This document shows, one piece after another, positions 1-64,000 of a stretch of DNA of 64,000 nt. This stretch comes from Chitinophagales bacterium (GTDB lineage Bacteria; Bacteroidota; Bacteroidia; Chitinophagales; Chitinophagaceae), in contig JANPIP010000041.1 in assembly GCA_031424995.1 (NCBI GenBank), positions 1,077 through 65,076 on the forward strand, given 5' to 3'. A program made the position numbers and the translations under genes. The notes under the pieces were generated by a model. That model worked only from the letters and a program-made list of their open reading frames with translations. It was not told where the DNA came from and did no database searches. Numbering within the stretch: position 1 is the first letter of the stretch; each line of letters begins with the position of its first letter.

Positions 1-699
1 ATTGTTTTTGGTACTGTCTAAATAAGTGGCCAGTAATTCGTTGCTAAAATCATCTGAAAGTTCTACGGTTTTATACTTTAAAGCAAGTGAAGCTGTTTTG
101 CGGTTCATGTTGTTAAAGATGCCCATCAGCATGTCTTCCAAAGCGCCTTTGCGTTTAAAATAGATAATATTTTGTGTTGAATGATTGCGCTGTACGTACC
201 TGTAAATTTCTTCCAAATGCGTTTTTAAAGAAGTATTAATAAGTACAAAGTAGGGGTTGGCAATTACGCCTCCATCGTTGGGGTAAGTAGCAGAAATGAG
301 CGGTATATTTCTGTTCAATGCAATATCTGCCAAAGGCTTTACTTCGTTACGACTATTAAAGCAGGCAATAATCATGGCAACACTATCAAACTGGGGGCTG
401 TGCGCAATGTTGTAAATACTTTCATTGCTTTTGCTGTCGTAAAATAAAACCTCCAGTGGTTTGCCTTCTGCCTGCAGGCTGTCAACCGCCATCATTACAC
501 CATTATAAAAATCTAAACCAGGTAAAATGTTTTTGGGTAAAAAACCATTACCCAGTTTATAAGTATCGCGGTTAAAAGCACTATCAATGTAAACAGGTGC
601 AAAAACGGCCACTTTAAGCGGTTGCTGGGCGTATGTTAAAAGCGTGAAAAGTGAAAAGATAAATGTAAAAACGAATTTTTTTTTGTTTAAGGTGGTCAT
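1..699 (-). CDS. Secreted type-1 periplasmic-binding-fold (LivK/Peripla_BP_6-like) protein, truncated by the window edge
   Basis: Absent from the ORF track because it runs off the window. The reverse-strand ATG at 699..697 translates to MTTLNKKKFVFTFIFSLFTLLTYAQQPLKVAVFAPVYIDSAFN..., a signal peptide followed by a PBP-like pattern. The family call is by eye only. Confidence 0.45.
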   Translation of the reverse strand, partial: MTTLNKKKFVFTFIFSLFTLLTYAQQPLKVAVFAPVYIDSAFNRDTYKLGNGFLPKNILPGLDFYNGVMMAVDSLQAEGKPLEVLFYDSKSNESIYNIAHSPQFDSVAMIIACFNSRNEVKPLADIALNRNIPLISATYPNDGGVIANPYFVLINTSLKTHLEEIYRYVQRNHSTQNIIYFKRKGALEDMLMGIFNNMNRKTASLALKYKTVELSDDFSNELLATYLDSTKNN

Positions 700-784
700 G
701 TTTAAGAATTGATGAAGCAGTATAAGCAAAGATTGTTCCTTTTTGCAGTTCTCAGTTCATTCTTACAAAATATGCGTTGGCATA

Positions 785-1243
785 TTACCACGCATTCATC
801 TGGTCTTTATTAGTTCTTTCAGGTTTTTTTGCAGGATGTATGCGCCAATAAGCATCGTAACGTACAAAAAATGCCAGCCATAAAGTTCTTGAAAAACGCA
901 TGAACAAAGGCTGCATAGCAAGCAATAAAAGAGCATTTGCACCAAGCCAGTAAAATATCCTGTTATCTTCAAGCCCAAAGCCAATTAAAAACCACCATAC
1001 TGCAAAGGTAAAACCGCTGAAAGCCACTGTTAGTGCATAACTCACAAAGCTGGTACCGTAATAAAAGCCTACTTCAATATCAAATATCTGCCCGCAAACA
1101 GGGCATACTTCATTCATCTTCATGAAGTTTTTAAGATCATAAGGATTGGAATAACTAAACATATCGCCTCTTCTGCACCTTGGGCATTTGCATTGCAAAA
1201 GGTTTAACACACTGGCGTTTTCTTTATTGGTACTGATTTCCAT
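785..1243 (-). CDS. DUF983-family membrane protein
   Basis: 152 aa with two Cys pairs (CPRCRRGDMF ... CPVCGQIF) followed by two hydrophobic helices, which is the typical DUF983 layout. Confidence 0.6.
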   Translation of the reverse strand: MEISTNKENASVLNLLQCKCPRCRRGDMFSYSNPYDLKNFMKMNEVCPVCGQIFDIEVGFYYGTSFVSYALTVAFSGFTFAVWWFLIGFGLEDNRIFYWLGANALLLLAMQPLFMRFSRTLWLAFFVRYDAYWRIHPAKKPERTNKDQMNAW

Positions 1244-1306
1244 AACAATTGTTTTATTTGTATAACAGGTAAAGGCGTATGGTATAAAAACTGTTACTGT
1301 AGCTGC

Positions 1307-2638
1307 TTATTTCTTTTTTGCACCCCTTGTTATTGGCTTACCATACTTCTTCATCATTTTATCTTTATAATTCACCTTAACATTCACCTTTTTATTTTTC
1401 TCTTTCTTTTCATGAAAAGCAGGGCCGCTTTCTTCTTTTTTAGGCGGCTTTACCAGGTAGGTTTTCATTTTAACTTTCGGCTTTTCATCCTCGGTTAAAA
1501 CCTCAGAAATTTCAAGCCCTTCGGGCAGAGGTGTAACAGGAACTTTAAATTTCATCAGGGCTTCAATCCTGTCAAGGTTTTCTTTTTCCCTTTCAGTACA
1601 AAAGCTAATGGCAATACCTTTTTTATCGGCTCGGCCGGTACGACCAATGCGGTGAATATAGTTTTCTGGTACCTCGGGTAAATCGAAATTGATTACGTGC
1701 GTTACTTCAGAAATATCAAGCCCGCGGGCAATAATATCTGTGGCAATAATAAAACGGTAATTGCCTTCCTGAAACTGTTTTACGGTATTAAAACGGTGGT
1801 TTTGTTCTTTGTTAGAATGTATTACGCCCAGCTTTTCAGGAAACTCAGCCTTCAACTCTTCATACAATTCATCGGCTAAACTTTTGGAAGCAACAAACAC
1901 CAACACCTTACTCATTTCTGCATTCTGCAAAAGCAGTAAAGTTAACAGGTTTACCTTGGTGTAGAAGTTGGGCACCTCATATTTTGTTTGCACAATGTTT
2001 TCAAGCGGAGTGCCTGTTGGTGCGGCTTCTATGCGTTCAGGATCGTTGAAATAAGTATTCATCAGCATTTCCACATCAGCCGTAATAGTGGCTGAGAACA
2101 TCATGTTCTGCCTTTTTTCAGGCAGTAAATCAAGTATGTTTTTTAGCTGTGTTCTAAAGCCAAGGTTCAGCATTTCATCCACTTCATCAATCACTAATTT
2201 TTTAAGGGATTTTGTTTTAAAAGCACCATCATACATCAGGTCAAGCAAGCGGCCAGGTGTTGCAACCAAAACGTCCATCCCCTCCGCAACAGCCAGTTTT
2301 TGAGTGTTGATATTTACACCACCATACACACCCACCACTGCCACATTCATGTATGTGGTTAGTTTTTCAACGGCTTCTACCACCTGTACCACCAATTCTC
2401 TTGTTGGTACAACAATCAATATTTGCGGCGCCCTGTCTTTTGAAAATTTCCATTGCCTTAAGCAGGGCAGCAGGTAAGCAAAGGTTTTACCTGTACCAGT
2501 TTGTGCAATGCCGCAAACATCACGGCCACTCATCATTACCGAAAAAACTTTATGCTGTATGGTGGTTGGATTTTTATAACCAAGATCGTTCAGTGCGTCA
2601 AGTAAAGGTGCATTAAGGTTTAAATCATCAAAAGTCAT
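1307..2638 (-). CDS. DEAD-box ATP-dependent RNA helicase (RhlE-like) with a Lys-rich C-terminal tail
   Basis: Motifs AQTGTGKT (motif I), DEVD (motif II), SAT (motif III) and HRIGRTGR (motif VI). A basic tail spans the last ~70 aa. Confidence 0.9.
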   Translation of the reverse strand: MTFDDLNLNAPLLDALNDLGYKNPTTIQHKVFSVMMSGRDVCGIAQTGTGKTFAYLLPCLRQWKFSKDRAPQILIVVPTRELVVQVVEAVEKLTTYMNVAVVGVYGGVNINTQKLAVAEGMDVLVATPGRLLDLMYDGAFKTKSLKKLVIDEVDEMLNLGFRTQLKNILDLLPEKRQNMMFSATITADVEMLMNTYFNDPERIEAAPTGTPLENIVQTKYEVPNFYTKVNLLTLLLLQNAEMSKVLVFVASKSLADELYEELKAEFPEKLGVIHSNKEQNHRFNTVKQFQEGNYRFIIATDIIARGLDISEVTHVINFDLPEVPENYIHRIGRTGRADKKGIAISFCTEREKENLDRIEALMKFKVPVTPLPEGLEISEVLTEDEKPKVKMKTYLVKPPKKEESGPAFHEKKEKNKKVNVKVNYKDKMMKKYGKPITRGAKKK

Positions 2639-3279
2639 AGTACGCTGCCATTAAATTATGCAACAAAGGTAGTTTTTAATAAAGCGAGTTGTAAACCCTA
2701 TTTAGTAATAACAAAAAACAAGTCGCCATGACTAGGAATAAAGCACCAACCCAACAAGCAAAACAAGTGGTAAGAAAAGCTGTGTAAACAAGTTGTACCA
2801 GTAACTATAAAAGCAGTATCCTTGTAGCAGTAGTAACAAAAAATAAGTCAATCACATTTACTATTTAACCCCAAAATCTGTCAATCTTTTTTAGGAGTGT
2901 GCAAGCGTCGGTCTTCAATCCCTTTTACATTTAGTAAAGGGCTGCCATTGGGATAGGCCACATGGCTTTATTGTAATAGCAAAGCAACCATAATGTATTT
3001 TATTCTCTATTCTTCCATATCTTTTTACAATTTCTGATACCGCTGTCATTGGCGATCTTAGCACGTACAAGGGCATTTTGAAGAGATTAGCACCCTTATA
3101 TAAATATTAATACTGAAATTGTTTTTGAACTGCAAAAAGTTAGCCTTTATTATGGGTTTAAATTATTATGTTATAAACTGTAGCTTAAATCTTCACCTGT
3201 TTATTAAGATATTATAAAGAAATATTGTAAATCTTTTTTTTATAATAATCTTTATGTAAACCTAACAAAGGTCAATCGT

Positions 3280-6200
3280 ATGCAGGCCATTAAAACTGTA
3301 CATATAAATAATAATTCAGGCGAAGGGATGCTGGCACAACAGTTTGACCTTTTAGTGCAAAGTGTAGATGATATTGCAGTTTTTGCCATTGACCCGTTGG
3401 GATATATTGTTAGCTGGAATACAGGTGCTGAAAATTTTATTGGGTACAAAGAAGACGATATTTCTGGCAGGCATATTTCTTTTTTTTATACTGAAAAAGA
3501 TGTTTTAGCAGGCTTGCCACAGCAGCATATTACAAATGCTGGCGAAGGCAATTTTAAAACCATTTGTTATTGGGTAACAGCAAATAAAACAGAATTTTCT
3601 GTGGCTGTTTCTTTTACAGGTTATTATAATGCAGCGCATGAAATTGAATACTATTCAGTCATTGTTCGCCGTATAGGTAATGAAAAAAATAGCGAAACTG
3701 TTTATGCTGCTGAAGAGTATAAGGCTGCGGATTTTAATCATTCTACTGCACCTTCTTACCTGTTAAATGCCTCATCTATTAAAGACCTGCACTTGTTTTA
3801 CGACATGTTTATGCAGGCCCCTACAGCCATTTGTGTTTTACGAGGAAGAGATTTTGTGTTTGAAATGGCTAATCCATACTGTATACAACATGCAGGAAAA
3901 ACAGCCCTGGTTGGCCGCTCTATAAAAGAGGTGTATCCTGAACTTGAATCGCAGGGTTTTTTAAAAATACTTGATAATATTTATAAAACAGGGGAGCCAT
4001 TTGAAGGCAAAGAAATGCCTATAAAGGTGATGGTGAACGGCAAAATGGTTGACCGTTATTTAAACTTTATTTACAAACCCTTCAGCAATGCAAAAGGCGA
4101 AGTTGAATACATTTTATACTTTGGTATTGATGTTACTGAACAAGTTTTGGCCGCACAAAAATTAAAAAATACAACACAAAAAATTGAAAGGATTTATGAG
4201 CGTGTTAATGAAGGTGTTTATACCAAAGATGTCATCAATAATAAATACCTGCATTTATCTGTTGGGTGTCCTAAAATATACGGCTACACCGTAGAAGAGT
4301 TTTTTGCAAATCCTATGTTGTGGTTTGAGGTAATTCATCCTGACGATAAAAATATCATTGGCTATGAAAATGACCAACTAAAAAAAGGCGAACCTGTACA
4401 TAGCCGTTACCGCATTATTCATAAAGATAAAAGCATACGGTGGATAGAAATAAAAGCCTTTCCTGTTATAGAAAACGGTGTATTTACTCAGGTAGAAGGC
4501 ATTGTATATGATGTTACAGACCGTAAGGTGGCAGATGAAAAACTGGAACATGCCAGTAAAGAATTGCAGTGGCTTTTTGATAATGTAGAAGAGATGCTCA
4601 TATCAGTAGATATGACCACCTTCAAAAACATAAATATATCGCCTGCATGCGAAAATATCTACGGTTACACGGCAGAAGAATTTTATGCAGATGACCAGCT
4701 ATGGGTAAACTGTATTTATCCTGCCGATTTATGGGTGTTAGATTATAAACATAAAAAGTTCTCGGCCAATAAAGTTGCTTCTTCGCAATTCAGAATTATA
4801 CATAAAGATGGCTCTATAAGATGGGTGGAAGATATGATTACGCCCACGCTTGATGAAGCAGGAAAGTTGCTGCGTATTGATGGCATACTAAGAGACATTA
4901 CTAACCGCAAAAAAAGTGAACAGCTTATAAACGACAGTGAAGAAAAGCGAAGGTTGATAATGAATGCTGCGCTTGATGCCATTATTTGTATAAATACAAA
5001 AGGGTTAATTACTTTCTGGAATCCTCAGTCAGAAAAGATTTTTGGTTGGAAGGAGGATGAAGTGATGGGTGTAAAACTTTCAGAAATAATTATTCCTTCG
5101 CCCTACAATTTAAGGCACGATACAGGCATGGAAAATTATCTTAAAACAGGTCATGGCCCAGCCCTTAATGTATTGCTTGAATTAACTGCCATCAACAGGC
5201 AAAAAAAACAGTTTCCTATTGAATTAACTGTGCTGCCCATAAAACAGGGCGAAGAGGAATTTTTCTGTGCTTTTATTCGCGATATCAGCCTGCGTAAAGA
5301 AAACGAAAGAGACCTGTTAACATTTAACGAAAGGTTTAAGCGTGTATCCAAAGCAACACATGATGCAGTGTATGATTGGGATCTTTTAACGGATGATTTT
5401 TGGGTGAATGAAAACTTTTATAAGTTAATGGGCTACGATCCATCAAAGCCAATACCTGATTTTGATGAATGGGCTTTAAGCCTGCACGATAATGACAGGC
5501 AAAGAATAACAACGAGGCTTAAAGACATTAAGGAAACTACTGTAAACAAGTGGGAAGATGAATTTAGCTTTAAACTAAAAGATGGCAAATACCGCACAGT
5601 GCTTGAAAGAGCTTATGTTTTAAGAGATAATCAAAACAAACCCATAAGGTTAATTAATGCCTTAATGGATATTACTGAACGTAGAAAGCAGGAAGAAGAA
5701 ATAAAGTTTTCGCGAGAAGAATTGCGACGCCTTGCATCGCATTTGCAAACAGTGCGTGAAGAAGAACGTGCCGATATTTCACGCGAAGTACATGATGAAC
5801 TAGGGCAACTGCTTACTGCCTTGAAAATGGATTTGCAGATTATTAAAAAGCGGCTCCCTTTACAGGATGAAATTATAAAAAGCAGGATCACTGAATCAGA
5901 AAAACTGGCAGAAGAAATTATCTTTTCTGTAAGAAGAATTGCTTCTCAGCTACGGCCTCCAATGCTTGATCAATTGGGGCTTAAAGCAACGCTGCAATGG
6001 TACAGCAACGACTTTTCTATGCGTACAGGTATTCAGTGTTTTTTTAAAGAACACTGCGATGACGAGATAAAAGACCATTCCATTGGTATTGGTATTTTTA
6101 GGGTTTTTCAGGAGGCACTTACCAATATTACAAGGCACTCTGCCGCAACAGAAGTGAATGTAGATTTTATGTGCAATGGCATTGAATTGCAGCTTGCCAT

Positions 6201-6363
6201 ACAGGATAATGGTATAGGCTTTAATAAAAACGAAGTAAGGGAAAAAAACAGGCTGGGGCTATTGGGTATGCAGGAAAGGGTACAGATTTTAAAGGGTGAA
6301 CTTGTTGTAGAAAGTACACCTGGCGATGGAGCCATTTTAAAAATAAAAATACCATTGGCTTAA
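3280..6363 (+). CDS. Multi-PAS sensor histidine kinase (HisKA_3/NarX-DegS type)
   Basis: 1027 aa with repeated PAS/PAC signatures (RIIHKDGSIRWVE appears several times), an H-box VHDELGQLLTALK, and a C-terminal HATPase (DNGIGF, GLLGMQERV). Confidence 0.85.
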   Translation: MQAIKTVHINNNSGEGMLAQQFDLLVQSVDDIAVFAIDPLGYIVSWNTGAENFIGYKEDDISGRHISFFYTEKDVLAGLPQQHITNAGEGNFKTICYWVTANKTEFSVAVSFTGYYNAAHEIEYYSVIVRRIGNEKNSETVYAAEEYKAADFNHSTAPSYLLNASSIKDLHLFYDMFMQAPTAICVLRGRDFVFEMANPYCIQHAGKTALVGRSIKEVYPELESQGFLKILDNIYKTGEPFEGKEMPIKVMVNGKMVDRYLNFIYKPFSNAKGEVEYILYFGIDVTEQVLAAQKLKNTTQKIERIYERVNEGVYTKDVINNKYLHLSVGCPKIYGYTVEEFFANPMLWFEVIHPDDKNIIGYENDQLKKGEPVHSRYRIIHKDKSIRWIEIKAFPVIENGVFTQVEGIVYDVTDRKVADEKLEHASKELQWLFDNVEEMLISVDMTTFKNINISPACENIYGYTAEEFYADDQLWVNCIYPADLWVLDYKHKKFSANKVASSQFRIIHKDGSIRWVEDMITPTLDEAGKLLRIDGILRDITNRKKSEQLINDSEEKRRLIMNAALDAIICINTKGLITFWNPQSEKIFGWKEDEVMGVKLSEIIIPSPYNLRHDTGMENYLKTGHGPALNVLLELTAINRQKKQFPIELTVLPIKQGEEEFFCAFIRDISLRKENERDLLTFNERFKRVSKATHDAVYDWDLLTDDFWVNENFYKLMGYDPSKPIPDFDEWALSLHDNDRQRITTRLKDIKETTVNKWEDEFSFKLKDGKYRTVLERAYVLRDNQNKPIRLINALMDITERRKQEEEIKFSREELRRLASHLQTVREEERADISREVHDELGQLLTALKMDLQIIKKRLPLQDEIIKSRITESEKLAEEIIFSVRRIASQLRPPMLDQLGLKATLQWYSNDFSMRTGIQCFFKEHCDDEIKDHSIGIGIFRVFQEALTNITRHSAATEVNVDFMCNGIELQLAIQDNGIGFNKNEVREKNRLGLLGMQERVQILKGELVVESTPGDGAILKIKIPLA

Positions 6364-6425
6364 TTACAGTATGTTAAAATAAATTTTGCCGTCAAAAACA
6401 ATCAGCCCATATTTGCAACTCAAAA

Positions 6426-6488
6426 ATGAAACAATTAATAATAAATATTCAGTGGTGGTGGCATACAAACCTTAACAGAGGCTTGTAG
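6426..6488 (+). CDS. trp operon leader peptide (MKQLIINIQWWWHTNLNRGL)
   Basis: A 20-codon ORF with three consecutive TGG codons (6453-6461), about 130 nt upstream of trpE and immediately followed by an attenuator hairpin. Confidence 0.7.
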   Translation: MKQLIINIQWWWHTNLNRGL

Positions 6489-6525
6489 TGGCGTTGCCAG
6501 TACTCAACAACATAAAGTTGAAAAG

Positions 6526-6551
6526 CCTCGACAGTTTGTCGGGGTTTTTTT
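6526..6551 (+). terminator. trp attenuator (intrinsic terminator)
   Basis: CCTCGACA-GTT-TGTCGGGG stem followed by TTTTTTT. GAGGCTT (6478-6484) can pair with AAGCCTC (6523-6529) as an alternative antiterminator. Confidence 0.75.
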
Positions 6552-6615
6552 ATGCAGAAAATTGATGAGAATAAATTTTAAACAAACACAATAGTCCCCC
6601 TTAGGGGATAATGGT

Positions 6616-8064
6616 ATGAAAAAAATTGAAATAACAACCACCATTAAAAAAATGCTTGCCGATGTGTACACGCCAGTGGGTATTTACCTGCGCGTGAGGG
6701 ATCGCTTTCGCGATACCATTTTGCTGGAAAGTACAGACCATCACGTAGCAGAAAACAGCTATAGTTTTATAGGTATCAACGCCATTGCAGGCATTGAAAT
6801 TACCGATACCAAAAGCATCGAATTCAAGTTGCCAGCCCAACAGCCTGAGCGTATTGCCATCAACAATACAAGCGAAGTTCCCAACCAGCTTTGGAACTTT
6901 ATGAACCGCTTTACAACGAAGGCTTCTGAAGCCACCCCTGTTGGGGGAGGTTTGGCGGGGGCCGTTGTGGGCTTTGCACAAGGTTTATATGGCTACACCA
7001 CCTACGATGCCGTTCAGTTTTTCGATAGCGTAAAACTCACAACTCACAACGCACAACTCACTGCTATTCCCTTAATGCGTTACCGTTTGTACCAGTACGT
7101 TATCGCCATCAATCACTATAAAGACGAGCTGTTTTTATGTGAGAATAAAATTGATGGGGTTGACAGCGATATAATGGTGGTAGAAAGCCTTATCAAAAGC
7201 AAAGACGTTCCTGCGTATCCCTTTGCTGTAAAGGGTTCTGAAACTTCCAACATCACGAATGAAGCCTATATTGAAATGGTGAAAAAAGGCATCCAAAGTT
7301 GTTTCAGGGGCGATGTTTTTCAGATTGTATTAAGCCGCCGTTTTCAGCAAAGTTTTACTGGCGATGAGTTTAATGTGTACCGTGCTTTGCGCAATATCAA
7401 TCCATCACCTTACCTGTTTTTCTTCGATTATGGCGACTATAAATTAATGGGTTCATCGCCTGAAAGCCAACTGGTAATTAATAACGGCAAGGCAACTGTT
7501 CATCCAATTGCAGGCACATTTAAACGTACTGGCGATGATGTGGTAGACCAGGAAGCTGCTGAGCGTTTGCTGCTTGATGCAAAAGAAAATGCAGAGCATG
7601 TAATGCTGGTTGACCTTGCCCGTAACGACCTTAGCCGTGTGTGCGATGAAGTGCGTGTGAGCCATTACCGCGAAGTGCAATATTACAGCCATGTTATCCA
7701 TTTGGTAAGCGAAGTAAATGGCACCGTTCGCCCCAATAGCAATCCCTTTGAGCTGCTGGCTAAAACCTTTCCTGCAGGTACTTTAAGCGGTGCGCCAAAA
7801 ATAAAAGCCATGCATTTAATAGACAGTTTTGAAACCACCAACCGCAGTTACTATGGCGGCGGCATTGGCTTTATGGGCTTTGATGGAAGCTGCAACCACG
7901 CCATTATGATACGCTCTTTTTTAAGTAAAAACAACACCTTGTTTTACCAGGCGGGTGCTGGTGTTGTGGCCGCTTCAAACCCTGAAAGTGAATTGCAGGA
8001 AGTGAACAATAAACTAAACGCACTTAAAAAAGCAATTGAATTTGCCAATGATATTGGCGTGTAG
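6616..8064 (+). CDS. trpE: Anthranilate synthase component I
   Basis: 482 aa with chorismate-binding signatures (LESTDHH..., PSPYLFFFDYGD, ARNDLSRV, GTLSGAPK) in operon context. Confidence 0.92.
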   Translation: MKKIEITTTIKKMLADVYTPVGIYLRVRDRFRDTILLESTDHHVAENSYSFIGINAIAGIEITDTKSIEFKLPAQQPERIAINNTSEVPNQLWNFMNRFTTKASEATPVGGGLAGAVVGFAQGLYGYTTYDAVQFFDSVKLTTHNAQLTAIPLMRYRLYQYVIAINHYKDELFLCENKIDGVDSDIMVVESLIKSKDVPAYPFAVKGSETSNITNEAYIEMVKKGIQSCFRGDVFQIVLSRRFQQSFTGDEFNVYRALRNINPSPYLFFFDYGDYKLMGSSPESQLVINNGKATVHPIAGTFKRTGDDVVDQEAAERLLLDAKENAEHVMLVDLARNDLSRVCDEVRVSHYREVQYYSHVIHLVSEVNGTVRPNSNPFELLAKTFPAGTLSGAPKIKAMHLIDSFETTNRSYYGGGIGFMGFDGSCNHAIMIRSFLSKNNTLFYQAGAGVVAASNPESELQEVNNKLNALKKAIEFANDIGV

Positions 8065-8145
8065 TTTTTTGGGTCACCAGCAGCAGGATTTCTATTAAGC
8101 TGCATAGGCGTCGCACACTTGTACTGTATAACATTATTCAACACA
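8065..8145. repeat. ~80-bp intergenic repeat family, copy A (trpE|trpG spacer)
   Basis: TTTTTTGGGTCACCAGC...GCGTCGCACACTTGTAC... aligns with 15028-15110 and with the reverse complement of 18389-18467. Confidence 0.6.
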
Positions 8146-8157
8146 TCAACTTCAAAA

Positions 8158-8856
<699 letters not shown>

Positions 8857-8857
8857 T

Positions 8858-9107
8858 TGTGCATCACTTAAAAATGGTTGTGCTGCACTGAAAGTGGTTA
8901 CTCGGTAATAAAAAGAGGCTGCTCAACACTTAAAAATGATTGCTCGCTACTTAAAAGTAGCTGCTCAACACTCAAAAATGGTTGCTCACTACTGAAAAAT
9001 GGTTGCTCAATACTGAAAAATGATAGCTCACCACTGAAAAATGATAGCTCACTACTGAAAAATGATAGCTCAATACTGAAAATGGCAGCTCAGCATTAAA
9101 AAACGGC
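8858..9107. repeat. 21-bp tandem repeat array (~12 units) in the trpG|trpD spacer
   Basis: The units look like (T/A)GCTCA(A/C)(T/C)ACTGAAAAATG(G/A)T. The best copies lie at 8962-9086 and the flanking copies are degenerate. Confidence 0.85.
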
Positions 9108-9146
9108 TTCGGGGGCATATTTAAATCAACTTATTAACAAAAAGCA

Positions 9147-10139
9147 ATGAAAAAAATACTCCAAATACTATTTGAGCATAAAACATTAGATTATGTTTCT
9201 GCGAAAGAAGTATTGTTAAATATTGGCAGAGGTGTTTACAACGAACACGAAGTAACTGCCTTCATGACAGTTTATCTCATGCGCAGCATTACTATAGAAG
9301 AGCTGCAAGGCTTTCGCGATGCATTGCTTGAGCTATGTGTAAAAGTTGACCTTGATGGTTATAACGTAATGGACATAGTTGGCACTGGCGGTGATGGAAA
9401 AAACACTTTCAATATCTCAACACTAAGTTGTTTTATTGTGGCAGGCGCAGGGCAAAAAGTAGCCAAACATGGCAATTATGGTGCTTCATCAATTAGTGGT
9501 GCCAGTAATGTAATGGAGCAATTGGGCTACAAATTCAAGAACGATAATGATAAGTTGAAACAGGAAGTAGACGAAGCTAATATCTGCTTTCTCCATGCGC
9601 CGTTATTTCATCCTGCATTAAAAGCAGTGGGTGCTATTCGTAAAAATCTTGGCGTAAGAACTTTCTTCAATATGCTTGGGCCAATGGTAAATCCAGCTTC
9701 ACCTGCATACCAATTGGTGGGTGTGTACAATCTTGAAATGGCACGTATCTACAACTATTTGCTGCAACAAACAGGTAAGCCGTTTACTGTAATTCATAGT
9801 CTTGATGGCTATGATGAAATCTCGCTCACCAACGATACCAAAGTAATTACCAACGAAGGCGAGAGCATCAAAACACCAATGCAGTTAGGCAAACGTATGG
9901 TAACAGCCCAGGATATTTACGGCGGCAATACCGTAGAAGAAGCTGCCAAAATATTCACCACCATTATAAAAGGTGAGGGTAGTTGGGCGCAAAATGCCGT
10001 GGTACTTGCCAATGCGGCTATGGCCTTGCATTGTACAGGTAACTATGTCACTTATGAAGATGCATACAGTGCAGCAGTTAAAAGTCTTGAAAGCAAATCG
10101 GCCTATCAATCATTACAAAAATTAGTTGCATTACAATAG
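9147..10139 (+). CDS. trpD: Anthranilate phosphoribosyltransferase
   Basis: GTGGDGKNTFNIST and KHGNYGASS motifs, 330 aa, in operon context. Confidence 0.92.
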   Translation: MKKILQILFEHKTLDYVSAKEVLLNIGRGVYNEHEVTAFMTVYLMRSITIEELQGFRDALLELCVKVDLDGYNVMDIVGTGGDGKNTFNISTLSCFIVAGAGQKVAKHGNYGASSISGASNVMEQLGYKFKNDNDKLKQEVDEANICFLHAPLFHPALKAVGAIRKNLGVRTFFNMLGPMVNPASPAYQLVGVYNLEMARIYNYLLQQTGKPFTVIHSLDGYDEISLTNDTKVITNEGESIKTPMQLGKRMVTAQDIYGGNTVEEAAKIFTTIIKGEGSWAQNAVVLANAAMALHCTGNYVTYEDAYSAAVKSLESKSAYQSLQKLVALQ

Positions 10140-10145
10140 TTAAGC

Positions 10146-10934
10146 ATGAACATTTTAGACACCATCATCGCCCATAAAAAAATAGAAGTAGCGCAGGCCA
10201 AAGCCCGTACAAGCATAAGTGAGTTAGAGAAAATGCATTTTTTCGCGCAGCCAACTTTATCTCTGAAAAAGTTTCTGTTGGATGAAACCAAGACAGGCAT
10301 TATTGCTGAATATAAACGTCAATCGCCTTCAAAGGGCATCATTAATAATACTACAACTGTTGAAGAGGTGACTGCAGCCTATGCTGCCCATGGTGCTTCA
10401 GGTATTTCTGTACTTACAGATAACCATTTTTTTGGCGGAAGCCTGCAGGATTTGCTTGCAGCCACCATCAACGAAGTGCCTTTGCTGCGCAAAGATTTTA
10501 TGATTGACGAATACCAGTTTATTGAAGCGAAGGCCCATGGCGCAGAAGTGGTGTTGCTGATTGCCGCCTGCTTATCTCCCCAAAGGGTAAAAGAATTGGC
10601 GATGGTAGCAAAAAATCTTGGTCTTGAAGTGTTGCTTGAAATTCACAACCACGAAGAACTGGAACATATTTGCGATGAAGTAGACCTTGTGGGTGTAAAC
10701 AATAGGAATTTGAAAGATTTTATTGTAAATATTGATGCTTCTATTGAGCTGATTAAACATATTCCTGCTTCAAAAGTGGCTGTGGCCGAAAGTGGCATCA
10801 GTAATACAGATACTATCGTAACTTTACGCAATGCTGGCTTCAAAGGATTTTTGATTGGCGAGAACTTTATGAAGCAAACAAAGCCATCAATCGCGTTTGC
10901 CGATTTTGTAACTGAACTGAAAACGAAACTGTAA
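10146..10934 (+). CDS. trpC: Indole-3-glycerol phosphate synthase
   Basis: IIAEYKRQSPSKG, LRKDF and GVNNRNL motifs, 262 aa. Confidence 0.9.
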   Translation: MNILDTIIAHKKIEVAQAKARTSISELEKMHFFAQPTLSLKKFLLDETKTGIIAEYKRQSPSKGIINNTTTVEEVTAAYAAHGASGISVLTDNHFFGGSLQDLLAATINEVPLLRKDFMIDEYQFIEAKAHGAEVVLLIAACLSPQRVKELAMVAKNLGLEVLLEIHNHEELEHICDEVDLVGVNNRNLKDFIVNIDASIELIKHIPASKVAVAESGISNTDTIVTLRNAGFKGFLIGENFMKQTKPSIAFADFVTELKTKL

Positions 10935-11572
10935 TGAGAGTAAAAGTTTGTGGCATGACGGATGTGGAACAGGTAAAGCAGCTTGACAGCCTTGGCGTTG
11001 AGTTTTGCGGCTTTATCTTTTATCCAAAAAGTCCGCGGTATGTTTTTAAACATATACCTGCCATCAACATAAAAAAAATTAAGGGCAAGATAAATAAGGT
11101 GGGTGTTTTTGTAAACCCCCAGCCTGAAGATGTGTTAAAGACGGTAGATGATTGCGGTTTATACCTTGTGCAGTTGCATGGGGATGAAAGTGCAAGGCAG
11201 TGTGAAAAAATTTCAGACTATGTATCTGTAATTAAAGCATTTCGTTTGTCAGAAGGGGATAATATTCTCTGGAAGATAAAAGATTATATAGAAGTGGTGG
11301 ATATGTTTTTGTTTGATACTGAGGGGGTTGGATATGGTGGAACAGGTAAAAAATTTAACTGGGAAGCTTTGTTGGGATTGAACATTAACAAACCTTTTTT
11401 TCTCAGTGGTGGCATTCAGCCAGATGATGTGGCAGCTTTGCGTGAGTTTAAAAAAGACCCTGTAGCTAAGGATTTGTTTGCGGTAGATGTGAACAGCAGA
11501 TTTGAAACAGCCCCAGGAGTTAAAGACATGGAAAAAGTTAAGACCTTTGTTTCGCAATTAAAACAGGGTTGA
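10934..11572 (+). CDS. trpF: Phosphoribosylanthranilate isomerase
   Basis: MRVKVCGMT..., VQLHGDE and FLSGGI motifs. The start overlaps the trpC stop. Confidence 0.88.
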   Translation: MRVKVCGMTDVEQVKQLDSLGVEFCGFIFYPKSPRYVFKHIPAINIKKIKGKINKVGVFVNPQPEDVLKTVDDCGLYLVQLHGDESARQCEKISDYVSVIKAFRLSEGDNILWKIKDYIEVVDMFLFDTEGVGYGGTGKKFNWEALLGLNINKPFFLSGGIQPDDVAALREFKKDPVAKDLFAVDVNSRFETAPGVKDMEKVKTFVSQLKQG

Positions 11573-11588
11573 TACGTTTATATAGCAC

Positions 11589-13412
11589 ATGAAACAGTTT
11601 GTTTTATTGGTAACACTAATAATGGTGTTGTCTTCTGCTGATGCACAGTCGCAAAAGATAACAGGCACATTGTTGGCCAAACCAAACAAATCAATCACTG
11701 TTTTGCCCAATAAGATTATAGGAATGGACGTAGCAGAGCCACAAAAAAAGGAAGATGATGTCATTCAGCCTACGCGTGGTTTTGTATTTAACAAGCCAGT
11801 GATACAGTCAAATACTGGTGCAGCTTCAAGCAATTCGCAACCTGTTTCTAATCAGCAACCAGCAAAAAATGAACAGGCAAATGCTGCCAAACGTCAATCA
11901 TCAACCTTTAATGCAGAAGCGGGAAAAAGTACAACCTTAGCAGCAGGAACCACTTATCTTCCAAAACCTTCCGTGCAGGTATCATCAACGCCAGGGCAAT
12001 TAATACCTGAATCTAATAGTAGCAGTAATTACAAATCACCTTTTTCAGGCATATTAAAATATGAAGAGCCACCTGTTAAAAAAGCGGAACCCGCAAAACA
12101 GACAGGTACTACATCAATAGTTAATACAAAAGAGCCTGAAGTTTCGTATGGCCTCGTATATGGGCCGCCGCCCGTACCTGCAAATGGATTAAAATCGCCC
12201 ACTATACAGGGCATGTACAAAGCAGAACCTAAAAAGGCCATCACGCTTTTGCCAGTCCCAGCTTCTGAGCTGGAAGCTATTGAACAGCAAAAAAGGGATG
12301 AGCTGGAGGCTGCAAAACAAACTGCACAAACTCAAACACAACAAAATCAAGGTTCATCTTATAAGGCAACAAGTCAATTAAGCAAAGAAGAGCAGTTGCA
12401 GCAAGATTTTAACCACCAGGTTGGTTCAGGTAGTATTCGTGAGTTGAAGAAAGAAGACCAGTTACAGTCAGATTTTAACAGGCATATTAACTCAAACCCA
12501 GAAATAATTGATGCGCCTGCAAAAAACTCAAAACGTTCATCAAACAAGAACAAGAAAGAAACGGCCGAAAAATCACAACAAAATTCTGCATCTGCAAACG
12601 ATTCAAAGTACAGGTTTGCAATGCCTGTAAAACAATCTTCCACTGAAAACATACAGTCAATACCTGTAGGTTCTCATGTGTTGCAAGATTTTGAAGAAAC
12701 TGGCAATGTAACTGTTGATAAAACGGCCAGTAACGAAACGGTAATAAAGTCAAGAACTACATTAAAAGATAAACAGGAACTATCATCAGTTAGAAAACAA
12801 GCAGATAAGCCCGTGATGCAGCAGCAGAGTGCTGAAAAAAAGTTTAACCTTCCTGCGCCTGTGGTACAAAAGCAAACACCTGCTGTTATACAACAAAATG
12901 AAGAAAGGGCAGCAGCAAGGCCATCTTCATCAAACACAGTTACAGTGCGTGAAGACAATCATAAACCTGTTACTAATCAAGCACAAAGCAACAATACCAA
13001 CACCATAAGCGGCAGAACAGATTACAAGTTTTATATGTCGCCCAATGGCAAATACACCATTGTTTTTAATGCAGCAGGCAGCAGTGTTACCGTTACAAGT
13101 TTTGGCAGAGTGAACGATTTTGCCATGCCTTCAGATGGTGGCAGCGGTAAACCATCCTACAATTATAAAGGGTTAATAGATGCTGTGGGCAGCCTGCCTT
13201 TGCAGTATAATTACGAAGGGCGTGTATCTGCGGTAGGCGCCATGCCTTTAACTTATAATTATAATGGCGCTATAGAAAAAGTGGGCGATACGCCTATTAC
13301 ATATAATTACAACGGAACTGTTGATAAAATTGGCAACAGTAAAATTTCATACGATTACCAGGGCAATATTACCAGCATGGACAAAAATGCACTGGTGCTG
13401 TTAAAGCAATAA
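11589..13412 (+). CDS. Secreted low-complexity protein of unknown function, embedded in the trp operon
   Basis: Signal peptide MKQFVLLVTLIMVLSSADAQ, a Q/S/N/K/P-rich body, and 5-6 C-terminal ~15-aa repeats (P-L/I-x-YNY-x-G-x4-VG). No Trp or Cys was seen in 607 aa. Confidence 0.6.
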   Translation: MKQFVLLVTLIMVLSSADAQSQKITGTLLAKPNKSITVLPNKIIGMDVAEPQKKEDDVIQPTRGFVFNKPVIQSNTGAASSNSQPVSNQQPAKNEQANAAKRQSSTFNAEAGKSTTLAAGTTYLPKPSVQVSSTPGQLIPESNSSSNYKSPFSGILKYEEPPVKKAEPAKQTGTTSIVNTKEPEVSYGLVYGPPPVPANGLKSPTIQGMYKAEPKKAITLLPVPASELEAIEQQKRDELEAAKQTAQTQTQQNQGSSYKATSQLSKEEQLQQDFNHQVGSGSIRELKKEDQLQSDFNRHINSNPEIIDAPAKNSKRSSNKNKKETAEKSQQNSASANDSKYRFAMPVKQSSTENIQSIPVGSHVLQDFEETGNVTVDKTASNETVIKSRTTLKDKQELSSVRKQADKPVMQQQSAEKKFNLPAPVVQKQTPAVIQQNEERAAARPSSSNTVTVREDNHKPVTNQAQSNNTNTISGRTDYKFYMSPNGKYTIVFNAAGSSVTVTSFGRVNDFAMPSDGGSGKPSYNYKGLIDAVGSLPLQYNYEGRVSAVGAMPLTYNYNGAIEKVGDTPITYNYNGTVDKIGNSKISYDYQGNITSMDKNALVLLKQ

Positions 13413-13774
13413 TTATGGTTAGTGAATGTGAGATAATCAACATCGAAAAAGCATGTATCTTTTTAAATACAGGAATTGAAAAATTCAAGGGCGTAACCCT
13501 GCGGGTCGGGCTATCCGTTCCAAGTCCTCGTTACGCTTCGCTGCACTGCGGGCTTTCCACTGCTATCCCTTACGCAATAGTGCATCAGGCTTCTACTTTT
13601 GCAGGCAACACAAGTTGGCGATGGTGTAAATAATAAAGCTCAATCGCCAGCCAAAAGCTCCCGTATCCAAAAGATTCTGCGAATGCGACGCTCTCAGAGT
13701 TCTGTGGACAACTACAGCTTCATTACACTACAAAAAACGGTCAACAAAATTTTAAAAAATTCAACCTACTAGAT

Positions 13775-14995
13775 ATGACAAGTGCGGAAATTATATCAGC
13801 AACAGACTTTCAAAACCCTGATGCACAGGGTTATTACGGCAAATTTGGTGGTGCTTACATACCCGAAATGCTGCACAAAAATGTAGAAGAATTAAAGTCA
13901 AAGTATTTGACTATCATGGCTGAAGAAAGCTTCCAGCAAGAGTTTCGGCAGTTATTGAAAGATTATGTAGGCAGGCCAACACCATTGTTTTATGCCGATA
14001 ATTTAAGTAAAGAATTCAATACTAATATCTATTTAAAACGCGAAGACCTTTGCCATACAGGTGCCCATAAAATAAACAATACCATTGGCCAAATTTTGCT
14101 TGCAAGAAGGCTGGGTAAAACACGCATTATTGCAGAAACAGGTGCTGGTCAGCATGGCGTTGCCACTGCAACAGTTTGCGCATTAAAAGGAATGGAGTGT
14201 ATTGTGTACATGGGCGAAGTGGATATTGAACGCCAGGCTCCCAATGTTGCACGTATGAAGATGCTTGGTGCTACCGTAATACCTGCAAAGAGCGGCAGCA
14301 GAACTTTAAAAGATGCTACCAACGAAGCTATCCGCGACTGGATTAACAACCCCAACGATACACATTATATTATTGGCAGTGTGGTTGGTCCACACCCTTA
14401 TCCTGACATGGTAGCGCGTTTTCAAAGTATTATCAGCAAAGAAATGCGTGCGCAATTGCTTGAAAAAACGGGTAGTGAATTGCCAACGCATGTAGTGGCC
14501 TGTGTTGGTGGTGGCAGTAATGCAGCAGGTGCTTTTTATCATTTTTTAAACGAACCTACGGTGCAACTGGTAGCTGTAGAAGCGGCTGGTCACGGTGTAA
14601 ATTCTGGCTTTAGTGCAGCAACAACGCAATTGGGCAAACCCGGTGTTTTGCATGGCAGCAAAAGCCTTGTAATGCAAACAGAAGATGGCCAGGTAGTAGA
14701 GCCACACAGCATTTCAGCAGGTTTGGATTATCCTGGTATAGGGCCTATGCATGCCAATTTATTTAAAAGTAGTCGTGGTTTGTTTTTAAGTGTTACCGAT
14801 GAGGATGCCCTTAAAGCAGCTTTTCATGTGGCAAAAACCGAAGGCATTATTTCCGCCCTTGAAACAGCTCATGCCTTTTCCGCGTTGCATCAAATGGTAT
14901 TAACTCCAAAAGATGTGGTGGTTATTTGCTTAAGCGGTCGTGGCGATAAAGACCTGGCAACATATATGAAGGTAATGGATACCCCTAACCCCTAA
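13775..14995 (+). CDS. trpB: Tryptophan synthase beta chain
   Basis: HTGAHKINN (PLP lysine) and GGGSNAAG, 406 aa. Confidence 0.93.
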   Translation: MTSAEIISATDFQNPDAQGYYGKFGGAYIPEMLHKNVEELKSKYLTIMAEESFQQEFRQLLKDYVGRPTPLFYADNLSKEFNTNIYLKREDLCHTGAHKINNTIGQILLARRLGKTRIIAETGAGQHGVATATVCALKGMECIVYMGEVDIERQAPNVARMKMLGATVIPAKSGSRTLKDATNEAIRDWINNPNDTHYIIGSVVGPHPYPDMVARFQSIISKEMRAQLLEKTGSELPTHVVACVGGGSNAAGAFYHFLNEPTVQLVAVEAAGHGVNSGFSAATTQLGKPGVLHGSKSLVMQTEDGQVVEPHSISAGLDYPGIGPMHANLFKSSRGLFLSVTDEDALKAAFHVAKTEGIISALETAHAFSALHQMVLTPKDVVVICLSGRGDKDLATYMKVMDTPNP

Positions 14996-15027
14996 AGGGG
15001 AACGATTGGTGCGAAGATTGTGTGCTA

Positions 15028-15110
15028 TTTTTTGAGGTCAGCTAAATAACATTATGAAGCTTCGTTCCGCCTAAGGCGGATACTTGTACGTTTTAATACT
15101 TTATTGAGCT
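15028..15110. repeat. ~80-bp intergenic repeat family, copy C (trpB|trpA spacer)
   Basis: TTTTTTGAGGTCAGC...CCGCCTAAGGCGG...ACTTGTACGTTTTAATACTTTATTGAGCT shares both ends with copies A and B. Confidence 0.55.
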
Positions 15111-15153
15111 ACAGGTTTTAATTAAAATCAACCTATAATTCTCAACTAAAAAA

Positions 15154-15966
15154 ATGAGTAGAATAACTGAACTCTTTACAAGCAACCCTTCAGGGGCGGG
15201 CCATGGTATACTTAACATATACTGCACGGCAGGCTATCCAAAACTTGACAGTACTCTAACTGTAATGCGGTCGTTACTAGATAATGGCGCAGACCTTATT
15301 GAGCTTGGAATGCCTTACAGCGACCCTTTAGCTGATGGCCCAGTAATACAGGCTAGCGGTGCTATTGCTATTGAAAATGGTATGACCATCGCAGTGCTTT
15401 TTGAGCAGTTAAAAGGATGGAAAGAAATACGGGATTCCCAGAATACTTCTTCAGGGGCAGGCGGACTGATTTTAATGGGCTACATGAACCCTGTGTTACA
15501 ATATGGCTTTGAAAAATTTTGTGCAGATGCCGCTGCTGTTGGTGTTGATGGGTTGATTTTGCCTGACCTTCCTGAGTATGAATTTGAAACGGAATTTGGT
15601 GCTATCATTAAAAAATATGGCCTTGATTTTATCTTTCTTGTTACACCAGAAACCAGTGAAGAAAGGCTGCTTAAACTTGATGCATTAAGCACTGGGTTTT
15701 TATATGCTGTTTCTTCTTCATCAACCACTGGTAACGAAAAAGATTTTAATGCTGTTGAAGCCTACCTGCAACGCCTGCAATCCATGCAATTAAAGAATCC
15801 TGTACTGGTTGGTTTTGGTATAAAAGATAAAGCCACCTTTGCCAGTGCCTGCAAATACGCCAACGGTGCAATTATAGGTTCAGCTTATATTAAAGCATTG
15901 GAAGGAAAAGAAGATGTTGCAGCGGCTACAAAAGATTTTTTAAAAACAATTTTACCCCAACCCTAA
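15154..15966 (+). CDS. trpA: Tryptophan synthase alpha chain
   Basis: ELGMPYSDPLADGPVIQ and GFGI motifs, 270 aa. Confidence 0.9.
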   Translation: MSRITELFTSNPSGAGHGILNIYCTAGYPKLDSTLTVMRSLLDNGADLIELGMPYSDPLADGPVIQASGAIAIENGMTIAVLFEQLKGWKEIRDSQNTSSGAGGLILMGYMNPVLQYGFEKFCADAAAVGVDGLILPDLPEYEFETEFGAIIKKYGLDFIFLVTPETSEERLLKLDALSTGFLYAVSSSSTTGNEKDFNAVEAYLQRLQSMQLKNPVLVGFGIKDKATFASACKYANGAIIGSAYIKALEGKEDVAAATKDFLKTILPQP

Positions 15967-15992
15967 AGGGAGTAATATAAATCGCTACAAAG

Positions 15993-16637
15993 ATGTCAGA
16001 CGAAAATAACAAGCTCTCCCAGGCTCCCCTTTCTGCGGGCGGGGGGGGTATCGTCATTATAAAATACAACGCAGGCAATATCCAAAGCGTTTTGTATGCG
16101 CTGGAACGTATTGGTATAAATGCTACTGTAACAGCCAATCACGAGGAAATTCTTGCTGCGGATAAAGTTATTTTTCCTGGTGTTGGCGAGGCCAGCAGCG
16201 CCATGAACAGTTTAAAGGAAAATAACCTTGATGCACTTATTAAAGAATTGAAACAACCTGTGCTTGGCATTTGTGTGGGCATGCAGTTGCTGTGTAAATA
16301 CTCAGAAGAAAACAATACTGAATGCCTTGGCATTTTTGATGAGCCTGTAAAATTGTTCAAGCCAACTACTGCTGATGCTTTAAAGGTTCCAAAAATTGGA
16401 TGGAACAATATTTATGACCTCAAGTCACCATTAATGCAGGGTATTGAAGAGAACAGTTACTGCTATTTTGTGCATAGTTATTATGTTCCTCAAAATGCAT
16501 ACACTATTGCCACTGCGGATTATGTGCAACCTTACAGTGCAGCTATTCATAAGAATAACTTTTACGGAGTTCAGTTTCACACTGAAAAATCTTCGAATGT
16601 TGGAGAACAAATTTTAAAAAACTTTATTACCCTATAG
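15993..16637 (+). CDS. hisH: Imidazole glycerol phosphate synthase, glutaminase subunit
   Basis: GNIQSV, GICVGMQLL (catalytic Cys) and VQFHTEKS motifs. The N-terminal extension carries a G-rich insert. Confidence 0.88.
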   Translation: MSDENNKLSQAPLSAGGGGIVIIKYNAGNIQSVLYALERIGINATVTANHEEILAADKVIFPGVGEASSAMNSLKENNLDALIKELKQPVLGICVGMQLLCKYSEENNTECLGIFDEPVKLFKPTTADALKVPKIGWNNIYDLKSPLMQGIEENSYCYFVHSYYVPQNAYTIATADYVQPYSAAIHKNNFYGVQFHTEKSSNVGEQILKNFITL

Positions 16638-16693
16638 ACGTCATGTTGAGGCACGAGACATCTGCTTTAACATGATAAGAATTAAATAAAAGC

Positions 16694-17410
16694 ATGACAA
16701 TTATTCCCGCCATAGACATCATAGATGGTAAATGCGTTCGCCTTACCCAAGGCGACTATTCGCAGAAAACAATTTACAATGAACACCCTTTGGAAGTTGC
16801 CAAAGAGTTTGAAGATGCAGGCTTAAAAAGGCTGCATCTTGTTGACCTTGATGGCGCTAAAGCGGGCGCTGTTAAAAACTGGAAAGTGCTGGAAGCCATT
16901 GCTTCAAAAACCAATATGGTGATTGATTTTGGTGGCGGCATAAAAACAAACAGCGATGTTGATATTGTGTTTCAATCAGGTGCCGCTTTAGCAACTGTTG
17001 GCAGTATTGCAGTAAAAGATAAAACTACTTTTGTAAGCTGGCTGCAGCAATATGGCGCAGAAAAATTTTTATTGGGTGCTGATGTGAAAGATGAAAAGAT
17101 TGCCGTTGGCGGCTGGCTGGAAACCACAGATGTTTGGATATACGATTTTATTGAAAGCTATATACAGCAAGGTATTCAGCAGTTGTTTTGCACTGATGTA
17201 AGTAAAGATGGCAAGCTGGAAGGCCCTTCAACGGAATTGTATAAGAACATCATTCAAAAATTTCCTAAGCTGCATTTTATAGCAAGTGGTGGCGTAGCAA
17301 CGCTGGATGATTTAATTACCTTACAGGAAATTGGTTGCAGCGGTGCCATTGTAGGTAAGGCCATTTATGAGAACAGGATTTCTTTAAAAGATTTAAAAGG
17401 GTTTATATAA
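16694..17410 (+). CDS. hisA: 1-(5-phosphoribosyl)-5-[(5-phosphoribosylamino)methylideneamino]imidazole-4-carboxamide isomerase
   Basis: [21 protein letters not shown] and SGGV motifs, 238 aa. Confidence 0.88.
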
Positions 17411-18213
17411 TGAGTGTAACTGAAAATAATAGCACTGTGCAGGCAGAAGGACGGGGTCTCACCAAAAGAATTATCCCCTGCCTTGATATACGTGATGGGC
17501 GTACCGTTAAAGGCATCAACTTTGAAAATATTCGCGATGCTGGTGACCCTGTAGAATTGGGTGCTTTCTACGCTAAAGAAGGCGCAGACGAACTGGTATT
17601 TCTTGATATAACTGCTACCAACGAAAAACGTAAAACGCTTAGCGAACTGGTAAGCCGCATTGCACGCAATATCAATATTCCGTTTACGGTTGGTGGTGGT
17701 GTAAGCAGTGTAGAAGATGCTTCTGTGTTATTGAAAAATGGTGCGGATAAAGTAAGCATCAATACTGCAGCTTATAAAAATCCGCAGTTGATTAATGATT
17801 TAGCAAAAGAATTCGGCAGCCAGTTTGTGGTTTTGGCAATTGATACCAAACAGGAAGATGATGGCGAATGGTATGTATATTTAAACGGTGGCCGTGTTAA
17901 AACTGATACCAAATGTTTTGACTGGGCAAAGCAGGCTGTTGAACTTGGTGCAGGTGAAATTTTGCTCACCTCTATGAACCATGATGGAACCAAACAGGGT
18001 TTTGCACTGGATATTACCAGCCGTTTAAGTGAAAGCCTGCCTGTGCCTGTAATTGCAAGCGGCGGCGGTGGTACCATGCCACATTTCGTGGATGTATTTA
18101 TGACAGGTAAAGCAGATGCAGCATTGGCTGCAAGCATTTTTCATTTTAAAGAAGTGGCAATACCTGATTTGAAAAGTTATTTAAGAGTACAAAACATAAA
18201 TGTTCGCATATGA
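17410..18213 (+). CDS. hisF: Imidazole glycerol phosphate synthase, cyclase subunit
   Basis: [28 protein letters not shown] and ASGGGG motifs. The start overlaps the hisA stop. Confidence 0.9.
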
Positions 18214-18371
18214 CAAACTATTTTCCTTTTGCACTTATTGCACTTGTAATAGTGATGCGTTTTACATTTTCGTCCAATAAAAAAAGACGCGAGTTTAACC
18301 AAGAGCGGAGGGATAGTTTAAATCAACTGAGAAAAGAATATTTAAGTTCGCTCTTGACTAAAGGTGATTGA
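18210..18371 (+). CDS. Possible 53-aa single-pass membrane peptide, coupled to the hisF stop
   Basis: The ATG at 18210 overlaps the hisF TGA (ATGA). It translates to [53 protein letters not shown], one hydrophobic helix plus a basic tail. It falls below the ORF-track size cutoff and has no homology support. Confidence 0.25.
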
Positions 18372-18388
18372 TAATGGATTGATTTGTT

Positions 18389-18467
18389 AGCTCAATAAAG
18401 ATATGAACGTACAAGTGTGCGACGCAACGATGTTCAATTAATATCCAAAAGCTGGTCACCAAAAAAA
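18389..18467. repeat. ~80-bp intergenic repeat family, copy B (hisF|hisIE spacer, inverted)
   Basis: The reverse complement reads TTTTTTTGGTGACCAGC...GCGTCGCACACTTGTACGTTCATATCTTTATTGAGCT. It shares a 17-nt identical core with 8108-8124. Confidence 0.6.
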
Positions 18468-18547
18468 GAAAACGAATACTAAGGTTGTAAGAATAATTCG
18501 TGTAATTCGCCTGAATTCGTGTTGAAAATTTAATTCGTGTAACTATT

Positions 18548-19144
18548 ATGACAGTCGATTTTAAAAAATACAGTGATGGCCTGGTACCTGCAATTGTGCA
18601 GGATGCCGCTACGCAAAAAGTGTTGATGCTTGGTTTTATGGATGAAGCGGCCCTTGCAAAAACCAATGAAACAGGTAAAGTAACTTTTTACAGTCGCAGT
18701 AAACAACGCCTGTGGACGAAAGGCGAGGAGAGTGGTAACTTTCTGAACCTGGTAAGTGTGGCGGTGGATTGTGATAATGATACGCTGCTGGTAAAAGCAA
18801 ATCCTGTAGGGCCTGTTTGCCATACTGGTGCCGATACCTGCTGGAACGAAACGAACACCCAAAGCGATTTTCTGTTGTTTTTGGAACAGGTAATTGAAGA
18901 ACGAAGTAAGGTTTCGCCTGAGGAATCGTATACAGCTAAAATGCTTGCCCGTGGAATAAATAAAGTAGCGCAGAAAGTGGGGGAGGAAGCTGTGGAACTG
19001 GTTATTGAAGCCAAGGATGATAATAAGGAATTGTTTTTGGGTGAAGCAGCCGATTTGATGTTTCATTATTTGCTGTTGCTTAACGCCAAAGGATTTAAAT
19101 TGCAGGAAGTTTTTGAGGTTTTACAAAAAAGACATAAAAAATAG
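18548..19144 (+). CDS. hisI: Bifunctional phosphoribosyl-AMP cyclohydrolase / phosphoribosyl-ATP pyrophosphatase
   Basis: LVPAIVQD...WTKGEESGN...CHTG (HisI half) followed by KVGEEAVELVIEA...EAADLMFH (HisE half). Confidence 0.88.
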   Translation: MTVDFKKYSDGLVPAIVQDAATQKVLMLGFMDEAALAKTNETGKVTFYSRSKQRLWTKGEESGNFLNLVSVAVDCDNDTLLVKANPVGPVCHTGADTCWNETNTQSDFLLFLEQVIEERSKVSPEESYTAKMLARGINKVAQKVGEEAVELVIEAKDDNKELFLGEAADLMFHYLLLLNAKGFKLQEVFEVLQKRHKK

Positions 19145-19145
19145 T

Positions 19146-20216
19146 ATGAAGAAGTTGTTGTTGTTTGGATTGCTTTTGCCGGCATTTGTTATTGCACAAA
19201 ACGGTTTTAGCGTTAAAGGAAATATTAAAGGGTTGAAAGACAGTACCCTTGTGTTTTTGCAAAATGGCATGGGTGCTACCATTGCACAGGATTATGCGAA
19301 AAAGGGTTTGTTTACATTAAAAGGCAAGCTTGATAATCCAGACCTTTTTCAGTTAAGTTTTATTGGCTATAAAGACAATGTTGAGTTGTTTATTAATAAT
19401 GAAAATGTAACTGTTACAGGCGAAGCCGCGAAGCTGAAATCTTCATTGGTAGCTGGTTCTGCACTGCATGCAGATTATAAGTTTTTTCTTTCAGGCTTTA
19501 CACCGCTGAGTGATAAACTTGGCAAAATGGTGCCATTGATTAATGCTGAAAAAGAAGGTAAAAAACGCGACAGTTTAATTGCTGTATTTACTGCAACACG
19601 TAGTAAGTTAAGCGCGGTGGTTGATAACTTTTTGAAAGCAAAACCTGCTTCTGCGGTTAGTTCTTTTGTACTGTTCCAGTTAAATAAATTATACGAGCCT
19701 GCTGTTGTAGAAGAAAAATATAATGCCCTGCAGTCTTCAGCCAAGAACATTGCTTATGCAAGGGAAATTGAAAAGATTATTTCGGCTTCTAAAGTTGGCG
19801 GCATAGGTACTATGGCTACCAATTTTACGCAGAATGATACTGCCAATGTTCCTGTAAGCCTTTCTTCTTTTAAAGGAAAATATGTACTGATAGATTTTTG
19901 GGCAAGCTGGTGTAGGCCCTGCAGAATGGAAAATCCAAATGTGGTAACCGCGTATAATACTTTTAAAGATAAAAATTTTACCGTGCTTGGTGTTTCGCTT
20001 GATCAGGCAAAAGACAACTGGCTAAAGGCTATTGCTGTAGATAATCTTACTTGGACACATGTTAGTGACCTGCAATACTGGAATAATGCAGTTGCTAAAA
20101 TGTATAATATTCAAAGCATTCCCGCCAATATGTTAATTGGTCCCGATGGAAAAATTATTGGTAAAGATTTGCGTGGAGAAGAATTGCAGCAGAAGTTAAA
20201 AGAGTTGTTGAAATAG
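19146..20216 (+). CDS. TlpA-family thiol:disulfide oxidoreductase with N-terminal DUF4369-like domain
   Basis: Signal peptide MKKLLLFGLLLPAFVIAQ and redox motif WASWCRPC. The start is taken at 19146 rather than the ORF-track 19113. Confidence 0.8.
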   Translation: MKKLLLFGLLLPAFVIAQNGFSVKGNIKGLKDSTLVFLQNGMGATIAQDYAKKGLFTLKGKLDNPDLFQLSFIGYKDNVELFINNENVTVTGEAAKLKSSLVAGSALHADYKFFLSGFTPLSDKLGKMVPLINAEKEGKKRDSLIAVFTATRSKLSAVVDNFLKAKPASAVSSFVLFQLNKLYEPAVVEEKYNALQSSAKNIAYAREIEKIISASKVGGIGTMATNFTQNDTANVPVSLSSFKGKYVLIDFWASWCRPCRMENPNVVTAYNTFKDKNFTVLGVSLDQAKDNWLKAIAVDNLTWTHVSDLQYWNNAVAKMYNIQSIPANMLIGPDGKIIGKDLRGEELQQKLKELLK

Positions 20217-20316
20217 AATTTTAATTCATTTCGGTGTGTGAGACACACCTAAATGAATATAATAGCGTTTTTACACTTTTAAATTTCTGAGTGAGGCTTT
20301 TGGCGGGTGGTGTTAA

Positions 20317-21141
20317 TCATCCTTTTTCAACAGAGGTTTCCCAACCATCATAGTTTCCATTACATTCTTCTGCCAACTCCCATAAATTTAACACACAATC
20401 GTCAATACTATCAATGTCAACCTTGTCTACCCTTGCAATTTGCAATGAATAAGGAAAGTCTGAGCTTTCTATCTCGAAGTCTTGATTAACAATTTGAAAT
20501 CCATCGCCTTTTATTTTTGTTAGAAACTGTGCTCTATCATTTTGTGTTTCAAAATAAATCCAATGATCAACTTGCCTTTCTTTTGTTAAAAGATCCCCAT
20601 TTTCTTCAAGGTTTTCTATTACTCTTCGGTTTTGGATACTTTGAAATTGTCTTGGGTCTGGGTAAAGAAAATCAAGATAAGTCTCCCAGTTTTGCTCCTC
20701 CTTGGTTCCAAATTCATAACGGTACGAAGGAAATGCAACCAAAGCTTCTGAAATTGTTTTATCATAGATTGTTGTATCCTCAAAATAAAAAAAGTAATCC
20801 CGATGATTGTTGTTTGTTAAACGTCCTGCATAAATTGAGTTGTGTTTAACTGAAATGAATTCTTTAAGTCTGTCTTCAATTTCTACAAGTTTATCGAATT
20901 CTTCATTTGATGATAAGCCATCTTCGCCTGGGTAATTCATTTTTAACGAAATCCAGACTAAATTAGGTTTGTCATTTATAGGGGCGATAGTTATTAAGCC
21001 TAAATCAATATAAAAAGAGCCAATAACACTTTCAACATTGCTTAAGTAAAAATCCCATTCTTCTTCGTGAATAGGATTGTTGATTTTTTCTTGTTGATTT
21101 TCTTGTTCTTTTTTGCCAAAAAGATTGTCAAATAGTCCCAT
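20317..21141 (-). CDS. DUF695 / RraB-like two-domain protein (function unknown)
   Basis: 274 aa and acidic. The N-terminal half resembles DUF695 and the C-terminal half resembles the RraB-like regulator fold (VDHWIYF...). Recognition is by eye, in an AT-rich locus. Confidence 0.4.
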   Translation of the reverse strand: MGLFDNLFGKKEQENQQEKINNPIHEEEWDFYLSNVESVIGSFYIDLGLITIAPINDKPNLVWISLKMNYPGEDGLSSNEEFDKLVEIEDRLKEFISVKHNSIYAGRLTNNNHRDYFFYFEDTTIYDKTISEALVAFPSYRYEFGTKEEQNWETYLDFLYPDPRQFQSIQNRRVIENLEENGDLLTKERQVDHWIYFETQNDRAQFLTKIKGDGFQIVNQDFEIESSDFPYSLQIARVDKVDIDSIDDCVLNLWELAEECNGNYDGWETSVEKG

Positions 21142-21217
21142 AAGTTAGCTGCTTTTTAGTATTAAACGTCTTGCTTAATAGTATACAATGTTGGTGTCTT
21201 TTCTGCCATTTTTATAC

Positions 21218-21628
21218 TCAATCTAAAAATCTTTTTTTTAAACCTGCTGACGGAAGCCAGCAGGTTTCTTTTTTGCCAAACCATTTGTAGCGGTAGCGTG
21301 CAATGAAATTATAAACCCAATCACGAAAAAATTTGGGAAAAACAATCAAACCATATAACCAGCCCCAGCCGCCTGATAAATATTTTGCTACCCGCAAAGC
21401 AGCGGTAGACTTCTGGTAGACTTTTCCATTTTCAAGTAATATAAACGAATTAAAAACCTGTACAGAAAGTTGTTGTTCATGTAATATTTTTTGTCCAAAT
21501 GCACTTTGTAAAGAGGCAAATAAAAAGCGTTCTTCTCTATCATGCTTTATTACAAGCTGTACGGCTCCGTTGCAAAGGTTGCAAACCCCATCAAATAAAA
21601 TTATCGGCTGATTATATTCAGTTGCCAT
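21218..21628 (-). CDS. DCC-family thiol-disulfide oxidoreductase (DUF393)
   Basis: FDGVCNLCNGAVQLVIKHD signature. The start is taken at MATEYNQ (21628). Confidence 0.75.
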   Translation of the reverse strand: MATEYNQPIILFDGVCNLCNGAVQLVIKHDREERFLFASLQSAFGQKILHEQQLSVQVFNSFILLENGKVYQKSTAALRVAKYLSGGWGWLYGLIVFPKFFRDWVYNFIARYRYKWFGKKETCWLPSAGLKKRFLD

Positions 21629-21727
21629 GTTGCAAAAATACCTTATCAGCACTATTAATTCTCTTTAAACAAACCTGCTTTTCATTTCCTGTTGTAATAT
21701 TCTCAAGCTAATAAACACTGTAACTAT

Positions 21728-21933
21728 TTGCAACAATATTTTTTGCAACATATTTTTTGTTGCAACAGAAATAGTTGCAGGAATGCAACAATATTTTTTG
21801 CAACCATTTTTTTTGTTGCAATTAAAATTGTTCTAAAAATGTAACAATTTTTGTTGTAACAATTTTATTCGTTACAGTTTAACTTGTTACAAACTTGTAA
21901 CAAATTTTAATCTCAACCATTATCTTGTTACAA
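21728..21933. repeat. Array of ~13 TTGCAAC/TTGTAAC motifs (three ~55-bp units) upstream of the DCC gene
   Basis: A 21-nt identical stretch, TGCAACAATATTTTTTGCAAC, occurs at 21729 and 21784. TGTTGCAACA is a palindrome at 21758-21767. TTGTTACAA-AC-TTGTAACAA is an inverted repeat at 21884-21903. Confidence 0.8.
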
Positions 21934-22163
21934 ACCCCTCAATAAAAAAGGGTAAGCATGAAACCCTGTTTTAGTGAGATGTTGTTGAGTTGAATGTTAG
22001 ATGCCACATTGTTCTAAATGTAGGCAATGGCTTTGTTTATGCTTTCAAGAAATGCATGTTTGGTGTCTGTTCTCATACTGCAAAAATATCATCGCACTTA
22101 TATTTTGGTTTGATGTTTCTTGCTCATTTTTACTCGTTTTCTGCAACACAAGCAACCTAAACA

Positions 22164-22892
22164 TTAACTGCTTGTTTTATCTGTAAATGTAATGTAGCTG
22201 TCTTGGTCAAAGTTTTTAAAATAAAAAATTTCGAATACAATTTTTGATAAAATTATTTTCACTTTATTTAAAATAACTTCTTTATTGCCAGTAATAATCA
22301 GGGTAAGTGTATTTTCATTTTCAGCTAAGTAAAAGCCCAGGTTTTTAAAAGAGCTTATATTTTCATCGTTAAGTATCCATTTTTTGGTATGCTGTTTAAC
22401 ATAAGGCAACGTTACTTTTAGTACATTTTTTGAATAGCTAAACCTTATGAGTAAATTGTCTGTCTTTTTAAGAATCAGCTTTAGATTTTTATTTTTTTTA
22501 TCTACCAGCTTTTTAAGAGTCTCGTCCAGCAAAGTTTCAGTACCAGCAAGTGTTTCCTGTTTTGTAATTTGATTTATCTTCTCCAATTCTTCCTTGGTAC
22601 GCATAAGTTCCTTCATGTACCATTCTTTCATATAGTCAGAGCTTTCAGTATCTATACTGTTTTGTAAATTGTCAATTCTCCTTTGTTTAAAATTTTTCTC
22701 ATCAAATAGGTTGTCGTCAATATTTTTTAAAGTCCACAATCTGCTATTTAACTGATTTAAACATTGTGCGTGGTAATGAGCCATTAAATACTCAGTTTCA
22801 GCTATACATCCATTAATAAGTTTTTGAAGTCTAACCTTTTCTTCTTCATAAAAGGAAATTAAAAGTTTAAGTTGATTATCCACTGTGGTCAT
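22164..22892 (-). CDS. Hypothetical coiled-coil protein (orphan, AT-rich)
   Basis: A 242-aa ORF with a K/E/L/N-rich N-terminal half and no recognisable motif. Confidence 0.45.
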   Translation of the reverse strand: MTTVDNQLKLLISFYEEEKVRLQKLINGCIAETEYLMAHYHAQCLNQLNSRLWTLKNIDDNLFDEKNFKQRRIDNLQNSIDTESSDYMKEWYMKELMRTKEELEKINQITKQETLAGTETLLDETLKKLVDKKNKNLKLILKKTDNLLIRFSYSKNVLKVTLPYVKQHTKKWILNDENISSFKNLGFYLAENENTLTLIITGNKEVILNKVKIILSKIVFEIFYFKNFDQDSYITFTDKTSS

Positions 22893-23327
22893 TTAAGCTT
22901 GCAACAAAATATCTGGTATTAGCAAAGGGCTGAAAATAGCTTTTACCCAGCATGCCTAACCTATAATGAAAATAGTAATAAACGTTGATGATTTGCAATC
23001 AGCTTAAAATTACCCGCGTTGCTTAAATAAATGCAAGCCCTGTATGAAATGTTTAATTACGGTTTTTGTTTACCAGTTTCATTTCTATCAAAGAGATATT
23101 GAAATTAAAGAGCGGGGGCTGGTCAATTCCCCAGTAGTGCTTTTTCTACAAAATGCTGCAATGCACTACTACATTACCATCAATAAAGTTCTATAAGCCT
23201 TGCCTTAAAGCATTGATAGTTTTGTAATTGTAGTAGTAGGAAATGTATTCGTAATATTTTCTCACAGCTTTCGCTGGCTACGCAAAAGCACTTCAACCAA
23301 CTTCAAAAAAATGCTTATCATAACCCA

Positions 23328-25151
23328 TTGTTCATTGTAAATGCCCTTACTATGCTACTAACCAGGCTGGTTTTTTTAAAACAATCTTTACTCGTTGCCA
23401 CATTACCTGTAGAGTGGTGGCTGGCTGTAATTGTACTGTTGGCAGCATTACTGCTAATATGCTGTTACCATTATTTTATGGTGCAACAGTTTAAAAATAT
23501 AAAGGCTGATTTTTTCAGGCAACTGCATGACCGTAATGAGCTGGTTGCACGTGCTGAACGAAGTGAAGAAAATGCAAAAAATGCCGCCGATATGGCCATT
23601 AACAGCAGGGGAGAACTGCTGACGAAGATAAGCCACGAAGTACGTACCCCACTTAACGCAATGATGGGAATGGCCTCGCTGCTGAATGAAACCATGCAGG
23701 ATGGCGAACAACAGGAATATACGGGCACAATTGTAAAATCGGGTGAAAGCATGCTGGCCCTGATTAATGAAGTACTGCTGAATGATGTACTGGAATTTTC
23801 AAAGGCAGAAGCTGGCAAACAGTTGTACCCCTGTAAGTTTAACCTTACCAGTGCGGTTGAAGATGTACTTGACGTATTTGCAGTAAAGGTTACGCAAAAG
23901 CCAAAATTAGAGTTGCTGTATTATATTGATGATACTATACCTGCACAAGTTGCGGCTGATAACCACAGGCTAAGACAGGTATTAATGAACCTTGTAGAAA
24001 ATGCAGTAAACCATACAGAAGAAGGCGAAGTTTTTATTGGATTGCATTTGCTTGAAAGGGATGATAATAACAGGATAAAACTTGAGTTTGAAATTAGTGA
24101 TACAGGTTCAGGGATGGTTACTGAAAAAGCTGCGCAGTTGTTAAGGGATATATCGCAGAACGGGGTTGACAATAATGAAATATGCGGCCTTGGGCTTACA
24201 GTTTGTAAAAAAATCGTACAGATGATGGGTGGCACCATGTATTTTAAAAGTGAAGAGGGGCATGGCACTGATTTCCGCTTTACTATGTGGGCCGATGTGG
24301 TGCAGCAGGATAACGAATTAAGGGATAAGCTGCCACAGCAAATGATTAATGAAGGCGTAAAAGCATTGATCGTAGACGAAAACAAAACCGCTGCATTCTG
24401 CCTGAAGAAACGGTTGGAAAGATGGGGCGTGAAAGTGCTGACGGCTGAAAATGGCAAAAGAGCGCTTGAGTTGCTTGAACAGGATGAAACTGTTGATATT
24501 GTACTCACCAGTAAGAATATGGCGATAATGAGCGGTATAGAAATGGCCCGCTGGATGAGGCAATACGGCCCCAGCCTGCCCATAATACTGCTGAATAAAA
24601 CAGGTGATGAATCGTATATGCAGCACAGCGGTTTGTTTACTGCCGTGATAAATAAGCCAGTAAGGCAACATATACTTGCTTCGCAATTGATAGCTGCTTT
24701 ACGGCATAAAAATGAAATGCTGGTAAGAACAATCAATAAGCAAAAACTGTCAGTTGATTTTGCCAGGAAAAATCCACTAAGAATACTGGTAGCAGAAGAT
24801 AATACCGTTAACCAGTTGCTGGTTGCTAAAATACTCAATAAGCTGGGCTATCAACCACATATCAGTAATAATGGAAAAGAAGTACTGGAAGAAGTAAAAC
24901 ACAATCACTACGACCTGATACTGATGGATGTGCAGATGCCTGAAATGGACGGTCTTGAGGCTACGCAGATGATACGTCTTTGCGTTAGTACGCAGCCCAT
25001 AATTATTGCAATGACGGCCAATAGCCTGCAGGGCGACAGGGAAGCATGTTTAAAAGCTGGCATGGATGACTACCTGAGCAAACCCGTAAAGCTTGACGAA
25101 CTGGTGAACGTGCTGGAAAAATGGGCCATACAGATAAGAGCAATGCACTAA
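23328..25151 (+). CDS. Hybrid sensor histidine kinase with two receiver domains
   Basis: N-terminal transmembrane segment, H-box SHEVRTPLNAMMG, HATPase (DTGSGM, GLGLTVC), and two REC domains (the second with DLILMDVQMPEMDG). The exact start is uncertain. Confidence 0.85.
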   Translation: MFIVNALTMLLTRLVFLKQSLLVATLPVEWWLAVIVLLAALLLICCYHYFMVQQFKNIKADFFRQLHDRNELVARAERSEENAKNAADMAINSRGELLTKISHEVRTPLNAMMGMASLLNETMQDGEQQEYTGTIVKSGESMLALINEVLLNDVLEFSKAEAGKQLYPCKFNLTSAVEDVLDVFAVKVTQKPKLELLYYIDDTIPAQVAADNHRLRQVLMNLVENAVNHTEEGEVFIGLHLLERDDNNRIKLEFEISDTGSGMVTEKAAQLLRDISQNGVDNNEICGLGLTVCKKIVQMMGGTMYFKSEEGHGTDFRFTMWADVVQQDNELRDKLPQQMINEGVKALIVDENKTAAFCLKKRLERWGVKVLTAENGKRALELLEQDETVDIVLTSKNMAIMSGIEMARWMRQYGPSLPIILLNKTGDESYMQHSGLFTAVINKPVRQHILASQLIAALRHKNEMLVRTINKQKLSVDFARKNPLRILVAEDNTVNQLLVAKILNKLGYQPHISNNGKEVLEEVKHNHYDLILMDVQMPEMDGLEATQMIRLCVSTQPIIIAMTANSLQGDREACLKAGMDDYLSKPVKLDELVNVLEKWAIQIRAMH

Positions 25152-25580
25152 TGTCTACAATTACTATAGGTGTTCTATACGTCCTGTTAAGTGACCCACC
25201 ATTTTAGAAAAATATCAATAATGTAAATTTATGCTGTTACGTAAGCAAGTTGAATCTACAACCTTTTTTACTTTTGTCCTCAATAAAGCCATCTGCGAGT
25301 TTGAGATATTTCCTCTTTAATTTTTTTAGTAGTAATTTAAAAGATATGATGTTCTAAGCTATATCAATCATCAAACCAAAATGTGTTTTTATTTGTGTAA
25401 TTTATTCTCTATAACTCGTCTTTATCTTCTACAGTTGATGTAAAACTGCTTTTTTCAGGCTCTTCTTCTTTACTTTTTTCTATGTAAAAAATCATACTGT
25501 GTAAATAATAGCATCTAATAGCAAGGGGCATGATTTTGATGTGGCTTCCCAAAATCATTTTCCATCTAAAAAAAGCTATT

Positions 25581-26651
25581 ATGTTTTACCACGTAAAAGA
25601 ATTACAGTTCAATGCAAGGGTCTCAAAACCAGATCCAGCTTTTGCTACTTTATTATTAGAGCAGTTTGGTGGTGCCAATGGCGAGTTGGCAGCAGCACTA
25701 CGTTATTTTGGCCAAGCCTTCGGAGCTAAAAATCCGTATCCTGACAAGTATGATCTTTTAATGGACATTGCTACTGAAGAGTTTAGTCACCTTGAAATTG
25801 TAGGTGCTACCATTCAAATGTTGTTAACTGGTGTTAATGGCGATCTAAAAAATGCAGCCGATAATTCTGAAATCATGCAATTACTTGATGGCAAAGCCGC
25901 CAAGGAGCAAATGATTCACCAGGGTATGACGGCACCGCAATTTTTTGTTGGTACTGCAGGTGGCCCAGCTTATACCAACAGCCAGGGAGTACCATGGACA
26001 GCGGCCTACATTAATGGTGATGTTCAGGGTGATCTTACCGCTGATCTTCGTTCAAATATTGGTGCTGAAACAAGGGCTAAAATGGTGTATGAGTACCTAC
26101 TTCAATTCACGGATGATCCTTATGTAAAAGAAACGCTTCGTTTTCTTATGGCAAGGGAAGTAGCTCACTTTCAAATGTTTGAGGCGGCACTTGCTACCAT
26201 TGAACCAAACTTTCCACCAGGTATTTTGCAAAGCGATCCACGTTATAGCAATTTATACTTCAACATGTCAAGCGGCAACGATTTTCGTGGCCCATGGAAC
26301 GAAGGCACGAGCACACAGTTAGGTGAAACTTTCCAGTTTATTGAAGACCCAATTAAACATGTTATAGAAACCAATGGCCTGTTAAACCAGGAGGCAGCAG
26401 GTACTGACAGAACAGAAGAAGAAGTACAGGCATTGAATAAAGAAATGAGTGCTATAAGAAGTGAAGAGGTAATTTCTGCCAACTCAATGGGCGAACAGGC
26501 ATGGAATGACCCTGAGGCAGATATGGAAAATGCGGCGGGTGTATTCTCAAAAAATGCCGTATCTGTTAAGGGAGGTGATTCTAATGTAACAGCCAAAGAA
26601 GCGGGGCAAAAAAAATTAACTGAAAGTGCAAAATCAAAAAATAAAAAATAG
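25581..26651 (+). CDS. Manganese catalase family protein
   Basis: MFYHVKELQF...LLEQFGGANGELAAALRYFGQAF...EEFSHLE is the di-Mn catalase signature. It has a long acidic/basic C-terminal extension. Confidence 0.8.
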   Translation: MFYHVKELQFNARVSKPDPAFATLLLEQFGGANGELAAALRYFGQAFGAKNPYPDKYDLLMDIATEEFSHLEIVGATIQMLLTGVNGDLKNAADNSEIMQLLDGKAAKEQMIHQGMTAPQFFVGTAGGPAYTNSQGVPWTAAYINGDVQGDLTADLRSNIGAETRAKMVYEYLLQFTDDPYVKETLRFLMAREVAHFQMFEAALATIEPNFPPGILQSDPRYSNLYFNMSSGNDFRGPWNEGTSTQLGETFQFIEDPIKHVIETNGLLNQEAAGTDRTEEEVQALNKEMSAIRSEEVISANSMGEQAWNDPEADMENAAGVFSKNAVSVKGGDSNVTAKEAGQKKLTESAKSKNKK

Positions 26652-27342
26652 TACCAGTACAGTAATTCATCAGGCGGCGGATCAACGTATTGACATAACG
26701 TACTATACAGATCCGCTTTGTTGCTGGAGCTGGGCTTTTGAGCCAGAGCTGGATAAAATTAAAATGTTACTTGGTAATAATGCCACCCTGCAATACCGCA
26801 TGGGTGGCCTTTTGCCTTCCTGGACTAATTTTCATGATCCCATAAATTCAGTAAGCAGGCCCGCCCAAATGGGGCCAGTATGGATGCACGCAGGCCAGGT
26901 ATCCAATCGCCCTATAACCCACCAGTTATGGATAAAAGATCCCCCTGCTTCTTCTTATCCCGCATGTATTGCGGTTAAATGTGCACAGTTACAATCATCC
27001 GCCGCAGGCGAAAAATATTTGCGGTTGTTACGTACAGCTTGTATGGCTGAAGAAAAGAATATTGCCAAAAAAAATATGCTGCTGCAAGCGGCAGAAGTGC
27101 TTGCAAAAGAAGATACTGATTTTGATCTCCAAAGGTTTAAAACAGACCTTGTAAATGATGCAGGGCTTGAAGCCTTTCGCGAAGATATGCAGCAGGTTCG
27201 CTATCATAATATCAACCGTTTTCCTACGTTGATAATTCGCGCAGCAAATGGCAAAGCTATTCTTGTAAGCGGGTACAGGCAAAGCAGCGATGTGCTTAAT
27301 GCTATTAATGCGCTTTACCCTGAAAAACATGTGGAACTGTAA
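26626..27342 (+). CDS. DsbA-like thioredoxin-fold protein (atypical CCWS motif)
   Basis: ITYYTDPLCCWSWAFEP... at the position of a DsbA CxxC motif. The start is uncertain and the ORF overlaps the catalase 3' end by 26 nt. Confidence 0.6.
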   Translation: MQNQKIKNSTSTVIHQAADQRIDITYYTDPLCCWSWAFEPELDKIKMLLGNNATLQYRMGGLLPSWTNFHDPINSVSRPAQMGPVWMHAGQVSNRPITHQLWIKDPPASSYPACIAVKCAQLQSSAAGEKYLRLLRTACMAEEKNIAKKNMLLQAAEVLAKEDTDFDLQRFKTDLVNDAGLEAFREDMQQVRYHNINRFPTLIIRAANGKAILVSGYRQSSDVLNAINALYPEKHVEL

Positions 27343-27590
27343 AATAGGATGTAAGTTTTTTTCTTTATGGTATGCTGTGGAGAAATGCCTTACCTACAGA
27401 TTATATTGATACTTTATGTTGGTAAACTTATGTGCATTTGCTGTTTATGCACATGTGATTGGAACGGTGTTTGATTACGGGGCTTCAATTTATCTTTAGC
27501 TGGTTGTGATATTAATATCCCATAACAGAAATTTAAACACAACGTTAAGAACATAAATTACATATTTGCCCCAAACGCACAACACATACC

Positions 27591-30500
27591 ATGCACCTGA
27601 AAATTAAAATAATTGCATCCCTCGTTTTTTGTTGTACCCTGTTTTTTGCCAATGCGCAATACACCATGGTTAACAACGATGCCGATGCAAACTACAAACT
27701 GGCGAAAGAATATTTTATTAAAGAACAATACAGCCTCGCTTATCCCATTTTTAAAAATTTGTACAGCAATGGTATTGGTAACAGTAATTATCCAACCACC
27801 GTTCAACTGGAAAGCAAGTACTATTATATTACCTGCGCATTGCGATTAAATGAGGCCACGGCAGAACGTAAAGCCATTGATTTTATTGAGCTGGAACACC
27901 ATGAACCACGTATACAAATGATGGCGTTTCAACTGGGTGAATATTATTACAGGCAAAAGAATTATGCTGATGCCATTACTTATTACACCAAGGCTGGGAT
28001 TGATAATTTAAGTAATAGCGAAGTGGCTGAAATGAAGTTTCACAAAGCTTACGGTTTATTTACTTTACAGAAATTTTTAGAGGCAAAGCCACTGTTCAAC
28101 GCTGTAAGGCAAATACCTACTGATCCTAATTATATTGATGCCAATTACTACTACGGCTTTATTAGCTTTTACGAGAAAAATTACAGCGAGGCTTTGGCTG
28201 CTTTTACCATTACAGAAAATAGCCCCAGCTACGCAAACGTAGTACCGTTCTACATTGCAGAGATTTACTACTTTAACAACAGCCGTGATAAAGCACTTGA
28301 TTACAGTGAGAAATTAATTAAAAAAGGTGGTCAATATTATGAGTTACAATTAAAGCAACTGGCAGGCCATTTATATTTTGATAAGAGGCAGTTTAGCAAG
28401 GCGCAGCCCTACCTTGAAGAATATGTGCGCAAGACAGAAAAGGTAAGCCGTGAAGATTTGTATGAGTTGAGTTATACTTACTACGAAGCTGGTCAATGGA
28501 AAAAAAGTATTGAGGGCTTTAAACAGCTTGGTGGCAAGGAAGATTCGCTGGCGCAGAATAGTATGTACCTTTTGGCAGATGCTTATTTAAAAACCGGGCA
28601 AAAGGTAAATGCACGCAATGCGTTTCTTTTCTGCGCAAGCAATAACAGCAATGCAGGGCAAAAAGAAATATCTACGTTTAGCTATGCAAAGCTGTCTTAT
28701 GAGCTAGGCTATTTAGATATTGCTTTAAAAGAACTACAGCAGTTTTTAATAGATTATCCTAACAGTAAAAGCACACAGGAAGCCAAGGAACTGCTGGTTG
28801 GTGTACTTGCCAATACCAGCAATTATAAAGATGCACTGGTTATGTTTGAAAGCCTGAAAGCGCAGAGTGAAACAGTAAAGAAAATCTATCCCAAAATATT
28901 ATTTGGCCGTGCAGTTGAACTGATCAATGATCAGCAGATTGAGAAGGCAGATCCGTTGTTGAGTCGTGTACTTACACTGCCTTACAATACAGCGCAGTTG
29001 CCGCTTACCTACTTTTGGAAAGGTGAGATTGCTTACCGTACAGGCAGTCTTGATGATGCGATAACTTATCTTACCAATTACCTTAAAGCACCGCAAATCA
29101 ATGGTGAAGTAAATGTAACAAACGCACGTTATGACCTTGGTTATTGCCTGTTAAAGCGTGGGGATTATTCAGCCGCCAATGGTTATTTTCAGCAGGTGAC
29201 AAGTAGCGTGTCTTCAGCATCTTCAGCAATTGCGCAGGATGCTTATATACGCAGTGCTGATTGTTACTTTATGAACAAGCAGTTTAAGCAGGCGGCTAAA
29301 ATGTATGAAGAAGTACTTGCCCTGAATTTGAAGAGTGCTGATTATGCCTTGTACCAAAAAGCAGTGATTGCAGGTGCATCCAACAAAGGCACAGAGAAGA
29401 TTGCTTTAATGCAGCAACTGATACAGCGTTATCCTAATTCAAGCTTAAACGCTGATGCCAATCTTGAAATAGCCAACACTTACCTGGCAGACGAAAAATT
29501 TGATGCTGCCCTGACGCCGTTGCAAGCTATTTTGAAAGATAAAAAAGCGAACGCTTTATGGCCACAAGCGTATCTAAAAACAGGTGTTGCTTATTTTAAT
29601 ACTGATAAAAATGAAGCTGCCCTTGTAAACTTTACCCAGTTGGTAAAGCAATATCCCAATGCGCCTGAAAGTGATGAAGCCATCGAATATATCAGGAATA
29701 TTTTTGTTGAGAACCAGCGCCCAGCCGAGTTTGTAAACTTCATGAAAACGAACGGTAAAGACATTACTACCACTGAAGAAGACAGTCTTACTTACCGTTC
29801 TGCCATGCTGCGTTACGATGCAAAAGATATGGCATCTGCCAAAACTGGTTTTGCAGATTATGTTTCAAGGTTTCCTGATGGCAAGTACAATATAGAAGGC
29901 AATTATTTTGTGGCAGAAATAAATATTAGCAATAAAGATTTTAATGCAGCATTACCTTACTATAATGCTGTTGCAGCAAAGGCACCCAACAAGTATGCAG
30001 AGCGTGCTACATTACAAAGTGCCAGGATTTATTATTTTGATTTGAAGGATTATGTAAATGCACAGAAATATTTCGCGCAGCTAAAAACCATTGCTACCCA
30101 GCAGGAGAATAAGCTGGAAGCCATGCGTGGCCTGCTTCGTTGCCAGTATAAATCACAACAATACAAAGAAGCTGTTGCCAATGCACAGGATATTTTGCAG
30201 GAAAAAGGTGCAGCTACAGATGATAAAATGATGGCCAATATGGTAGTTGCAAAAAGTGCGCAGGCAGATAATCAATTGCCAGAAGCTTCTTCTGCTTACA
30301 AGGCTGTTGTTGGTTTGGGTAAGAGTGAATACAGTGCAGAAGCGCACTACCGTTTGGCAGAAATACTCTTCCTTCAAAACAAAAGCAGCGAAGCTGAAAA
30401 GGCGGCTTTTGATGTAATTAAGAAAGCTGGTTCTTACGAATATTGGGTTACCAAAAGCTATATTTTGTTGGGTGATATTTATTTTAAATCGAAGGATTTG

Positions 30501-30635
30501 TTTAATGCAGAAGCCACGTTTAAAAGCGTATCTGAAAATACCATCATTGCTGATTTGAAAGACGAAGCCATTAAAAAACTGGCACAGGTAGTGGAAGAAA
30601 AAGAAAAAACTAATAAAGTAGAAACCCCGCAATAA
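27591..30635 (+). CDS. Large secreted tetratricopeptide-repeat protein
   Basis: 1014 aa with a signal peptide and many A-x-Y-x-L-A/G TPR-like 34-aa repeats (for example YYLADAYLKTGQ and YRLAEILFLQNK). Confidence 0.75.
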   Translation: MHLKIKIIASLVFCCTLFFANAQYTMVNNDADANYKLAKEYFIKEQYSLAYPIFKNLYSNGIGNSNYPTTVQLESKYYYITCALRLNEATAERKAIDFIELEHHEPRIQMMAFQLGEYYYRQKNYADAITYYTKAGIDNLSNSEVAEMKFHKAYGLFTLQKFLEAKPLFNAVRQIPTDPNYIDANYYYGFISFYEKNYSEALAAFTITENSPSYANVVPFYIAEIYYFNNSRDKALDYSEKLIKKGGQYYELQLKQLAGHLYFDKRQFSKAQPYLEEYVRKTEKVSREDLYELSYTYYEAGQWKKSIEGFKQLGGKEDSLAQNSMYLLADAYLKTGQKVNARNAFLFCASNNSNAGQKEISTFSYAKLSYELGYLDIALKELQQFLIDYPNSKSTQEAKELLVGVLANTSNYKDALVMFESLKAQSETVKKIYPKILFGRAVELINDQQIEKADPLLSRVLTLPYNTAQLPLTYFWKGEIAYRTGSLDDAITYLTNYLKAPQINGEVNVTNARYDLGYCLLKRGDYSAANGYFQQVTSSVSSASSAIAQDAYIRSADCYFMNKQFKQAAKMYEEVLALNLKSADYALYQKAVIAGASNKGTEKIALMQQLIQRYPNSSLNADANLEIANTYLADEKFDAALTPLQAILKDKKANALWPQAYLKTGVAYFNTDKNEAALVNFTQLVKQYPNAPESDEAIEYIRNIFVENQRPAEFVNFMKTNGKDITTTEEDSLTYRSAMLRYDAKDMASAKTGFADYVSRFPDGKYNIEGNYFVAEINISNKDFNAALPYYNAVAAKAPNKYAERATLQSARIYYFDLKDYVNAQKYFAQLKTIATQQENKLEAMRGLLRCQYKSQQYKEAVANAQDILQEKGAATDDKMMANMVVAKSAQADNQLPEASSAYKAVVGLGKSEYSAEAHYRLAEILFLQNKSSEAEKAAFDVIKKAGSYEYWVTKSYILLGDIYFKSKDLFNAEATFKSVSENTIIADLKDEAIKKLAQVVEEKEKTNKVETPQ

Positions 30636-30670
30636 AGCTGACATTTCTTAACAAGCCATTCGTTATTATC

Positions 30671-32542
30671 ATGAATACTCTTAAAAATATATTTTTGCTT
30701 TTACTGGCATTTTCGCTTCCTTTTAATGCATTGCATGCACAGAAGAAAAAGAAGAAGGCAGCAACCACGCAAAAGGCCAAAAGTTCTTCAAAAAAAGCAA
30801 AAAGCAAAAAGCTTGTTACTAAAAAGAAAACTGTTGGTAAAGCAAAAACAGCCAAGGCAAAGACGCCGTCAACCGTTAACCGTCAACCGTTAACCGAAAA
30901 GCTACCATCGCTGAATGCCACGTCAGCAAAGGTTTCTAAAAGAAATGAGGCTGATTCAAAAGATACTTCACTGCCAACGAAAGAGGTTACTATCACATCT
31001 TCTTTTAAGCCTTCTTTACGTAATGCAGCCAAAGTAAATTTTACTGCTGCAACGCCCATTTTAGATACTTCAAAACTGCCGCTTACCTATAATATTCCAT
31101 CCTCTAATTTGTTTTTTAATTACCAGCCTGTTGCAATAAGGCCAATTGCTTTGTTTGTTGATACCAGCAGCCAGTGGCAAAATGATGCTTATGTAAAAGC
31201 GGGCTTTGGCAATTATGCAAGTCCATATGCTGAGGCAGCCATATCTTTTGGTGATGGAAAGAAAACAATGTTCAGCCTGCATGGCAAGCATACTTCTTCA
31301 AAAGGCAAACTTGATTTCCAGGATTTTAGTAAAACCGGTATTGACTTTTTGGGAACGATTAATACATCAGCCAATAATGAAATTACAGCAAAGGCTTTTT
31401 GGGATAACAGTACCCAATATCGTTATGGTTACCAGCCATCGACGCTTGTTTTTACCAAAGATGATTTGAAAGCTGCGTACAACAATGTAGGTTTTGAAGC
31501 TGGTTTTCAGAATAAAAGTCCCAATAATTACGGCATTATTTATCATCCCCAACTAAGGGTCAATACTTTTTTTGATAACCGCGATGGTAATGAAATAAGC
31601 CTTATGGCTAAACTACCTGTGAATAAAGCCTTTGGTCGTTTGTTTGCTTTTGATTTATCAGGCACCGCAGATATAACTACGTTTAAAAGGCAGCTTGTTC
31701 CAAGCTCTGTTACGATAAAAAACAACCTGTTTTATATCAATCCAACAGTTCAGTTTAACACGCCCAATTTTAAATTAAATGTTGGTATTCAACCAACTTG
31801 GGATAACCAAACTTTTTCTGTACTGCCCAATATTTCTGCGGAAGCAAAAATTAATGAAGAAAAATTTGTGGTACAGGCAGGATGGATAGGTTATGTAAAC
31901 AAAAATACCTTTCAGTCATTGGTTGCGTTTAACCCATATATACGCCAGCCAGATGCATTGTTTAATACAAAAGTTCGTGAACAATATGCAGGCTTTAAAG
32001 GCAGTGCAGGCAAACATTTTACCTACAATGCAAGGCTTTCTTTCTTAAAAATGGATAATGCCGCTTTGTTTGTAAATGATACTGTTACTACAAAAACACA
32101 GGAATTTAAAACGGTGTATGAGCCTTCCTTATCTGCCATTCGTTTGCATGGCGAAATTGGATATACTGAGCAGGAAAAATTCTCTTTTATCGCTTCTGCC
32201 AATTATACGCAGTTTACAAAGCTGAGTGTTTATGATAAGGCATATGGACTACTTCCTTTGGAAATTAATGGCGCTTTGCGCTGGAAAGTATTGAATGATT
32301 TGATCGTAAAGAGTGATGTATACTTTTGGGATGGGCCACGTTACCAAACAAAATCATTACAAACAGGAAAATTAAACCCTGCAATGGATGTAAACCTTGG
32401 TGCTGAATTTACTGTTCAACCAAGGTTAAATGTTTGGCTGCAATTGAATAACGTTCTTAACAATAAATACCAGCGCTGGAACCAGTACGAAGTATTGGGC
32501 TTACAATTCTTAGCAGGTGCGGTATATCATTTTGGGAAATAA
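30671..32542 (+). CDS. Putative outer-membrane beta-barrel protein with Lys-rich N-terminal region
   Basis: Signal peptide, a K-rich low-complexity linker, then alternating amphipathic strands with an aromatic-rich C-terminus (GAVYHFGK). It probably forms an operon with the TPR gene. Confidence 0.5.
   Translation: MNTLKNIFLLLLAFSLPFNALHAQKKKKKAATTQKAKSSSKKAKSKKLVTKKKTVGKAKTAKAKTPSTVNRQPLTEKLPSLNATSAKVSKRNEADSKDTSLPTKEVTITSSFKPSLRNAAKVNFTAATPILDTSKLPLTYNIPSSNLFFNYQPVAIRPIALFVDTSSQWQNDAYVKAGFGNYASPYAEAAISFGDGKKTMFSLHGKHTSSKGKLDFQDFSKTGIDFLGTINTSANNEITAKAFWDNSTQYRYGYQPSTLVFTKDDLKAAYNNVGFEAGFQNKSPNNYGIIYHPQLRVNTFFDNRDGNEISLMAKLPVNKAFGRLFAFDLSGTADITTFKRQLVPSSVTIKNNLFYINPTVQFNTPNFKLNVGIQPTWDNQTFSVLPNISAEAKINEEKFVVQAGWIGYVNKNTFQSLVAFNPYIRQPDALFNTKVREQYAGFKGSAGKHFTYNARLSFLKMDNAALFVNDTVTTKTQEFKTVYEPSLSAIRLHGEIGYTEQEKFSFIASANYTQFTKLSVYDKAYGLLPLEINGALRWKVLNDLIVKSDVYFWDGPRYQTKSLQTGKLNPAMDVNLGAEFTVQPRLNVWLQLNNVLNNKYQRWNQYEVLGLQFLAGAVYHFGK
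30866..30896. repeat. GT(C/T)AACC heptamer x4 inside the outer-membrane protein gene
   Basis: ccgtcaaccgttaaccgtcaaccgttaaccg is read as PSTVNRQPLT, the same frame and peptide as the trpG block. Confidence 0.8.
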
Positions 32543-32543
32543 G

Positions 32544-33068
32544 CTAATAAGAAACTATATCATTTTCCCTGTTTTTGGAAGACGATAATGCCCATTCTGT
32601 TTCATCTTCAAACGTAATAGCAACAGGGTAAATCAATGTAAATTTTTTTACAATTGCTGTATTTACCAACCAATGGTGCGTGGTACGTTGTTTGGGTGAT
32701 AATTTATGGGCAGGCAAATCATTACCAGGGCCTGTCTCAATAAAGTATCCTGCATCAACAAGTTTACCTTCGGTGTCTTTGCCATAGCATTTAAATTTAA
32801 TTGAGGTAATTGTTTTAGAACAGACGTTTTTAAAAGTAATAGACAGGTTTTTAAAATCATTATTATAAAGGCCCTGCGCGGGTGGGGAAGAACTATGAAG
32901 CGACATTATTTTTATGGGTGCAAAGCATAAACCTGTGGTATCAATTTCATTTTTGGTTAAAGCAGTATTGCCAGCATTTTGTGTTAAAGGGGCAGCGATA
33001 GTTGATTGCGGCGTTGTCTCACATGCAGCAAAAAAAATAAGACAAAGCAGCAGAATTTGCTTTTGCAT
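32544..33068 (-). CDS. Hypothetical lipoprotein
   Basis: MQKQILLLCLIFFAAC lipobox, 174 aa. Confidence 0.5.
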   Translation of the reverse strand: MQKQILLLCLIFFAACETTPQSTIAAPLTQNAGNTALTKNEIDTTGLCFAPIKIMSLHSSSPPAQGLYNNDFKNLSITFKNVCSKTITSIKFKCYGKDTEGKLVDAGYFIETGPGNDLPAHKLSPKQRTTHHWLVNTAIVKKFTLIYPVAITFEDETEWALSSSKNRENDIVSY

Positions 33069-33320
33069 TGAATTGTATGTTAAAAGTTTATGGCTGGTAA
33101 CCGTTAATTGCCAGAAGCTTACCAGATATTGAATTGTTTAAAGTTACACAGATAAGTTTGTTGTGGCGTTAACTTTTCATTAACAGAATACGTTTAACCG
33201 CCTTTTAATGCTTTTGTTTAAAACTTAAACCACTCAAACAGTTGTTACAATGTACGTTTTAGCTCATTTTTGAACGTTTGGGCTAAGCCCTGTATATTCG
33301 TTTTAAATAATTGCTTTTTG

Positions 33321-33905
33321 ATGTATCAATTGTTGTATAAATATTTTCTTTTAAACAGGCGCGTTTGTATTCCTGGTGTGGGCGTGTTTGCTATGCAGAA
33401 TACCCCTGCAAGAATTGATTTTGTTACAGGTATTTTACACGCACCACAGCCCAAAGTGCTTTTTTCTCACAATGAACAACCTGCTGAGGATAAAAGCCTC
33501 GTACAATATTTATCCAAAGAAATGAAAGTGGAGGAGTGGAAAGCGGTTGAAGCATTCAAAGAATTTACCAGTTCAATTACAGGCAGTATTAATGAGAGCC
33601 AGCCAGTTACCTTACCTGGCATTGGTCAATTACATAAAAATTCGGCTTCAGATGAAGTGTTTTTTACGGAAGAAACTGCCGCAACGCGCCTTTTTTTAAA
33701 TGATATAAAACTAAGCACAGCTACAGATAGTAAGGCAAATCTTGTTGAGCTGTACAGTACAGGTGATACCCTTATTCTTACAGAAGAAACAGAAGATGAT
33801 AAACTGGAAATGATCATCAAAGAAAAAGATGAAGACTATTGGTGGGTGTATGCATTAATACTTGCACTTATGGGCGTTGGTGCATTGTTGTACTATTATA
33901 TTTAA
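33321..33905 (+). CDS. HU-CCDC81-like domain protein with C-terminal membrane anchor (tentative)
   Basis: MYQLLYKYFLLNRRVCIPGVGVF... resembles the N-termini of bacterial CCDC81-type HU-domain proteins. The C-terminal WWVYALILALMGVGALLYYYI is a transmembrane segment. Confidence 0.4.
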   Translation: MYQLLYKYFLLNRRVCIPGVGVFAMQNTPARIDFVTGILHAPQPKVLFSHNEQPAEDKSLVQYLSKEMKVEEWKAVEAFKEFTSSITGSINESQPVTLPGIGQLHKNSASDEVFFTEETAATRLFLNDIKLSTATDSKANLVELYSTGDTLILTEETEDDKLEMIIKEKDEDYWWVYALILALMGVGALLYYYI

Positions 33906-33919
33906 TTACCTCTTCTTTA

Positions 33920-34819
33920 ATGGCATTAGAAATAAATTATCAGCAGTGCCCATGTTGTGGCATTGCTACAATTACCAAAGCCTTGTCAGCAAAGGATTAT
34001 ACCGTAAGCAGCAAGGTTTTTGATATTTGGCATTGCAGCAATTGCACTTTGCGTTTTACACAGCACGTGCCTTCTATAAATGATATAGGCCCTTATTACC
34101 AGTCAACGGCTTACGTTTCACATTCAGATACCAACGAAGGTTTCATTAACCGCGTGTACCATATGGTGCGCAATTATACATTGCAGGGCAAGAAAAGACT
34201 TGTGCAAAAAGCAACAGGCCTGCAAACAGGCAGCCTGCTTGATGTTGGTGCAGGTACAGGCTATTTTTCTCAAACCATGAAGCAAAGTGGCTGGAATATT
34301 ACCGCCCTTGAACCTGATGATACTGCAAGAAAAGTAGCACTTGATAAATACAATCTTCAATTACAAAATCCATTGGAATTGTATGATCTGAAACCTGCGC
34401 AATTCGATGCCATTACCATGTGGCATGTATTGGAGCATGTGCATGATTTGCAGGGATATATGGAAAAATTTCACGCCGTTTTAAAGCCAGGCGGCCGTTT
34501 AATAATCGCCGTGCCTAATTATACTAGTTATGATGCTCTGCATTACCGTGAACATTGGGCTGCATACGATGTGCCGCGTCATCTTTATCATTTTTCACCG
34601 CAAAGTATAGATACGCTTGCCTCGCTGAAAGGCTTTACCGTAAAGGCTTACAAGCCCATGTGGTTTGATAGTTTTTATGTAAGCATGTTAAGCGAGCAAT
34701 ACAAAAATGGAAAAGGCAATTTGCTGGCCGCCATTTGGAATGGCCTTGTTTCTAATATAAAAACACTGGGCAATGCTAAAAATTGCAGTTCGGTGGTTTA
34801 TGTGTTGGCAAAAAAATAG
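33920..34819 (+). CDS. Class I SAM-dependent methyltransferase with N-terminal Cys4 zinc ribbon
   Basis: CPCCG...CSNC, then LLDVGAGTGYF (motif I) and LKPGGRLIIAVPN. The start is taken at MALEINY. Confidence 0.75.
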   Translation: MALEINYQQCPCCGIATITKALSAKDYTVSSKVFDIWHCSNCTLRFTQHVPSINDIGPYYQSTAYVSHSDTNEGFINRVYHMVRNYTLQGKKRLVQKATGLQTGSLLDVGAGTGYFSQTMKQSGWNITALEPDDTARKVALDKYNLQLQNPLELYDLKPAQFDAITMWHVLEHVHDLQGYMEKFHAVLKPGGRLIIAVPNYTSYDALHYREHWAAYDVPRHLYHFSPQSIDTLASLKGFTVKAYKPMWFDSFYVSMLSEQYKNGKGNLLAAIWNGLVSNIKTLGNAKNCSSVVYVLAKK

Positions 34820-35014
34820 AAAGTTTTTTAAACAAGCGTATGGATTACAATTAAGCTATAGTCCCGCTTTTTACTTCTGCCGATAATTATCTGCACGTGT
34901 GTAGATTTCAGCGGTAGTATTTCTATCATCTTTTTGTTTATCCTCAATTCTGCCATCACTTTAAACTCTTTTAAGCGTTTTAAGTAAAGCGTTTAGTTAC
35001 CTTCGCGCCCTCTT

Positions 35015-36322
35015 ATGAAAGCAAGAACACGTATAAAAGATAAGGTAAACATCATTACGCTTGGGTGCAGTAAAAACCTGGTTGACAGTGAAGTGCTGAG
35101 CGGCCAGTTGCAAGCTAATGCTATTGATGTGGTGCATGAGAACAAAAAACTGGATCATAATATTGTTGTAGTAAACACCTGCGGTTTTATAGATAAAGCA
35201 AAGGAAGAAAGCATCAATACCATTTTTGACCAGTTGGAGTTGAAACGCCGTGGCAAGCTTGACAAAGTATATGTTACCGGTTGTTTAAGTGAGCGTTACC
35301 GTGGCGACCTTGAAAGCGAAATGCCTGAAGTGGATGCATGGTTTGGTACCATGGAACTGCCTTTGATACTGAAAAAATTTGAAGCAGATTATAAAAGTGA
35401 ACTGATAGGTGAGCGTTTATTAAGCACGCCACAACACTATGCATACCTTAAAATAAGCGAAGGCTGTAACCGTACCTGTTCTTTTTGCGCCATACCTTTG
35501 ATGCGTGGCAAACACGTTAGCCGAACTATTGAAGACCTTGTTGCAGAAGCACATAGCCTTGTAAAAAAAGGCGTTAAAGAAATAATGCTGATTGCACAGG
35601 AGTTGACTTACTACGGGTTGGACATCTACAAAAAAAGAGAATTACCACGTTTACTTGATGAGCTTGCTGCAGTGCCTGGCCTTGAATGGATTCGCCTGCA
35701 TTATGCGTATCCTTCTAAATTTCCGTTGGAAATTTTAGATGCCATGAACCGCCATGCTAATATTTGTAAATACCTTGATATGCCTTTGCAGCATGCCAGT
35801 AACAATATGCTGAATGCCATGCACCGCAATATTACACGCGAAGAAATGAGTGTACTGATTAACCAGATACGTGAGAAAGTGCCTGGCATTTGTTTACGTA
35901 CCACGCTGATTGCCGGGTTTCCTGGTGAAACGGAAGACGATGTTGAAGAGTTGAAAGGATTTTTAAAGGAACACCGTTTTGACCGTGTTGGTATTTTTTC
36001 TTATAGTCATGAAGAAAACACCACAGCTCATGGTTTGGAAGACAATATTCCGCAGGAATTAAAAGAAGAACGTGCGCAGGAAATTATGGAAGTGCAGCAG
36101 GAAATAAGCCTGGAAAAAAACCAGGAAAAAGTAGGGCAGGTGCTTAAAGTTATTATTGACAGAAAAGAATCTGGCCGTTACCTTGGCCGTACTGAATTTG
36201 ACAGTGTTGAAGTGGATAATGAAGTAATCATCAACAGTAAAAAGAAATTAACTATTGGTGAGTTTGTACAGGTTAAAATAACCAAGGCTTTTGATTATGA
36301 TTTAGAAGGTGAGTTGGTGTAA
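35015..36322 (+). CDS. rimO: Ribosomal protein S12 methylthiotransferase
   Basis: IITLGCSKNLVDSE, radical-SAM CNRTCSFC and a C-terminal TRAM domain, 435 aa. Confidence 0.88.
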   Translation: MKARTRIKDKVNIITLGCSKNLVDSEVLSGQLQANAIDVVHENKKLDHNIVVVNTCGFIDKAKEESINTIFDQLELKRRGKLDKVYVTGCLSERYRGDLESEMPEVDAWFGTMELPLILKKFEADYKSELIGERLLSTPQHYAYLKISEGCNRTCSFCAIPLMRGKHVSRTIEDLVAEAHSLVKKGVKEIMLIAQELTYYGLDIYKKRELPRLLDELAAVPGLEWIRLHYAYPSKFPLEILDAMNRHANICKYLDMPLQHASNNMLNAMHRNITREEMSVLINQIREKVPGICLRTTLIAGFPGETEDDVEELKGFLKEHRFDRVGIFSYSHEENTTAHGLEDNIPQELKEERAQEIMEVQQEISLEKNQEKVGQVLKVIIDRKESGRYLGRTEFDSVEVDNEVIINSKKKLTIGEFVQVKITKAFDYDLEGELV

Positions 36323-36437
36323 AGCGGGCCTTAAATGTGTGTTTTACGAATTACGATAGTTATTCATTGTAACGCTTTATGTTATGTATAAAAAATCGTA
36401 CTTCGTACTCTATCATAGTAGTACCTTAACATAGTAC

Positions 36438-38036
36438 ATGGAAAATAACTGTTCCTTTCTTCCGTATAAAAACACTGGTTTCTTCTCAAAGCTTGTGCTG
36501 GATTATGTTTCAGCCAATAAAGAGCTTGAAGCTTTTTATCATCATCCCGTTTCAATAGATGGTATAGAAGCATCCATTGAAGCAAGAAAAAACTTTGCAA
36601 CTGACAGAGATTTGCTGGTTACTGAATTAAAAAAGCAATATCAAAATCTGCCTCTTTCATCAAAGCAACACCAACACCTGCAAGCACTTTTAAGTAACGA
36701 TACCTTTACTATAACAACCGCCCATCAGCCTAATATTTTTACAGGGCCCCTATATTTTATTTACAAAATAATGCATGTTATTAAGCTGGCAGATGAGCTT
36801 AAAACACAATTACCGCAATACGGTTTTGTGCCTGTGTTTTATATGGGTTGCGAAGATGCAGACCTTGATGAACTTGGCTATATAAACCTTGGCGGCGAAA
36901 AACTTGTTTGGCAAACCAACCAAACAGGCGCCGTTGGGCGAATGAAAGTTGATAAGGCTTTGCTAGCGCTGATTGACAGTATTTATGGCCAGGTTGGTGT
37001 TCATGAATTTGGTGATGAATTTATTGGCTTATTCAGAAATGCTTATACTGTTGGCAAAACAATTCAGCAGGCAACTTTAGAACTGGTTAACAGCCTGTTT
37101 GCGGCATATGGTTTACTGGTTGTAATACCTGATAATGCTGCGCTTAAAGCAAGTTTTAATAAGGTTGTTGAGAAAGAAATAACCACACAATTTTCTCATA
37201 AAGAGGTTGAGAAAACCATTAATCAATTAGGCAAACATTATAAAGTGCAGGCAGGCGGCAGGGAACTGAACCTGTTTTATTTGCTGGATGATAAACGTGA
37301 ACGAATTGAGCTTAATAGTTCAAAGTTTAGTGTTGAAAGTTTAGGATTGGAGTGGGATGAAAACGGGATATTGAACGAGTTAAATCAACACCCTGAACGA
37401 TTTAGTGCTAATGTGATTTTACGCGGCGTTTTCCAGGAAACGATATTGCCAAACATTGCTTTTATTGGTGGTGGTGGTGAGCTTGCTTACTGGCTTGAAT
37501 TAAAGAATGTTTTTGAAGCCGCCAATGTGCCTTACCCCATGCTTGTGCTGCGCAATTCTTTTCTTTTTATAAATCAACATCAACAACAACGGCTGCAAAA
37601 GCTTGGATTTACTCTTGAGGAATTTTTTAAAAACAAGCTGGAATTAATAAATGAGTTTGTTAAAAGAAACTCATTAAAACAGGTTAGTCTTGAAACAGAA
37701 AAAGATGTTGCCAACGCATTTTACAAACACCTAAAACTTACTGCATCTGCAATAGATACAACGTTGGCTAACCACACTGAAAGCCTTCAAACAAAGGCTT
37801 TGCAATTGTTGAACGAACTTGAAAAGAAGATGCTTCGTGCCGAAAAAAGGCATTTTACAGACCATCAAAACCAAATACAGAAATTAAAACAGGAACTTTT
37901 TCCCAACGATAGTTTGCAGGAAAGAACTGAAAATTTTTCAGGTTATTATGCCAAATATGGGCGTGAATGGCTGCAGATAATTTATGATAATTCACAAGGT
38001 TTGGAACAACAGTTTGGTGTTATTGCATGGCATTAA
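36438..38036 (+). CDS. bshC: Bacillithiol biosynthesis cysteine-adding enzyme
   Basis: 532 aa with the BshC-like N-terminus (LPYKNTGFFSKLVLDYV...FY), the TAHQPNIFTGPLYFIYK motif and a C-terminal coiled coil. Confidence 0.75.
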   Translation: MENNCSFLPYKNTGFFSKLVLDYVSANKELEAFYHHPVSIDGIEASIEARKNFATDRDLLVTELKKQYQNLPLSSKQHQHLQALLSNDTFTITTAHQPNIFTGPLYFIYKIMHVIKLADELKTQLPQYGFVPVFYMGCEDADLDELGYINLGGEKLVWQTNQTGAVGRMKVDKALLALIDSIYGQVGVHEFGDEFIGLFRNAYTVGKTIQQATLELVNSLFAAYGLLVVIPDNAALKASFNKVVEKEITTQFSHKEVEKTINQLGKHYKVQAGGRELNLFYLLDDKRERIELNSSKFSVESLGLEWDENGILNELNQHPERFSANVILRGVFQETILPNIAFIGGGGELAYWLELKNVFEAANVPYPMLVLRNSFLFINQHQQQRLQKLGFTLEEFFKNKLELINEFVKRNSLKQVSLETEKDVANAFYKHLKLTASAIDTTLANHTESLQTKALQLLNELEKKMLRAEKRHFTDHQNQIQKLKQELFPNDSLQERTENFSGYYAKYGREWLQIIYDNSQGLEQQFGVIAWH

Positions 38037-38049
38037 TTGCCTTTTTTAA

Positions 38050-38215
38050 TGTGGGTTTTAGGTCTTCGTAGCTCTGCGAAGTCACTGAACCGATGGCTAT
38101 CGGTTTCACAGGTTTTATGTTATTACGGGTTGCAACCCTTTGCAAATGATGAAAAGCCAAGAGGCTTTTAAAGAACATACGCTATACGAAGTCAGAGACT
38201 TCGTACAGCACAATT
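38050..38215. repeat. Cluster of five short perfect hairpins bracketed by TGTGGGTT ... AACCCACA
   Basis: Five elements were found: CTTCG-N8-CGAAG (38064-81), TGAACCGATGGCTATCGGTTTCA (38086-108), GGGTTGCAACCC (38127-38), AAAAGCC-AAGA-GGCTTTT (38152-69) and ACGAAGTC-AGA-GACTTCGT (38186-204). Confidence 0.7.
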
Positions 38216-38626
38216 AACCCACATTACTCATTTTGAAAATAAAATAGCCTCTGTTGAACCCACACTGGTCATTTTCAAATTGAAAGTATGCTCTGTTGAA
38301 CCCACATTACTCATTTTGAAAATAAAATAGCCTCTGTTGAACCCACATTGCTCATTTTAAAAATAAAATAGCCTTTGTTGAACCCACACTGGTCATTTTA
38401 AAAATAAAATAGCCTTTGTTGAACCCACACTGGTCGTTTTAAAAATAAAATAGCCTCTGTTGAACCCACACTGGTCATTTTAAAAATAAAATAGCCTTTG
38501 TTGAACCCACATTGCTCATTTTAAAAATAAAATAGCCTCTATTGAACCCACAATGGTCATTTTGAAAATAAGATAGCCTCTGTTGAACCCACACTGGTCA
38601 TTTTAAAAATAAAATGGCCTCTGTGG
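38216..38626. repeat. 41-bp tandem repeat, 10 units
   Basis: The unit is AACCCACA(CTGGTC/TTACTC/TTGCTC)ATTTTAAAAATAAAATAGCCT(C/T)TGTTG. Unit starts are 38216, 38257, 38299, 38340, 38381, 38422, 38463, 38504, 38545 and 38586. There are no spacers. Confidence 0.9.
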
Positions 38627-38683
38627 GCTCATTCATACGTTATTTCAAACTCAAAGCAGGTCTTGTATTATATTAATTGCCTC

Positions 38684-40408
38684 TCAATTTAACCTGTACA
38701 CAGGGTAACGCATATGTTCTGGCTCGTAATAAGGCGAGTTTTTATAAACAAAATTTAATTGTTGTGAAGATGAAGCAGCAAAGGCTGGGTCCGATTTCTT
38801 TTTGTCTTCCAGCCGCTGTTTTAATTCAGGATGTTGTTTAAGATAAGTAGCAGCTACATCTTCCCAGCGGTAATCGCTGTAACCTTCTTTTTGTTCCAGG
38901 CAGGCATCAAAAAAATTCCAGGCAAAATAGCTGTCGGCACCTGTAGGTTCCAACATTTCAACCAAATAACGGTCTGTGTTTTTACCTGTATAAATAATAT
39001 AATCTCCCTTTAAAAATTGTATTTTTTGTTTACTGCGGCTCACCTGCACATTGTAGTGCGGGTAATGTTTTTCGTAAGATGTGGTGCGTGTTTTAAAGCT
39101 GCCAATTCTGTAAACCTCAACTTCAATTAACGTGTCTTTTTGCAGTTGCTGCATGGCTACCTTATTCATTTTAAGCAAGTCAATAGCATTATACCAACCC
39201 TGTGGAATGATGTAAGCCTTTGGCTTTGTTACTAGTTTATCCTCAGTATAATAATTGTAAAACTTTACCTGTTTTGTAAACGGTTTATCATGATTATAAA
39301 ACAACCTGTTCATTCCTGTAACCTCACTTTTCTTTTTTTCAGCCGCGTAACCCATAAAAGTTATGGTATCAAAACGGGAAGAATCAAGCGTAAAGTTTAA
39401 CGCAAATTGCTGTTGTTTGCTTACGGCATCAATGCTTTCTTTTCTTTTTTGTTTGATGGCAGCCGCTTGTTTTGAACCTTCATTTATAATGGTTTTCATC
39501 AGTTCATAATTACTTAAAACCCTTTGTTTAAAAGGTTTAAGCATGTGCAGCTCAGGCATAAAAGCAATAGTTTTAAACAGTGCGGCATACCCAGTACTAA
39601 ACCTTGGCGAATCATAAAACGCTTCCCAACCATCTTCAATATTACTCTCTTCAAAATTTACATAAGGTGTCATTGGCAGGTTTTTGTCCGCCATATCTTT
39701 AAATAAAGTAGGCTCAAAAACATCGTGCAGGTAGTTGCCAATAGTGCCGCCCAGTTTACTTGGCTGTGTGGTAATAAGTGTAACTGTATGCTGGTAATCA
39801 GCACCATCGCTTACATGGTTATCAATAAAAATATCAGGGTTTAAGTAATGGAATATTTCAGTAAATGCCCTGGTGTTCTTTGTATCTGCCTTTGTAAAAT
39901 CTCTGTTAAGGTTAAGGTTTTGCGCATTGCCCCTGAAGCCATAGGCGAGAGGGCCATCCTGGTTTACACGGCTAAAACTGTTGCGGTTTAAACTGCCGCC
40001 AATATTGTAAATAGGAATTACGGCAAGAACCACATTGTTTGGAATTTTAATTTTTCCTGTAGCAGCATCTCTTATAAATAACATGCTCGCATCAATGCCA
40101 TCAGGCTCACCAGCATGAATGCCGTTATTGATTAGTATTATCAGTGTTTTATTTTTCTGCCATAAAAGTGGATCAAAACTTTTTTTATTGTTGAATAATA
40201 CCAGGTGCAGTGGGTAACCTGCATCGGTTAATCCAAATGTAGTTATCTTAATATTTGTAAAATCTGCTGCTAATTTTTTATAAAAGTTAATGCAGCTAAA
40301 ATAATTTGTTGTTTCAGAACCCATTGATTTCTCGAAAGTTGTGAGATATTTTTGCGCTTTAACATGTAAAGAAATTAACACAATTAAACTAAAAGTTAAT
40401 TTTTTCAT
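38684..40408 (-). CDS. M14-family zinc carboxypeptidase, secreted
   Basis: Signal peptide, NNGIHAGEPDG (HxxE zinc site), 574 aa. Confidence 0.75.
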   Translation of the reverse strand: MKKLTFSLIVLISLHVKAQKYLTTFEKSMGSETTNYFSCINFYKKLAADFTNIKITTFGLTDAGYPLHLVLFNNKKSFDPLLWQKNKTLIILINNGIHAGEPDGIDASMLFIRDAATGKIKIPNNVVLAVIPIYNIGGSLNRNSFSRVNQDGPLAYGFRGNAQNLNLNRDFTKADTKNTRAFTEIFHYLNPDIFIDNHVSDGADYQHTVTLITTQPSKLGGTIGNYLHDVFEPTLFKDMADKNLPMTPYVNFEESNIEDGWEAFYDSPRFSTGYAALFKTIAFMPELHMLKPFKQRVLSNYELMKTIINEGSKQAAAIKQKRKESIDAVSKQQQFALNFTLDSSRFDTITFMGYAAEKKKSEVTGMNRLFYNHDKPFTKQVKFYNYYTEDKLVTKPKAYIIPQGWYNAIDLLKMNKVAMQQLQKDTLIEVEVYRIGSFKTRTTSYEKHYPHYNVQVSRSKQKIQFLKGDYIIYTGKNTDRYLVEMLEPTGADSYFAWNFFDACLEQKEGYSDYRWEDVAATYLKQHPELKQRLEDKKKSDPAFAASSSQQLNFVYKNSPYYEPEHMRYPVYRLN

Positions 40409-40450
40409 TTGAAATCCTTAATTTGGGCTTAAATTAAGATAAAATCATCA

Positions 40451-41134
40451 ATGGATACACCTTACAGAATTTTATTGGTTGAAGACGAACCAAAACTTAG
40501 CCAGGTAATTCAGGAAGAATTAACCAGGCAAGGCTACGATACTGATGTTGCATATGATGGTATGGTAGCAGAAAAAATGTTTAACCAGCATCCTTATTCG
40601 CTTGTTTTGTTGGACATAAACCTGCCCTATAAAAACGGTTTGGCTTTATGTAAAGAGTTTAGGGCATTGAATAAAAAGATACCCATCATAATGCTTACCG
40701 CCCTTGGTGAGATTAATGATAAGGTAGATGCCTTTAACCTTGGGGCCGATGACTATATGGTTAAGCCATTTCATTTTGATGAATTGTTTGCACGTGTAAA
40801 AGTGTTTTTAAAGAGAGCTGAAAACACGCTTGATGATGCAGAGAAAATTAAGATAGATGATCTGATTATTGACTTTGGAAACAAAATGGTTACACGTGGC
40901 GAAACTGAAATTTCTCTTACTGCCAAAGAATTTGCGCTGCTTACTTTACTTGCAAGAAACAAAGGAAAAGTAATTTCAAAACAGGAAATACTTGCCAAAG
41001 TTTGGGATTTAAGTTTTGATACCGGCACCAATACTATAGAAGTGTACATCAGCTTTTTACGCAATAAAATTGATAAGCCATTTGAGCATAAACTGATACA
41101 TACAAAGCCAGGGTTTGGTTATTTTATTAAATAA
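40451..41134 (+). CDS. OmpR-family response regulator
   Basis: REC domain (LLVEDEP, LLDINLP, KPF) plus a winged-helix C-terminus (LTAKEFALL...EVYISFLRNKID). Confidence 0.9.
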   Translation: MDTPYRILLVEDEPKLSQVIQEELTRQGYDTDVAYDGMVAEKMFNQHPYSLVLLDINLPYKNGLALCKEFRALNKKIPIIMLTALGEINDKVDAFNLGADDYMVKPFHFDELFARVKVFLKRAENTLDDAEKIKIDDLIIDFGNKMVTRGETEISLTAKEFALLTLLARNKGKVISKQEILAKVWDLSFDTGTNTIEVYISFLRNKIDKPFEHKLIHTKPGFGYFIK

Positions 41135-41140
41135 CATTGA

Positions 41141-42520
41141 ATGAACATTAAGTTACGGTTTGCATTGTTATTTACTTTGCTGGTAGGTGCTATTTTAATG
41201 GTTTCCTCTTTGGTAACTTATTATTTATATCAAACTGATAGAACAGAAGATTTTTACCGCAGGTTAAAAAGTGAAGCCTCTATTTTATACAGAGATTTTA
41301 ATGCCGTTGGAAATACTGATACCACGGGCACGCTTAATATTATTGACCAGTTACATTCTAACAATCTTTTTAACGAAAAACTTGTTTTATTTAACAAGAG
41401 CTACGAGGTTATTTATGAAGAACCAGCAGATTCAGCTTTGCAGGTAAAAGATGTAGCACTATTTCAAAAAATAAACAAACAAACAGAATACCGCTATAAA
41501 GATGGCGATAGGGAATGCCTTGGAATGTATATGGAAGCAGCAAATGCTTATATACTGGTTTCTGCCATTGACAGGTCGGGGCTAAAAAAGTTATCTAACT
41601 TAAAGTTTATTTTGTTGGGTGTTTTTGTTGGGGCATTATTAATTGCCGCTGTTATCTCATTCTTTTTTGTAGAAAGTGTTTTTAAACCATTGGTTAACCT
41701 AAGCAGCCAAATGGAAAGAACAACGGCAACCAACCTTACTGAGCAGATTGATGATAAAAGCAGTTATGCAGAAATAAACCAGATTGCTCGCAATTTTAAC
41801 GCTATGCGAAAGCGGTTAAATCATGCATTTGAAAGCCAGAAAACCTTTGTACATCATGCCTCGCATGAACTGCGCACCCCTTTAACCACAATGCTTTCTC
41901 ACACAGAAGCGGCATTAAACCGTAACCTTGATACCCAGGGATATAAAAATGTTTTACGCTCATTAAAAGAAGACCAAAGCGACCTGATTGAATTAACCAA
42001 TTCGCTTTTATTGATTTCGCAATATGAGAAAATGAGCTTTTCTCAATCCTGGCCCACAGAAAGAATTGATGAACTTTTATACGATACCATTGCCAACTGC
42101 AAGCGCATATTTGTTAATAGTGAAATTAATCTTGACTTTGAAGCTTTACCTGAAGATGAAAACGATTTAATGATAAAAGCAAATGACGCCCTAATTAAAT
42201 CTGCTTTTCGTAACCTAATTAAAAATGCCTACATATACAGCGATAACAAGAAGGTAAAAATTGTAATTAAAATTCAGAAACCTCTTATTGAAGTTTGTTT
42301 TATCAATTCTGGTAATCAATTATCATCTACCGAAATTGAAAAAATGCAGATGCCTTTTTTCCGTGGCAAAAACTCAATGACCAAAAAAGGCTTTGGGCTT
42401 GGCTTATCTATAGCTACAAAAATTGTAGAATTACACCAGGGTGTATTGTTGTATGTGCCTGTAGAAACCAAAATAAACCACTTTATTATTAAATTGCCAA
42501 TGGCTTCTACTGAAGCGTAA
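41141..42520 (+). CDS. Sensor histidine kinase (2 transmembrane segments, HAMP, HisKA, HATPase)
   Basis: H-box ASHELRTPLT, N-box LIKNAYIY and G-box GFGLGLSI. It lies immediately downstream of the response regulator. Confidence 0.88.
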   Translation: MNIKLRFALLFTLLVGAILMVSSLVTYYLYQTDRTEDFYRRLKSEASILYRDFNAVGNTDTTGTLNIIDQLHSNNLFNEKLVLFNKSYEVIYEEPADSALQVKDVALFQKINKQTEYRYKDGDRECLGMYMEAANAYILVSAIDRSGLKKLSNLKFILLGVFVGALLIAAVISFFFVESVFKPLVNLSSQMERTTATNLTEQIDDKSSYAEINQIARNFNAMRKRLNHAFESQKTFVHHASHELRTPLTTMLSHTEAALNRNLDTQGYKNVLRSLKEDQSDLIELTNSLLLISQYEKMSFSQSWPTERIDELLYDTIANCKRIFVNSEINLDFEALPEDENDLMIKANDALIKSAFRNLIKNAYIYSDNKKVKIVIKIQKPLIEVCFINSGNQLSSTEIEKMQMPFFRGKNSMTKKGFGLGLSIATKIVELHQGVLLYVPVETKINHFIIKLPMASTEA

Positions 42521-43654
42521 TTACTCACCCCATATCCATTTTACCTGCTGTTTTGCATTCGCTTCATTGTCAAACATAGTTGTAAGCAAATTACTACGTT
42601 TGTTAATTTCATTTTGCTCAAAAGGGGTAGTAAGTAACGATGAAATTTGTTGTATAAAATCTTCTGCGGTATCGGCAATATTGCAAAGCGATTCCAGTCC
42701 ACTTCCTTCTACAGTGGCAGTATTTACAACGCAATGCCTGCCATTATACAAAGCGTTTAATAATTTTAATTTAATACCAGTATTATGAAACGAAGGCAGA
42801 ATATTAATATGCGCTTTGGCTATCATATCCTGCATTTCTTTTTCTGATGGATTGGCTGCAAGGCAAGCATGTGTATGCGAATGAACAATCTTCTCCAGTT
42901 TATCTGACGGATTTTTGCCAGCAATTACAAACGGGGCGGATGTTTTATTAAAAATATTTTCCAGCAGCCATATCGCTGCCTTTTCGTTGGCCGCTACGCT
43001 TAAATCAGCCTGGTACAGGCAAAAATTTCCCTTGCCCTCAAGACTTTGAACCTTCCATGATAAAGGCAGGTACAATGGCAGCAATTCAATGTTTTTGCAA
43101 CCTAATTTTTCGCGGTAAACGTCTGCGTCTTTCTGTGTAACACTCCAAAAAGCGGTTGCTTTTATTGCAATGGAATGTTCGTATTTTTTAAGTAAACGGC
43201 TTTCTGCCAAAAAGTATATTTTCTTAAATATTTGAGAGGCAGACTTGTATAAGTCTTGGTAATATTGGTACTCAACATTATGAACCCTTACATACTTTCT
43301 TCTTTTGCTAAAACGCTCATCGTTTAATAATGCAGTGCAATGAATACCTTCCATAAAAATGGGATAATCATCTTTTAAAAGATTGGTAAACAGTTGTTCA
43401 TTTTTTCGCGAAGCAACTATATAAGGCAACCGCGATGAAACACTTTTGTGGCCTCTTATTCTTTCGTAATAATTAACCGATTCGCAGTATTTATTTAACT
43501 CATTTTGCTGTCCACGGCCATAGTCAAAACAATGCAGGTGAATTTTCACTCCCTGCTGCTGTAACGATGGCAGTTTATAAAAAAGGTCAAATACACCACC
43601 ATAATCAACAGGGTAGGGAACGTTGAGACATATTATATGAAGATGCTTTTCCAA
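42521..43654 (-). CDS. Glycosyltransferase (GT4/GT1-like)
   Basis: 377 aa with an N-terminus of the HIICLNVPYPVDYGG type and a C-terminal E-x7-E-like region. It is adjacent to a second glycosyltransferase. Confidence 0.6.
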   Translation of the reverse strand: MEKHLHIICLNVPYPVDYGGVFDLFYKLPSLQQQGVKIHLHCFDYGRGQQNELNKYCESVNYYERIRGHKSVSSRLPYIVASRKNEQLFTNLLKDDYPIFMEGIHCTALLNDERFSKRRKYVRVHNVEYQYYQDLYKSASQIFKKIYFLAESRLLKKYEHSIAIKATAFWSVTQKDADVYREKLGCKNIELLPLYLPLSWKVQSLEGKGNFCLYQADLSVAANEKAAIWLLENIFNKTSAPFVIAGKNPSDKLEKIVHSHTHACLAANPSEKEMQDMIAKAHINILPSFHNTGIKLKLLNALYNGRHCVVNTATVEGSGLESLCNIADTAEDFIQQISSLLTTPFEQNEINKRSNLLTTMFDNEANAKQQVKWIWGE

Positions 43655-43666
43655 TGTATATAGGCT

Positions 43667-44755
43667 TTATAAAATCCCTTTCCAAAAACCAATCAATATT
43701 TTTTCTTCCTCCCGCCAGTTTAAAAAGGCAGCGGCTGTTAAGCAATTGGCTTCTAAAGTTTTATACAATACATCATCAAGCAATAATTTGTTCAAAGCCT
43801 GCGCAATTGTTTCTTCACTTGTGTTATCAATTAATTCACAAAAATGGTATTGCTTGTGTATTAATGCATATTCTGGATAATTAACACAAACCTGCGGAAT
43901 GCCTGCCATCATGTAATCAAAAAAACGGTTTGCGAGCGAATGGTACTGGTTTAAACCTGTGGCCTCAAATAACGTAACACCAATATGGCATTGGGGTGTT
44001 AACTGTTGTAATGCATGTGGCGCAACTGCGCCCTTTAATTCAATTTTATCTTCAAGCTGGTGTTTTGCAATCAATGCTTTTGCCTGGCTAAAAAAGTTGC
44101 CTTTACCACAAATCAGCAATTTTGCGTTTACCTGCTTCATAGCAGGAATGAGAGTTTCAAAGCTTCGCCCTTCATTTACGGCACCCTGGTAAATAATAGT
44201 TGGTGTATTTTTTTTTATGGCTTCGCCGATGTTTTGCCTCAGAGGAAGGTTTCTTACAATGGTATAATCTGCACCATAGCGTCTTTTAAATTCTTCTTTT
44301 ATAAAATGATTTACCGTGTATCCATATTTAAATTTTGGTACGGCAAACTGCTCAATGGCAAGCCAAAAACGATGGATGTTTCTGCGTGTAACTATCTCTT
44401 TTTGTTCTGTAAACAATTCGTGTGCATCGTACACCCTTTTCTTTCCTCTTGCAGCAGAAGCGAAATATACAGGTAAAATAGTGTCAAGGTCAATGGCACA
44501 AAATGCATCTGCTTTTGTAAAAAGCAGATAAAAAAACAAGCGTATATTATATTCTAAATATAACAAAGCGCCCTTAGTAAAAATGCAATTCAATCTTTTT
44601 TGAGTAAAGTTTTGTAGTGGCAGGGCAGAAGATGATTTTAGTTTTCTGCCCACAAGCATAGCACTGTAACCTGCACCAGAAACTGAACTGCAAATACGTT
44701 GCATTCTTTGATCATAACTGAGGTCGTTGGTAACTGTAAAAACAATGTGCGGCAA
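43667..44755 (-). CDS. Glycosyltransferase family 1/4
   Basis: 362 aa with a Rossmann-like GT-B pattern (ICGKGNF...GVTLFEATGLN). Confidence 0.6.
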   Translation of the reverse strand: MPHIVFTVTNDLSYDQRMQRICSSVSGAGYSAMLVGRKLKSSSALPLQNFTQKRLNCIFTKGALLYLEYNIRLFFYLLFTKADAFCAIDLDTILPVYFASAARGKKRVYDAHELFTEQKEIVTRRNIHRFWLAIEQFAVPKFKYGYTVNHFIKEEFKRRYGADYTIVRNLPLRQNIGEAIKKNTPTIIYQGAVNEGRSFETLIPAMKQVNAKLLICGKGNFFSQAKALIAKHQLEDKIELKGAVAPHALQQLTPQCHIGVTLFEATGLNQYHSLANRFFDYMMAGIPQVCVNYPEYALIHKQYHFCELIDNTSEETIAQALNKLLLDDVLYKTLEANCLTAAAFLNWREEEKILIGFWKGIL

Positions 44756-44873
44756 AAGCAGTTATTTTACTAACAAATATAGAGTTGATGTGCATATAAG
44801 GTGGCTGGTTTCAACACTTTTTACACACCAGTAAAAAATATTTATAAAATTTTATTGCTTACAAAAATTGTTA

Positions 44874-44881
44874 TACTTTTG
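44874..44881 (+). promoter_or_regulatory. Candidate Bacteroidota -7 box (TAnnTTTG) for rpsO
   Basis: TACTTTTG lies 55 nt upstream of the rpsO ATG, with a TTG about 20 nt further upstream. The match is to the motif only. Confidence 0.3.
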
Positions 44882-44935
44882 CAGCCATAAAAAAATTAAG
44901 AATTAGCAATACCGTTTGCTAAAAAAGAAAATAAA

Positions 44936-45205
44936 ATGTCAATTACAAAAGAAAGAAAAGCCAGCATTTTTACACAATTTGGCGGTGCTGCAACCAACAC
45001 AGGTTCTACTGAAGCGCAAATTGCTCTATTAACTGAACGTATTCTTGATATCAGTAAGCACTTACAGGCAAACAAAAAAGATTTTTCCAGCCAGCGTGGT
45101 TTAATTCATTTAGTAGGTGAGCGCAAAGCTTTGTTAAGCTATTTGCAAAAAACTGATTTGATGGGTTACCGCGCCCTTATTGAAAAATTAGGTTTAAGAA
45201 AATAA
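44936..45205 (+). CDS. rpsO: 30S ribosomal protein S15
   Basis: 89 aa, GSTEAQIALLTERI...HLQANKKDFSSQRGL. Confidence 0.95.
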   Translation: MSITKERKASIFTQFGGAATNTGSTEAQIALLTERILDISKHLQANKKDFSSQRGLIHLVGERKALLSYLQKTDLMGYRALIEKLGLRK

Positions 45206-45273
45206 GCCCCTTTCCCCTAAATCGGGGGGTTTGGAGGCCTTCATATACAATGAAATTTATTTCATTGATATGT

Positions 45274-45312
45274 AAATCCCAACTTCTCTTTGATGTTGGG
45301 ATTTGTGTTTTT
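45274..45312 (+). terminator. rpsO terminator / pnp leader hairpin
   Basis: AAATCCCAAC-N11-GTTGGGATTT followed by GTGTTTTT. Confidence 0.7.
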
Positions 45313-45414
45313 AATCCCTTTTTTTAAGTAAGGATTGCTTCACTCCAATCTTGCCAGTACAATGCGATAGCACATTATGGTTATCGCATATTATCAAACT
45401 ATTACATTACAAAA

Positions 45415-47640
45415 ATGCTATCACAACCTATACAATCAAGTTTTCAGTTGCCTAGTGGTGCTGAAGTTATTATTGAAACCGGCAAAATGGCCCGCCAGGC
45501 CGATGGTGCTGTTACAGTTCGGCAGGGAAATTGTATTTTATTAGCAACCGTTGTTGCCAATAAAGATCCCAAAGACGGACAGGATTTTTTCCCTTTAAGC
45601 GTAGATTACCAGGAAAAATTTTCTTCTGCAGGCCGTATCCCAGGTTCATTCTTTAAACGTGAAGCGCGTTTAAACGACTACGAAATTTTAACCAGCCGCT
45701 TAATTGACAGGGCCTTGCGTCCTTTATTTCCTGAAGACTATCTGTGTGATGTTCAGGTACTTATAAGCCTTATCTCAAGTGATCTTGAAGTTATGCCTGA
45801 TGCTTTAGCTTGCTTAGCTGCATCTGCTGCATTGGCTGTTTCTGACATTCCTATTAAAGAAATTATTTCAGAAGTTCGTATCAGCCGCCTAAACGGCGAG
45901 TTTATTGTAAACCCTACAAGAACGCAGTTAGAGCAATCTGATATGGAATTTATCATCGCAGCTACCGATAAAAACCTGATGATGGTGGAAGGTGAAGCGA
46001 AAGAGTGCAGCGAAGAAGACCTTGTTAAAGCTTTAGAGGTAGCCCATGATGCTATCCGCATTCAGATAAAAGCACAGGAAAAACTTCGTGAACTGAAAGG
46101 TGTTACTGAAAAAAGAAATTATAAAAAGCCTGCACAGGACGAAGAAATTAAAGCAAAAGTAGAAGCGTTTGCAAAAGATAAAATTTACGAAATATCACGT
46201 AAGGGTTCTGCAAAACACGAACGCAGTGATGCTTACAGTGCTTTGAAAGAAGAATTGTTAGCAAGCCTTGGTGAAGAAGTAACAGATCTTCAGAAAAAAT
46301 TGGCCAAAAAATATTATGCTGATCTTCAATGGGAAGTTGTTAGAAGCATGATTATTGATGACCGTTTCCGTTTAGATGGCCGCAGCCTTGACCAGGTTCG
46401 TCCGTTAGCTATGGAAGTTGATATCTTACCAACGCCACATGGTTCTGCTTTATTTACACGTGGTGAAACTCAATCACTTACAACAGTTACCTTTGGTACT
46501 GGTTTAGATGAACTACTGGTTGAAAGTGCTGCAAAATCTGTTGACAGCAAGTTTTTCCTTCATTATAATTTCCCGCCTTTCAGTACTGGTGAAGTAAAAA
46601 TGATGCGCGGCCAAAGCCGTCGCGAAGTTGGTCATGGTAACCTTGCCATGCGTTCCCTAAAACAAATGATGCCAGGAAGTGATTACGCATACACTGTACG
46701 TGTTGTGAGTGATATACTTGAAAGCAACGGTTCTTCATCAATGGCTACTGTTTGTGCTGGTTCATTGGCTTTAATGGATGCTGGTGTTCCTCTTCCAAAA
46801 CACGTTAGCGGCGTGGCAATGGGTTTAATTACACGCGAAGACGGCAAATACGCCATTCTTACAGATATTTTGGGTGATGAAGATCACCTGGGTGATATGG
46901 ACTTTAAAGTAACAGGTACACGCGAAGGTATTTGCGGTGTGCAGATGGATATTAAAGTAGATGGTTTAAGCATGGAAGTAATGCGTGAAGCATTAGCACA
47001 GGCACGCAATGGTCGCTTACATATTCTTGATGCAATGTATGAAGCTATGCCTGCTGCACGTGAAGAAGTGAAACCACATGCTCCACGAATGATCAAAATC
47101 ATAATTGATAAAGAATATATTGGTGCTGTAATAGGGCCAGGTGGTAAAGTGATTCAGGAAATTCAGAGAGAAACTGGTGCTACCATTAATATTGAAGAGG
47201 TTGGCAATACGGGTGAAGTAAGCATCTTCTCACCACAAAAAGAAAGTCTTGAAAGGGCTGCGGCTTGGGTAAATGGTCTTACAACTTCACCAGAAGTTGG
47301 TAAAACTTACGAAGGAACTATTAAGAGTATCAAGGAGTTCGGTGCTTTTGTTGAGTTTTTGCCTAAGAAAGAAGGGTTGTTACACATCAGCGAAATTAGC
47401 TGGGCACGTATAGAAACCATGGATGGTGTATTTAATGAAGGTGACACTGTAAAAGTGAAATTGCTGGAAGTTGATCCACGTACTGGTAAATTTAAATTAA
47501 GCCGCAAAGCATTAATGCCAAGACCTGAAAGAACAGAAGGTGGTAATGAAGAAGGTGGCGGCGGACGCCCCCCACGCGAAAACAGGGATAGCAGGCCACC
47601 CCGTGATAATAGGGACAGGAATGACAGACCACGTTATTAA
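45415..47640 (+). CDS. pnp: Polyribonucleotide nucleotidyltransferase (PNPase)
   Basis: 741 aa with two RNase PH domains, KH (GPGGKVIQEI), S1 (GTIKSIKEFGAFVEF) and an RG/RD-rich tail. Confidence 0.95.
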   Translation: MLSQPIQSSFQLPSGAEVIIETGKMARQADGAVTVRQGNCILLATVVANKDPKDGQDFFPLSVDYQEKFSSAGRIPGSFFKREARLNDYEILTSRLIDRALRPLFPEDYLCDVQVLISLISSDLEVMPDALACLAASAALAVSDIPIKEIISEVRISRLNGEFIVNPTRTQLEQSDMEFIIAATDKNLMMVEGEAKECSEEDLVKALEVAHDAIRIQIKAQEKLRELKGVTEKRNYKKPAQDEEIKAKVEAFAKDKIYEISRKGSAKHERSDAYSALKEELLASLGEEVTDLQKKLAKKYYADLQWEVVRSMIIDDRFRLDGRSLDQVRPLAMEVDILPTPHGSALFTRGETQSLTTVTFGTGLDELLVESAAKSVDSKFFLHYNFPPFSTGEVKMMRGQSRREVGHGNLAMRSLKQMMPGSDYAYTVRVVSDILESNGSSSMATVCAGSLALMDAGVPLPKHVSGVAMGLITREDGKYAILTDILGDEDHLGDMDFKVTGTREGICGVQMDIKVDGLSMEVMREALAQARNGRLHILDAMYEAMPAAREEVKPHAPRMIKIIIDKEYIGAVIGPGGKVIQEIQRETGATINIEEVGNTGEVSIFSPQKESLERAAAWVNGLTTSPEVGKTYEGTIKSIKEFGAFVEFLPKKEGLLHISEISWARIETMDGVFNEGDTVKVKLLEVDPRTGKFKLSRKALMPRPERTEGGNEEGGGGRPPRENRDSRPPRDNRDRNDRPRY

Positions 47641-47656
47641 TAATTGATAGTTTTAT

Positions 47657-47697
47657 AAAATCCCCGTAACGCTTTGCGTTATGGGGATTTTTATTTT
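47657..47697 (+). terminator. pnp intrinsic terminator
   Basis: AAAATCCCCGTAACGC-TTT-GCGTTATGGGGATTTT followed by a T-rich run. Confidence 0.8.
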
Positions 47698-47764
47698 GCA
47701 TGTACAAATGTTGCAATGATGCAATGATTGCATTAAGTATTTAGTCATAAGGTAAAATAAAAAT

Positions 47765-48946
47765 ATGACTAAAGCTTTCTTTACCTTCCTTCTCTTTGTT
47801 TGTTGCCTTTATGCTACTTGCCAATCAACCATTACGCTTGGTACTTTTACTGGTATTTCTTCAAACCTTTTTCTTTACACTTCTAATTCAAGTGCTACCT
47901 ATTCGCGCAGCACTTTTGTGTATAATAAAGATGAGCTTACTGCAATGCCTGCTAATGCTTTGATTAAAAGTATCACCTTAAACCAGCACTCAGGAATAAC
48001 ATTAAACGGTGCAACAGTTTGCAGGCTGTACCTTAAAAACCGTAACGATAAATTACCGATGGGATCCAGTACCACATGGGGTGCTGAATTGGCGGGGGCA
48101 TCTCTTGTATTTGAAGGCAGTGTGAATACCCTGTTTAATAACACTACTGGCTTAAAGAATCTTGTTTTTAACATTGGGGCAAATCCAGGTTTTGTTTATA
48201 CGGGTGAAAACCTGCAATTAATGATTGAATTTATGCACGATCAAAGTGCGAGTACTTCTGTTGGATTTTCCATTTACAGTGGTTCTGACAATCAGCTTCT
48301 ATATTATGGCAATGGCTCGTTGCCTGCTAGCACAGCGCATATTTTATCTACGTTTACAATGAAACCTGCTATACAGATAGCGTATGTTTCTACTTTGCCT
48401 GTGACCCTAAGTAATTTGAAAGGAAACAGTAATGGCGGTGGTAACTTGCTAAGCTGGACAACGCTAACCGAAATTAACCATGCTTTTTTTGAAGTACAAC
48501 GTTCTGCTGATGGTATTAGTTTTACCGATGCCGCTTTAATAGCTGCGAAGGGGAATGGAACAAGCAGTACGCCACAACAGTATCAATGGCAGGATGCAGG
48601 CGTTACAACAAACAAATTTTATCGTTTGAAGATGATAGACAAAAATGGTAACGCGCAGTATTCTTCCGTAATTGAGGTTGCTGCTGGCAAAAGCTACCAG
48701 GTAAAAGCATATCCTGATCCTGTAACTGAGTGGTTATACCTTGAGTTTGATGCCAACACTTCAAACAAAGCTGAAGTGAATATTATTTCTGCCAACGGCA
48801 AACAAGTACTACAGCAAAGCTTTGGGCTGATTAAAGGACATAATATTCTAAAAATAAATGCGCTTACCTGGCTAAAGGGAACTTATTATGTAACTGCATC
48901 AGCTAATGGGCAGCCGCTTTTTAGCAGTATTGGTGTACTGAAATAG
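47765..48946 (+). CDS. Secreted protein with T9SS (Por) C-terminal sorting domain
   Basis: Signal peptide. The C-terminal ~80 aa, AYPDPVTEWLYLEF...GTYYVTASANGQ...VLK, fit the type-A T9SS CTD pattern. Confidence 0.7.
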   Translation: MTKAFFTFLLFVCCLYATCQSTITLGTFTGISSNLFLYTSNSSATYSRSTFVYNKDELTAMPANALIKSITLNQHSGITLNGATVCRLYLKNRNDKLPMGSSTTWGAELAGASLVFEGSVNTLFNNTTGLKNLVFNIGANPGFVYTGENLQLMIEFMHDQSASTSVGFSIYSGSDNQLLYYGNGSLPASTAHILSTFTMKPAIQIAYVSTLPVTLSNLKGNSNGGGNLLSWTTLTEINHAFFEVQRSADGISFTDAALIAAKGNGTSSTPQQYQWQDAGVTTNKFYRLKMIDKNGNAQYSSVIEVAAGKSYQVKAYPDPVTEWLYLEFDANTSNKAEVNIISANGKQVLQQSFGLIKGHNILKINALTWLKGTYYVTASANGQPLFSSIGVLK

Positions 48947-48999
48947 CTTAAAAATAGAATGCAGCTTTCACAAACCTTATTGCTGTTTCACTCAAACCA

Positions 49000-49035
49000 A
49001 AAAATCCCGTTCCAAAAATTTGGAACGGGATTTTT
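49000..49035. terminator. Bidirectional terminator between convergent genes
   Basis: AAAAATCCCGTTCCA-AAAATT-TGGAACGGGATTTTT, with A and T runs on both sides. Confidence 0.8.
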
Positions 49036-49074
49036 ACATCTGTCAACGGTCATTTTTCAACTATCAACTATTTC

Positions 49075-50400
49075 TTAATACCTGTACATATCACTTTTGA
49101 AAGGACCATTCTGAGGAATGCCTAAATAAGATGCCTGATCAGGAGTTAACTCGTCTAATTCAACACCAATTTTGGCAAGGTGTAAACGGGCAACTTTTTC
49201 ATCCAACGATTTTGGTAATACATATACCTTGTTCTCGTAAGCTTCGTGGTTCGTCCACAACTCAATTTGAGCAAGGGTTTGGTTAGCAAAACTGTTACTC
49301 ATTACAAAACTTGGGTGACCAGTAGCACAACCTAAGTTTACTAAACGGCCTTCAGCAAGAATGATTACATCTTTACCCTCAATATTGTAAATATCAACCT
49401 GTGGTTTAATGGTATCTTTTGTATCACCATAGTTTTCATTCAACCAGGCCATATCAATTTCAATGTCAAAGTGACCAATGTTACAAACAATCGCTTTATC
49501 CTTCATAACACGGAAATGTTTTTCAGTGATAAGGTCGCGGCAACCTGATGCAGTAACAATAATATCAGCTTCAGCAACTGCTTTCAGCATTGGTTTCACT
49601 TCAAAACCATCCATAGCTGCTTGCAAAGCACAGATAGGGTCAATTTCAGTAACAATAACGCGGCAACCAGCACCAGCCAAAGAAGCAGCAGAACCTTTAC
49701 CTACATCACCATAACTACCTACAACAGCAACTTTACCTGCCATCATAACATCAGTAGCACGACGGATCGCATCTACCAATGATTCTTTACAACCGTATTT
49801 GTTATCAAATTTAGATTTGGTAACAGAATCGTTTACATTGATTGCAGGAACAGGTAAAGTACCTTTTGCCATGCGCTCATATAAACGGTGTACACCTGTA
49901 GTCGTTTCTTCAGAAAGACCTTTAATATTCTGAATCAATTCAGGATACGTGTCAAAAACAATGTTGGTTAAATCACCACCATCATCCAAAATCATGTTTA
50001 AAGGACGCTCAACACTGCCAAAGAACAAAGTTTGTTCAATGCACCAGTCAGCTTCGGCTTGTGTTTGGCCTTTCCATGCAAAAACACCAATACCAGCAGC
50101 GGCAATAGCAGCAGCAGCCTGGTCTTGTGTAGAAAAGATATTGCAAGAGCTCCATTTAACTTCGGCACCAAGGGCAACCAAAGTTTCAATTAAAACCGCA
50201 GTTTGAATGGTCATGTGCAAACAACCCGCGATCCTTGCGCCTGCCAACGGCTGGCTTGGACCATACTCTTCACGAATGCTCATTAAGCCTGGCATTTCTG
50301 CTTCTGCCAAACGGATTTCTTTGCGGCCCCAAGCTGCAAGGCTGATGTCAGCTACTTTGTAAGGCAGCGTAAAATCAATTGTTTTTGTTAATGTAGACAT
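49075..50400 (-). CDS. ahcY: Adenosylhomocysteinase
   Basis: [24 protein letters not shown], the NAD-binding [11 protein letters not shown] and a C-terminal KSDMYRY. The start is taken at MSTLTK. Confidence 0.93.
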
Positions 50401-50592
50401 AGTATTTATTTTGAAGTGCAAATATAGATTGGCAGGATATTATTCTTTCAATAATAAAATATTTAGGATAGAATTTGATAAATGATAATTTTTAAAGAAT
50501 ATAATGACTATTTGTATCGCAAAAATTGAGGTAAACAGAATAAATAGCTTTTATGCAGGACGGGCTAATCACATCGCAACTTCATCTTCCCC

Positions 50593-50823
50593 GGTAGTAG
50601 TATTTGCGGCATCGGTCGCAGGGTTACCTTGAGCGGTCGCAGGGTTACCTTGGGCAGTCGCAGGGTTACCTTGGGCGGTAGTTGGTGTTTCTTTAATGGT
50701 CGCTGGGTTTTCTTAGCCGGTAGTAAGGTTAGCTGTTCCGGTCGCAGCATTTACGGCACTGGTAGTAAGGTTTTCTTGAGCGGTAGCAGGTTTTTCTTAG
50801 CTGGTAGTAGGTATTTTTTGGGT
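50593..50823. repeat. 21-bp tandem repeat array (11 units)
   Basis: GGTCGCAGGGTTACCTTG(A/G)GC appears three times nearly identically (50614-50676), followed by diverged GGTAGTA(A/G)G(G/T)T...-type units in strict 21-nt register. Confidence 0.85.
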
Positions 50824-50860
50824 GGCATATGCGACATATAACCCTTTATTTAAACATTCG

Positions 50861-50880
50861 CCCACGGTTTAAACCGTTGG
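50861..50880. repeat. REP palindrome (CCCACGGTTTAAACCGTTGG) at the 3' side of the RAYT gene
   Basis: It belongs to the same family as the palindromes at 51466-51485 and 51669-51688. Confidence 0.75.
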
Positions 50881-50883
50881 CTA

Positions 50884-51318
50884 TTATTCATTTTCAAATC
50901 CATACAATTTTAAAAATTCATCATATTCCTGTTGAAATGATTTTTTGCCATGATGTTGTTTTTGATTTTGTATATACCTGAAAACTTTATCAACTACAGA
51001 TTCTGAAACAGAATAAGCTGCATAGCCTGTTTGCCACGCAAATTTTTCCTCAATCAGGTTGTCCTGGTTTATATAATGCGAACTGCTGCCTTTAATTTGT
51101 TTGATTATATCGGCAATTGACTTTTGCGGGCTTAACAGAAACAAACAATGTATATGGTCGGGCATGCCGTTTATAGCCCTGACGGGGCAACCCAGCTCAC
51201 GCAATTGGTCTGATAAAAATTGAGATACTTTTTGCTCTATGGCATGGTGTATTAAAGGCATCCTCTCTTTGGTTGACCAAATGGCGTGTATCCATATTTT
51301 ATTGTATGAATGTGGCAT
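50884..51318 (-). CDS. REP-associated tyrosine transposase (RAYT; IS200/IS605 Y1 family)
   Basis: 144 aa with an HUH motif (PDHIHCLF), a catalytic Tyr region (WQTGYAAYSVS) and an N-terminal IWIHAIWSTKERMPL. It is flanked by REP palindromes. Confidence 0.85.
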   Translation of the reverse strand: MPHSYNKIWIHAIWSTKERMPLIHHAIEQKVSQFLSDQLRELGCPVRAINGMPDHIHCLFLLSPQKSIADIIKQIKGSSSHYINQDNLIEEKFAWQTGYAAYSVSESVVDKVFRYIQNQKQHHGKKSFQQEYDEFLKLYGFENE

Positions 51319-51383
51319 GTTTATTTTTTTGTTGCTGCATTGTAAAAATCGTTAAAAACGGGTTGGTTTTCGGATGCAATTGT

Positions 51384-51693
51384 CATAATCCATTGTTTAA
51401 ATTTATGAATTATGGTTGGTAAAAACCGTTAAAACGGTTCATGGTTCATATGGTATTTCCCATAGCCCATGGTTTAAACCATGGGTTATGGGTGGCATTA
51501 TCCGTGGTGGCAATGGATTTATCCATTTGTTTATCGTGGTTTGATTTTCAATAATTTTTATTTCGTTTTTGATAGGGGGCAACCTCACCCATAGCCCATT
51601 GTTTAAAATATGAATCATGGTTGGTAAAAACCGTTAAAACGGTTCATCGTCTGTGTGGTATCCCCATAGCCCACGGTTTAAACCGTGGGTTAT
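51384..51693. repeat. Two ~105-bp composite REP units (51384-51490 and 51590-51693)
   Basis: Each unit contains AACCGTTAAAACGGTT and a 20-nt perfect palindrome CCCA(T/C)GGTTTAAACC(A/G)TGGG, extended to ~30 nt with CATAGC/GTTATG. Confidence 0.85.
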
Positions 51694-51849
51694 TTTAAAA
51701 TCGTTATCAATAGCATTGGCGGTGTTGGTATTTGCCCAGGCATAAGAAAGAAATATTTGTGGTAATGGGTTCTTCATGCCGGGCAATGGTTTTGGGTTAA
51801 AACAAAGGTGGGCTTCTACCCACCTTCACACTGGTAATCTTGTAATAAA

Positions 51850-52608
51850 TTATTTTTTGGGTTCTGATCCATCCCCGCCATCAGTTCCTTTCTTAGCCTC
51901 GCCGGCAGTGAGGTTCGCAAGGGTTTTGGTATAGCTAAACTGTTCAGCCTTGGCGCTGTCTTTTATTTCGTTAAAAAGGTTGGCGCTGTGCAGGGCAACC
52001 TTCATCACCTTGTTATACAGGTTGTTCAGTTGTACAATACCATCACTGGTAATTACTTTCTTGTCTTTCTTTTTGGTTTCCTGCGCAATGTTTTTATCCT
52101 TGATAATATTGGCATAGCTGGTAATGTCAGTAATATAACTGGCATCAGTACCCGCAGTGGTTATTTCGGTTTGCAGTGCAGGTGTCATGTTTTGTACAAA
52201 AGTGGCCAGCAATTCAACAAGTGCTTCCTGGCTACCCTTTTCCACCTTATCCCATAACCTGAAGCCAATACTGTTCAGTATTTCCTGCTCGCGGTTATCA
52301 TCGGTAAAATCAATTTCTACCGCTCTTTTAAAGCTGCGTAATTTGGGCAGCACCTGGTTCATGGCATCGTACAATGCCTTGCTGGCCTTGGTCTGGTCAC
52401 CAAGCCCTTCAATGCCCAGCACGTCTTTAAACACTCTTTTAATGTCATCGTTCAGGCTTTTAAAAAAGGCGGCATTCCAGTTACTTCGCTTGCTGAATAA
52501 AAATGTTTTATTGTTGTCTGCTGCGTTCATTAACACAGCCAGTGAGGTAAGCATAGCAGCATCGCCGCCTTTGTACACTCGTTTTACAGTTTTGATTGCT
52601 TTTGACAT
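51850..52608 (-). CDS. Hypothetical protein (252 aa)
   Basis: Clean ORF of helical, K/D/A-rich composition with no recognisable motif. It sits between the REP cluster and a MITE-like element. Confidence 0.5.
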   Translation of the reverse strand: MSKAIKTVKRVYKGGDAAMLTSLAVLMNAADNNKTFLFSKRSNWNAAFFKSLNDDIKRVFKDVLGIEGLGDQTKASKALYDAMNQVLPKLRSFKRAVEIDFTDDNREQEILNSIGFRLWDKVEKGSQEALVELLATFVQNMTPALQTEITTAGTDASYITDITSYANIIKDKNIAQETKKKDKKVITSDGIVQLNNLYNKVMKVALHSANLFNEIKDSAKAEQFSYTKTLANLTAGEAKKGTDGGDGSEPKK

Positions 52609-52678
52609 ACACTAAGTTTTAGTGAGCCGAATATAAACATTTTGGTATAGATAAATAGCAGGCAGGAAAAATAAAAAT

Positions 52679-52859
52679 GGAACACGGATGACGCGGACGG
52701 AGAGGATAGGAACGGATTAAATTGTACGGTACTAACCCAAGGCTGAAGCCATAGGGTTATGAAGGGTTTCTTCGAAAAAGCAATAGAACATACGTCGTGA
52801 TTAATGGTTACTTCATAAAAATCTGTGAACATCCCTTAAATCCGTGTTATCCGTGTTGC
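52679..52859. mobile_element. MITE-like element bounded by AACACGGAT / ATCCGTGTT inverted repeats
   Basis: The left end is GGAACACGGATGA (52679-) and the right end is ATCCGTGTTATCCGTGTT (52840-52857). There is an internal hairpin AACCC-N14-GGGTT. Confidence 0.4.
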
Positions 52860-52914
52860 TATACATGTTCCAATAATATCCACTTACTTTACAAAATCAT
52901 CTACCGTTAACACT

Positions 52915-53370
52915 ATGACCCTTGATCCAAAAGACCTTGCCATTTTAAAATTGCTACAGCAAAACGCCAAAGCAACCGTAAAAGAAATTGCCGATGCCAT
53001 CCATTTAAGTACCACACCTGTACATGAGCGCATTAAGCGTATGGAACAAAACGGTGTGATAAAACAGTACGCCACGTTGCTGGATGCCAGTAAAGTAAAA
53101 AAGGGGCTGATGGTAATTTGCTATGTTTCGTTAAAGCAGCATGATAAAAAAGCGGGTTCAGATTTTATTAAACTGATACATGCACTGCCTGAAGTTGTTG
53201 AGTGCTACAATATTAGCGGTGAGTTTGATTTTATGTTGAAAGTGGTAGCTGAGAATATGGATGACTATTACAACTTTCATGTAAATAAACTAAGCGAAGC
53301 AGGCAATCTTGGTCATGTACAAAGTGTGTTTGTAATGGGAGTGATAAAGCAAACCCATGTGCTGGTATAA
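52915..53370 (+). CDS. Lrp/AsnC-family transcriptional regulator
   Basis: LDPKDLAILKLLQQNAKATVKEIADAIHLSTTPVHERIKRME (HTH) plus a C-terminal RAM/ACT-like domain, 151 aa. Confidence 0.88.
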   Translation: MTLDPKDLAILKLLQQNAKATVKEIADAIHLSTTPVHERIKRMEQNGVIKQYATLLDASKVKKGLMVICYVSLKQHDKKAGSDFIKLIHALPEVVECYNISGEFDFMLKVVAENMDDYYNFHVNKLSEAGNLGHVQSVFVMGVIKQTHVLV

Positions 53371-53413
53371 GTTTTTAAAATATCAATTAGCTTTACAATA
53401 AATAGAATAAAAA

Positions 53414-53626
53414 ATGAGATTGAATTTTGCGGACTTATTTACAAGTCAAAACAATATTATTTCACCAAAAGTGCCGGTTAATATAAACGGTGTTACTATG
53501 ACACCAGGTGTTTCTTTTGGTGGTGGTGTATCTTTCGGGGGTATTGATTTAACAAAATTTATTGGAAGAGATTTTGAGGTTGAAATACAAAATGGAATTA
53601 GAATCCTAAAAGGTATATACAATTAA
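53414..53626 (+). CDS. Small Gly-rich hypothetical protein (70 aa)
   Basis: MRLNFADLF...GVSFGGGVSFGGIDL.... Its stop lies 9 nt before the next gene's ATG. AT-rich. Confidence 0.45.
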   Translation: MRLNFADLFTSQNNIISPKVPVNINGVTMTPGVSFGGGVSFGGIDLTKFIGRDFEVEIQNGIRILKGIYN

Positions 53627-53635
53627 AATTACTTT

Positions 53636-54334
53636 ATGAGTTTAGTGGTTGCCTGTTTTATACCGACTGGAGTTGTATTATCAGGGGAAAGTAGATCAAC
53701 TAGTATTTATCACACTAAAAGCCCAGACCCAAACGACCCAAGCAAGGATATTGAATATACAAATGGTTTTATTGCGAGTGATTCGGAGTCAAAAGTATTT
53801 TTAGTTTTTGAAAAATATGGAATCACTGCCTGTGGTGATGGACTGATTGATGATTTCCCAATTGAATACTATATTGAACAATTTGAAGTAAATTATTCAG
53901 ATACAGGAAAAGTTGAAGATTTGGCAATCTCATTAAAAAATTGTTTTGCTGCATTTACTCCTATACCTTTTATATTTTTCTTCGTTGCTGGGTATGAAAA
54001 AGCGGAACAATTCGTATATAGAATAAGCGTGGCTGAAGACGAAGTTGTTAGAATTAATTATGATTTGGCTCAATCTAAATTAATTTATGATGTACAATAC
54101 GATGGAAATTTTAGTATATTAGATAGGCTGCTTACTTCGATACCATCCCAATTTACCAGATTTTATTTATTTAACTTACAAGATGCGATTGATTATTCTA
54201 AACATCTAATTTTAACTACAATTAATCAAATGCGATTTGAGTTAGAATTTCCTTCTGTAGGCGGTGCAATAGATGTTTTGGTTATTACACGAAATAAAGC
54301 AGAATTCGTTTGCAGGAAAAAGCTTAAAGTATAA
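53636..54334 (+). CDS. Proteasome beta-subunit / HslV-like Ntn-hydrolase homologue with Ser at the nucleophile position
   Basis: By-eye alignment to the N-terminus of mature HslV as I recall it: SLVVACFIPTGVVLSGESRST against [21 protein letters not shown], placing S at T1 and E at D17. Further on, SKVFLVFEKYGITACGDG matches KKVRRLYNDKVIAGFAGG (K33 region). The C-terminal VGGAIDVLVITRNKAEF resembles the 20S beta motif sGG..v.vI.kdG. Confidence 0.55.
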   Translation: MSLVVACFIPTGVVLSGESRSTSIYHTKSPDPNDPSKDIEYTNGFIASDSESKVFLVFEKYGITACGDGLIDDFPIEYYIEQFEVNYSDTGKVEDLAISLKNCFAAFTPIPFIFFFVAGYEKAEQFVYRISVAEDEVVRINYDLAQSKLIYDVQYDGNFSILDRLLTSIPSQFTRFYLFNLQDAIDYSKHLILTTINQMRFELEFPSVGGAIDVLVITRNKAEFVCRKKLKV

Positions 54335-54398
54335 ATATTAAGCTAAATTTACAACCACACCTCTATTAAATTTATTTACCTCAAACTTATACTTACCC

Positions 54399-55151
54399 TC
54401 ACTTCAGCACTTTCGCCATTTCAACAGCTAATTTTTGTGCCCATATAGCGTAGAGTTTACCACTGGGGTGCAGGCCATCATTGGCTGTAAGGGTGGCATC
54501 GGTAGCAGCCATTTTGGTAGATGGGGTAATATCAATATAAGTAACACCACTAAAGCTTACTGTAATTTGCTTGTTGATGGCATTAAACGCATCTATCTCC
54601 TTACTAATTACAGCATTACCACCACCAAAAGGTGTAACACCATAATCAGGTATACTCAGCACAAAAACATGCGCTGGTTTATTGCCTGCCAACGCTATAC
54701 TTTTTTGCAGCAGTTGTGTAAACCTGGTACGGTAACCAGCGGTATCCATACGCTGGTACTGGTCATTCACTCCAATTAATAAACTTACCGCATCGTAAGG
54801 CCCATGTATGTTTTGTACGGCAATGGCATTGCTCAGGTTGGCAGTTGTCCATCCTGTTGTAGCAATATATGTAATGGGCTGAATATTGATGTTCATTCCT
54901 TTTAACAGGGCTGCTGTTTGTGCAGGAAATCTTTCTGCCGCTGTTACAGATTCGCCAATAGTGTAAGAATCGCCAAGGGCAAGATATGTTTTTGTATTAG
55001 TGGTTACGGGGGGTACAGGTGTAGGTGTAGCAGGTGTTGGGGTAGGGTTGTTGCTCATGGTATTGCTTTGTTTTTCGCAACCAATATTAATAAAGTTTAT
55101 GGCTGTATAAAATGCAATGCATAGCAGGCTCATTCGTTTACTGTTCATCAT
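54399..55151 (-). CDS. SGNH/GDSL-family hydrolase lipoprotein
   Basis: Lipobox INIGC, a Pro/Thr linker, block I LALGDSYT and block V DGLHP. Confidence 0.8.
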   Translation of the reverse strand: MMNSKRMSLLCIAFYTAINFINIGCEKQSNTMSNNPTPTPATPTPVPPVTTNTKTYLALGDSYTIGESVTAAERFPAQTAALLKGMNINIQPITYIATTGWTTANLSNAIAVQNIHGPYDAVSLLIGVNDQYQRMDTAGYRTRFTQLLQKSIALAGNKPAHVFVLSIPDYGVTPFGGGNAVISKEIDAFNAINKQITVSFSGVTYIDITPSTKMAATDATLTANDGLHPSGKLYAIWAQKLAVEMAKVLK

Positions 55152-55248
55152 GTATAATTACGATAACGTTTGCATAATTGTTTGCTTACATCAAAAATGT
55201 TAAACACCTACATTTGTACACTTCTAAAAAAAATCTAAACGTATCAAC

Positions 55249-56478
55249 ATGCCACAAAAAATTAAAGTTGCCAACCCGGTGGTGGAATTAGATGGCGACG
55301 AAATGACCAGGATCATCTGGAAGTTCATTAAAGACAAACTTATACTTCCTTACATGGATCTTGATATTAAGTATTACGATCTTGGTATGGAATACCGCGA
55401 TGAAACCAATGACCAGGTTACCATTGATGCCGCAAATGCCATTAAAGAATATGGTGTTGGTATTAAATGCGCTACCATTACTCCAGATGAAGAGCGTGTA
55501 AAAGAATTTGGTTTAAAACAAATGTGGAAGAGCCCTAACGGCACTATCCGTAATATTCTGGATGGTACTGTTTTTCGTGAACCTATCGTGTGCAGCAATG
55601 TACCACGTTTAGTACCTAACTGGACAGCACCTATCTGTATTGGCCGTCACGCTTTTGGCGACCAGTACCGTGCTACTGACTTTGTAACAAAAGGAAAAGG
55701 TAAACTGACCGTTAAGTTTGAAGGTGAAGATGGAACTGTTCAGGAGTTTGAAGTGTTTAACTTTAAAGGTGATGGCGTTGCTTTAACTATGTACAATACT
55801 GACGAAAGCATCACTGGTTTTGCACGCAGTTGTTTTAATACTGCTTTGCAGAAAAAATGGCCTTTATACTTGTCTACCAAAAACACCATTCTTAAAAAAT
55901 ACGATGGTCGTTTTAAAGATATTTTTGAAGACATCTACCAAAAAGAATTTAAAGCCAAATACGCCGAAGCGGGTATTACTTACGAGCACCGTTTAATTGA
56001 TGACATGGTTGCTTCTGCCCTTAAATGGAATGGCAACTTTGTTTGGGCCTGTAAAAACTATGATGGTGATGTACAGAGCGATACTGTTGCACAGGGCTTT
56101 GGTAGCCTTGGCTTAATGACTTCTACCTTAGTTACACCTGATGGAACTGTAATGGAAGCTGAAGCTGCACATGGTACCGTTACACGTCACTACCGTGAGC
56201 ATCAAAAAGGCAAACCAACTTCTACAAACCCAATCGCTTCTATTTTTGCATGGACACGTGGTTTGGAGTTCCGTGGCAAATTAGATGGCAACCAGCAATT
56301 AATTAATTTCTGCCATGCACTGGAAGCAGTTTGTGTTGAAACTGTAGAAAGCGGTAAAATGACCAAAGACCTCGCTGTTTGTATTCACGGCAACAAGGTA
56401 AGCCATGGGGAACATTACCTGTACACGGAAGAATTTTTAGACGCTTTAGATGCAAACCTGCAGGCTAAACTGGCTTAA
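55249..56478 (+). CDS. icd: NADP-dependent isocitrate dehydrogenase (eukaryote-like type)
   Basis: [24 protein letters not shown]..., 409 aa, NYDGDVQSD motif. Confidence 0.93.
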
Positions 56479-56500
56479 TTCTTACTAGTATAATAGTACA

Positions 56501-56527
56501 GCCCTGCACTTTGTGCGGGGCTTTTTG
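56501..56527 (+). terminator. icd intrinsic terminator
   Basis: GCCCTGCAC-TTT-GTGCGGGGC (one G-U pair) followed by TTTTTG. Confidence 0.75.
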
Positions 56528-56648
56528 TTATTGGCAATTTAGTTGAGTGCTACAGATATGCACTTCAAGAAAAGATAAACAATTGATAACACCACCAATC
56601 TTCAATCATACTTTAAATAAGCCCATATTCATTTCTTAAATCAGTACA

Positions 56649-56975
56649 ATGAATGCCTGGCAATCTCTTAAACAATATTATTTTTCACTTGCCAACCAAT
56701 ACCATGTAGATCCTGTTGTTTTTATATCCATCCATATTATTGCTACCCCTCTTTTGCTGCTTATCGTTGCCTGGATAATAAGAAACAAAAAGCAACAAAA
56801 GCCCATACTACTACCTGTTTTACTGGCCGTTATATTGTATAATGTAGCTAATGTGTATCTTGTAATTGCCGGAAGGAACATCCCTTTTTATATTTACCTG
56901 CTTTTATTTGGTTCTACCATTTATGGTGGTTATATCACCTATACTAAAATTAAGCGCAGTATTAAAATGCAATAA
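56649..56975 (+). CDS. Hypothetical membrane protein (3 transmembrane segments)
   Basis: 108 aa with three hydrophobic segments and no known motif. Confidence 0.45.
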   Translation: MNAWQSLKQYYFSLANQYHVDPVVFISIHIIATPLLLLIVAWIIRNKKQQKPILLPVLLAVILYNVANVYLVIAGRNIPFYIYLLLFGSTIYGGYITYTKIKRSIKMQ

Positions 56976-57170
56976 TCTTTGCTTTATATTCGGTGTTTAA
57001 AACCTGTAAAGATATTTATAACCTGATGTTAATGTATTGTTTAATTTAAAACCATTTAAACTGATTTTAATCTTAAACAAAATCGAAAAGGCAATTATCT
57101 TCGTATCTGCATAAGAACAAATATTTAGCCTGCTGGGTTGATTTAAAAGTAAAAAGAGAGGTGGTGGATT

Positions 57171-57782
57171 ATGAATATTATTAAAACATTTATTGAATCG
57201 GGTATTATTGAATCTTATGTGCTGGGTATTGCAACAGATACAGAGCGTGCAGAAGTGGAACAAATGGCTCAGGAACATGCAGAGGTTCGTGATGCTGTTG
57301 ATGGTTTCAGCCGCACTTTTGAAAATGTATTGTTACAAAATCCCGTAACACCAGACCCTACCATAAAGCCATTTTTAATGGCCATTATTGATTATACTGA
57401 ACGGCTGCAAAATGGGGAAGAGCCTGCTTTTCCACCAGTATTAAATGAAAATTCTTTAATTGAAGATTACACGCCATGGCTTAACAGGCCAGATATGGTG
57501 TTGCCCGTTGATTTTAAAGATATTCATGCAAAAATTATTGGCTTTACGCCTGAAGTTACAACTGCAATTGCCTGGATTAAACATATGGCACCGCAGGAAG
57601 TACATCATGATGAATATGAAAAATTCCTGATTGTAGAAGGTAGTTGCGATATTACTATTGAAGATAAAGTGCATCATCTTTCAGCGGGCAGTATGTTGTC
57701 TATTCCATTATATGCCAGTCATCATGTAACTATTACTTCTTCTATTCCCTGTAAAATAATATTGCAGCGCGTAGCTGCATAG
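57171..57782 (+). CDS. Cupin-domain protein with anti-sigma-like N-terminal helix (ChrR-like architecture)
   Basis: The N-terminal IESGIIESYVLGIATDTERAEVEQMAQEHAEVRDAV is typical of anti-sigma N-domains. The C-terminal EKFLIVEGSCDITIEDKVHHLSAGSMLSIP resembles a cupin fold. No zinc motif is present. Confidence 0.5.
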   Translation: MNIIKTFIESGIIESYVLGIATDTERAEVEQMAQEHAEVRDAVDGFSRTFENVLLQNPVTPDPTIKPFLMAIIDYTERLQNGEEPAFPPVLNENSLIEDYTPWLNRPDMVLPVDFKDIHAKIIGFTPEVTTAIAWIKHMAPQEVHHDEYEKFLIVEGSCDITIEDKVHHLSAGSMLSIPLYASHHVTITSSIPCKIILQRVAA

Positions 57783-57942
57783 CCTTATTTACTAATACAC
57801 TTCTTCATATTTAGAATTATCTCCACGGTAGCTTTCAGTATATTGGTTAGATGAGAAGCTGTTTGCCAAAAAACGCCATGTTAAGCAAAGCCCTGCAAAA
57901 AGTAATGTCGTAATAATAAATGTTAAAGTCATCAGTTTTTTT

Positions 57943-58176
57943 TTAAACAGAAAGGGTACGGATATTAAGAAACTTAAAAAAAGTATAGTTGTCGTGATTG
58001 AGGATTTTTTTCATCACATCGGGGTTGTCGTTAATCTGTTCTTTAATTTCTCCCACCAGTTGATGCAGCTTTATTTCAGGCTTCTCACTTTTTAAAAACT
58101 GGTTAATAGAAATTCCAATAATTGATTGTGTACCAATGGTTGTTAAACGTTTAATTATTTCTTCTTTCATGCACAA
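57943..58176 (-). CDS. Hypothetical small protein (77 aa)
   Basis: ORF only, with no motifs. The start may be the second Met. Confidence 0.3.
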   Translation of the reverse strand: MCMKEEIIKRLTTIGTQSIIGISINQFLKSEKPEIKLHQLVGEIKEQINDNPDVMKKILNHDNYTFFKFLNIRTLSV

Positions 58177-58316
58177 TAAATCTTGCGATACTTATAATAA
58201 AATTTATGCCATAATTTGCTGATTATTAAAGTGGTATAACTTCTACAAAACCAAAAGGTATCATGTTTTATGCTAACTCTTATACCTGTTATTAAAAGCA
58301 GTATTTTGACTTTACT

Positions 58317-58961
58317 ATGGTGAAAAAGATCAGTTTACTTTTAACAATATTTTGCGTTACTGCTGGCTATACACAAGTGTTAGACTGGAAGCTGAAGGTT
58401 GATAAAGATGGAATTAAAGTGTACACCAAATCGTTACCCGATAGTAAGTTTAAAGCCATAAAAATTGAATCTTCCATTGCCGCTTCTGCAACACAGCTTG
58501 TAGCAGCTATTTACGATATCAATACGTCTGCACAGTGGGTGTACAGTACCAAATCTGCAACGCTGCTAAAGCAGGTTTCGCCCTCAGAAGCTTATTATTA
58601 CTCTGAAGTAACCTTGCCTTGGCCTGCAAGCAACCGCGATTTTGTGGCGCATCTTAAAACCAGGCAGGATGCCCGTACCAAAATAATTACTGTGAATGCT
58701 GAAAATGTTAGCGGGCTTGTAGCAGTTAAAAATGATATTGTTCGTATTACCAACTCAGTTGGGCAGTGGGTAATAACACCCGTTTCTAAAACAAATATTA
58801 ATGTAGTGTACACTTTACAGGTTGACCCAGCCGGTTCTATGCCTGCATGGTTAAATAATATGTTTATTACCAAAGGCCCCATGGAAACTTTTAAAAAATT
58901 AAGGGTTCATGTAACGCGGCCTGAATACCAAAAAGTACAGCTACCGTTTATTAAAGATTAA
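58317..58961 (+). CDS. START/SRPBCC-domain lipid-binding protein, secreted
   Basis: Signal peptide, then WKLKVDKDGIKVYTK...RDFV...WVITP, the START-like pattern. Confidence 0.65.
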   Translation: MVKKISLLLTIFCVTAGYTQVLDWKLKVDKDGIKVYTKSLPDSKFKAIKIESSIAASATQLVAAIYDINTSAQWVYSTKSATLLKQVSPSEAYYYSEVTLPWPASNRDFVAHLKTRQDARTKIITVNAENVSGLVAVKNDIVRITNSVGQWVITPVSKTNINVVYTLQVDPAGSMPAWLNNMFITKGPMETFKKLRVHVTRPEYQKVQLPFIKD

Positions 58962-59202
58962 TCTGCGTTTGTTTACCAGTAAATCAAAACGATAAACTGT
59001 CTTTTATAACTGTTAATGCAAATACTTCCTTCAATGTAATGCAGTCGTAGCAAGGCTTTGATGCAAAAAATTCTGTGCTGGTTGATGTTTTGTAAATCAA
59101 CATCCCATTTCGTTGAATAAAATGCTGGCATGATTTTTAAACACTATTGTTTATGGGAATAAATTTCAACCCCCATTTAATTAACCAGTAAAAGATTAGA
59201 TT

Positions 59203-59727
59203 ATGAAAAAGATGGTAACTCTTATAGCTGTAGCAGCAGTTTTTGCGGCTTGCGGTAACAAACAAAATACTCAAGCGGTTATTGTTGACTCTGCAGCTAT
59301 ACAACGCAATGCAATTGCAGCAGAACAAGCAAGGATTATAGAGGAACAACGCATTAAAGACAGTATTAAAACTGTTGTAATGAAAGAAGAAAGTGCAAAA
59401 GCTGCGGTTGTAAAACAATCAAATAATAACGTTGTAAAAAGAAGAACTACAACTTCAAGAAGCAATAATACAGGTACAAGTGAAACACCTTCAAGCTCAG
59501 GTTCAGGATCTGAAGAAAGTGTTGCACCAGCTAAAAAAGGTTGGAGTGATGCTGCAAAAGGTACTGTAATTGGTGCTGGTGCAGGTGGTATAGCAGGCGC
59601 TATTATTGATAAAGGTAAAGGCCGTGGTGCAATTATTGGCGGTGCAGTTGGTGCTGGTACAGGTTATATTATTGGCCGTGCTAAAGACAGAAAAACTGGC
59701 CGTGTAGTTAAAAAAACAGATAATTAA
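59203..59727 (+). CDS. Glycine-zipper lipoprotein
   Basis: Lipobox VFAAC and a C-terminal GAGAGGIAGAIIDKGKGRGAIIGGAVGAGTGYIIG glycine zipper. Confidence 0.65.
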   Translation: MKKMVTLIAVAAVFAACGNKQNTQAVIVDSAAIQRNAIAAEQARIIEEQRIKDSIKTVVMKEESAKAAVVKQSNNNVVKRRTTTSRSNNTGTSETPSSSGSGSEESVAPAKKGWSDAAKGTVIGAGAGGIAGAIIDKGKGRGAIIGGAVGAGTGYIIGRAKDRKTGRVVKKTDN

Positions 59728-59748
59728 GATAGTTAAGATTCAATGTGA

Positions 59749-59778
59749 GGGCGCAGCATTAATGCTGCGCCTTTTTTG
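59749..59778. terminator. Terminator hairpin between convergent genes
   Basis: AGGCGCAGCATT/AATGCTGCGCCT perfect palindrome followed by TTTTTT. Confidence 0.8.
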
Positions 59779-59780
59779 TT

Positions 59781-60443
59781 TTATGCTCTTTTATATTCCT
59801 CAATCTCGCTTAAAAACGCTTTTGCCTTGCTTATGTTTACCCATTCTGCACTGCTGAATAAAATTTTAAACCATTTCTTTTCAACATTCTTTATATCAAT
59901 ATTCCTGTAAAGCCATACAGATAGCCATGCAAAAAAAAGTGCTATTGGTACAGCTATCAGCCAAAAATAAATGTTGTTGTTAATCATTTTTGGATGCCAA
60001 AACCAGGTACAGTAAAAAGGCGTTTGCAAAAAAAGAATTCGTGTAATACGTATGGTGGAAAGTTGCAGCCAGGTTAATTTTTGCTGTGCATCTACAATGC
60101 CTGCATTATAATTAACTTGTTTTATTATAATAACCTGTTTAATATAAACCACAACAGCTATTAAGGTGATAATTGCTATAATACTTATAGAGACTGAAAA
60201 GTAGGGGTTAGTAAAACGGTTGAGATACACGAGAAAAGTTAGTAAGCAAGTCCATATAATTCCCAATATCACTGCAAAAATTTTAATACTGGTAATGGTG
60301 TTTAATTTAGATTTGACTTTGCCTGCCTGCAATTCTTCAAAGCAGCGCAGGTTTAAAGCCCATGACTGCATATTAAGTAAGCGGGCATCTTCCAGTTTTT
60401 GATCGTATTGCTGCCAAATGCTTTTTAGTTCTAACTCGTTCAT
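59781..60443 (-). CDS. Membrane protein downstream of the ECF sigma gene (possible anti-sigma partner)
   Basis: 220 aa with four or more transmembrane helices, 4 nt downstream of the sigma gene. The role is inferred from position only. Confidence 0.45.
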   Translation of the reverse strand: MNELELKSIWQQYDQKLEDARLLNMQSWALNLRCFEELQAGKVKSKLNTITSIKIFAVILGIIWTCLLTFLVYLNRFTNPYFSVSISIIAIITLIAVVVYIKQVIIIKQVNYNAGIVDAQQKLTWLQLSTIRITRILFLQTPFYCTWFWHPKMINNNIYFWLIAVPIALFFAWLSVWLYRNIDIKNVEKKWFKILFSSAEWVNISKAKAFLSEIEEYKRA

Positions 60444-60447
60444 GCTA

Positions 60448-60960
60448 TTAATAATTTATGAATGAAAATTTTTGTTTCAGTTTTTCTTTAATGCGGTTTA
60501 TTTTGGTAGCAACATTGGTTTCAGTAATCCCTAATATTTCTGCTATTTCACGGTAAGTTTTACTCTCCAGGTAAAGTATCATCAATGCCTTGTCCAGTTC
60601 CTTTAATTCATTTATAAATTGTTGCAGTAGCTGGCTTTTTGTTTCAGCATCATTTGTTGTATCAATTGGCGTGTCAGCTTTGTAGGTATGTTCTTCATTC
60701 AATTCATAAAAGGCATTTACCTGCTGGTGCTTACGGTAAAAACTAATAGCTACATTTAAAGCTACACGATACATCCAAGTACTGAATTTATAAGTGCTGT
60801 CAAACTTTTCGCCAGATTTAAACAGGTGATAAACAATCTCCTGTGCAAGGTCTTCCCTGTCATTTTTATTTTGGCAATATGAGTTGCAAATTTTTAAAAT
60901 GATGCCCCTGTTCTGCTCAATTAGCTGAAGAAAATTATTGTTTACTTTTTGCTTGCTCAT
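60448..60960 (-). CDS. ECF-type RNA polymerase sigma-70 factor
   Basis: Region 2 (DREDLAQEIVYHLFK...FSTWMYRVALNVAISFYRK) and region 4 (YREIAEILGITETNVATKINRIKEKL). Confidence 0.88.
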   Translation of the reverse strand: MSKQKVNNNFLQLIEQNRGIILKICNSYCQNKNDREDLAQEIVYHLFKSGEKFDSTYKFSTWMYRVALNVAISFYRKHQQVNAFYELNEEHTYKADTPIDTTNDAETKSQLLQQFINELKELDKALMILYLESKTYREIAEILGITETNVATKINRIKEKLKQKFSFINY

Positions 60961-61357
60961 TAATTGCGTATAAATTCCTATCTATATTATTCGCAGTAAG
61001 GTCTTAAAAATCACAGAACGCAATAATTTTTTTTTGCAAGATGACATCTGCACCATTTATAGTATGGTATTTCATTAAATGATGCTGTAGAAAACGTATA
61101 ATACAGGCATAAAAATAGCCCTGATAGAAATCAGGGCCCTTTTTCAACCCTAAACCCTTAAAAAACTTAATCAAATGTAGTGTGCCAATTTGTTATTAGC
61201 AATTAAATGTGAAGAATTAACCATATGGTTAATTCTTTAAAGAACTGCTATTTAAAAAGCATATTAAGTGCTTATGTACAACCTTTACGCAGGCTTTATT
61301 TATGGCTTGGTTGCTTTTGCTGCGCTACTACAAGCCATATAAAAAAGGCTAAAGCAC

Positions 61358-61462
61358 CACGCAACTTTTTTCATGCAACTTTTAAAAGTTGCGCGTAAAA
61401 AGTTGCGGGCAGGCGTAACTTTTTTTATGCAACAAAAAAAAGTTGCATGAAAAAAGTTGCGT
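61358..61462. repeat. Nested palindrome built from 8 copies of the GCAACTTTT/AAAAGTTGC motif
   Basis: The perfect 26-nt arms CACGCAACTTTTTTCATGCAACTTTT (61358-61383) and AAAAGTTGCATGAAAAAAGTTGCGTG (61437-61462) enclose further inverted copies. Confidence 0.85.
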
Positions 61463-61683
61463 GCAGAATAGTGGATGGAAGCGCAGATTTTTGAGACTTG
61501 GAGTTGTTTGCGATTTAGGTATATTAACAAGGCGGTTTAAGCACCTTAAATAACCGCTTTCGGTTAGTCGGGGTTAATCATCTTAAGCCGTAATTGCATC
61601 CCGAAGGCAGATAACTTCTTAAAGATAATTTTGCCCAAGAATTGCTATTTTCTAATCTTGCCAAAGCCCTTTACGCTTTCTTT

Positions 61684-62139
61684 ATGAAACATATCAAAGT
61701 AATAATACTTTTCTTTTTTGTTGTCGGTTTTACATCTTGTGATTACACTATGTATGTTGCAGTTCGCAATTATAGAGAACCTGGTAGAGTTAATGTAACC
61801 TATCAAAAAACAGGCAATACCTTTTTTAACAATGATACTTTGTTGTTAAACCGTATAGGCAATTCAACAAAGTTTGACAGTTCATTGCTTCGTGTTAACA
61901 CTTCTAAAGACTCATATTATTTTATTGCACCCCGGGAAAAGGAAATTGGGTTAAGGCCCATCTCGTTAGGACAACCAATAACGCAAGTTCACCTTGTGAA
62001 TTCATCGGATTCATCATGGACAATAAATCTTTGGGATAGAAAAGAGTTTAAGAAACTAAAGAAGTTGGGGCGGATCAGGACGAAGGGTTTTATATTCACG
62101 ACTTCTATATTTATTGAAAACAAAAAATACGATAGCTAA
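61684..62139 (+). CDS. Hypothetical lipoprotein
   Basis: MKHIKVIILFFFVVGFTSC lipobox. The start is taken at 61684. Confidence 0.5.
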   Translation: MKHIKVIILFFFVVGFTSCDYTMYVAVRNYREPGRVNVTYQKTGNTFFNNDTLLLNRIGNSTKFDSSLLRVNTSKDSYYFIAPREKEIGLRPISLGQPITQVHLVNSSDSSWTINLWDRKEFKKLKKLGRIRTKGFIFTTSIFIENKKYDS

Positions 62140-62193
62140 AAGGCGTATCATTTAAAGGAATGGTAATTGCAGGCAAGCTGGTAACCTTTTAAT

Positions 62194-62502
62194 ATGAAAA
62201 CTGTTTACAGTGAATCCGAATTGGTTGCTGCTTTAAAAACCGGCAGTCCACTTGCTTTTGAATTTTTGTATGATACCTATTCGCCTGCATTGTATGGCTA
62301 TTTGTTGCAAATGGGCGAAGATAAACTTGCCGCTGAAAAAATACTAATAAGGACATTTATACGTATGAAATCTCATTTTAAAGAACTCACAAACCTTAAT
62401 GGTAGGCTTTTTACCATCATGGTGCAATTGCTGCACAAAGAAGTTCCTAAAGCGGTATCACTTTATCCGCCCCGCAATGCTGCTATTCTTCCAGCGGTTT
62501 AA
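62194..62502 (+). CDS. Sigma-70 region-2-only protein (truncated ECF sigma or stand-alone domain)
   Basis: ELVAALKTGSPLAFEFLYDTYSPALYGYLL matches an ECF region 2 N-terminus. The ORF stops after 102 aa without a region 4 HTH. Confidence 0.45.
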   Translation: MKTVYSESELVAALKTGSPLAFEFLYDTYSPALYGYLLQMGEDKLAAEKILIRTFIRMKSHFKELTNLNGRLFTIMVQLLHKEVPKAVSLYPPRNAAILPAV

Positions 62503-63590
62503 AAATTTGCAAACCCCAGGTGTTGCATTAATGCCACAGGTAGTTTGGGCATTTTCTTTCGCTCAATTAAAAAAGTGGCTAAGCCTGATAAGTCTTTATA
62601 AATAAAATGCTTGCCTAATGCACCTTCCAAATACCCTGCGCCTGAAGTGTTTCCTGTACCTACACGCATCCCAATCATACGCCTAACCATGATTAAATGT
62701 TTATGCCTCCAGTTGCTTAACAGGTGGTCAATTTCTATTAAAGCATCCAGTATTTGGTAAGAGGTTTGAAATAAAGGAAAATCCCTGTAAAGCATAATAA
62801 AAAGCGCTGAACGCAAAGCCTTGGCGGAGAAATTATGGGTAAGCTGCGTTGCTTGTTTATCAATGGTTCCAGAGGATTTCGCTTCAAAAAAAATAGCAGT
62901 AAAGTCCTGTAGTTTTGGTAATTCTCTTTCTGATAATCCTGCCGCATAAATATTGTGGTAATCATTCCAGAAAGGATGTTCATGAACGCCCTGTGCTGTA
63001 GTTGTTTGATATTCCTGCCATAATGATGTTTCAAAAAAAGGCATTCTTTCCAGCCAGTTGTTTACGAGTTGCTGCATGTTTTCACCAGCTTCTGTATCAT
63101 TGATATATTTAAAATCTGTGGTGGTAAAGCCGCCTTCATTCACTCTTTTATAATAATCTTTCTGGTGCCTGTTATCCATTTGTAAACCAAGCGTGGCTTC
63201 AATTAACCTGAACTGCTTGCTCTGAAAACCAGAAGAAGGACTTAACAGGTTCCTGAATTCAAGGAAGTCAAGCGGTGTCATCGTATCAAGAATATCTACC
63301 TGGTTATTGAGCAACTGCATAATTTTTATGACCCTGTTTAAACGATGGCGCACAAGGTTCAGGTCTTCTGAATTATCGTTGATCGTGTCCTTCTTAAAAA
63401 CTGAAATGCAGTAATCCAGTTCAAACAGTATTTGTTTAAACCACAGTTCATAAGCCTGGTGTATCACTATAAAAAGAAACTCATCGTGTGCAGGTGTTTC
63501 GCCTTCTTTGGTAAAGCTTACAGGGTGCTGGCTGTTAAGTATTTTTTCAAGCTGCAGGTAGGTTCCGTAATACATTGGTGCGGTTTCCAT
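62499..63590 (-). CDS. kynA: Tryptophan 2,3-dioxygenase
   Basis: YGTYLQLEKILNSQHP...HDEFLFIVIHQAYELWFKQILFELD and GTGNTSGAGYL motifs, 363 aa. Confidence 0.85.
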   Translation of the reverse strand: METAPMYYGTYLQLEKILNSQHPVSFTKEGETPAHDEFLFIVIHQAYELWFKQILFELDYCISVFKKDTINDNSEDLNLVRHRLNRVIKIMQLLNNQVDILDTMTPLDFLEFRNLLSPSSGFQSKQFRLIEATLGLQMDNRHQKDYYKRVNEGGFTTTDFKYINDTEAGENMQQLVNNWLERMPFFETSLWQEYQTTTAQGVHEHPFWNDYHNIYAAGLSERELPKLQDFTAIFFEAKSSGTIDKQATQLTHNFSAKALRSALFIMLYRDFPLFQTSYQILDALIEIDHLLSNWRHKHLIMVRRMIGMRVGTGNTSGAGYLEGALGKHFIYKDLSGLATFLIERKKMPKLPVALMQHLGFANF

Positions 63591-63715
63591 AATAATATTT
63601 TATCTGGTAAATTCTCAAAACTTTAGTTAGGTTACCTGTTTTTGGCAGCAGGGTTTGGGCGGCAATATTACATAAAGTTAAAGCGGCAGTTTTAAGCTTT
63701 GTAAGGGGTACAAAA

Positions 63716-63756
63716 TAAAAAATCTCCATCGTTTTAAAAAGATGGAGATTTTTTGA
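63716..63756 (-). terminator. Intrinsic terminator downstream of the small minus-strand ORF
   Basis: AAAAATCTCCATC-N10-GATGGAGATTTTTT, flanked by T runs on the minus strand. Confidence 0.7.
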
Positions 63757-63777
63757 TGCATGCAAATAAAACCAAAA

Positions 63778-63885
63778 TTACCTGTTAAGTACAGTGAAGG
63801 TTATTGCAGCAATCACAAGGGTCATGATGGCAATAATAACGCCATACGCAAACCTGTCTTCGGAGTTTGAGTGTGTGTGTTCCAT
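63778..63885 (-). CDS. Possible 35-aa single-pass membrane peptide
   Basis: MEHTHSNSEDRFAYGVIIAIMTLVIAAITFTVLNR is followed by a good terminator. It falls below the ORF-track cutoff. Confidence 0.3.
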   Translation of the reverse strand: MEHTHSNSEDRFAYGVIIAIMTLVIAAITFTVLNR

Positions 63886-64000
63886 GGCAAAAAACATTTT
63901 AGGTGAATAATGGGGTAAATGTTCTTCAAGGATAATTGGGGTGATGTTGTGCTAAAACCATGCAAGAAGGAAGGCCAATCGGGGGAATCGTTATTTCTGC

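Follow-up and report, generated by a model that had tools for sequence, protein, structure and literature searches.

The window, a 64,000-nucleotide stretch of a Chitinophagales contig, carries a cassette of two adjacent, co-inherited genes, which encode a small protein of 70 aa and, downstream of it, a 232-aa protein that is, according to its AF2 model, a proteasome-beta-fold Ntn hydrolase with an alpha-beta-beta-alpha sandwich. We tentatively propose, at a probability of about 45%, that this is a modular conflict cassette in which the hydrolase would serve as the effector and the small protein as the constant regulator. The pairing with the small protein appears to be the sole part of the arrangement that is undescribed.

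Layout and mobility of the cassette

The preliminary description had placed two ORFs on one strand with a 9-nt gap, and position, strand and spacing were all correct (Table 1). Both ORFs have conserved homologues, indicating that these are true genes, not ORFs arising by chance, and the short spacer implies tight co-expression. The GVSFGGGVSFGG core and the M-S-L-V-V start, GESRS, SKVF and VGGAIDV motifs were present in the window ORFs. The cassette is, as had been described, more AT-rich than its neighbors (GC 0.29-0.33, against about 0.40 in the flanks). A scan for sigma-70 promoters and terminators was uninformative, with 5 promoter-like sites against 9 expected in this AT-rich, Bacteroidota-like DNA.

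Table 1. Positions of the cassette and of neighboring features in the window
Feature	Position	Strand	Remark
RAYT gene	50884-51318		PF01797
REP palindromes CCCACGGTTTAAACCGTGGG around RAYT gene	50861-84, 51462-92, 51666-89		
Lrp/AsnC regulator gene	52915..53370	+	Pfam PF01037 + PF13412; conserved chromosomal flank
Accessory indel with cassette	53373..54339	.	Upstream intergenic region and both genes
Small-protein gene	53414..53626	+	70-aa ORF; constant partner of the cassette; predicted stand-alone, mostly-beta domain
Gly-rich loop P31-G43 (PGVSFGGGVSFGG) codons	53504..53542	+	Holds about half of the positions best conserved in the small protein
Intergenic spacer	53627..53635	+	9 nt between small-protein and hydrolase genes
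Hydrolase gene	53636..54334	+	232 aa; predicted Ser1 proteasome-beta-like Ntn hydrolase; variable partner, proposed "effector"
Ser2 codon of hydrolase	53639..53641	+	Equivalent of Thr1; would become the N-terminal nucleophile once Met is removed
Glu18 codon of hydrolase	53687..53689	+	Asp17 equivalent; Asp in the rest of the family
Lys53 codon of hydrolase	53792..53794	+	Lys33 equivalent

Homology between the window and the related locus L131 ends at 53372, directly after the Lrp stop codon, and homology between the window and the cassette-bearing locus L001 ends at 54339, 5 nt past the hydrolase stop. L001 and L131 are collinear except for segment 560-1634 of L001, which L131 lacks. In both L131 and L132 the flanks are the same as in the window and the cassette is missing, with no remnants left. 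In L010, the cassette and an IS transposase are enclosed by 800-bp direct repeats. The unit of about 1 kb is a clean presence/absence indel that is accessory and horizontally mobile. The cassette had also been assigned to a patch rich in RAYT and REP elements; a RAYT gene with flanking REPs is present, but it lies 1.7 kb upstream and has no contact with the cassette.

The Lrp/AsnC gene ends 43 nt before the small ORF, and in two genomes Lrp lies at this distance upstream and on the same strand as the cassette. This position agreed with the first description, but the gene was rejected as a cassette member because Lrp occurs without the cassette (in L131 and L132, where it adjoins a 252-aa gene) and the cassette occurs without an adjacent Lrp (in L010). 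Since the 1-kb unit is an indel beside a conserved Lrp gene, Lrp is a chromosomal flank, which may influence expression of the cassette. The 252-aa neighbor is a lineage-conserved hypothetical protein without a domain and served as a synteny anchor. Neighbors at the cassette loci were Lrp, a GDSL lipase, an FAD monooxygenase or a transposase, and an AAA+ gene was found in none of the five cassette loci.

Fold, active site and relatives of the hydrolase

The AF2 model of the hydrolase had a pLDDT of 93.7 and a pTM of 0.89. A Foldseek search of the PDB with this model gave 648 matches at E <= 1e-3, and each of the best 50 was a chain of a 20S proteasome subunit (prob 1.00, TM 0.54-0.74), the first being 8oix_H (E 3.7e-9, TM 0.61/0.68). 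The family profile matched yeast beta1 in the correct register (E 0.0016). The proteasome-beta/HslV-like Ntn fold initially suggested for this protein is thus supported by the model, with profile and fold searches ranking 20S beta subunits first, not HslV. No match to Pfam PF00227 was found at the gathering threshold for the window hydrolase; sub-threshold matches occurred in 10 of 59 family members (best E, 3.9e-4). Single-sequence searches of Pfam, NCBIfam, PADLOC, PHROGs and PDB with either cassette protein returned nothing useful. The window hydrolase is a distant member of the PF00227 superfamily that was recognized, and is recognizable, only by family profile and fold search.

In the register on yeast beta1, which was taken from the family and profile-to-PDB alignments, Ser2 corresponds to Thr1, position 18 to Asp17, Arg20 to Arg19 and Lys53 to Lys33. 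Position 2 was equated with Thr1 because residue 3 of mature beta1 is matched by profile position 4. Ser2 is at least 90% conserved in the family alignment (A1), and all family members seen start with M-S except one that starts with M-T (about 90 loci; about 150 homologues), which supports the Ser1 nucleophile without a propeptide predicted earlier. The other two catalytic equivalents named at that time were also recovered. Asp at position 18 is at least 90% conserved, the conservative replacement by Glu18 being seen only in the window protein and L130, and Lys53, likewise at least 90% conserved, falls on the HDK motif of beta1. For the oxyanion-hole glycine, Gly47, there are two candidates: the near-invariant G62 falls on it in the HMMER alignment across a 3-residue gap; by spacing, G67 is the alternative. 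The insertion between the Asp17 and Lys33 equivalents measured about 19 to 20 residues and not the 16 or so given before; in the AF2 model it forms a long beta-hairpin (residues 21-48). Helices H1/H2 are present in the model (residues 76-105).

Like HslV, the window protein is a putative bacterial proteasome-beta-like Ntn peptidase that has no long propeptide and whose nucleophile would be uncovered when Met is removed. HslV, however, has Thr1, a compact subunit of about 175 aa and HslU as a partner, whereas the window protein has Ser1 and the beta-hairpin insertion, is about 55 residues longer, and has no HslU gene nearby. Anbu differs in its operon with ATP-grasp, transglutaminase-like and alpha-E genes, none of which adjoins the window cassette. 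The reported lack of HslU-type ATPase and Anbu-type neighbors therefore held, with no AAA+, ATP-grasp, transglutaminase or alpha-E gene adjacent.

The hydrolase family has a wide distribution across bacteria and archaea. Fuchs et al. described 22 new clusters of proteasome homologues in 2021, without function or context, and found their gene neighborhoods uninformative (PMC8665760). The window hydrolase is probably among the uncharacterized homologues of that catalogue (PMC8665760); none of the representative accessions of Fuchs et al. 2021 was found among the names of the homologues retrieved here. Compared by description, the "multiple insertions" (PMI) clusters (PMC8665760) share the beta core, the Ser1/Thr1-Asp17-Lys33 triad, the lack of a propeptide, insertions located at the S3/S4 and H3/H4 sites or close to them, and a wide bacterial and archaeal range that includes Bacteroidetes, with no AAA+ partner. 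No informative neighborhood was reported for them, whereas a small-protein partner is conserved in one subclade of the family studied here. Dozens of prokaryotic proteasome-homologue families have been catalogued without functional clue or informative context (PMC8665760), and the cassette supplies one orphan proteasome homologue with a conserved partner and a testable setting.

No neighbor was common to the entire hydrolase family. The largest neighbor cluster (13 of 90 loci) reflected Chloroflexota synteny and comprised a CNNM-like gene together with MeaB/MCM. Most surroundings of the wider family looked like housekeeping ones (rib operons, AhcY and MeaB/MCM, for example), indicating that the hydrolase is not intrinsically a defense protein. 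A link to the riboflavin operon, where a Dehalococcoidia homologue is placed between ribD and ribE, was discarded as lineage specific, since it was confined to Dehalococcoidia (6 loci) and was not seen in the cassette subclade. The hydrolase had no match in PLSDB (plasmids) or INPHARED (phages), and no PADLOC-DB v2 model matched either cassette protein or any of the 59 hydrolase homologues.

The small protein and its partners

The small ORF was found beside the hydrolase only in one Bacteroidota subclade, in five independent pairs (window, L001/2, L130, L104 and L010), always upstream, and in one decayed pair (L090/91), in which the small ORF is kept and followed by a 34-codon hydrolase stub. 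It was absent beside about 85 other hydrolase homologue loci, including the 40%-identical P0004. The claim that the small ORF accompanies the hydrolase therefore stands for the closest subclade and fails elsewhere. Lack of conservation beside homologues had been named in advance as an argument against the cassette, and half of this was found, because the pairing is confined to the subclade. Within the subclade, the spacers were 9 nt in the window, 9 nt in L001, 5 nt in L130, 11 nt in L010 and 13 nt in L104, and this close spacing was kept while the hydrolases diverged to 41-47% identity. Pairwise identities of the small protein and the hydrolase correlated (r = 0.85), the small protein being the more conserved of the two. 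These results, together with gain and loss as a unit, support the accessory AT-rich cassette with a small ORF of the preliminary description.

The small protein was modeled as mostly beta, with an AF2 pLDDT of 90. Its fold had no neighbor in the PDB or BFVD, and its sequence matched nothing in Pfam, NCBIfam, PADLOC or PHROG. Fifteen close homologues were found, and an exhaustive profile search extended the stand-alone family to 439 clusters at 50% identity. The loop PGVSFGxGVSFGG is highly conserved. In alignments A2/A3, P31, F35 and L46 never vary, and conservation is 90% or more at G32, S34, G36, G38 and D45; among 150 family representatives, it is 80% or more at G32, G38 and G42. The family includes lipoproteins and membrane-anchored members. 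Among the members listed, no fusion to a large protein or to a recognizable enzymatic domain was seen, and the only extensions were an N-terminal signal/linker or a C-terminal TM segment. As modeled, the small protein folds into a domain, is conserved from end to end and does not resemble a precursor peptide, one of the roles first considered for it.

Three other readings were rejected. A DNA mimic or binder did not fit the median pI of 6.1 and the lack of AbrB, MazE or HTH matches, and a phage or plasmid gene did not fit the lack of IMG/VR or PLSDB matches. The C-terminal G[IV]Y[N] is probably only coincidentally similar to an HbYX proteasome-docking motif: it lies within the last predicted beta-strand and is also kept with non-proteasome partners. 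The distribution of both proteins is host sided, with no IMG/VR or plasmid match for the small protein and no plasmid or phage match for the hydrolase.

The small protein is not dedicated to the hydrolase; in its family the partner is usually something else. The hydrolase was present in only 6 of 39 small-protein loci (five, plus the decayed one). The commonest partner, C0, is a TM/coiled-coil protein of about 120 aa (7 to 8 loci). Others were a Trypsin_2 protein in 2 loci (PADLOC PDC-S45 at 9e-28, RT-Protease_XI and PDC-M35A-like), a PNP_UDP_1 phosphorylase (PADLOC PDC-M60C at 2e-19) and, at 1 locus, an SDH/ClpP-type protease encoded 210 nt downstream. The PADLOC candidate models PDC-S45, PDC-M35A and PDC-M60C were matched by these alternative partners only. 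The small gene lies upstream of its partner, with the exceptions of L092/L093, and start/stop overlaps of 1 to 14 nt with other partners were seen. Small proteins 76-84% identical to that of L010 had different partners or none; many small-protein loci had no tightly coupled partner or lay on contigs too short to tell.

Defense and mobile context was judged on about 40 loci, in which small-protein cassettes are located in R-M, Abi and transposon neighborhoods. Three are type III operons in the order Mod, small gene, C0, Res (L105, L117 and L121). Further loci contain an MmeI-type IIG enzyme (L101), AbiTii (L107), an AbiLi-like ATPase (L097/98), DUF4145 (L102) and IS21 (L108-110). In L126, a lipoprotein form of the small protein is followed by a caspase-like gene and accompanied by an LmuA-like gene. 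The defense-type reading offered earlier is plausible in light of these neighborhoods.

Proposed function, rival readings and known systems

In the proposed conflict cassette, fold and residue conservation suggest that Met aminopeptidase would expose the Ser1 nucleophile, which would act with the Glu/Asp17 and Lys33 equivalents; the hydrolase would be proteolytically active. The small-protein gene would be translationally coupled to the hydrolase gene, and the small protein is the constant element beside an interchangeable second gene. The whole may form an abortive-infection or toxin-antitoxin-type module whose toxic effector is the variable enzyme, in this case a serine-nucleophile peptidase that would degrade proteins of the cell or of a phage. 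Until a trigger arrives, the small protein may restrain this effector, either as a neutralizing or inhibitory subunit or as a sensor. The architecture resembles that of toxin-antitoxin and Panacea systems in the tight coupling of a small and a larger gene, mobility and mix-and-match partners, and the conflict module is favored by a mobile, co-inherited unit and by swappable partners in R-M, Abi and transposon neighborhoods. However, conservation is higher in the small protein than in its partner, and near-identical small proteins occur with unrelated partners, both of which are unusual for antitoxins and phage sensors. The lipoprotein or membrane-anchored family members, the many small-protein loci with no tight partner or on too-short contigs, the housekeeping-looking contexts of the wider hydrolase family and the lack of PADLOC model matches for either protein also speak against it.

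A wider claim, that the small Gly-loop protein marks a widespread undescribed two-gene immune or conflict class, in which it controls, or is activated by, effectors of unrelated folds and the hydrolase is an AAA+-free immune effector peptidase, is somewhat doubtful. A hub for swappable effectors inside R-M/Abi loci is nevertheless the signature that earlier led to new defense systems, and the small protein, predicted to have a confident fold without a structural neighbor and spread over hundreds of clusters, is of interest in its own right. If the claim is true, the defense catalogue would gain a new type of system, in which one domain of about 70 residues controls three protease folds, a phosphorylase and a membrane protein. 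Proteasome-like peptidases could then serve as immune effectors, and an orphan bacterial proteasome homologue would acquire its first biological role, without an AAA+ unfoldase.

Alternatively, the small protein may be a substrate or pro-effector that the partner peptidase cleaves, perhaps in the Gly-rich loop, so that a toxic or membrane-active product is activated or a labile bait is removed, as with protease-activated gasdermins or protease-cleaved antitoxins. We rate this as unlikely. Most enzymatic partners are peptidases, of three unrelated folds and all with serine nucleophiles; they are bare catalytic domains, and a caspase-like gene follows the lipoprotein form of the small protein. 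A core effector would be expected to be the best-conserved component, which the small protein is, and exported and membrane-anchored variants of it exist. Yet the commonest partner is the nonenzymatic TM/coiled-coil protein (7 to 8 loci) and another is the PNP_UDP_1 phosphorylase, while the small protein is compact and confidently folded in its model, with no obvious pro-segment or hypervariable core and no hydrophobic segment suggestive of pore formation.

We give little credence to a stress or quality-control peptidase without a conflict role, with the small protein as a lineage-specific cap, gate or assembly factor and Lrp as a possible regulator. The widespread hydrolase family, with mostly housekeeping neighbors and no consistent context, would suit this model, as would the uninformative contexts in Fuchs et al. 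(PMC8665760) and the same-strand Lrp 43 nt upstream in two genomes. It does not account for the presence/absence indel at a fixed site, the low GC, the repeat or IS flanks, or the pairing of the small protein mostly with unrelated effectors within R-M and Abi loci, and Lrp and the cassette each occur without the other.

Like the window hydrolase, Connectase (MJ0548 family) is a diverged proteasome homologue whose nucleophile is N-terminal and which carries an insertion separating the equivalents of Asp17 and Lys33. Weak matches to PF09894, its N-terminal domain, in 11 of 59 family members, a family-profile match to Connectase 6zvz (E 0.04), the insertion of about 20 residues, located where Connectase has its specificity element or close to it, and the Dehalococcoidia homologue between ribD and ribE would fit a sequence-specific ligase or amidase, as opposed to a bulk protease, that would ligate, modify or process the small protein or a small molecule. 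Such a transpeptidase or other nonprotease is very improbable: similarity to Connectase is weaker than that to beta subunits, and the cassette subclade has no metabolic-operon link. Connectase has a two-helix S3/S4 insertion and a C-terminal domain and is missing H1/H2, whereas the modeled hydrolase shows none of these features and its insertion is a beta-hairpin; Connectase is, moreover, confined to methanogens and acts on MtrA, and the window host is a bacterium. Fortuitous adjacency, with the small gene as an independent regulator or selfish hitchhiker at operon 5' ends, would fit its many different neighbors, the loci without a tight partner and a sequence insensitive to partner identity, but is scarcely credible given the 5- to 13-nt spacing kept at 41-47% hydrolase identity, the co-divergence (r = 0.85), the 1- to 14-nt start/stop overlaps with other partners and the gain and loss of the pair as a unit.

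The conflict cassette invites comparison with Panacea (DUF4065), in which one small domain can neutralize many unrelated toxins (PMC8832971). Both have a conserved small component beside many unrelated effectors (toxic in Panacea) in coupled, mobile two-gene units that are often linked to defense (PMC8832971). They are unrelated in sequence and fold, the domain here being about 70 aa, mostly beta by prediction and unusually conserved, with exported variants. Modular anti-phage systems (retrons, CBASS, Lamassu and repressor-effector pairs of the Panoptes/PanDA type) likewise combine a constant module with variable effectors (TM, trypsin-like and PNP-type) in defense islands, but the window cassette has no cyclase, RT or SMC component and no PADLOC match. 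No proteasome-like effector has been described in the literature for retron-, CBASS-, Lamassu- or Panoptes-type systems. The PanDA/mDAC protein of a preprint was set aside, being an unrelated cyclase of about 150 aa. In one case, a homologue of the hydrolase follows a type XIII retron RT at a distance of 33 nt.

The two-gene unit and its insertion site

The small gene and the hydrolase gene form a co-inherited, mobile two-gene unit. The preliminary description had proposed this ORF pair, its spacing and the Lrp/AsnC gene upstream, all of which were confirmed, and the motifs that it quoted were all found in the window. GC over both genes was 0.29-0.33 versus about 0.40 in either flank, in agreement with the AT-richness noted earlier. 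A RAYT/REP patch lies about 1.7 kb upstream of the cassette.

Features of the cassette and its surroundings in the window
Feature	Position	Strand	Remarks
AhcY (S-adenosylhomocysteine hydrolase) gene	49075-50421	opposite to cassette	3 kb from cassette
21-nt tandem repeat	50593-50830		about 9-11 copies, 60-78% identity to 49-nt reference unit; between AhcY and RAYT genes; periodic pseudo-ORFs on both strands
Interval from 252-aa gene to AhcY	50860-51710		variable hotspot
RAYT/IS200-type gene	50884-51318		PF01797; REP-like palindromes CCCACGGTTTAAACCGTGGG on both sides
Lrp/AsnC regulator gene	end at 53370		43 nt upstream of cassette; PF01037, PF13412
Small-protein ORF	53414-53626	+	70 aa
KGIYN, C-terminal part of small protein	53615-53623	+	
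Hydrolase ORF	53636-54334	+	232 aa; 9-nt gap after small-protein ORF

The cassette itself is an accessory presence/absence indel; the Lrp gene belongs to its flank. DNA homology between the window and L001, a locus from another genome, stops 5 nt past the hydrolase stop codon. Locus L131 matches L001 collinearly on either side of the cassette site (DNA identity of 90% for Lrp and 79% for the FAD-monooxygenase/GNAT/PAP2 block). Where L001 carries a 1,075-bp segment with both genes, L131 has 7-nt tandem repeats over about 265 nt and no remnant of either gene. In L132, Lrp and the 252-aa gene are present and the cassette is absent. In L010, from a complete genome, 800-bp direct repeats flank the cassette together with an IS transposase, and the locus lacks an Lrp gene.

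The empty site (L131:5149-5413) consists of two repeat runs, with about 13 copies of TTTCTAG and about 14 of TTCTCAC. The direct repeats of L010 (Bacteroidetes bacterium UKL13-3; 3076-3873 and 7661-8469, about 800 bp, 97.5% identity) enclose the cassette, the IS (DDE) transposase and a 254-aa lipoprotein-like gene. A repeat of about 125 bp lies directly beside the cassettes of both L104 (1001-1123) and L112 (728-850).

The small ORF was located 5-13 nt upstream of the hydrolase gene in five independent loci of one subclade. Relative to the window (100% for both), identities of the hydrolase and the small protein were, respectively, 79 and 89% in L001/L002, 67 and 80% in L130, 41 and 67% in L104, and 44 and 66% in L010. 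At L090/L091, a hydrolase stub of 34 codons comes after the small ORF. No small ORF was found upstream of P0004, a 40% identical hydrolase. The expectation that the small ORF would be conserved beside hydrolase homologues therefore held within the subclade but not across the family (90 loci).

The hydrolase

The 232-aa protein is a Ser1 hydrolase of the proteasome fold, and the assignment of its fold and catalytic residues is solid. As a single query it had no match in Pfam, NCBIfam, PADLOC, PHROGs or the PDB. About 59 full-length relatives (229-266 aa) were obtained by homology search and at least 202 more by a genome scan, the latter from Bacteroidota, Chloroflexota, Firmicutes, Patescibacteria, Caldisericota, Bathyarchaeota and Methanoregula. 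In the family alignment, Met1 and the LQDA and GG motifs are invariant, and Ser2, Leu3, Pro10, Asp18, Ser19, Arg20 and Lys53 are each at least 90% conserved. The N terminus was M-S-[LF] at the loci compared, with M-T in one.

The family profile matched yeast 20S beta1 (E 0.0016), with Ser2 on Thr1, Asp18 on Asp17, Arg20 on Arg19 and Lys53 on Lys33, in support of the nucleophile and the Asp17 and Lys33 equivalents first proposed. At position 18, the window hydrolase and L130 have Glu in place of Asp, a conservative swap. Sub-threshold matches to PF00227 and PF09894 were detected in 10 and 11 of the 59 members, respectively. The AlphaFold2 model was confident (pLDDT 93.7, pTM 0.89). Foldseek, the check suggested earlier, returned 648 PDB chains at E<=1e-3, and the 50 listed were all 20S proteasome subunits (probability 1.00, TM up to 0.74). 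Between the equivalents of Asp17 and Lys33, the insertion, a beta-hairpin in the model, is about 19-20 residues long rather than about 16. Serine directly after methionine is a good methionine-aminopeptidase substrate, so exposure of Ser1 without a propeptide is plausible from the sequence.

Fold families of this kind are known, and the specific family has probably been catalogued already, uncharacterised. Fuchs, Alva and Lupas described 22 new proteasome-homologue clusters with Ser1/Thr1-Asp17-Lys33 and without propeptides, for which genomic context hinting at function was not found; their PMI clusters are widespread, Bacteroidetes included, and have insertions at sites near those of the present hydrolase family (PMC8665760). 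Compared by accession only, the representatives of that study and the homologues found here did not overlap. The present hydrolase family is represented in NCBI nr (e.g., KPK89597, OIP12830, AMS25697). These entries presumably date from 2015-2016; if that is right, the Fuchs study had access to them, and the family probably corresponds to one of its clusters.

The small protein, its partners and a possible conflict function

The small protein had no match in any profile library. Its AF2 model was confident (pLDDT 90) and mostly beta, with no structural neighbour in the PDB (best E 1.6) or BFVD. An exhaustive profile search gave 439 clusters at 50% identity (E<=1e-3); the best-scoring 150 members listed were mostly stand-alone and about 70-80 aa long, none longer than 175 aa. 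A minority have a lipoprotein signal peptide and linker, or end in a TM helix at the C terminus. The pI is close to neutral. Searches of IMG/VR and plasmids did not recover the small protein, nor did those of plasmids and phages recover the hydrolase. The likeness of the C-terminal KGIYN to the HbYX proteasome-activator motif is probably coincidental, because this hydrophobic-Tyr-X ending belongs to the final predicted beta-strand and persists in copies with non-proteasome partners.

The small protein is constant and its partners are swappable, amid defence and mobile-element genes. A proteasome-like gene was beside it in only 6 of 39 loci. Other tightly coupled partners were C0, a TM/coiled-coil protein of about 120 aa (7 loci; overlap of 1-14 nt in six, 4-nt gap in one); a similar 127-aa TM protein (L106); Trypsin_2 proteases (L092/93 and L123/124; PADLOC PDC-S45 at 9e-28, RT-Protease_XI and PDC-M35A-like); a PNP_UDP_1 phosphorylase (L099/100; PDC-M60C at 2e-19); a ClpP/SDH-type protease 210 nt downstream (L094); and a 274-aa protein without a match (L095). 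Small proteins 76-84% identical to that of L010 have another partner or none, indicating that partner exchange was recent.

Neighbourhoods of this kind typify defence islands and mobile elements. Three loci had Type III Mod-small-C0-Res operons, and further neighbours were an MmeI-type IIG enzyme, AbiTii, an AbiLi-like ATPase, DUF4145, an NYN-domain protein and IS21. In the Type III restriction-modification loci (L121:355-5940, L117 and L105), the small gene and C0 are inserted between Mod and Res, an arrangement reminiscent of Abi genes such as PrrC that lie within R-M loci. At L126:4001-8330, genes for three further proteins come after a lipoprotein-type member (signal peptide, low-complexity linker and domain): one is caspase-like (FCGHG...FDACR), one is a Y4kD_C protein, and one is LmuA-like with a metallo-beta-lactamase fold (PADLOC LmuA, 3e-53).

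The likeliest role that we infer for the cassette is that of an abortive-infection- or TA-type conflict module, in which the variable enzyme would be the effector and the small protein the constant regulator. It would fall under the known kind of modular two-gene conflict cassettes, with Panacea antitoxins (PMC8832971) and modular defence systems as conceptual precedents. Neither the small-protein family nor its role as hub for interchangeable effectors, a proteasome homologue included, turned up in PADLOC v2 or the literature searched.

The small protein was better conserved than the hydrolase in 9 of 10 pairwise comparisons, it has exported variants, and serine-nucleophile peptidases preponderate among its enzymatic partners. 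These features fit no single mechanism, and because of them a role as substrate or pro-effector is kept as a minority possibility. A housekeeping role for the cassette, itself an accessory indel, is unlikely. A connectase-like hydrolase is more doubtful still; the family profile matched Connectase more weakly (E 0.04) than beta1. With pairwise identities of the two proteins correlated (r=0.85), fortuitous adjacency of their genes is very improbable.

Neighbourhoods of hydrolase homologues

No neighbour was common to the whole hydrolase family among 90 loci. Contexts included ribD-X-ribE (X, the homologue) in Dehalococcoidia, AhcY upstream in Caldisericota, MeaB/MCM in Chloroflexota, SIR2 and a type XIII retron RT. 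In Dehalococcoidia (L003:3919-6338, L004, L005, L014, L020 and L031), the gaps to ribD and ribE are 0-2 nt, the gene order of this riboflavin operon is ribD-X-ribE-ribBA-DUF6506-ribH, and a dCTP-deaminase gene lies directly upstream. DCD is also upstream of the homologue in the Coriobacteriaceae locus L012.

In a Blastocatellia MAG (L006:4426-6711, equal to L040 and L007), homologue P0036 lies 33 nt 3' of a full-length type XIII retron reverse transcriptase (PADLOC RT_XIII, E 4e-197). Upstream are HEAT-repeat and 547-aa genes, typical for type XIII, and downstream are a caspase-TPR gene and a protein kinase. The arrangement was observed in a single lineage, and the described type XIII components include no proteasome-like gene (PMC7736814).

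AhcY is upstream on the same strand in six Caldisericota loci (L048, L063, L065, L075, L082 and L087); its proximity to the hydrolase gene is probably lineage synteny or coincidence. The hotspot between the conserved 252-aa gene and AhcY contains RAYT and REP in the window and L132 (6916-7350), and GmrSD_N (DUF262), an AAA_15/AAA_21/DUF3696 ATPase and a YoeB-like 283-aa gene in L131 (6934-10115).
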